Both the position numbers and the translations under genes were made by a program. A stretch of DNA of 64,000 bases, taken from the NCBI GenBank assembly GCA_977016875.1, contig CDRNST010000036.1, positions 5,890,001-5,954,000 on the forward strand, written 5' to 3'. Each line of letters begins with the position of its first letter. Position 1 is the first letter of the stretch. Source of the stretch: Pavona decussata. Its lineage: Eukaryota. Shown here one piece after another: positions 1-64,000 of the stretch. The notes under the pieces are model-generated. The model saw only the letters and a program-made list of their open reading frames with translations, was not told the origin of the DNA and ran no database searches.

Positions 1-9551: not shown

Positions 9552-12500
9552 TTTTCCAATAACCATGGAACATGTGAAATGAAAACTGAGTTTGTTATTT
9601 GTTTTAAAACCCCAAGCAAAATTTGTTGAGTGATCTTGAATCATAATGGTAGGGACTTATCAAGAAAATGACTATTTTATTTCCTTACTTGTAGATTCTC
9701 GCTATAACAAAGATTCCTAAAAGTGTGTGAAAATCTCCATTGTGACGTCTGAAGTTAAATTAAAATGGTTGTAAATTGAAAAAGTATGACAATTAACTAT
9801 TAGTCAAATAAACCATTTGTAACTGTGAACACTTTTTTAAATTATTCAAAAAAGAAAACAACCACGCTCACTTTCCATCGAGAAGGTTTAATATGTGAAC
9901 TTTAGAAGAACTCTGTCTGCAGAATCTATCACTGTTTAAAAAATAAGAAATATTTTACATCGCTTAACGGATGATGTCACACAGTTCTGATCAAAATACG
10001 AGCGTTGTAGACCGGGGTTCTAGCATCAACAGCAATTCAGGACACCAGCTGACACCCACTTTTATTTTGACATGTTTGACATATTTTGGACTTTTAAAGG
10101 CGTATTGTTTGACATTCAATGTGACTGTTTGTGAGACAACCCAAATTGAGTGTTTCACCTGTATTAAAAGTCGAAATTAAAAGGCTGGGGGCTAAGTAGA
10201 AAACTTTCCAGTTAACTTAGCCCTCAAGCTCTACTAATACATTATTTCAGGAGCCGATGATTATTTCAATTAAAATGCAAATTCATTTCTTTTATTTAAA
10301 CAGTACTATTTTCAAAATTGTCTTTAGTTTCAGAGAGCAAATAAAACTTCTTCTTCTTCTTCCTTAATAATTGATTTCCTCAGACAACTTTACGGCATAT
10401 TTTTGTTTGCCTTCCAGCTTGTTAGGAGTTGCAATAGAAGAGCTTGCATTGTGGCGAGCTATTTCGCAGCTATACCAACTCCCTGAATGAATGATGATTA
10501 CTCAAACAATGACTGACATATCAACATGACGACTGTACACTCAATAGACATGCGCGAAGTGTTAGACAGCTTAAAGCGTGACTCACCCCCAAACTTAATC
10601 ATGAATATAACGAGTCTGCCAGTCTTTGCACTGTTTAGTATTTGACATCTTTACCCACAAATCGTTTCTTGTGACAACAACAGGACCGCCTAATTGAACT
10701 ACAATTAGAGAGGTAGAAAAAAGATATGCAAATGACGTGAAGTAGGTGGTGATTATTTCAGACAGCTGGGAGAACCTATTGTCAAGACTATCCATCATTC
10801 TTTTATTCTTTTTACAACTTTGGTTAAGTGACTTTGGTCTTACACTTTAGTGAATTATCACCTCGTTACCACCTAATGGCCCGGTTGCTCAGTACTTGAT
10901 AAACTCGGTATTTTGAAAAACATTCTCTGGCTGAGGGCAATCTGTGATTAACTAGAATTTGTACAGTATTTTACGCTAACCCTCCTTCTTAAATTAAACA
11001 ACTGAATTTTCACGGATGAGGTAACTAATTTGAACAATCATGTCAAAAATCGTCATAAGCTTCTGAGTTCAACTTTTTGTCGTATTTCTCTTGGTTTATA
11101 CCACGCTAATCACAGATCTTAATCTCCACGTGGCTGCTGATGAATTTCTCCACCCGCAATAAACCTATTAGATTTTCGATTGGGATGTCAATAGCTACCG
11201 AAAACAACCCGAGTATCGTGAGTGTAAAAACCTCTACAAATGTGTTCCAATTATATGACACGTTCCTGAAGGGCCAAATTGGTTTATAACGACAAGTTGT
11301 TAACACTGAGCCAAACGAAAAGTATTGCTTGGTATCTGCTCATGCCAGGGGCCCACATGGCTTGTCTAGACGTCTTCTCGAAATGGCTCGTCTTGTTTTC
11401 TGACTTGGCGTTTAAGAAGGCGTAATTTGGCACGTTTTAGAGCCTTCTTTTATTAACTAAAGATTAGATGTTCCTAAATAGCCTCTGGTGGGTGCAGAAG
11501 GGTGAAATAGAAGGGGAATTTGAATAATATAAATTTTTTTGTGGTGAGAGGGACTGACTGATTACAAACTTTCGATAAAGAAAGATTTTAAAACTGTCGA
11601 CAAAACATTCCACTTGCAACAATTACTGTCATTACTATGCGATAGAAAGCGCCTATAGGTATCTTCAGTTCACTGAACTGCATGAAGCAACACTGTTCTA
11701 GGCGGCACCAGCAGATACCCGCTTAAATTTCCGCGGTGATGTGTGACATCTAGTGTGGAAGTGGTGAAACCACTGATTATTACTTTGAAGGAAAGTGACG
11801 TTAAAATGAATCAGGAGACCAGATCACTTCAACCTTCTTACACTTCCTCATACGTCAAGTTGCGTGTGATCGGGTCCTAGTTTGGATTCTTAAGAGGCAA
11901 CATGGTGACATTGAAAAGAGGGCGGGAGGTATTATTATAAATAGTTCACGCTAGCTTTTGTTATGCTTGAGAGGTTAATGTCGTCTCGACGTGATTTAAC
12001 GTTCAAAGCATTGAAACAAAAAAATAAGTTGATCCAACGCATTTAAGATATTTAGGCATCAGGCGACTCAAGATGGTCTTTTGTGCGCACAGTGCTTCTG
12101 AACGACGCAGTACCAGCATGTTAATAGGGTCGAGTATTTGAGACAGAATAAGGTAGTTTAAACCGCATGTAAAATCTCTTGAAATAGAAGTCTCTTACAG
12201 TTTCTCTGCCTTCATTGATGCATCCAGTTAAAAAAAAATGTAAAATAGCGAGCCGTTTTGTTAATAGTAGCAAATTGCTGGGGAGTATAAACTGTAGTAT
12301 ATAAGACCAAGCAGACTACCGAGGAGTCAATAATCTAAACCATTGGTCGTCTCAACGAGGTTAGAAATAATAACAAGAAAATGACGCGGAACGTGATTTT
12401 CGCTGCTTCTCAGGCCAAAGAAAACGTACGTCCCATAATAACGAGCTGCTGGTAGATGGTTGTATTTACAGGATGTTTTTGAGGCATTTTCCATAGTGTG

Positions 12501-12721
12501 TTTGCCTTGTGGGATTTGAATCTGTCCGAGGACCTAAATAATACCCTTTTCTATACTTCATTTCGTGAAATCCGGCCCTACCCTTTTAAATACCTCCAGT
12601 GGTACTCTTTCGGGTGACCCCCCCCCCCCCCCTTCCCCCGGGGGACGTTACCTCGCCTTTTCAGTACCATCCCGTCAACACGAATACCTTATTCTTACGA
12701 CGGCCCTTTTTTTTTTTCCAA
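9552..12721. repeat. Tandem segmental duplication, copy 2 (~3.2 kb)
   Basis: Starts TTTTCCAATAACCATGGAACATGTGAAATG and ends ...TACCTTATTCTTACGACGGCCCTTTT. Paired ORF artefacts are 6210/9971 and 6417/10595. Confidence 0.92.
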
Positions 12722-13551
12722 AAAATGCTCAGTCTTAGTTATGTTATTGTAAAGGTCGTCTCTTAAATCAGGTTACCTGTTAGTTCGTAGCCAACGGCAA
12801 GATAAGGTTAAGGCATTTTTGTTGCAAATCCAAGAACCCCGAGGTACGATCATTCTAAATGAACACACAATACAATCATGGCAAACATATAATAAATTTC
12901 AAGCGTTGTGCAGTCTGTGCAATATAAAATCGAAAAAAATCGAAACTAAGGTATGCCTAATTAAAAACTGTGGTTGCTCAGGGATGGAAACAAGCATTGA
13001 CAAAATTCGATATGTTTTCGAAAATTGCAAAACAAACTGAACATCACTGCGATTTTGATTTACTGTTCAACTGTTTCGTTCTGAAGAATGCCTAGGTTTA
13101 AAACTGGAAAAGTAAAAGTTTTCCATTTTTTAAGTTTAACTTTTGGATATCGAAAGCCAAACGGCACCACCCCTGAGCATTAAAAGAGATCAGTGATAAC
13201 TGTTACTTGATGGTCATGATTTTTTTTTTTTTATAGCAATCTGGGTTTGATGAGCCCGGTTGCTAACTTTCATTTGAATAGTTACGCTTATCAACTATGA
13301 CCGAAACACCAGAACCTCACAGCATCCTAGGAAAGCAATCGACAATAGCTTCCATGAATGATCACACTTTGAGATCAAGATTTAACGTGACCTAAACACT
13401 CAAATTTAGAATCCCCTCGGGTGCATCAAAAACTGTACCACATGAAACTACCGCTCAATAGTTTTCAGTTTGAATGACCTTCAATGGTCGCACTTCAGGA
13501 TTTCCGTCGCCTCTAGATCCAAACGTCAGGCATAAAAAGGGTTTAATTCAG

Positions 13552-13916
13552 GGGCACTTTCATTTAGCCAAAAGCTTCGGTACTTTTTTTTATTACAAAA
13601 ATAATTATTTTCTATTATAAATGCAAATGGTACGCGAGGATCAAATTGAAATTTCCCGGAACAAACGGACGTCGACCTTGAGAGGTTCTCCTACCGGTGA
13701 GAACGGAAATTACTGTTCCATTTGTACAAAGCCCACTTTGTTATCTCCATGCGCCATTATTGCGCCACCAGGTAAGGTTTTTGACTATCAATGAGATTAC
13801 AAGTTTGGAACGAACCGAAAAAAAAAAAAAAAAAGGAAAAGATAAAAGCCTTTCGATTTGGCACGAAACGTTTCCGGAATTTCCAACCGAAAATTTTGGC
13901 TAAATGGAGGGCGCCA
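13552..13916. mobile_element. Harbinger-like MITE
   Basis: TIR GGGCACTTTCATTTAGCCAAAAGCTTCGG versus reverse complement TGGCGCCCTCCATTTAGCCAAAATTTTCGG. CAG lies on both flanks. Confidence 0.7.
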
Positions 13917-16181
13917 CAGGGAAGAACTATACATACCAGTGATTAAACACGTAAAGAGATGCTGGACGCTCCTAAAAACTATCCTTTCCACCTGTAGTGA
14001 GTGCTTTAAAATAAATATTTTTATTGCTTTGTGCGGGGCGTATTACCATGGGAAGCTATGAGTAGGGATTGGAATTTCTAAAACTGGGCTTTAGTTTTAG
14101 AAAAGGAAGTAATATGAGATTATTTAGGCCTCGAATAAACTGAAAGCGAAATATTTAGAGGTATGGTCGGAAGTGGAAAACAGCCAATAAACAAAAAAGT
14201 CCTTTAAAACGATACATTATTTTAAGATGTAAAATAACTTCCTTGTGGATGAAGAATTCTCACAATTTTTTAAACGTTTCGTTTTATGTCAACTGGTTTC
14301 TTGCAATGCTTAAGGGATTCCAAACGGAAATTTGTAGCAAAAAACAATTGCTATCTTGAAATTTTTTTCTTTTTCAAAAAGTAAAAATGTCGGTTAGACT
14401 TTGTGTAGAAGCTGGTAGATTCGAATTTGCTTTGACAGGTGCCAGATCTGACAAGCTATTGTCGCTGCCTTCCACAGATGGACTAGGGACCACACCCTTT
14501 CTTATTACTGCTGCTGAAACAACAAGTCGAAAACAACAGTGTTTGTTCCAATTTACTGAAATTTCTATAAATGCAGCTTTCAATCTCTACTCCACGAAGC
14601 TAATTACTAGGAACGTGTGAAAACATGCGTTTGTTTTACCGATTCGCGACTGTTGCAAAGTCCAACACTTAACCGATAATCAATTAAAGTTTAAAGACAT
14701 TGTAAATGTCTTCTTTGCATTCCGAGTTCGCCTCAAAACCTAACAAATAACATGGTTTGTAATCACAAGAGAAAGACACTTTCAGGAGCAACGCATGACG
14801 TGTGTCGGCAATGTTCAGTGGGGTATTAGATGAAAAATCTATCAATCACCACTGTTTTTCAATTTATTCATATCTCGTCTCATCAGTTTGAAAATTTCGT
14901 TTCATAAATAAGAATTCTACGCAAAAGCTAAAAGTTTCACCTCCTACTGAGCTAATAAAATTCTCATAATTGACGCTTAAACGTGATTGGTGCGTAAGAC
15001 TATCCTAAAGTGACTGTAAATAAACATGCCGTGGGTCTTCCCATTGAGTGGTTGATCACGTGACAACTTTCATTCACCCGAACGCCAGCACCTGCTTTTT
15101 ACTATTCCGTGGAAGCCAAAATTGTGTCAAGAACTGGTCGACCTCGACCAAAGGCACCCTTGAAAAAAACAGCATCCTATTTGTACCTAACAGCAAGGAT
15201 GACTGATTACCATATGACTGTTCACTAGTGGTTGTTTTCATTTCCAGTTTTAATTTTGCCGATTATCGATTTCAACTCGACCGGAATTAACCAATCCATT
15301 GAAATAGCGCTAATTCATTTTACGCTACAAATGTAGGTGGCTCATCACACGAGATAAACGTAAAATGAGTTTGAATTTGCTCCGTGCCAAATGAATAGAG
15401 TTATGAAATACGACAAGCCAAAGATATTTTAATTTTGTTCCGTCAAGTTGAATTGGAGGAGCTAATAATTTTTAGCGGCAGAAAAGGCAGTCATGAAAAT
15501 GTAGCCATTAAAACCACTCGGCAAGGGTCACGGAAGCGTACCGCGGAACATTTCCGACTTCAGCTAATCCAGATTTTAAGATTTCATTTCTTTCCCGCAC
15601 AGAACGTAATGTTTTCACTCAAAACCGCAATTCATACTAGTGTACTCACAACACAAAGAGCTCTTGTCGATAAATAAAATTCTCTTTATTTTCATTCTCG
15701 ATGACACAAGGTATAAATTGCTTCAACCCTTATTTTGTAAATTGAACGTTCGCGAAAAGCATTTTCTTTCGGACCCTTGATATAAACAGCAACCCAGTAT
15801 TAAATCCTCTTTGAGTTCTATAAACCTATTTGAATAAACTTTTTTTTTTCTGTATAGAAAGGTAAAATATACAATTGTAAAAACAACCTTCCTACCTCGC
15901 CTCGCGGCTAATGTTCGCGGTGATGCTAATTTTGACTCAATGTTTGTTCGATCGAGGCCGCGCCAACCAGTCAACCAGCAGATGGATTTCCCAAATGGAA
16001 AACAAATATCTCAATAAAATGCATAGCATATATTAATTAAAACATTCAGTCTCCAAGTTTTTTTAACGGTAAAAAATCTTTGGTTTTGTATCTTTTCTTC
16101 TTCTAGAAAAGCTCCGCTGTTTCAGTTGGCCTGGTCGTTTGTAGTAACAACGATAATAAACGTCATTTCGTACGTGCCTGT

Positions 16182-16934
16182 TCACTCGTTCATGTTAAAC
16201 GTTATAATTGGCCTGAAATATACCTCATCAAACATGGACGGATCTCTCCTAGGAACTGGAACTGCCACGGCCCTGGAGAGCTGCATTTTCTCGAAATCCA
16301 GCCTCGGGCGGCGTTTTCTCTTAAGGTTAGTGTTCTCTTGCTCATCCAAATTACGTTTCAGAGCGCCAGACATCCCCGGCGTACGACTTTTGTTCTGAAT
16401 GAACTTATGCGTCGAGCCCGTAATCTCGGCGAGAACAACTTGATTTGGTAAATCGTCAGGCTTGTCCAGATTTACAAGAAGTCCACTTACTTCGTCGTCA
16501 GAACTTTCAGCGCAGTCTGTGGCGCTTGAAGCCTGTTCTTTATGCAGGTTTTCCTGATTTGCATATTTATTAACTGATAAAGTTAGGTGCCCTGGCGATG
16601 TATGAAGACTGGTTGAATGAATGTCGACTCCAGGTTTTACAATTCCGCATATTTCCTTGGAGTTCTCGTCGCTTTCCTTCGCTCGCTCCAATCCTGCTGT
16701 AGCCACCTGATTTGCTCTCATTACGGCTGTCTCCTTGCGCTTCGCTGTCAGAGCGGTGGGCAGGCTTCGGCTTCGCTTTGGATTACTATGTGCTCTTCCA
16801 GCAAAATCTAAATCGAACGGCTCTGAGTAGGAGTAGTAGAAAGCTGGTTTCATATTGCGGTTTTCATCGAGTCCATGTCGCTGAAGTTGAAATGCAAGGG
16901 TGTCAATACAGGGCAGGCTGCTTGTGAGGGCCAT
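16182..16934 (-). CDS. FAM53: FAM53-family (Simplet/DNTNP-like) protein, 250 aa, single coding exon
   Basis: Three FAM53-type motifs occur in order: N-terminal TLAFQLQRHGLDE (cf. TLITEKLQxQSLDD), PKRSRSLP (cf. PKRHCRSLS) and LKRKRRPRLDFEKMQ (cf. KRRR..RPSLDFxKM). There is an in-frame TAA 9 nt upstream of the ATG, and AATAAA (minus) at ~15685-15690. Confidence 0.75.
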   Translation of the reverse strand: MALTSSLPCIDTLAFQLQRHGLDENRNMKPAFYYSYSEPFDLDFAGRAHSNPKRSRSLPTALTAKRKETAVMRANQVATAGLERAKESDENSKEICGIVKPGVDIHSTSLHTSPGHLTLSVNKYANQENLHKEQASSATDCAESSDDEVSGLLVNLDKPDDLPNQVVLAEITGSTHKFIQNKSRTPGMSGALKRNLDEQENTNLKRKRRPRLDFEKMQLSRAVAVPVPRRDPSMFDEVYFRPIITFNMNE

Positions 16935-17078
16935 TGGGACTTAAGGATGGCCGCTTTTCGCCTCCGGCTTGAAGATTTTACGGCGCGCGAGCTGCGGTAG
17001 TTGACAGGCTTGGCGCGGAGCGCGGAGTGCCAGCCCGTAGCTAGTACGATCCACACAACACACTTGCCATCGGGCCAC

Positions 17079-17107
17079 CTGAAAACACAGAAGTTCAACA
17101 ATTAATG
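17079..17107 (-). other. Splice acceptor and branch-point-like site of a 5'-UTR intron of the FAM53-like gene
   Basis: The minus strand reads CATTAATTGTTGAACTTCTGTGTTTTCAG|GTGG. A candidate donor TCA|GTAAGT lies at ~17226. Confidence 0.55.
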
Positions 17108-20100
17108 GGGCGATGCGATTGGCTGAAACGAATCAATTGCACCCGTTGAGCCATTATCACTGACAACAAAGCAGCAGGTTTACTTGGAAGCGATCATCAT
17201 TCATGAAATCCTATACGAGAACTTACTGAATTCATCAGAGTTTTCTTATATCGTCTGGATTCTAGTATGGACTTAAGTCTATCGGTAACATCAACTAATA
17301 AGAAAATTACGCGATCGCGCGTGTTTTACCTTTGCTTTTCGCGGTAAGTAGAATTGCGTGCCAGTTAAATACACCAGATTAAAACCTTCTGTGACCGACA
17401 TAAATGTATTCGACGAAACTAAAACAACGAGGGCCATCAAATTAAATTAAAATTGTTGGTCCGGCGATGGCTTGAATATTGCATGCAACTCCAACCTCCA
17501 ATGATTTGCATTAGGAATATTAAGAGTAAAAGGGACAAATTTACCTCGATGGTAAATCAAACGTGACATGTTTTATGTTTTTCTCCCCGCAAACAACTCT
17601 GTTTTGAGAAAATGAACGTCGAAATCTTACAACTTTCAATGTATTGATAATGAGGATTACTACAAAAGAAACAGTTAGAGAGTTAGGCAAGGATCAGCCT
17701 AATTAAAATAACTACTATCCGCTCCCGTTTACCGCCAAAGCTTGACTCTAGAGGGATTAAATTTTAAGAACGCCTTCAACCGCGGAAAACGGCGGTCAGT
17801 TGCTTCGAAATTACCATGCATGTATACATTAGAAGAATTGCTGTCCTTTAGTGGAAAGGACACCGGCTCTTTTGTCTTCCATTTCGTAAACAATCACCCA
17901 TATATTTAAAAGCACATTGCGAGGCCATGCAGGGCGGGCTCGTATCAAGTTGGCTGTTATGCAAATTTTTCACGAGAAGAGCTCAAAGATGTTTTATCGT
18001 AATTTAAGCACGTGCAAAAGAAAAGCGAGAAACTAATGCGATGTTAAGGTTTGAACGTTGATCAATGGACGTACTCTTCAATTCAGTAAAGCCAGTGCAT
18101 ACAATTTCCTTTCTGAGAGTAATCTTGTCTAGGACGGCGGCTGAGAGCTTTGACATCGTGCACATGTTTTGAGTAACCTACCCACATGGCATGTTGAGCA
18201 GTGATGTGTTTTTCTTTCTTAGCTGTAAGACGAGAAGTCATGCGATACGCTGTCCTTTTTGCGTGTTGCCAAAACAGTCTGTGAACGTTCCGTCTGTACA
18301 GCTACATTTTTGTGGCACATTCAACTGAAGTCTTGGCATCAGTTGTTGTTTTTCTACTGAACTGACGCAATCCCGTCCTGCGTACAGACTTAATATTGCA
18401 AACTACTTGACTGATGAGAATTAATGAATTTTCCACCAATAAAAATACAGTGCTGCCAGGGCTGTGTTTTGCTTCCCAGTTAGAAGATTATTGCACTTTT
18501 CGTAGTTGCAGTTACGTTTCTCCTCTGAAAGAAATGTTCGACTTAAGAGAAACGTTTCCTCATGTCATCCATTTTCAACCTTTTCCGTCACACGTCACTT
18601 ATTGCTTTTATCTTCATCGATTTTTAAGATAAAATCCACGTGGTGAAGGAACAAAAAAAAAAAAAAAGCACAAAACTGTCATTTTTAAAGTTGTATTTTT
18701 GAAAGTTGCCTTCAACTGACCAACGCATAGAGACAAGCTAAGACAGGGTTGAATTGATAAATTTGCAGGCAATGTTCCAGCCGTTGATTACAGCGCCTTT
18801 TAGCATGTGCTTAAATTATAGTGGTAGTTTCGCGGTCACCTGTAGCAAGATAATAGATAATTGAGCGTATTATTCAGCCAAAATTGTTGGATGTTTAAAT
18901 AATGGGAAACCTACAAGAATTGCTGGCAGATTTTCGTTCTTGGAAAAAGAGGATTACCGCGTAAAAAATTGCGCTATGTGTAGAAGTCAAGCAAGGTCAC
19001 CCAACATCAAGAAAAAAACAATGATATAACCAAACCATACTTACGAAACGTGTATTACTCGAGATCAGCTCTTTCTTGGGTGTCACCGTACATTACTTTT
19101 TTATAAATCATGTTCCAAGTTCCAAAGGGGCTTACTCAGTAACGCTTGAAATACCATGATAACAGAGCCCACCAAAAAAGAGGGTCTTTATGCGGTCATT
19201 GATACGAACCATTTCAAAAGACCTGCATGCTCAGTGCTCATATTGACTCAATAAAGAAAGCTCATTGAAATCCATTTCGGAGAACTTTTGTAGAATAGAA
19301 ATTAGTACCTTGTTATTGTGGAGGTGACAATCTTAAATGGCAGCGAGAAAAGCAGTGCGTAGGCACTGACGATTCAGTCCAGACTGTATCACGCGCGATA
19401 TGGAGTGTTTGCGTGCCGGATAGCGTACGTTGTTTGTTCAAAACAAGTAGTAAATGTGGGTCACCAGTGTTTCTCCAAAACGCACGTTAATTCCGTTTTA
19501 ACGTACAACAGGCAATTCTTTGTCGTAACCAAAACAATTACTTTGCACTTGTCATTAAGGATTCAGGAAGGTTTTGTTTTGAAATGCAAAATAGATCAAG
19601 TTAATTTCAATGAGCCTTTCTTAAAATAAATTTTTGTTTCAATGCAAGGCCGCAGCTGGCATTTGAACCGCCAGAAATCATCTTAACCTGACAAAATTAA
19701 TGTAGAAAAAGCTGCTTAAACAGAAATTTACGAAAACACAGGTAGCATTTACAAATTCTGACTCCGATCTTCACGATCAATAAATTCCCCGCGAGCTCTA
19801 GTCGGTCGCAGTCTACTGAAAATAAATAAAAAGTAATTAAGATATTCCTTATCGACTGAGCGACTACGAGAATATCTGAAAGTGCCCAAAAGCCTTTTAG
19901 CTTTCATTTTGTTCACGGGTTTAACAAAACGTTGCTCACATTAGCTATTGTTAGTAAAGCACTTATTCATTTTCAGTGGGTGCCAGCCTCTCGTTAGTGG
20001 CGAAGTCAGTTATGAAAGTCTTTTGAATTATGACAGGATCAACTTGAATTATCCTGTCAGTCAAGACCCCAAAAATCCTTTGTATTTCTCGAGTGGTAGA

Positions 20101-22705
20101 AAAGTGATTTCTTATGTAGCCGAGTTGTTGTTCAATTTTGCGATTTTGAACGATTCCGAATTATTTCCAAGGCAGGCGAATCGTTCATCATCTTGGAAAT
20201 GATTTTACCCCATATTCCTCTCTTGAGTCCATGCAAGGCCATTTATAGATAAACTCGTACATCGACAAAATTCTTCCTAACACAATAGTTGACGAAATAT
20301 CTAAATAACATCGAACAGGCATAGAACTTACTTAAAAAAATGAGCGCTCCCTCCGACGGACAAACGGCTCGACGAAGATCAGATCGAAGTTGCTTTCAGC
20401 GATTGCTTCATGACCGTTTGCCTTACTTTAAATTTCATATGTTGTACTTTGTGGTATTGTTTAGAGGTCTATTGTGCTTCCCTTGAGCGTGAATGAAACA
20501 ACTGGTTGCTTTTCCGGACTCGCAGAAGAGTTGTCATGACAACGTCAAGGCCGTGTGTTTTATGATGTAAATTCGTCGGCACAATATCACCCAGCACGTG
20601 CTCATAGGTCAGGGGTGTGCATGGCTGAATGGCTGCTCACTTCTATCACTATCGTCAGATTGAATTGTCAAGTGAATTTTCTCCAGCAGAGATCTCTTCT
20701 TGTAGCTTTGTAAATGCCCTAGGACGTTTTATGGTAAAGAAAAACAAGAAATGCCTGGTGCGCCAGGTGATCAAAAATCGCTATCAACGAGCCCACGACT
20801 CCTGTGATATCACGGCACAACTCATGGTATAGATTTGAGAAAAGATGCATGTTGAGAATTATCAGGTGCAACCTCGACATAATGCATTATTGAAGGCCGT
20901 TAACACTCAAGGGAATTTTTTTTCTACCTGATATTAGTGGTATTCTTGTAGTCTGAGGATTCAAGTGCCTTTTCAAATCACCTTTAGAACGTCAAGCGGT
21001 GATTTTAGCCAAGCTTTCACGACAATTTGAGTGCGATTTTATTCTGATGAAAAGAACGCATTCGGTGTTACAATAAAGACATCTGGGGAGTCCCCACCCT
21101 CCCCAACCCCGGCCCTCACCCGCCCCCAAGGAAGCTTTGACATTGTTTTACGCCCACATCGCGTACACTATGCCCTCATCGCAGCACTAAATCACAATCA
21201 TGAGAAACCGCCGATAGACCACCAAAAAATGACTGTGAAAGCCGACATGAGTTTACACAAGCCATTTGCTTGTGAAATCGCTCATAAATTCTCTCCAAAA
21301 CTGGTCCGTGAAATTGCATCATACTCGCTTGTCACGGTAAGCAGGTAAAGAATGGCTAACAAGACAGATAACAAGTGTGGAAAGATTTCCTTATAGCCCC
21401 ATGAATCAAATAAACGCACAGTCGTTACTACAATAATTGTATAATTTCTATGGCGCTGTACGGAAATCTTACCAAATGTATTATTTAGAGTAAATTTTGT
21501 CCTGTGGATCAGATAACAAATTGAAAAAGTCAGGTCGACGATTTCAACTTCTTCGCCTATGCTCACTGCAGTTCATTCTTTCTTTGAAAGTTCAATCAAT
21601 TTAATCTCTTTTATGACACTAAGCCGAAGCAATTCATATATGAGCATATGATCAAGGTATAAATATATATTAAGTTAACAATCAGAGGAATGATAGGCTA
21701 GTCAGCCACAATTAGTCAATTTATTGTCAAAATTGTACGCACACGAAATCTGGGGAAAGCTGAGACGGGAATCAAATACTATCAGGAGCCATTTGAGTAA
21801 TCAATTACCGCGCAAAAAAAACCACTATCTTTTGGTTTGGTATATACTATTATTTTCCCTTGGTAGGCGAACATTAACATTAACATTTTATAATGGACAA
21901 TAGGGTTGTTTGGGGTTTAAGAGATCATGTAAATTTTTAAAAGATATTCACCGGAAAAACTGCTGAAAAAACAAAGATCTCATAACCCGTCCTGCGAGCA
22001 AACAGCCACTTGGGGTTTTCACCGTTTCTCTTCTCATCGCCGGAAAGGCTCGATAACTTTTCAGTCCCGAAAACTAATTACTTATGATGCAATATTTCTG
22101 AACAAGGATTCAGTGTTTATTGATTTTGAAAACTAAATTTTAAAATCTTAAAATAACGGTTATTGGGACTGAGTGTGAAGAATTGGGCCTCCAAATCTGT
22201 TTCCCAACAGACGCTACAGTGCGTTACTCTCTTGGGTGCTTGGCAAGGAAATCAATTTTGAAGGGCTTACTAATTTTCAGGTAGACGTCCTGGCGTTGAG
22301 AAATGTTCAGGGAGGTTTCGTATCCAGACGAACATTAGTTTTTTTTTTTTAGTATTTGTTCATTCAGAGAAATGGAGAAATATCCGCATCCCTAGCATTT
22401 TAAGCATTGAACACTTTGCTCAGTAAAAATAGTAATAATAATTGCTAAAGTATCAATAGTAGTAACAGTAATAATTGCATTCGACGTAGGAAGAATGCAC
22501 TCCTTATACGGATGGGAGTCGAGATATTGTATGGCACAATGTTGACTCAGTAAATGGATGGATCAGTCTTGTGACGCGTATCATCCCTTGCAGATTTTTT
22601 TGCAAGGGTGGTTGACATCACAAAGGAGAGAGAGCCTGGAATCGAGAACATCGAACGCACTCCCTAATCTTTGATTATTACTAGTAATAGTTATAAATAA
22701 TAATA

Positions 22706-22831
22706 CGGATATACACTGCAAATACTTTAATGGGCCTTGCCTTACCCTTAGCAAGCCATATGCGTGACATTGTGCACTTGACATTGTGTTTTGCTAAGGG
22801 AGAGCCAAGGCCATTGAAAGCATGTATATCC
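22706..22831. mobile_element. Short hairpin-type MITE relic
   Basis: GGATATACA...TTTAATGGGCCTTGCCTTACCCTTAGCAA is inverted at TTGCTAAGGGAGAGCCAAGGCCATTGAAAGCATGTATATCC. Confidence 0.55.
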
Positions 22832-24510
22832 AAAACATAAACGGCGGTATCTTTTATATTTTACGCTGAGTGACATCGGCAGAATTAAAGCTCGGCTGGT
22901 AAAATAGTTATTTGCATTGAAAATAAAAGTAAAATTCGCATGAATGTTTTTAGTGAAAGGGGGATCTCAACAGACTATGTTGCCTTCCCTCGAGCGTTTG
23001 GAAGCAATGGCGTGTTTCTTTTTTCAACATAATTCCATTATCATTCAGTAGCTGGGCACATGGTTCTTTCTGGAAGCTATGTACAATTTAGGACAAATCA
23101 CGCAATGTAAACTGACCAGACGTACGCATGTAATTACTCGCATCAACTAAATGGCTTTATATAATTCTTTGTTATAACAATTTTTATAAGCCATCATGAT
23201 TTTTTTTTTCAAAAACCAGAGCTTTAATGTGCTGCTTTAAAAGACCCCCTGATGAGTCGCTTTTAGCGGTCCCCAGCGTTTTCTTACTGCTTTGTGTTAG
23301 AACTGTCGCAGTTCATATTTTGGTACTAGGGGCAAGCACTCTGTTTTTTCGGTTGGCAGGAATCGAGACGAGAAGTTTCAAATCAAACTGAGGATCGACT
23401 CACTTTCCTATCTAAGCCTTGCGAGAGTTTGCGCTGTCGAAAAAAAAAAATCCTCAATTTCTATCCTTTCAAATCTACTGATATTGTGTCAAGGATAGAT
23501 ATACATTGAATTTACGATTTTTTATCACTGGTGCACTGCTAGTAAGTTTAAAGTCTTAAACTTCTGAAGTCACGTGCATAGAACCGTTCATGTTTTGCGG
23601 GCCCTAGCTTCATTATAGCAATTATTAAGGAATATCCATCGATTTGCCGCGCTTAGCTTTTGAAGCTTTTCTTGCTTGTCTTTTCAAAGGTGCCGATTGG
23701 CTCTGCAGAGTTTCTTTTGTACGTAGTACAGACGAAAACGTCCCAACTGAACATTTAGTTTTTACTGACGGTTTTAATCGTTTATTTGCATTTTTCCCAA
23801 AGGTAACTGACAGTTTCTTTAACAGGTGAGCCTCGATTAAACATGACGCAGCATGACACGGCAACAACTGATTTACGAATGCAAAGTCGTTAAATTCGTA
23901 TATTTAATTCATATATCATTATGCATACGCTCTCAGTATAAATCATGAATTTACTCATGTGTTATCGCTGAAAATGGCCTATACGTAGTCTCTCCAATTT
24001 TGTTGAGAACCTTGCTGAATTCTTGGATCAGCGTGACCACATTTTGAAGAAGTTTTAGTGAGAATAATGGCTCAACTTTTGTGATATAATCGAAGAAGTT
24101 ACTGGGCGTGGCGCTATCACAAAGCGCTCATAAAGTACAAAATTCAGAATGATCAAGCGCCTACCTGTATGACTGAAAAAACTTTTCAAACGCGCTGAAA
24201 GTAATAAATATAATTTTTTGAAATAATTACAAGAAATCGATTCTTTGCAAACCTCGGACTGAACATAGGAACAGAGCTTTTTCTTACAATGACGTTAAGC
24301 TATGGTCAATGACCTTCCAGATTCTCTGGAACAGGCAGGCGAGAAATATTTCATTCTTCAAACGAGAGCTATCATCCAGTTCGGGCCTAACCCTTCATAC
24401 TGAGAATGCCCAATATTTTTTGTAAAGTTACTATCTTTTAATGTTCGGCTTCCATAGAAAACAGTTTCTTAAAGATACTGATTTTAACCGCGAGAGTAAA
24501 TAAAGTATAA

Positions 24511-24650
24511 TTCATTCATTCGTTCTGTCGTTCGTTCGTTCGTTCGCTTGCTCGCACGTTCGGTTCGGTTCGTTGGTTGGTTGGTTGGTTGGTTGGCTCG
24601 TTCGGTTCCAGTTCGCTCGTTCGGTTCGTTCGCTCATTCATTCATTCATT
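24511..24650. repeat. Compound tetranucleotide microsatellite (TTCA/TTCG/TTGG)
   Basis: Direct reading. Confidence 0.9.
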
Positions 24651-27600
24651 TTCGCCTTGCCGTAGTAAATACACATGGAACATCTAAATTAATTATTATT
24701 CCACCCACGTAACCGTACTGTGAGTATTTGACAACAAAACAAACTGTACGTGATCTGAATGAACGAAATTTTCAAATTTGTAGAGTTTTCGTGCGACTGC
24801 CGGTGACCGACTCAAATTAAATGTTGCCAGTTTACATTGTTGACTTGTTCGAAATTTAAAAAGGAAAATACAGGCGGGTTTTTTTCCATGAGATACTGAA
24901 TGCGACGAACGTTGATGTATTTTTGTCGAGTATTGTACCTACTTTATACGAGCAGCTTCCACACAATGGGATGCGGGCTTACTGATCAGTGAGCGATGCG
25001 TCTCTAGGCTTCGGTATCGACAGTAAGTAAAGGAAAGGACGGCGTGCACTGTTTTCCTACACTAGCACACGAGTTAGTCCACTTTCCCAGAAATGCTGTC
25101 TTGGTAGATACAGCTTACTGAATGAACGAAAGAACCTCCATCTCATAGGAAACGTTTGGTTCAGCTGGTCACAATCCGCCGCGTTGGGATGAGGCATTTT
25201 TTTTTTACCAAGAGCGAATCAGTTGAGACACGACAATGTTTAAACGAACCAGTCAAACAGTCAGTGTGGGAGTCTTGATCAAATTCAAGGTTTACGGGGA
25301 TTGTACTTTAAGCGGAAGTGAAGATTCTTCGATGAGATTTTGTATGAATGAACTATGCGGTATCAGGTGATGGTGGAGGGAACAAACCAAAAACCAGTGA
25401 AAAAAAAAAAACAGTAAATTGTGGAGGAAAATTGAACAAGACTCACCAGTATCTCAGACGAAGAGATGAGCAGTCTCTGGTCTTGCTCATTCAGCGTCGT
25501 ATGCATATGTTTTGAAATATTTCGTGATTTCCTTACATTTATACATCAAGCGTCATAAGGGGTTTACGATGGCATATCATTAACATTGACCTAGGAAGCG
25601 ATAGATAAACAATGAATTTTAAACGATTCGAGTTCCACGTTGTCGTCAAAGTTGTAATTACAGTGTATAGAGCTGACAGTCAAATCAAACGTAGTGCGTT
25701 TATTGAATGAAAGGGTTTTCAGTACAGCCAGAAATTTCGTGATTCGATTTGCACGAACTTTTTCCCATTGCAATAAAATTTCTATCCGAATTGTTTTCTG
25801 TTTTCGGTCATAAACATTTCCTCTATATCTCATTGTATCTAATACTCGTCTTAAAAATATCATAATATATGCATGATAGGAAAACATCAGGCCACAGACA
25901 TATGTAAATACAAGCCATGTGGACTCACTGTGGTCAATACGGCTAATTATTGCCCACCGCGCTAGTAAAAACGAAGAACCATTCGCTTATTCAATATTTT
26001 CTCGAGTATATGTAAGTGCATCCGCTGTTAACTGCTCCAAGGGAAAAAAGCCAAGCACATTTCATTCTTCATGACTCTCGTCACTAACTGAAAATTTGAT
26101 TGAGAATTTTTCATTGTTATGCTCTGTTCTTGAACACAAAGGTGCGGAGCGTTGTTCCCAAGCCTTCGAAAGAAATAAATTTACATACAACAGGAGCACT
26201 TCAGTTGAATCGGTTGTCTTTCAAGAGCAGCTATGAGCTAAACTGAAAACCCAGTGACGAATTACTTAGACTAAACAATCGGTACTTCGGAAATGAATCT
26301 GGAATTCGAAACAAGCTCTAACTACATTTTGTTTAAAGACCTACTACTACACATGCATAAGGAGCTTTCATACTAAATTTCCCGCGTCTTAAATATAATT
26401 CGTTTGGCTGAATTAAGCTTTGCCAAAAATCTGCGACCACACTAGCCGTTTCCTTTTAATTTTGTCACATGTCCAAAGAGCGATGCATATTTCATAGTTG
26501 TTCTCACCTTTAAAAGGGTTTTCGGAAGTCCTCTTTCTCAGTTTAGCGCTCATACGGTTTTATTGTGGACGAAATTTCAACAAGTAATTCTTTTCAAAAT
26601 GCAATTTATTCAATGTATAAGTGTTGGTAGATGGCGTCTATGTTGATGGTAGCCTAGTCATGCCCGCTCATCGCTTTGCGCGTAATATTTTCCCGCCAAA
26701 ACTCTGCCAGTCGCGTCAAATATGGAAATTTCGACTGTCTCGAAAACAAACATTAATAAAAGATCAAGCCTTAGAAGGCAATATTTTTTCGTTGTCCTGA
26801 CCCAATATTCAAAAACAAGAAATAATTACTAGGTGCGAAACTGGTCTTAGTGTTTAGTGTGTTTCTTTTATTCGGTAAAGATGCAACTTTCTTTTCCAAA
26901 ACGGTCCCCGGAACAGCTGAGTAAGCTAGCGCCATTGGTCAATAAACCCTCGTTGTGTCCATAAACTACAACGGGTGCTTGTTGATGTTTATCTCCAACC
27001 CCCTACTACGAAAAGTGAAGAAGGCCATACACACTATAAGTAAAAAGACACGTTTTTAAATTTCCCCCCGAAAAAAAAGAAAAAAAGAAAACAAGCGGCA
27101 TAAAATTACGTCAATCTCTACGGAAACCGGAGCACAAATTATTCGACAGCAGACATGAAACACAGCATGTTTTATCGCGCACGGCCTTTTTTTATTCTCA
27201 TAAGCAGGTGCCATCTGGTGCCATATTGGTAAAAAAATACCAAAGTAGTGATGTGTTATGGATAAACTGATGACAATATGCCTAGTTAGGTTTAGGATAG
27301 TCACTTTGACATCATAAATTTTACTAAATTTTCTGCTTATTAGTGAGTTGTCTCGGTTTGTAAATATAAATTGTCGTATGCAAGAAAGAACCCGTAAAGA
27401 GCTTCAAATTAATTTTAAGAAATGCAACGCACAGCTAAATTGTCAGTGTGTGTTGCAGAAAACCCAGGCGAAAAAATCTGCTTTAAAAACCATCGAGACA
27501 ACAGAGACGCAACTGCTGATAAGTAAATTAAAGGTATATCTCTCAGTTTTCTCTTGATCTCCTACACGAGCTCTTTGTTTTGGGATTTATACACATGACT

Positions 27601-30600
27601 GCCATTTAGTGAAAAATCACCGAGGTAGGTTTCTCTGACAAAAGAGTCAGAGAAAACGTAGGAGATTGCTGAGTCGACAGGTTGTTTGGTATACTTTTCC
27701 TACCATGGCACATTAAAAATCAATACTTTTATCAGAGGTAAAGAAAACGACGAAATGTTATTGTTCAAAAGAGTTGGTGTGAGTCTTGATTATTTACCTT
27801 ATCCGTATCTCCGAAACTACCAAGTCTGTAACTTAACTAAAACTTATCCTTACCTCAGTATTCGTTTTTTTCCGAGTGAGCCAAGAGAGCTATGCTGATA
27901 TGATGTAATGAAGCAGCCCTCCACGTGTTGCGTGATTATAAAGGAATTACATTTTCCGCATTTACGCCATGAGAGTAATTATAAGAGCCAATAGAAACGC
28001 AATTAAGGCATTGCACCACGACACGCTTGTTCTGAAATATACATATCTCCCATCGCCAAATCCTCCCCTGTGTACATTCCTGCCGTGCACGCTAGTTGTG
28101 AAACTGCGCAGTAGGCTTTTCTACGGTCCGTCATCAGTCAATTGTAGCAATGATTTACGAAATGAGAAAGAAGCTTCAACTTCACGCGAAAGTTCGACAT
28201 ATTACAGGATATTTGTGGTTGCGTGCTTCTTGGAATATGCGGCCAGGAGAGGTCATGATCTCTTTCAATAGGCATCAGGTCCTTCATTTCATCTTTCAGG
28301 GGGGTAAGGCGAGAATTTCAATTAAATTGTTCGAAAATAATGAAATTAGGGCCTTTGCGAAGACGAACGCCGGGGAATCATGAATAACTTTCCGAAAAAA
28401 TGAAGGCTTTAATCACGATTTTGTCACTTCGACTAATAGAAACAAACTTCTGACCAAGCTGTATCTTGAAATTTACTAAATTGTCCCTTTGCTCTGAATT
28501 CATTTAGCCGCAGTGGTAAGAACAGGTGAAAATGAATCGTCTATAGGCTTGGCGGATTCGACTTTTTGAGACATTTTCCAAAAACGAAAAGAAAAAAAAG
28601 GCCATGATATTCAATGTAAACTCGGTTCAAACATTGGGAGGTTCCTTGCACGGCGTTCAAAACAACTTCAAATTTAATTTATTTGAAAAGGAGAAAAGTT
28701 GAAATTGCCTAGGGCGAAGCGCCATTGGATTTCTTCAAGAGATAATGAATGGTCTCTGACAAGAATTTGAAGGTAGCAAACACTATTACAGTCAAATTTC
28801 ATTTTAGCCCGCTTGTTTTAGTGGGCATCTGGCACTTTGGAGTACAGATAAATGAGACTCCCTACTCAAAAGACTTAAATCGAATAGCGAAGGACACAAA
28901 CAAGTTTGTCATAAATAAATTAAACCTTTTCAGTAGGTTTGCTTATTTACATTACTTTCTGTTAAAAAAAATGGAAGAAAAAGAAGCAGTTGACAAAGCT
29001 TCGAGATCGCGTGTGCCCGGCTTCAATAGAAAAAAAAATCATGTGTTTTCCGCTCTGTTTTCGCGCACTTTTAAGCTTCTCATAAAAATAAAAGTGATTA
29101 AACCTGCATGTAGCCCGAAGCTATGTTTATAAAATCAATTCGCTGACTGTTTGTTCAAGGGATGCTCAATAAGCAGATGTGAGTATTTCAGCGTGTGGCC
29201 AAGAAACTGGCAAATCCCTCAGCTTGGAAATTAAAGGTGGGTAAAAACTGCCCCCTTTTAAAAATTAAAGAAACTCGGCTGAAAGGAAACGTTGCTAGGA
29301 TGTCGCTACGGACCAAAATAGCTTTTACTGTAGATAAACTGTGAAACAGCTAGAATGTTAAGAAGCTTACTTAGACGTGGGCTTTTGTGAAATCCGAATA
29401 GTCGACGAGAATAATTTAAATGCTGTTTGAAAGTAATTTCACTGCTGCTGTTTACAACTTTTCGTGCGCTGGCAATTTACCTGTAGCAAGATAATTACCT
29501 AAAATTGCTTTTAAGTCATTATTTTTGAATGACTATTTGCTTAGTGTTCTTTTTCTCCATAATGGCATTCTAAAACAATCTGTTTCTATATTAATGGGTG
29601 CTATTTTCATAATATGCTGCACGGAACGCTAGTATATTTTTTGTATACGAGAATGGCCTCAAAGAGAGGATTTTAAAAACGTCTAATTTAACTTCGTTTA
29701 AACTAAAATCGAGGCGGTGTTTAAAGCATATGTTTTCGAATTCATCGCATTCTCAGATGATAGGAGACGTTGCTCTTGTTTACAAAGCAAAGTTCAGTCT
29801 GAACATGAAAAGTGTCCGCCCACTGCGTGCTCGAAACAAAAGCAGTGGGGGCGGACCAGGGGGCCTGCACCACCGCACCCCCTTCATCTTTGATGCTGTC
29901 AATTTACTTAACATTCAAACAATCAAATATTCATTTGTCGTCTTCGTAAAATCCCGTATGGGAGTCTTAAAACTCCCCCTAGGGATGGGGTGCTAAGTAT
30001 TTTCGCAGGGCTACCGCCGAAAGTTTGTCGTTGATACCCATTTATACACCTGTGTGAAGAGAGAAAATGTTGAATGAAGTTTCTTGTCCAAGGAAATAAC
30101 TCAACAATTAAAGATCCTTGTTATAGAAATCTCTGGATCCCACTTGCTTTTTTTTTTTTTCGGAAGTGCCTGGAGGGAACAGTTTCACACGTACACGCAT
30201 AATTGAGATTCACATGCAAGATGCGTGGCGTGATGGATTACAATTTAAGGTTGTCATTACAAAGACTTGCGCAAAGAACAATCGTAAGAGTAGGAAACTG
30301 CCAACAGCAACGACTGGTTGAGCCTTCAGCCGGTTCTATAAAACTGTTCAAACGGTGTTCAGCATTGAGCTGTTGTCAGTGAATGAAAGTAGTGAGTAAA
30401 AACACGGATAAACAAATCAAGTCGAATTCTCCCTTAATCTGGACTTTTTTTTTATCTCTTTTGATTAAATACGTGCGTGAAATTCAAAAGTTAAAAATCT
30501 CAAATCCTCGACGGGAATCGAAGATTCTTTCCGCCCACCGCACTCCGTTTCGTTGGTCGTCTTTCGATCAATTTTTGGATGAATATGGGAACTATACAAG

Positions 30601-31095
30601 AAAAAGCCATCCTTGGCCAATAGTCTATTCGCACACCCATCACACAAGGCTTTTACACAACACTTTTAACATTTTTGAACATTGTTTCGTCTCAGTATCA
30701 TCAGCCGGTGTCACCTAAATCTTTACTGATGTTTTTGAGAATGATTCGTCTATAAACATAAGGCCACAAATGGCATAAACGTAAAGCCACACAATTATCC
30801 CAGCTGCCAAGTCTGATCAACAACATAACACATCAGTTGGATCTCTAAAAATCAACATTCGTACGATAGATAGATAGATAAATACGTTTATTTCAACAGG
30901 ATAACACTTTCGGTTGTGCGTTCCCAAAAACGGCTATCAATAGAGGCCCTATAAGGTTTATAGCGGAGGTATAATCGTTGCTGAAGTTCAAGCCGACTGA
31001 TAAATGTGACACTGGAAATCTAAAAAAAATTCTCTGTGAATCAAAACGTTATCAACTTCTGTAAATAGCTCAGCAGAAAATTGACAGTTATTTTA

Positions 31096-31462
31096 GGGGC
31101 TGTTTACATGGAGGGAGTAAAATCCTAGCACTTGGAAGATCCAAGAAGGCGGAACCTCTTTTCGTTTGGTTTATAGGCAGAAATTTCGGTCGGAGTAGTT
31201 ACCAAGTGGAGAAGGAAAAGAAGAAAAATTGTCGGCTTTTAGCAGCTAAACGCTCGGCTGCCGCCATATTTGTTCTTTGTTGTCCCTAGTACTAGGATCT
31301 TCCGAGCGAGAGTAGTTTACATGGAGCTAGGATCTTCCTAGTACTTAACAAGTACAACTTTTTGCATGTAAACTGAATACAGAAAACATATGGCGCTAAG
31401 ATGATCCGCCTTCTAGGATCTTCCTAGTACTAGGATCTTCCTCCCTCCATGTAAACAGCCCC
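31096..31462. mobile_element. PIF/Harbinger MITE, 367 bp
   Basis: ~55-bp TIRs beginning GGGGCTGTTTACATGGAGGGAG / CTCCCTCCATGTAAACAGCCCC. TTA TSD at 31093-31095 and 31463-31465. Confidence 0.9.
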
Positions 31463-32381
31463 TTAAATTGATGCCGTTCAATCGTCTGGGTTTGTGAGAT
31501 ATATTTAATGATCCCAAAACTTAGTGATCTGACATTTTTGATACGTTTAACTGCCTTCAAACAATCTTACTTGGCATCTCGGGGAAGGTTCTCGGAGAAT
31601 TTCGGGTCATTTCCGGAATTTACAAACGTGTTAGTTGATATTGAGGTGATAGAGTATGCCAGATAAAACAGTTCTGTAAATGATTGTGAGACACGTCGCT
31701 TCAGTAGAGTCATAATATTGGGAAATACATTGCGGCACACTCTCCAATTCTGCTTCCTCCTTGTGCCTCAGGGGGGAAGGGGTGGGAGATAGACACTAGA
31801 TTCCCGCCCTCCCGACACCGAGGATGTCCTTTCCTTAGTTGGATAACTTCTATTTCCACAGCTGAGATTCTATGACTTCATATGTGTGAAAAACAAGGTG
31901 CTGGTGGTCTAAACCTTGCAACTTGTTTTCATCCAAAGCGTGGCATTCGATTAAGTTATTAGCTTCTCTGTGTGAAAACAACGTTTCCGTTACCAGCATT
32001 GAAGTAAACACAAAACCGCCATGAATTCATCGTTTAAAAGGACTCATTGAATACTCGTATCTTTATTGCTCATGATACTGTACAAGAAAAGAAAGTCAAT
32101 ATATGAGTTTTAGTGTGTTAAAATTATTTACATTCAAACAGATTTTCCCTAAATGGTATAATGTACATTCTGTTCCTGACACTAAAATAAGGCAAGCCAA
32201 AGAATTATTTCTGAAAACAATATACAAAACGGATTAGCCTGTTGTTTTCATTGTTACTACATCAATTCGACGATACAATTTTAGGCAAAGACTTAAGGTT
32301 TTCACTAGGAAAACAAACTAAGGCAATTAAGGACAAGATAACCATCACAGTGTATCACAGTTTGCAGTGATGAAAGAACGG

Positions 32382-33011
32382 TTACACTTTGCGATCTGTT
32401 AGGGAATTTTCTTGAACGTTGTACGATTGCAACCAGGACGTACGACCAAAATTGTAGAAATGGTTACAGGTGCCAACAGAATCGAGGGCCCATGCAGGGT
32501 GGTAGTGAGGTGCAGTGTAGAAAATATGACACGAACAGAACCTAAGAGCACTAGGTTGAAAGCCGGGCGGAGGAGTACACTGCAAATTACCGCCAGAGTT
32601 GGAAGGAAGCCATACCAACGGTCTTCCTTCCGGTATTTGTGGCTCGATCACGGCCTTGACTGGAAAGTGTATTTTTTCCCCAGTCGTTTTGCGTTGGTGG
32701 CTTTTTGTGTAATGCCTTGAAGAGTCGATGACTTTCTTCTCAGGTCTTCGCTTAATTCTTTTAGAGTTGCGTCGCTTTGGTTGGTACTTGTACCCAGGGT
32801 TTTCCATCTTATGTTGCTCTGTAAGTCGCCTCGCTTCTTCCACGTACGGTTCTTTGTCTTCTTCAGAAAGTTTTCTCCAAGCTGCACCTAGAGCTTTGCT
32901 TACTTCAGCGTTGTTAATTCCAGGGTGCTCCTTAAGTATGTGGTAGCGCTTTTCTCTGCTCCAAACCATGAAACAGTTCATTGGTCTTTTAACGTGTGCT
33001 TCAGAGTCCAT
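32382..33011 (-). CDS. Sox: Sox-family HMG-box transcription factor, intronless, divergent (group uncertain)
   Basis: N-terminal HMG box HVKRPMNCFMVWSREKR...NNAEVSKALGAAWRKLSEEDKEPYVEEARRL..QH..ENPGYKYQPKRR. AATAAA (minus) at ~32062-32067. Confidence 0.93.
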   Translation of the reverse strand: MDSEAHVKRPMNCFMVWSREKRYHILKEHPGINNAEVSKALGAAWRKLSEEDKEPYVEEARRLTEQHKMENPGYKYQPKRRNSKRIKRRPEKKVIDSSRHYTKSHQRKTTGEKIHFPVKAVIEPQIPEGRPLVWLPSNSGGNLQCTPPPGFQPSALRFCSCHIFYTAPHYHPAWALDSVGTCNHFYNFGRTSWLQSYNVQENSLTDRKV

Positions 33012-33104
33012 AATTGCAGTTGCTTCTTAAACTTTGAAAGCTTTTTGAAGATTGCGCGCTGCCTCGCCAAATGTTATCCACAATGCTTGCTCGTACACAG
33101 TTTT

Positions 33105-33600
33105 CAAATGACGCCGCCCCATTTCTTGTCCTGCTACGCAAGGCTAATCAATTAAATTTGAACAAAGCAAATTAAGGACATATTAGTAGAAGGCAATCCG
33201 CAATCTCCCAAACAAAGTGGCACCAGAAACCACGAATTAATAAATTATTCACAGATTTCTAACTCGATTTAATTGAGGATGGAGCGATAAGCCAAGAAAC
33301 TCATTCCCACATATCCATATAGGCTCTTTCAGTGTATTCAAGGTTTGAATTGTCCCTTAACTCGTCTTGTTCCTCTTGAACTTCTCCATAAATCAGATGT
33401 GCCCCGCCATTTAACGGCTAATTGCCTTTCCGTGTCGCACCAGTTGGTTAGAATCAAAACAAAGTGCGGTCAATTGTTTGCTCAAAAAGGCGATTCGTTT
33501 TATTTGCATCGCTTGTCCAATAGACAAGGTTGTTTGGCCACTTTGTTTTTCAGCAGGTATCAGTCTATGTTTACAGTCTTTTTGACGCCAATAACTATTG
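33105..33600 (-). promoter_or_regulatory. Sox gene upstream region with clustered HMG-box (Sox/TCF-type) sites and an octamer
   Basis: AACAAAG at 33161, 33211 and 33458; CTTTGTT at 33541; ATTGTT at 33473; ATTTGCAT at 33502; GC-box-like GCCGCCCC at ~33113. Confidence 0.5.
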
Positions 33601-34369
33601 TCTATGAATTTCTTACCCCGCCTTTAATTCGAACCTGCACAAACGGCAGGTGAATAATTTGTTACGAGCAGAATTTGACCACGACATTGGATGCGATATA
33701 ACGAGTGCTATAAATACTAACAACAAAAAGAGATTTGTTAAAAGGTCAAAATAATCTGTTTCGTTTTGTCTAAGTGGTATTTTCAAAAGTGCGTTCCGTT
33801 ATTTAAAGCATCAATTTAACGCTGGTTGGTTTACAGGTGAAATAATCTCTCAAAAGCTACTTAACAATTATTCCACAAGCGCGCTTTGGATACAAGATGA
33901 TAGATAGCCAACGAGGCGCACGGCGCCGAGTTGGCTATAACCATCTCGTATCCAACAAGGACGAGTGGAATAATTGTTTTATTAAAAGCAACCACGAAAA
34001 ATTGCTAAATCTTGCTGATTTAGTGATATTTTCTTTTCCCCCTGACGCGTACTCTTGCCATATTTGTGGGGCATGCATTGTAGTCAAAACTGTGGGACTG
34101 CTTTATCCAATGGGTCAGTTTTTAATGTTAACAATTATTCAACGAAGTGGAGTTGGATAGCGGTGGATATTTACCTAAACCAGTGACAATAAATTGTTTT
34201 AGCATATAATCTAGCCAGTCGATAGCTAACCCCAACCAGTCACTTTATTTCCATGATAATACCAGGAGGTACTACCTAATCATGAATAACCTGAAATATC
34301 AGTATACACTGAACCAATGGACAGTGTCTTTCGTGTTCTCTTATTGGCTACTCAACATCGGGTAAAACA

Positions 34370-34755
34370 GGGGCCAGATTCACAAAGCCCTCCTAATGCT
34401 GCATTCACACCAAGGCTTAAACCCGTTTAAAAGCTGTCTAGTTAAAACACAGTTTAAAATTGCTTCCTTCACAAAAGCTGCTTTCGTATTTTTGTTGACT
34501 ACAGATTCAGCACAAGTGAAAGCATTAAGTTAATTATAAAAGTTTACTTGAATCCGGCTTTGTCAAAGCCAATGGTTCAGCTTTCTGTGTTACCAATTAT
34601 AATTTTGTTTCTACCTGGTGTGAATGAGACTTAAGTCAAAATGTGTCCTTAGTATTGTTTCCTGACACAAGTCTTTTGTTTGATTAACAATACCCTATCG
34701 TTGAGAAACAATAAATATCTTAACTTAGGATCGAGGAAATCGTGAATCTGGCCGC
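34370..34755. mobile_element. Harbinger-like MITE (same family as 4681-5670) with a nested MITE at 34397-34631
   Basis: Outer TIR GGGGCCAGATTCAC / GTGAATCTGGCCGC. Inner TIR core CATTCACACCA / TGGTGTGAATG with a TAA duplication (34394-34396, 34632-34634). Confidence 0.75.
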
Positions 34756-47620: not shown

Positions 47621-49879
47621 ACTAACGGGCCCTTATACATTCGACACCAGATCATTTCAGCGAAAGAATAAAATTTGGTAACAAGGTTAGCTGAAAAAAA
47701 AAAAGATAAAAACAGCAACAACAAAAAAGGTAATCTGCTATTTCGCATCTCATTGTTCCATTTCTAACAAACTGCCAGTTCAAGCAAACACTTTATAGAC
47801 AAGCACAAGTAGTCGCGATCCTAAATTTACTTAGTTTACATTAATTTGGTATTCAGTATTCTGTGGTTACGAAGCTCTGACTGACTAACCCTTAACAACA
47901 ACTTTATTTTGATAGTAAACAGGTGTCTTTTATAGTGAAAGGCCTAATCATCGGTGTAAAGCGAAGTGCGTCTTTATACATGCCGGTTTCTTCGTCGGGG
48001 AGCTCTCCAGGATGCTAATTGCAAATTAGTTTTTCTTCGCCTCGATAAATCACCTTAAGTTTTTAATATTTTATGAATATGGCTTTAAACATCTCCTACA
48101 CACGCAATTCATTCAAACTATTTTTACCGCTGAGGGATTGGTTTATCATGGCTCTGGGGTGAGGGTTTTCATTTAAGGGGAGGCGCTTAGGGATCCAGGG
48201 AGGGCTGAAAAACGACGAAAAGTGCTGGGTTATCTTGACTGTTTTATCATCAATTTCAACTACGCTAGCAGCGATCTGTCACCGTAAGATAAACTCAGCA
48301 TGCTCTAAAGCAGAAATTACGATGTTAGGTACGTAACTAGTGGCGAAGGGAGATTATATCAATTTGTATCTCTGAATCAATCATTTCGTTTTAAACCTTA
48401 TCAGTTTTTTTGCAGTCCTGGAGTCAGACCGACATGACAACTATATCAGATCCCTTAGTTTTCAAAACTCACGGATACGATCGAAGAGAACGCTCACTCC
48501 TTTGCTTGTTTTTACTTTGTAGTTTCATAAACTACAAAAAATGTTTTTTCTTTAAATTAATCTTGACTAGCCCGCGAATATTAGATCGTGGTCGTGAATT
48601 GCACACAGAAATGTTTGTTTTCCTCCTAACGACGGGAAATTACTTTTTGGCGCAGCCAGATACCAATGAGGAATCAGCTGCAGATTCAAATTCAGATAAA
48701 ATTTAAAGGACACGCAAGAGATCATTGTGCAATAAAAGCGCTATTTACTTTGTTTTGTCTTAAATCAAGGTATATTTTAGCATTTTAGAGACCTATAAAT
48801 CCATAGGCTTTGTAAAAATTCATGTTTGATGTCGCGAAACGCTTGCATGATAGGCGAAGTTTTGAAAATGTCGCTCTAGATATTGCTACCATAGGTAAGC
48901 CCGGTGGGGCTCAGAAACCTGACTGTTTTAATATCAGACTAAGTTTTAAATACCGTGAGTACGAGAAGGTTTAAAGATAATATTTAAATAGATCTTGAAG
49001 TGGCAATGAATAACGTTCCCAAACTAAAAAAAAGTATTGTTACGAATTCTATCCGAGAGAGCACACGATTAAAAGCTGAGGTAGGTAATTAACTGTTTAT
49101 GAATTAAGTTTTAGAGTTGCATTAAACATGTTCATAAGGGAAAATTTTAAAAACCTTTCAAATTACATTTCATTTCGAGTCAAACAGCAAGCCTTTTTAT
49201 TTCTCTACTACATCGTTATTAATATATTTCTTAAATGCACGTATTTAAAACTCATTACAAAAATATTATCCATTAAAGCAGAGAAAGCGAAAAAAATACA
49301 CAAAACAACTATTTTTTTTTATTTTACACCGTTTATATTATTTTGTAGTAATTTTCTTTATCTTTATGGCCCTTTTCATTTCTTTAAATAAAAGAAAAAA
49401 GAAAAAGCTGGTCACTGATTATCAGAAAAGAAGAAAAGGGGGAACATCTTTGTTTAGGTTCCTCCCGATTTTGTAAATTCTTTCCTTGCTTGACTTGACT
49501 TCTGTCGACATTATTTAAACAAATGTGGAAAAGACTTGGTGAAATGAAGGGAGTACAGTACAATTACGAAGAAAAAAACTCTATAAATGGTAACGGAAAA
49601 TCATTTCCCAGTTCACGTTTATTATTATCCCAGGGTATTTTAAATTTCTTAGTAAATTAGTTTCACGATATAAATTTTAGCGATATTCTGTTTTTTTTTT
49701 TTTTTTTTAACAAAGTTGTATTACTGGTAGATGGGCATATTTACAAAGATATTTTTTTATTATTAAAATCACGCAGTGGTAATACCACTACATCATATAC
49801 ACAATGCGTTTTAGATTGCTTTCGTTTCAAAACGTATATTTTTATACTTTTCTTTTGTATACTTTTCCCAAAGAAATTG

Positions 49880-50005
49880 TGACCTTGTTGTGGTTGGGAG
49901 ACTTGTGTGTGTCTGTGACCTGGAGAGTTTATCAGGCATGAGTAGAGCTCCTGGTAGGGTCACCCATGTCGATTTTAGTCAAAAATACTCAAACATTAGA
50001 CAAAG
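49880..50005 (+). mobile_element. RTE-clade LINE 5'-UTR-like relic
   Basis: ACCTTGTTGTGG...CTTGTGTGT...GAGAG..TAT...CTCCTGGTAGGGTCACCCATG resembles the conserved 5' region of RTE/Expander/BovB-type elements (recalled similarity). Confidence 0.55.
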
Positions 50006-50825
50006 AATCCATTTTTTAACGCGAAATCGCTCTTAGAGCGCCAGGAGGAAAATATGAAATGATTTCTCCGAGGAAGAATAACTATAATCAGTTTTTAGCG
50101 ATTTCACAAAGTACGCAGGAGGAACTTGAAAAAAATTACGAATTTTTTTCCATTTGCTACCGTTTCCATCCTAGCCATCCTCAGCAAAAGGTGAGTGATG
50201 CAAGTTTCTGTACACTAGTAGGGTTTACTTATGGTTTGCAAAATTGAACAATTAGTTCAACGTTTCCATGGATACAATCATGTTTATAGCTATTCAAAGT
50301 GATACTAAAATAGGTGGCACTGCCCCTTTCAGATGAAAACGTTAGGAACAATACAGGGTACCAGGTATGTGTTTCTTGATGGCCCTGATAACTTTTCCGG
50401 ACCCAACGAGTATTTTTTTTTTCAAATCCGTTTTGTTTTAGTCGATTTGTAGTGCAACGTACCCAATGTGCAATGCGCTATAAAATAAAAAAAAAATATA
50501 TTTTAAGTATAAGCTTGGAAAACGAAAACATATTGAATGTCTGTTGCAAAATATGGTGTACGTAAATAAGTGATGGAAATTAAATATAAAAGCGTTATTA
50601 TAAAAACTAAAATGCACTTATAAATGCTAGTTATCCTGAGACGATAATACAGCAGATAAGAACTATAATAAAACAGGATATTTCATCCCATGGCAACATC
50701 TCGATTAAGTATAAATAATATACATGTTCACCTTTATCAGCAACTCGGTTAAAAATATGTTCAGATAATTACCAGAGTCCATTAGGTTATCGGGTTTAAA
50801 TAACTTGAAATGTTCCATACCTACC

Positions 50826-51290
50826 TTAATTAAAGGCAGTAATAATTGTTGACTGTCGCACGTGTAATGCTAACTGGTTCCAATATTTGATAACTCTGTT
50901 ATTATAGAAATTATGTGCAGATCTTGGAGGATGATGAGATGACTTTAAGCTAACATTATGAGTTTGATAAAATGTATCATTCCTAAACGTTTTGTGGCCG
51001 TAGCTCACAAAGACGTTGAGATTTTGAAAGTTTCGATAAGTCACCGCGCATTCTGCGTTTAGAGACACTAGCCTTTGACGATAAGAAAGTAAGCCCATGT
51101 ATATATGCCTTTAATTATTCTAGAAAAGTGTCCTTGGCAGTCCTCGATGTCCATTATAATACCCCAGTTTCCATCATGTCTTGCCGTTGGGGCCCATACC
51201 TGCACTACATATTCCAGATGGGGTCTAACAAATGCTTTATTAACTGGTACAAGCACTATATACTCCATTCCTAATGATCCATGATGTTGT
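50826..51290 (-). pseudogene. Decayed 3' end of a CR1-type LINE ORF2
   Basis: KAFVRPHLEYVVQVWAP and HNFYNNRVIKYWNQL occur in two frames and are typical CR1 C-terminal motifs. Confidence 0.75.
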
Positions 51291-52844
51291 TTGGTTTTCT
51301 TTTCCAATCATTCACTCCTCTTTTGTGGAAAAGACTCTCATCCGACTTATTGACCTGCGGATAGAAATCAACAAAGCACTTTAAGTATGGCATATAAATT
51401 ATTTTTTTGCTTGCATGCATTTTGTCAACAGTGATCAAAGCAAGTACGATGTGCGTTAAGAGTATATAATTCTGTGCAAATATTTGACGTCAAACCAGTC
51501 GAACTAATTCATTTTGTTATGAACAACCAAGGGTCGAGATCCTTTTTTGTTTTCTTTCTTTAACGGTCGGAAAGCTCCTCATGTCATGTTTTCATATGAT
51601 GCCCGTCATCTTGGGTTTTTTATTTCTATTCCACCGTTCGCGTCCTTCTTCGCGCAAACATTATATCTCTGAAATCGTACTGAACAACCACTAAAGGCCA
51701 CAATACTGAGCTCCCATTACAGCTACATCTCTGGAGAAAGGCCTTCAGAGTGCATTCTGAGGTCTGATGGTGGCCAGTGGAGAGGGGCTTAACTGAAAAT
51801 TATTGCGAGACATTTATAGCACTTTTTGTTGTTTGTTATCAATATTTTAAGAATAATTGCCATGGTCCATTCTTACGGTGTATGTTTGTCGGCTCGTAAA
51901 ACATGTAGATGAATTTAAACCTTCTTATGACGTATTTGACATCAGATATTTTAACGCTTTCTAGCGCTTTCCAGCAAACGATCTTTCACAATTATAAATC
52001 CATACAACTTTATATATGATTTCCGAATATCAATCGCAGGGTTTATATAGCTCCGATCTTATTTTGGTTGACTCCGAGACGATCTTCGCAAGGACCAGTC
52101 TCTAGTGCCACAGTGTATTGACTTTGTTTTGCAAAATTAATTGTTGATCATCAGATTATGAATAACTAATATACAAGTTTCCTTTTCAGAAAAAAAAATT
52201 TGGTCGTTAAATAACGAGAACTGGAGGTAAATAATTTGAGTTTAACCACATTTCCGAAAAGGAAGGCTAGCTTTTGGAACTCTTGGCGCAGGTGCAAGTA
52301 TGTCGGCGAGAAAATTGAATTGTTTTGTTCCACAATGAAAGAAATATTCAGCTCTAAATGGTTTATTACCTTCAAAGACTAGCAATCCAAGATAGGGAGG
52401 TATAAATCTCTCCGCCTATTGATATCATTTAATTTTTTTCTCAAACTTTGTGCCGACTGCTCACGTTTATTTTTAAAAACGAAACAATATTGCTAATCTA
52501 TAATGTATACAAACTAAAAAAGCTTTTGTTAAAGGCTCTTAAAAAGAGCTTAGAAAAGGAAATTAATTCTATTTCTTTACGTTTACAAATTTTACATGGC
52601 ATATCCTTAAAATTGAATATAAACAGTATTATGTATTGGTTCTGAATTTCGATAACTCAAAATTTTTGGTTGGAAGATAAAACTTTTAGAGTGCATTAAA
52701 GACAATTTTAAGAATTATCTTTTATGCAATACTAATATCAATGTTTTTTCTGTTACCAGCTGCAAAGTTTAGCTATTACGAAAAAAACACTAATTTAAGT
52801 ATGGGATTACTTCTCCTAGTTACAGTAATACGTTTATCTTAGTC

Positions 52845-53158
52845 CTACAATTCCAATCGTTGTGGCAACACAAGAATGGTCTACCGCGGGAAAAAAATGT
52901 TGCAAACAAGATATGATGATTAATTGTCTCAAAGTGCTTCAAAACAACTTGTTTAGTGGTTCGAAGTGAAATGTTTATAACAAAAGAAAACTGAAAACTG
53001 CTACACTTCCAATCAGTCGTGGCAGCAAAATAGTGGCCTGTCATGGGGAAAAATTTTGCAAACAATATATGATGATTAATTGTCTCAAAGTGCTTCAAAA
53101 CAACTTGTTTGGTGGTTCGAAGTAAAATGTTTATAACAAAAGAAAACTGAAAATTGCT
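52845..53158. repeat. Two-unit tandem repeat, ~157-bp period
   Basis: TTCCAATC...TGCAAACAA.ATATGATGATTAATTGTCTCAAAGTGCTTCAAAACAACTTG...AAAAGAAAACTGAAAA occurs twice. Confidence 0.9.
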
Positions 53159-56100
53159 GGCAAATTAACAAATTCATGTGGGAGACTTACCTTGGCCACT
53201 CTTTATAATCATGATAATGGTTTTTCAATGCCTTTGAAAGTTATCTCACCGACCTCAGCGTGTGGTCAAATTGAAACTATTGTTTTGTGCAGTTTGCTTA
53301 GCATTTGAACGACAAGGGAGGAAAGCAGAGATTAAAATATCCACTTAACAATCCTTGTCAAAGAGAAAGAGAACAACTTAAAGCTTAGCAGTTTCCAGTT
53401 TCGCAGCATTCGTTTACAAGAAGTCTGACCTAGTGCTGTGAATGGTAACTCAGTCAAAGTGCTTTCCGCTGCTGGTTTGTGTTTCATTCAAGCAGGTTTG
53501 AAAGTGGTCCAGAATTTTCTTCTTACACGCGAAATGCTTCTTTGAGTTAGGCTACTGGAAGTTTTGTAGTGTACCCTCTAAGTTTTCAGCTGACCAGTTT
53601 AAGGTAATGTATGGTTGTTGAATGATGGCAGGTGAATTCTTCGATCAGGGTAGATTTTGCTTTGTTGGTATTATTCTGAGTATCTTTGCAAAAGAGAGGT
53701 GAATATATGTACATAGATAAATTTTCTCAAAAAGTAAAATTGTTGGGATTTTAGATTCAGGGAATAATTTTCACACATTTACATACCATGCAAATTGAAT
53801 GAATTGAGTATTAATTTATCTAATATTTTGAACTCGAAGTTAAATTTCGTTATCTGAAAACCTACAAATTAGACCCCCCACCCCCTTCCCCATTTGTGAC
53901 TTCGAGGGAGTCCTCAAACGCTGTTTCGAAAAAGTTCAGTGGAAAGTAATTTTTGGCATCCTTACAGCCAACCGGTGACACAAAATGCGCGAGTTTCGGG
54001 ACCCGGATCTAAGCAAATTAACATTTATGGACCATCGGCGAATTAGGGTTTTAAATTTTGCAAATTGACATTCCTCATTTCACAACCGAAACATCATCAT
54101 TCGTTTTTGCTCAAAACAGCGCGCATTTTACTGATCTTCCAAAAAAATCGAATTTTTCATTTTATCAGTTGCACCTGTCAAAGTCACGACGAAAAGAGCA
54201 TATAGTTTGGCCGCAATAAGACCCAACTTTAAATTTAAAGGGCGATCAGGATCTAACTTCCTCTTAACGTATCGATACAAAGGTAATTATAAGCTGTAAT
54301 GTGACGAGAAAAGAGAAATTAATCGCTGGGGTTATTCTCTCAGCATTTTAAGACTAGATGTAAAACAGCGACAAATTAAGGAAAGCGAAAATGAGCTTAC
54401 ATTTTTTGTAATGTAGGACCGGAAACAGTTAAAGCCGACTTGAGTAAATTTACAACAGCAATCTTTATTACCTTTTTCTAAAAAACAAATATTCACAAAC
54501 GTAATGAAAAGGATAAGGGGAACTGGTAAAAGTTACTCAGAATAACTAAAGAGCTAATCTAGCTGAGTAGAAAAAAAAAAAGAATATTTAGACTGTAAAG
54601 TTAACTTAAGCATGTTTCTGCTAAAGCCCAAAGAAAACGATCGGCGAGCGATGAAAGAACCAACGATAAAGTCAACTCAATATAGCGCTGACACTCGAGT
54701 GCAGCTCGGTTACTCTTGAAAATCCCGTTAACTTGCCGGACTCGCAAACTATTTTGTCGTTGTCCAGTGCTCTGCAATAAGTGCCAGTTCAGTCTTGATT
54801 TTGAAATCTAATTTTTAAGGTGTTATTATTTTAGGTAACGAATTGACCAGGTTACTCTAAAACTTGGCAGCAATGGATGAAAAAAAAACAAATTAGACAA
54901 AATACTTTTCAAATGGGCACGGTAAGTTCTTGCTTTCGATAAACGGGCCGCGGGAACCGAACCTGGCATATACAGTGAGCGACGCAGCGACTCCAACTGC
55001 GCAGGTCAGTACATTTTGCGATAAATTCTTTTACGGAACGAAACCAACCTAGACATAGGCATTAACTGAATAATCAAACAGCTACCAAACTCTTGCTTTT
55101 TGTCTCATTCAAAAGTATTATATTACCCGAAAATGTGCAATTTTGAAGAACTGAAAAGGAAACAATAACACGTATCCTCCCTCGATTGTGTGTTTAATCA
55201 ATTTATTTTTTACTCCATGAAAATGAGCGTGGCAAGCTGAGCAAACCAATAAAATTAGTTCTTTTTGAGTGTCTGGAAGTTTCTAAGAACTGTAAATACA
55301 GGTTCAATGTGGGAATGGGGGTAATTACTATTTTGCGCGATGATTTTCTCTGGTTAAGCTGTCTTGTGGTAAATAAATACTCTCAAAACATTTTAGGCAG
55401 AAAAACAATGGTCGTCTCAGTTATGAATTAAAAGGTTTTCAGTTCCACCCTGACTGACGTGAACTGATTAAACACGCCATTGAAAGTAACAAAAGAAAAC
55501 AATTGCAAGTGGGGCGTATAATATACAAATTTGTAACAAAATGTTGCGCTAACGGAATATACAAATTGAGGAACTGTATAATCGGCGAGATAATAATTGT
55601 ATCTGTCGTCGCTAACTTGTTAATTAATAAGCTAAAATATTTTATTGTTCTTGAATTAATGTGGATGAAAATCGCTAGGAATTAGAAGGGACAGAAAATC
55701 ATTATAATATTTTCCCATGTTGCCTGATGTTGTACGTTCGTATGTGATTGTCATTTTGCACATATGATGGTCATCGAATATTATAGGTAGTTGCAATCTG
55801 AATCCGCATATATTTGCAGTTTAAAATGAGAAACCTGCGATTGATGTTAAATTATCATTTACAAGCTAAGCTTCATACGAAAAATTGCTTGTCTGAAACT
55901 CTGCGACAGGAAAGCAGCTTTAAAAGAATATAAAAAATATGGACTACTTCGCTGAAACGTCTTCGAGTCGTTTTAATTCCTCTTCCAGTGTGCATAGTTA
56001 TCGACTTATTGAAAACAAGGATTTGCCTTGGAAACCGAATGAAACAAAATTCCTAAAGTAGAGGTTTTTCATGCGCCACCAGAAGCCATATTTTTTTATC

Positions 56101-56544
56101 TGCTTGTTCGAAAAATCTTCTATTTTCCCTTGTCAGTGTTCACCTACAAATCGTTCTTCCAGCCTGGCTGGGGTCGTCCTTCAGTTGTCAACCTCGAGAT
56201 TGGCCTTGGCCGGGCACCTGTCAGGGACTAATTCAAGGTACAATTACTAGCAGCGCACAAAGCACATTGTTGACATCCCGAAATTGTATATTAATGACAC
56301 AAAACAATTCATTAACAATTTATGATCTGTGGTTTTTTCCTTCCAGATTTTGAGAGGAAGTTAAAAACAACCGAAGTTTTCGGTGGTTTTTCTTTAAAAA
56401 TGTTAGCCATAAACTACAATTTGAATCAGATAGACGCAAGCAGCTATTTTCACATATAAAAGAGAGATTTACATTAATTTCCCGTAACATCACATACATG
56501 AATCATACAGTTTCTTCCAGGATAGTCACCAGGCGCCTCATGGA

Positions 56545-57255
56545 AAGCACGTGGCGACGAGATTTGTTATTCAGTAATAGGTGTTTACCGAAATATTTTC
56601 CAAATGGTTAGTGACGTCATGAGCGTCACACAGACAAATTGCACGCAACGTTTAACACACGCGTTGGCGGGAAAATAGGATACTTTTCTTTGTGGAATTA
56701 GTCAGTGATATTGAATGAAATATTTAATTTCGACGCAGTCACTTACAGTAAGAAAAACGGAAAAACAAAATCACGACTCAGAATGTTTATTCTAACGCAC
56801 AAAACAACTGCGAAAATACGCAGAGGTGATATTGTACGGTTATTGATTACTGCAAAGTAAGCTGGTTTAACTGAAGTAGCTGCGCATACATTTATTTTAC
56901 AAGAGAACTTCAACTTCTTGTTGTTGATAATAGATACAAACATTTACCTTCTGCAACAAGTTTTGGAGACAGGGAGTACAACTTTATCTACTGTATCAAG
57001 AATACCACGCTTCTAATGAATGGTTCATGCATAAATAAATAATTAAGAATACTTCTGTCACAGCAATTTGTCACATGAGACGAGATTGTCATGCTCTTCC
57101 CACCAGTTATGCTTTGATGCTTTTATATAAATGATCACCTTCATTCACACGATGTACTATTTATTGTGGGAGTGCAGGACAAACATCACACTTCGTGAAA
57201 TAGGACACGTCTATTCTTTCGTGTGCCTGGTCGATTGAGTTACAGCGACAAAGGT
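56545..57255 (+). promoter_or_regulatory. Putative promoter and first non-coding exon of the BH3-motif gene
   Basis: CACGTG 56548, TGTTTAC 56582, TGACGTCA 56612, TTGGCGGGAAAA 56664, TATATAAA 57124, donor AAG|GTAACT at 57253/57254. Confidence 0.45.
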
Positions 57256-58493
57256 AACTATAACTCAAGAATTCACGCACCTCGAGCTCCTGTTACAGAA
57301 GGGTTCAATGATGTGAATAAGCACTGCTACATATCCTACACCTATAGGTAGTGTAAATACCCCGTCCTTGTGTGAGACAAATATTTGTATTGACTCGGCC
57401 GTTAAATAGAATTTTGTAATATTTCGCTGATTACCAGGTTAAGTTCACTTGGTTTTGGAAAGAAAGAAAGCTAACTTTTATATTTTATCTCTACATCGAT
57501 AACGCAGACATAAGGCTTCCGTCACACTCTGTCGTCTGATTTCAATATAAATGGTTGTGCAACAGCACATTTTAAAAGATACTAAAACTTGTTATATTTT
57601 CCTTTTTTTCTGAAACATAAAGGCGAAGAAACAATTCCTATTGCTTTAGCCAGTATTTTCGGTAAAGTTAGACAAGAGGTTTTGAAACGCGGCATAATCA
57701 GATTATATACAATGTACATATTGAAACTGAATGCAAATCTCACTCAAAGAAAAAGGTCCAGATTTATTTAAGATCATATGAACGGAAAATAATACTCTTT
57801 CCCACAAATTAAATTATAGTAGTCCAAACCTCAAATCTGTAGATGATGGGTTTTGCTAAAGTAAGTTTGCCTCGGATTGAGCCGGGTCATCCCATTACAT
57901 AAATCAGTTCTTCCTCGAGCAAACGCCCTGGGCGCATATTTAAATTTCCTATTATTTAGTTGTTACGTCGTTTTTATTTTTAATTTTTGCATCAGTAAAC
58001 TGACTTTAGGTTTGGAATATTAACCTATTATTCATTGCAGTAAATCCAGAGAGTCATTTCTATCGCCTTTCACAGCCGTGCACTATTTTGAATTTTATTT
58101 ATTGGTGCGCGAGAGAGAAATATGGCAGTTATCAGCGGGTCAATAGTAAGGCAAATTTGACAGGATAGTTCTGAAAAATGATACGAAAAATCATATTTTG
58201 TGGTCACGGATAACTGGTTAGATTGAGCCGCAGATTCAAGAAATTTGATATAGTTTGCAAAAGGCAAAAGATCAATGTTCATAATTGAAGTGTCAAGCTC
58301 ACTTAAACAGATAACCAATGAAAACTACCTAAGCTTTTCAATTATAGTTTCAGTTAACATATTAAATAGTTCACTAACTGAAGCCTTTTGTAATGCGTTC
58401 TCGTCGGGTTTTTTTCTTTCAGAGTTTCTCTACATCAGCAAGTCGACTAGACCTTTGCATATAAGTCTCATCTGGAATCGTTACACTGAAATT

Positions 58494-58760
58494 ATGATCA
58501 TACAAGAACATCTCTGTAGAGAAAGAAACGACTTTGGTGCAAATCCTGAACTAAATGAGCAAACCCGGTCACTATGCCGGCAGGTTGGAAAAGAGTTACG
58601 CGGCCTTGGGGACGCCCTTGAGGACCAGTATTTTCGTCCACTTCAAGGTGCCCGGCGCAATCGTAGAAGAATTGGAATTGATATTGGAAGAAACGTGACA
58701 GAAATTACCAGATTTATTTTACTCCGGTGTGTGAGGGAACTTCTTGGTCTCAATAATTGA
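58494..58760 (+). CDS. Candidate BH3-only Bcl-2-family protein (88 aa)
   Basis: VGKELRGLGDALEDQY (58584-58631) fits the BH3 consensus h-x-x-x-L-x-x-h-G-D-x-h. A basic RRNRRR patch and a C-terminal amphipathic ITRFILLRCVRELL follow. There is a strong acceptor ttttttctttcag| at 58422/58423 and downstream AATAAA sites. Confidence 0.65.
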   Translation: MIIQEHLCRERNDFGANPELNEQTRSLCRQVGKELRGLGDALEDQYFRPLQGARRNRRRIGIDIGRNVTEITRFILLRCVRELLGLNN

Positions 58761-59199
58761 ATTCTAAGCGTATCCGTTTTCCTTCTGAGGCGTCTTTGTG
58801 GCTGTGCCATTTAAAACGATATACCTAGAGATTTTCAGTTATGAGAGAATCATGTATTCACTTTGGGGAGAGGTACATCTTAGAAGTTTAAATCTTAAAA
58901 GGCTGCCGCCACAATCAAGATTACGTGGAGATTTCATGGACCTCTAAATAAAACAGCCAAAGGCTGCAGGAGAAATCCTCACGTTGTACAAATATGCGCA
59001 TGCGTCTACTAACTTTATATTCAGGATCAAAATCACAGTGGGGTCAGTTCGCTACATATAAAGCCGACTTAAAAATGAAGACAAACAGTAACACGCTTCA
59101 AACTCCACGCATGTATACATCCATAGTTGTGCATATATATCGCAAATTCCGTTTTCAGATGTACAGTAAATGCATATTATTTTTAAGACCAACGTACAG

Positions 59200-59567
59200 T
59201 AGAGACGGCCTTTAAATTCTAGTACGAGGACGACTACGAATACGAGGAATTGTCTTCAAGTTTTCAAGCCTAAGAACAGATATATCCTAGGAAGCTTCAT
59301 TTTACTCTTAGTGAGCAACGAACTTGACGAAGTTGTTTTGAATGATGATAGCTAAACCCTTTCGTGATTTCCGACAAAACGAAAGATCAAGATTTCGAGG
59401 ACTTATTTTCGCCACTACGTCGTTCTCGCAAAAACTCGTAGTAAAATCACGACGGCTATCACGTTTTCCCGCCAAAATGACACTTATTCACCCACGTGCC
59501 CGCTCTGTCTATTGGAAACCTCCTAGTTGTACTCGCACTGGTTCTAGAATCTAAACTGAGGTCTCTA
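59200..59567. mobile_element. MITE
   Basis: TAGAGAC...TTTAAATTCTAG versus CTAGAATCTAAA...GTCTCTA imperfect TIRs. Confidence 0.6.
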
Positions 59568-62500
59568 TTATATGGTCAACTGTAACATAGTCAAGCAGTT
59601 ATAAAAGATACAAATTTCAGTCAACAACTGGAAGCTTTAGAAGCTTTATAAAAAAAAGAAAAAGAAAAAGAAGTCGTTAATCACTGAACGAAAGAGATAC
59701 TAAAAAGTAGAATGCAATCTATAATTATAGTAAATTTTAAAATCATTCAATTCAAACAATTTTTATTTTAAAGAGGGATTTCAACTAATTGAAATTCTAT
59801 ACAAGAGTAATAAAGCCATTTCTAAAAATGTAAATACATTCTTTAACATGTACCATAAGAAGAATAGTGTAAAATTGAATATAGACGCTATCGTAAATAT
59901 ATCATGTTTATGGTACATCCCAAGCAGGATTTCTCCAAGCGAATATATGACCATGTAAAAATGTAATTTTGTAATAAAACCGCAATAAACTGCATCAGTA
60001 ACGCTTTATCATCAGTTCATTTGAGTATTGTCATGAGGAAGACTCACTTTAGCTGACGTAAAAACCTTAGATCAATAAAGACCTGTTAATTATCTTCTTC
60101 CTCGACGGGCTTAGCATTATTACCCATTTTTGTATTTTCCGGCCTTTCACTTTTGTCTTAAAGAGACTCGTAGGAAACACATTACATAAAAAATAATGGC
60201 TTTCACTCACAGATCTTCTCATTACAGATACAACCGATTAGCTCAATCCTCGTTTGAAAACCATTGAATGGAAATGGGATTTGTTTTAGACAAAAAAAGT
60301 TAGGAGAAGAAATAACTACATATTTTTACAAAAGCTTTAAGTTTAACTATTCCTTTATTTTAACGATCCGAAGTAGTACGCGCGTTTGGACAGTATGGAC
60401 TGAATAAAAATGGAATGATCGAGTTCGATCGAGTGAAGCAATATAATTAATTATAACTTATTCTACATCCTACAATAAACAATCGCCGTTCACTGAGATG
60501 GATCGATGTGACAAATATTGATATATTTGCATGCGTGTTACTAACACACCGGAAAGCATGTGACAGTTAAGCCCCAAGAAACCGGAGTTTCCGTAAGGAC
60601 TGCGGTCGAATTCGCTAAGAGGTACTTATACATGAAATAATTACGATGACATTTGAAGATATGCAGAAAGTGATGCTTTCAAAGACCCTTCAATGTGCTT
60701 TTCCATATAATTAATTTTCCCTGTCATGGTTATTTCTAGCTTTACCAAGTCATGCCATATTCACTGATGAACTGAAAACAGATATTTCAGCATGAAACGG
60801 GCCTTAAAATAACTGCACAATCAGGTCTGGAACTTAATTGAGACATTCGGCCACGTCTGAGTGATTTTCTTCGAGAAACATTCTCGGAGAGCCAGGGACC
60901 AGGGAAAGTCAAAACGACTGAAGAACATTTTGTGCGAAGAAATATCACGCGAAAACTGAATAAATGCAATTTTTTCTTGCAGTTATCTACACATCAGAAG
61001 TTGACAACTTGCCTCAATGAAAAACCTGAGACTTCTCAGTCTCTTGAGTATTTGCTCTATCATATTCCTTTCGAGTATAAAGTTCATAGTACGAACGTGA
61101 TTTAGATGGCAGTACTGGTCCAAGAATAACGTGAACCTATTGTAATCCCTTTTGCCGTTCACGCAGTATTTTTTCAGTGTTTCCTATAATATGGCTCCTT
61201 GCATTGACTGATTTTCTCTTGACCAAGTGATTTCATAGTCAATCAAACACTTACGCGGAAGTGGTCTTAGAGTCATACATACAACTGAAGTAAGTTCTTC
61301 CAACTTGTCTATTAGAAATATTGCACTTTGGCGCTGACGTTCAATGGAGGGAAAGATAACTTACAATAACGTTGAAAAAGATATTTCCTTCCAAAATATA
61401 AATAGACATATTGCAAAGAGACAGAATAATATCTAAAACACTGTTCTTTAAAACCAGTCTTGACCTACTTCCAGACCTACCGGGTGGTGCGTGGAATGAT
61501 TAGATGGTGAGTTTAGATGAATTTTCAATTCCGTTGCAACTGAGTCCGCTTAGCATTCTTAAAGATTTGAAGTGTCAAGCGTTGGCCAAACTGCTTTGTT
61601 CATACCCGGACTAATTCGTTGGTTCTGAGAACAGGAGAGTCGCAAGAAGCAACTAATTCATATTTAAATCCACTAGTGGAAGTGAAATATCGCGCCATAT
61701 GTGATGATCAGTCAGATTGTTATTCTTGTGTGTCGTGACTTCTCTCTAAGTAGCAAAATACTCATGCAAAATTATTGCCTTTCAGCTGTAGTCCCAATAT
61801 CATTTAACTGCTGTCGATAAATCATATCTCAATCAGGCTTTAAAATTAACGCGACACCATGAAACACAGCAAAGTACACTGCATGTGACAAGACCAGCAT
61901 CGCTTCATAATCGTAGCAGAACAGGTGCCACTTATTTAAAGAATGGTGAGGACTAACATTTTTATAGCACTCCCCGAAAAAAAAAAGGTTAAAATAGATG
62001 TTATACAGATATTTGCATGTTTCCGTGCTGTAAGTGCCACAACTTTAATGCTGATGGCTCCAGTAATTTTGTCGTCTTTTCGAAAATGTCAACGAAACTG
62101 TCTCATTTAAGTGTGGTAAACACGAATTGGGAGCTTATATGGTCACGAAACGTTTATAACCGGAACTTGCAGGTTGCCAAAAGTAAAAGAAAATGATACT
62201 TTTCTTACACACTCTTTAAATATTCGACATTAAACCCCTTGCATCTTCTTCTTTTTTTTTTTAAACATCATGTTTAGTTAACATAACAACATACTGTCGT
62301 TACACTTTTGTGAGTCTATCTCCAAGTGACATGACAATTTGTATTGATTCGTCGACGTCTTTTTGTGTACTTTAAGTGTACTTACTGTCTATTAAGGAAG
62401 AAAGCTGAAAGGTAAAAATAGGATCGCGTTTCCTCGCTCAGTAAAAGACAAATTAGTCACGCGACAACGGAAGGACTGACAAACTTCTGATATTACTTGA

Positions 62501-64000
62501 ATTCTAAGGCGGCCAAGACAACGAAACTTAAGGTGAAGAACAAATTTCTGTATCAGTCCACGCCATTTATTTGTATTATTTAAGCCACATTTTGTGAGCT
62601 GCATTAATTAGCAAACACAATTCTACAACTTAGAGTATTTAACTCGGCAAAATTAAATTGGCCAAAAAACAAAATTCTGGCAAAAAATTGCTAACTAGAG
62701 AAGTACTGACGAATCGATCACAAAACATCGACAGTAACTCAAAAGCAATTTATAAAATGAGAAAAGATAAAAGGAAAAGTTTCAGTAAACAAATGTGAGT
62801 AAGGGGATTCGATTGAATTTGTGGAATAACTGCAATACGCGCGGCTGAAGTTCAAAGTCTTCAAAAGCGAGGCTGACTGCCAATCAAATTCACGAAATTG
62901 TAGCATACCACGAAAGTTGTAACTTTTCTCTTCAAATAAGATGTCCATGAATTTTTTTTAATATAGCGAACCCAAATTTATATTGTTGAATCTCAAAACA
63001 CCACCCTCTCCTTCCCCCGCCAAAAAATAAAGGAAAAGAAGAAAAAAATTAAGGAGCTCAACACTAAATTAAATTGGAACCTCTTTGGTAAGTGTGAGGA
63101 GTTTCAGATTCTTAGAAGAGATTTTAATCTCGAATTTCGGTTGATACAACTGTCACCCAAAGAAGGATTTAAGAGTTATCTACGTTTAAGTGCTGCATTA
63201 TACTCCTACCGATGCAAAAATAATGTCGTGGAACTTGAATTAACAATTACCATTGTAAACCCGTTGATGATTTAAAAGGTTTTGAGGTCAGCGTCGCCAA
63301 ATATAGACTAAAATTCTCGACTTTCAATATTACTTTATCACATCCTTTGTTATTACTGCAACTTAAACGGATAAGGCAAGTGGTAAAGTGTAAGCGATAA
63401 ATCGAATCACGCAAAGTTTATCGAGGAAATGCGTTTTTGTCTCATTTAAGTACATTTTAGTATTTTGAATATAATGTCAAAGAAAAAAACATTTTGATAT
63501 AGCATGATATATAGACCCTTGCAGTGTACTATGTTCAACAGCAGCACCAAAGCACATGTTAAAACATGTACGCGGGTTTAATTTGAGGAAACTCATAAGG
63601 TAAGCTAAATGGATATTTTTGTTTAATTTAAGAATTTTAGTAGTTTTAGTCAGTACATAAAATTGGGAACTTTCAATGGCATAAATTATGGTTGTTTTTG
63701 GTTTAACAACACCAGTAGGCACTAAATCCGGTTGAAACAGTTAAACTTGTTCAATTTTTTAATCACTCTTCTCAATTATAAAACGCAGGGATGCCTATAG
63801 AATTTATTGTTTGGTTCAGTTTAAAACAAATTAGTCTTAAGTTATGTGAATAAACATCGCAAACTGCGCTGCTTTTTTGGATGGGTTGGGCGTTTTCGTT
63901 TGGAACGATTCAACGTTAAGGTTGTGATTGTGATCGTCATTCAAGAGGTGTGTTCGGTAGAAGAAGGACTCTGGCCAGCTAGCTGGCTATAGCGGAAATA

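Follow-up and report, generated by a model that had tools for sequence, protein, structure and literature searches.

Gene structure and transcription

The window, a stretch of 64,000 nucleotides from the stony coral Pavona decussata (contig CDRNST010000036.1 of GCA_977016875.1, forward strand positions 5,890,001 to 5,954,000), carries on its + strand an open reading frame (ORF) of 88 aa that runs from an ATG at 58494 to a TGA at 58758-58760. It starts 71 nt downstream of a splice acceptor, read from the sequence at 58400-58422 (gggtttttttctttcag), behind which an exon begins at 58423. An earlier, sequence-only reading of this DNA had singled out an ORF behind a strong splice acceptor as a candidate BH3-only apoptosis initiator; both elements were located, and both are conserved in many coral-derived sequences. 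The gene is laid out as follows:

58365-58422, + strand: 3' end of an intron, with a branch-point-like CTAAC, a polypyrimidine tract and a CAG acceptor (sequence, conservation)
58423-58493, + strand: 5' UTR portion of the coding exon (indels and in-frame stops in relatives)
58494-58760, + strand: complete CDS in a single exon, 88 aa plus TGA (ORF, homologues, in-frame indels, dN/dS)
58761-58975, + strand: probable 3' UTR with AATAAA at 58947-58952 (conservation beyond the stop codon; 3' end provisional)

L001 and L013 share the AATAAA with the window; L002 lacks it. Conservation among three species sets in sharply at AATAGTTCACTAAC and continues across the acceptor, and a polypyrimidine-CAG acceptor lies 20-75 nt 5' of the ATG (~100 nt in P0017) in every lineage and in all four paralogues examined.

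RNA-type contigs (L033-L042) represent a homologue, P0017, that is 45-49% identical to the window protein. They contain three alternative upstream exons, each ending in CAG and all joined at the same base, which is the equivalent of the window acceptor; one form among them retains an intron, and a poly(A) tail and sequencing adapters occur as well. P0017 is the only RNA-like set, the close-relative contigs (L001, L003-L013) and those of P0019 (L053-L062) being genomic. The sequence-only reading had made its case dependent on a transcript, and at least in this homologue, at its distance of 45-49% identity, the gene is transcribed and spliced as predicted. We infer from it that the Pavona decussata gene is expressed and spliced at 58423 as well.

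Whether the exon belongs to a larger unrelated protein, an outcome already considered in the sequence-only reading, is answered by the stretch between acceptor and ATG. In the window no stop interrupts the frame over the 80 codons that lead back from the ATG and through the acceptor, as would be the case if this were the last exon of such a protein with its coding start in upstream exons. However, the equivalents of 58423-58493 have suffered frameshifting deletions in relatives (1 nt in L013, 8 nt in L002) and contain in-frame stops 14 codons 5' of the ATG in L013, three in L014 and five in the transcribed homologue (L033; TAG TAG in the P0017 transcripts), and we therefore regard 58423-58493 as non-coding despite its open frame in the window. 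Three different 5' exons are moreover joined to one and the same coding exon in the homologue. A larger protein is thus refuted for the relatives by the upstream stops and frameshifts, and for the window gene it is extremely improbable. The arrangement that these comparisons suggest instead is one untranslated 5' exon, or a set of alternatives, presumably joined at 58423 to a last exon in which the whole ORF lies. The 5' exon was sought with a conservation profile against L002 and L013, in which islands were hidden by too high a background identity. A donor-like GTAAGT at 57861-57866 (AAG/GTAAGT in L001) is a candidate for the end of an upstream exon.

Conservation and paralogues

Homologues span many coral-derived assemblies, and intact ORFs, mostly of 77-94 aa (101-125 aa in some gene calls), were found in more than 30 distinct sequences with 37-88% identity. 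Start and stop codons keep their places, conservation of the amino acids is position-specific, and the indels inside the ORF in the three-species comparison are of +3 and -6 nt. The sequence-only reading had looked for conservation centred on L..GD with dN/dS below 1; the ORF and its BH3 residues are kept, and dN/dS was 0.21-0.52 in all comparisons with dS of at least 0.2 (dS ~0.2-1.7). The closest pairs gave 1.0-1.1 from merely 12-16 substitutions, and constraint is therefore visible only at the larger distances. In an alignment of 15 sequences from three subfamilies, L35, G39, D40 and L42 are the sole invariant residues, C28, E34, R36 and R48 are nearly invariant, and L38 (the h3 position of the BH3 motif) is replaced by R or Q in two lineages.

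The window genome contains at least five family genes, namely the window gene and four paralogues that fall into two further subfamilies, and all five copies retain the same frame and motif; a subfamily A/B gene pair shares one contig in at least three genomes. By these sequence comparisons, the family is conserved across scleractinian-derived assemblies. An origin from a transposon or a virus was considered and rejected, as the genome has five copies only and three assemblies agree in where the window gene and its neighbour lie.

The ORF is short and matches no Pfam family, members of the family are missing from the annotated NCBI and UniRef protein sets searched, and the database ORFs come from purely mechanical gene callers, all of which would also be expected of a non-coding exon (a lncRNA or a UTR) whose ORF and BH3-like string are both there by chance. 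We consider this highly improbable: an ORF that stays free of stops at dS up to ~1.7, that tolerates indels in frame only, that conserves its start and stop and is conserved position by position, and whose frame and motif are shared by five paralogues of one genome, is hard to reconcile with chance, and a chance ORF is largely refuted by the retention of the frame and the position-specific conservation alone. Judged by its sequence evolution, the ORF is a real gene.

A second alternative accepts the gene and doubts this copy, which might be drifting at the level of the species or genus, relaxed or recently inactivated, the family being functional elsewhere. It draws on the dN/dS near 1 against the two closest relatives and on an exon identity close to that of the flanks (~93-94% in the ORF vs ~90% in the flanks for L013; 84-86% vs ~80% for L002). 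However, the substitution counts are too small to give that dN/dS meaning, neither the window nor any population-level variant of the sister species (P0001, P0003-P0007) has a broken ORF, and the BH3 core is identical in nucleotide sequence across three species, so that we regard a drifting copy as very unlikely.

The homologues retrieved in the database searches included no family member from NCBI or UniRef, the exact window protein had no record in the contig collection searched, and six motif strings of the family found no match in the literature searched. The coral gene family is thus apparently unannotated.

Protein architecture

The window protein has no match in Pfam at E ≤ 10, including PF00452 (Bcl-2), in agreement with the sequence-only reading, which had found no BH1/BH2. 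An AlphaFold2 model of the 88 aa consists of two to three separate helices without a Bcl-2 fold (pTM 0.35). As modelled, the protein is devoid of a globular fold and consists of a BH3 helix that a basic linker connects to another helix at the C-terminus:

58545-58634, + strand: long amphipathic helix, aa 18-47, carrying the BH3 (AlphaFold2 model, block pLDDT 83-88)
58584-58619, + strand: BH3 core V31-G-K-E-L35-R-G-L38-G39-D40-A-L42 (family invariance, PDB profile register, complex model)
58653-58670, + strand: cluster of basic residues, RRNRRR, aa 54-59, within the linker that follows P49 (sequence)
58662-58742, + strand: amphipathic C-terminal helix, aa 57-83, homologous to the hydrophobic tail of paralogues (AlphaFold2 model)

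The three elements on which the sequence-only reading had been built were thereby placed: the BH3-like string V-G-K-E-L-R-G-L-G-D-A-L at residues 31-42 (VGKELRGLGDAL), the basic cluster at 54-59, and the terminal amphipathic helix at 71-84 (ITRFILLRCVRELL). The linker (residues 48-56) is non-helical and of low confidence in the model, and the RRNRRR cluster is poorly conserved across the family. The C-terminal helix has a hydrophobic moment of 0.75 (aa 58-75) and aligns with the tail of subfamily B, IIIGATLLGIATNIVL. The most hydrophobic 18-mer of the window protein has a Kyte-Doolittle mean of 0.87, vs 1.75 in the neighbouring paralogue L029, and includes R73, R78, R81 and E82. A single C-terminal hydrophobic segment of ~16-22 residues, which would mark a tail anchor, is accordingly missing from the window protein and present in L029. 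The "Bim-like architecture" of the sequence-only reading thus stands as to the order of a BH3 followed by a C-terminal helix, but the helix is too polar for a transmembrane anchor, the hydrophobic tail being found in the paralogue.

Identity of the BH3 motif

A BH3 motif calls for an amphipathic helix with four hydrophobic positions, a constant Leu at h2, and a small residue and an Asp behind h3; the residues in question (V31, L35, L38, G39, D40 and L42) all lie on the predicted helix 18-47. A profile of the family was searched against 177,635 PDB sequences with a cut-off of E ≤ 10 and returned 57 matches; all of them are BH3 regions (Bim, Puma, Bak, Bik) save a single designed repeat protein and a few peptides of synthetic or other kind, although individually the matches are marginal (E 0.03-1.4). 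Family positions 30-50 align to Bim (IAQELRRIGDEF..., 1pq1_B), to a Bak BH3 peptide (4d2l_B) and to Puma (2roc_B), and the in-register alignment extends out to the positions of Y46 and R48. This unbiased profile alignment bears out the register shared with Bim and Bak that had been read by eye from the motif. Neighbours in the ESM Atlas, found by a protein language model, that carry a family name are exclusively PXT1, Noxa, BMF, Bim and Bik, each a BH3-only family. Two relatives have sub-threshold Pfam matches to Bclx_interact (E = 0.016 or worse), and PMAIP1 also appears among family members at that level. The window protein itself has no match at E ≤ 10 to PF08945 (Bclx_interact) or PF06773 (Bim_N), whose curated thresholds define the Bim family. 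Because the Bim profile matches are absent or sub-threshold, we do not file the gene as a Bim orthologue, and the resemblance is one of motif.

Candidate partners and model of a complex

The window genome has 17 matches to PF00452 (Bcl-2) over the cut-off, and the open frames concerned include Bcl-2/Bcl-w-like (L020, L023) and Bak/Bok-like (L019, L022) proteins. A complex was modelled between residues 15-55 of the window protein and residues 1-162 of L023, an intronless Bcl-2-like protein of the same genome. It scored 0.86 vs 0.03 for the best of three controls, a high score that may reflect memory of solved Bcl-2:BH3 complexes; of 78 solved complexes 51 attained the score mark, and of 108 mismatched pairs two did. 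Contact agreement between runs was at least 93%, and the pLDDT of the partner was at least 73. The modelled interface comprises residues 18-20, 24-25, 27-40, 42-43, 46 and 48, and the contacts with the lowest error are those of G39/D40 with G98/R99 (of NWGR) and of L35 with residues 86, 90, 99, 102, 103 and 106. The sequence-only reading had called for modelling against the species' own Bcl-2-like proteins; with L023, the predicted helix occupies the canonical groove, and its D40 sits at the arginine of NWGR. With the same caveat of memory, the model may express likeness to BH3 complexes rather than binding. L023 is a copy of L020 that lacks introns, and the physiological partner may be a different protein.

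Comparison with BH3-only proteins already described

The vertebrate Bim (BCL2L11) and Puma (BBC3) share with the coral protein the register of the BH3 core (h1-x-x-E-L-R-x-h3-G-D-x-h4) and, downstream of it, an aromatic residue and an arginine (...GDxLExxYxRP in the family, ...GDEFNETYTRR in Bim, ...ADDLNAQYERR in Puma). The proteins are likewise short and without a Bcl-2 fold, the predicted way in which the helix occupies the groove, its Asp touching the Arg of NWGR, is the same, and in Bim, too, the BH3 precedes a C-terminal hydrophobic or amphipathic segment. In contrast to this local likeness, similarity over the full length is not significant, the PUMA family of Pfam is unmatched by the window protein just as the two Bim families are, and the coral protein lacks the region of the dynein-light-chain motif, is far shorter (88 aa) and has a C-terminal helix that is not transmembrane. 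As only ~20 residues can be aligned, orthology with Bim or Puma cannot be claimed. Hrk and Bik resemble the family in their layout, in which a hydrophobic segment with basic flanks comes C-terminal to the BH3 helix, most clearly in L029 (IIIGATLLGIATNIVL), and Bik is among both the PDB and the Atlas neighbours; the segment of the window copy is, however, polar and amphipathic, and the similarity is confined to the BH3.

Among cnidarians, Hydra vulgaris has four proteins, HyBH3-only-1 to -4, reportedly described by Lasi et al. in 2010. Like the coral proteins they are small BH3-only candidates, expected to act within a tripartite Bcl-2 logic. In the HyBH3-only-2 peptide the string IGACLRAIGDDI has the L-x-x-h-G-D spacing of the coral family, and HyBH3-only-2 binds HyBcl-2-4 with a KD of 149 nM (PMC7489894). 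In a comparison with this published peptide no relationship outside the motif was detected, Hydra sequences were absent from the matches of all searches, and, unlike the Hydra proteins, the coral family falls into three subfamilies whose N- and C-terminal regions are conserved and particular to them. Anthozoan BH3-only candidates, likewise proposed from sequence alone, are shown as "potential BH3-only proteins" by Suraweera/Banjara et al. 2022 (PMC8998228, Fig. 5) for Acropora millepora, A. digitifera and Nematostella vectensis; they come from NCBI, unlike the family members reported here.

Possible function

Corals possess vertebrate-like multi-domain Bcl-2 proteins and caspases; the upstream sensors of coral apoptosis have, to our knowledge, not been pinned down. 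The locus is probably best explained as a small stony-coral gene whose product is a helical protein bearing a BH3. The BH3-only character proposed in the sequence-only reading is supported by the invariance of the BH3 core, the PDB matches, the language-model neighbours, the lack of a Bcl-2 fold and the placement in the groove of the complex model. Since the only invariant part of this conserved family is the BH3 motif, the gene appears to be a strong candidate for an upstream trigger of mitochondrial cell death in corals, as far as sequence and model allow. In the mechanism that we propose, the BH3 helix would insert into the hydrophobic groove of multi-domain Bcl-2-family proteins, with L35 and flanking hydrophobic residues filling the pockets and D40 pairing with the arginine of the BH1 motif NWGR. 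Pro-survival members would thereby be neutralised and/or Bak/Bax-like effectors activated, and therefore the mitochondrial outer membrane might be permeabilised and caspases activated. The C-terminal helix probably recruits the protein to membranes, as an amphipathic surface helix in the window protein and as a true tail anchor in the neighbouring paralogue. Binding, partner specificity, membrane targeting and killing activity are all inferred.

The same features could belong to a conserved small helical protein whose BH3-like motif serves a non-apoptotic purpose, acting through Bcl-2-like proteins in autophagy, mitochondrial dynamics or calcium regulation, or on an unrelated partner. BH3-like motifs are also known from proteins that are not killers or not classical ones, and PXT1, one of the Atlas neighbours, is presumably a borderline case of the latter. 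The missing membrane anchor of the window copy and the dN/dS of ~1 among close relatives fit such a role, as does the precedent of Hydra, where only one of four BH3-only candidates showed pro-apoptotic activity (PMC7489894). However, the invariant residues are exactly those required for groove binding, the likeness reaches beyond the core to the Y and R positions of Bim and Puma, the predicted pose with its Asp-Arg contact is canonical, and a paralogue displays the layout of BH3 and tail anchor that is typical of killer BH3-only proteins. A non-apoptotic role is therefore unlikely in our opinion, and we retain the BH3-bearing apoptotic candidate as the preferred reading.

It is possible, if somewhat doubtful, that the five genes together constitute an uncharacterised BH3-only repertoire of stony corals, with three subfamilies, single-exon coding sequences, a BH3 of the Bim/Puma type, a membrane helix, an ancient descent and a function as switches in bleaching. 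If the pattern ELRxhGDxLxxxYxR reflected common descent, tail-anchored initiators of the Bim/Puma type would predate the split of cnidarians and bilaterians, and the family contributes an anthozoan case to the discussion of whether BH3-only proteins have a single origin or several. If the wider proposal were true, these genes, with their alternative 5' exons, might act in response to stress as the switches by which coral cells are committed to die in bleaching. With a concrete conserved family, defined BH3 residues, paralogues and candidate partners, the question of the upstream trigger becomes directly testable. The family also illustrates how small single-exon ORFs behind untranslated 5' exons escape the coral annotations represented in the databases searched.

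The candidate locus

The proposed BH3-only gene is a small ORF behind a splice acceptor in the window (C36:5890001-5954000 within a 602-Mb assembly), with the following features:

58400-58422, +, 3' intron end and acceptor, gggtttttttctttcag
about 40 nt upstream of the 58400-58422 stretch, +, branch-point-like CTAAC
58423, +, start of the coding exon, after the acceptor
58494 (ATG) to 58758-58760 (TGA), +, candidate ORF, 88 codons
within 58494-58760, +, BH3 core (aa 31-42), V-G-K-E-L-R-G-L-G-D-A-L
aa 54-59 of the candidate, +, basic cluster, RRNRRR
aa 71-84 of the candidate, +, C-terminal stretch, ITRFILLRCVRELL

The acceptor, 88-aa ORF, BH3-like string, basic cluster and terminal stretch described in the sequence-only reading are all present at 58400-58760, and the product matched no Pfam domain even at E<=10, in agreement with the claim that BH1 and BH2 are missing; the description of the locus was thus accurate. 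An AAA/GTAAGT donor-like site at 57822-57866 (AAG/GTAAGT in the related locus L001), 560 nt upstream of the acceptor, could be the end of a putative untranslated 5' exon. An intron segment of about 218 bp ahead of the coding exon (58148-58364) is missing in the closest relatives, L001 and L013, yet kept in the more distant L002, which indicates a lineage-specific deletion in L001 and L013.

Conservation, coding status and splicing

A word-indexed search turned up equally long ORFs that are 86% and 77% identical to the candidate, an exhaustive HMMER search gave nine cluster representatives (56-113 aa, identity down to 37-40%), a search with the family profile matched 26 clusters, and listing of cluster members yielded dozens of distinct family sequences. 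Coral metagenomes of Tara Pacific contain relatives, as does one record labelled coral metagenome; none of the members found in our searches came from NCBI or UniRef. In a three-species DNA alignment, conservation begins at the branch point and acceptor, and the ORF contains two indels (+3 and -6 nt); between acceptor and ATG, L002 has lost 8 nt and L013 1 nt. Stop codons interrupt the frame 14, 3 and 5 codons before the ATG in L013, L014 and L033, respectively, so the CDS begins at this ATG and 58423-58493 is 5' UTR; on this comparison, the frame staying open upstream in the window appears incidental. By the Nei-Gojobori method, dN/dS was 0.21-0.52 in every pair with dS>=0.2, and about 1 against the two closest relatives, where it derives from just 12-16 substitutions. 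At close range the exon is hardly more conserved than its flanks, and the argument for constraint therefore stands on the deep comparisons, which bear out the ORF conservation and dN/dS below 1 expected on the sequence-only reading. The candidate is very probably a real, conserved, small coral gene.

Splicing could be followed in P0017, a homologue of 45-49% identity represented by about 40 short RNA-like contigs from many runs, ten of which were inspected: sequencing adapters terminate two of them, and another closes with a poly(A) run preceded by AATAAA-like signals. Ahead of one and the same base of the coding exon, the contigs carry four distinct sequences; one is intron (tttgccttgtttggtttcag), and the remaining three are mutually unrelated and all end in CAG, as expected of upstream exons. 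This is direct evidence that alternative untranslated 5' exons are joined at the equivalent acceptor to an exon holding the whole CDS. A polypyrimidine tract with CAG lies 20-75 nt before the ATG in every homologue and paralogue examined (about 100 nt in P0017). The candidate CDS also occupies one exon, and the alternative that this exon is part of a larger protein is at odds with the untranslated 5' exons of P0017.

BH3 signature of the family

In the window subfamily (12 sequences), L35, G39, D40, L42 and R48 are invariant, and R29, V31, E34 and R36 nearly so; when paralogues are added (15 sequences, three subfamilies), L35, G39, D40 and L42 stay invariant, with C28, E34, R36 and R48 nearly invariant, so that the BH3 residues are conserved in relatives. 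These four are the h2 leucine, small residue, aspartate and h4 of BH3, respectively; the least conserved BH3 position is h3 (L, I, V, A, R or Q).

A family profile run against all 177,635 distinct PDB sequences gave 57 matches at E<=10. Apart from a single compositionally biased designed repeat protein and a few synthetic or other peptides, these are BH3 peptides or regions of Bim, Puma, Bak and Bik, in every case at profile positions ~28-57 and reaching a Tyr and an Arg downstream of the core; the matches are marginal one by one (E 0.03-1.4), and their specificity as a set is striking. The register shared with Bim and Bak that had been read from the sequence is recovered here for both. An ESM Atlas feature search returned two unnamed clusters first and then, as the only named families, PXT1, Noxa (PMAIP1), BMF, Bim and Bik; matches scoring under 0.9 in this search serve as leads and no more. 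In a Pfam scan of all 15 members, two matched Bclx_interact below threshold (best E=0.016), and there were sub-threshold matches to PMAIP1 as well; similarity at this level is the reason that annotation pipelines pass the family over, as had been anticipated for BH3-only proteins.

Predicted structure and groove model

An AlphaFold2 model of the candidate, built with the family alignment, predicted helices at aa 4-13, 18-47 (block pLDDT 83-88) and 57-83, and its pTM of 0.35 indicates no globular fold. The C-terminal helix is strongly amphipathic (hydrophobic moment 0.75, aa 58-75), as described in the sequence-only reading. It is too polar for a membrane span (best 18-mer Kyte-Doolittle mean 0.87) and aligns with a clearly hydrophobic tail (mean 1.75) in the neighbouring paralogue L029, so the proposed Bim-like architecture suits the family better than this copy.

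The genome has at least 17 Bcl-2-domain matches, among them L023, a full-length Bcl-2/Bcl-w-like protein (188 aa) encoded without introns. A complex of L023 residues 1-162 with candidate residues 15-55 scored 0.86 vs 0.03 for the best of three controls, although many Bcl-2:BH3 complexes are already solved and the high score thus shows likeness, not binding by this copy; in the benchmark, 51 of the 78 solved complexes attained the mark for this score, as did 2 of the 108 mismatched pairs. Runs shared at least 93% of contacts (partner pLDDT at least 73), and the lowest-error contacts join G39/D40 to G98/R99 (NWGR) and L35 to residues 86, 90, 99, 102, 103 and 106 of L023. The predicted pose is the canonical BH3-in-groove arrangement. 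The product is probably a BH3-only-type ligand of Bcl-2-family grooves, and a role in vivo as a pro-apoptotic initiator is proposed with somewhat less assurance, as the likelier case.

Paralogues and Bcl-2-like genes

Searching the genome with a profile added four family members, all with an acceptor just before the ATG:

L029:1480-1716 (C36:5959287-5959523, outside the window, ~10.8 kb downstream of the candidate), +, paralogue of 78 aa, BH3 VASELRSIGDTL, hydrophobic C-terminal tail IIIGATLLGIATNIVL
L030:1486-1755 (C171, ~978.5-998.6 kb cluster), -, paralogue, third subfamily; BH3 across L030-L032 VARELRVVGDAL, AARELRIIGDSL, VARELRVAGDAL
L031:1435-1674 (same C171 cluster), -, paralogue, third subfamily
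L032:1411-1665 (same C171 cluster), -, paralogue, third subfamily

In L029 the polypyrimidine-CAG acceptor lies 40 nt before the ATG, and orthologues occur in other coral assemblies (P0102, P0106, P0111-P0116). The C171 paralogues have 80-90 aa, each with its own conserved hydrophobic C-terminal segment (LLxQMLLNLLITW), and their subfamily is also found in other assemblies (P0099-P0101, P0104-P0110). In two other assemblies, one contig carries members of both the window-gene and the L029 subfamily (P0002 with P0106; P0009 with P0112), which makes the tandem pair an old one.

L023 (1381-1944, -) and L024, on contigs C200 and C8, are two near-identical copies encoding 188 aa with a transmembrane tail. 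They lack the conserved intron after GGW and resemble a retrocopied version of the gene at L020 (C339), which contains it. An ENA assembly has a protein with 99% identity (P0049). The best named relatives of an intronless Bcl-2-like gene of this genome are from Porites lobata and P. evermanni (79-80%), followed by Desmophyllum pertusum (78%), Oculina patagonica (77%), Acropora cervicornis (75%) and Nematostella (55%); together with the coral-metagenome relatives of the candidate, these identities mark the organism as a scleractinian coral.

Relation to known BH3-only proteins

In Acropora, multi-domain Bcl-2 and caspase sets have been characterised and the BH3-only repertoire was named an open problem (Moya et al. 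2016, PMC4715348). Of the four BH3-only candidates in Hydra, one binds HyBcl-2-4 (KD 149 nM) and kills cells (PMC7489894). Six motif strings of the coral family had no match in the literature searched; a figure of 'potential BH3-only proteins' in A. millepora, A. digitifera and Nematostella (Suraweera/Banjara et al. 2022, PMC8998228) may overlap with the coral family described here. The latter is a new family of an established class rather than a novel type of system, and its value is that a recognised gap in coral cell-death biology becomes open to straightforward experiments.

Other features of the window

A Sox-like HMG-box ORF and three long LINE-type reverse-transcriptase ORFs (RVT_1, E from 1e-24 to 2e-38) also lie in the window; an ORF at 38198-38827 (-), as long as the HMG-box ORF, is unrelated to the latter.

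32382-33011, -, single-exon 209-aa ORF with HMG box (PF00505, E=4.5e-25), Sox-like by sequence
4704-5456, -, LINE-type reverse-transcriptase ORF
42589-43833, -, LINE-type reverse-transcriptase ORF
39175-42120, +, LINE-type reverse-transcriptase ORF, coinciding with the window's only GC-rich block (GC 0.48, 40-42 kb)
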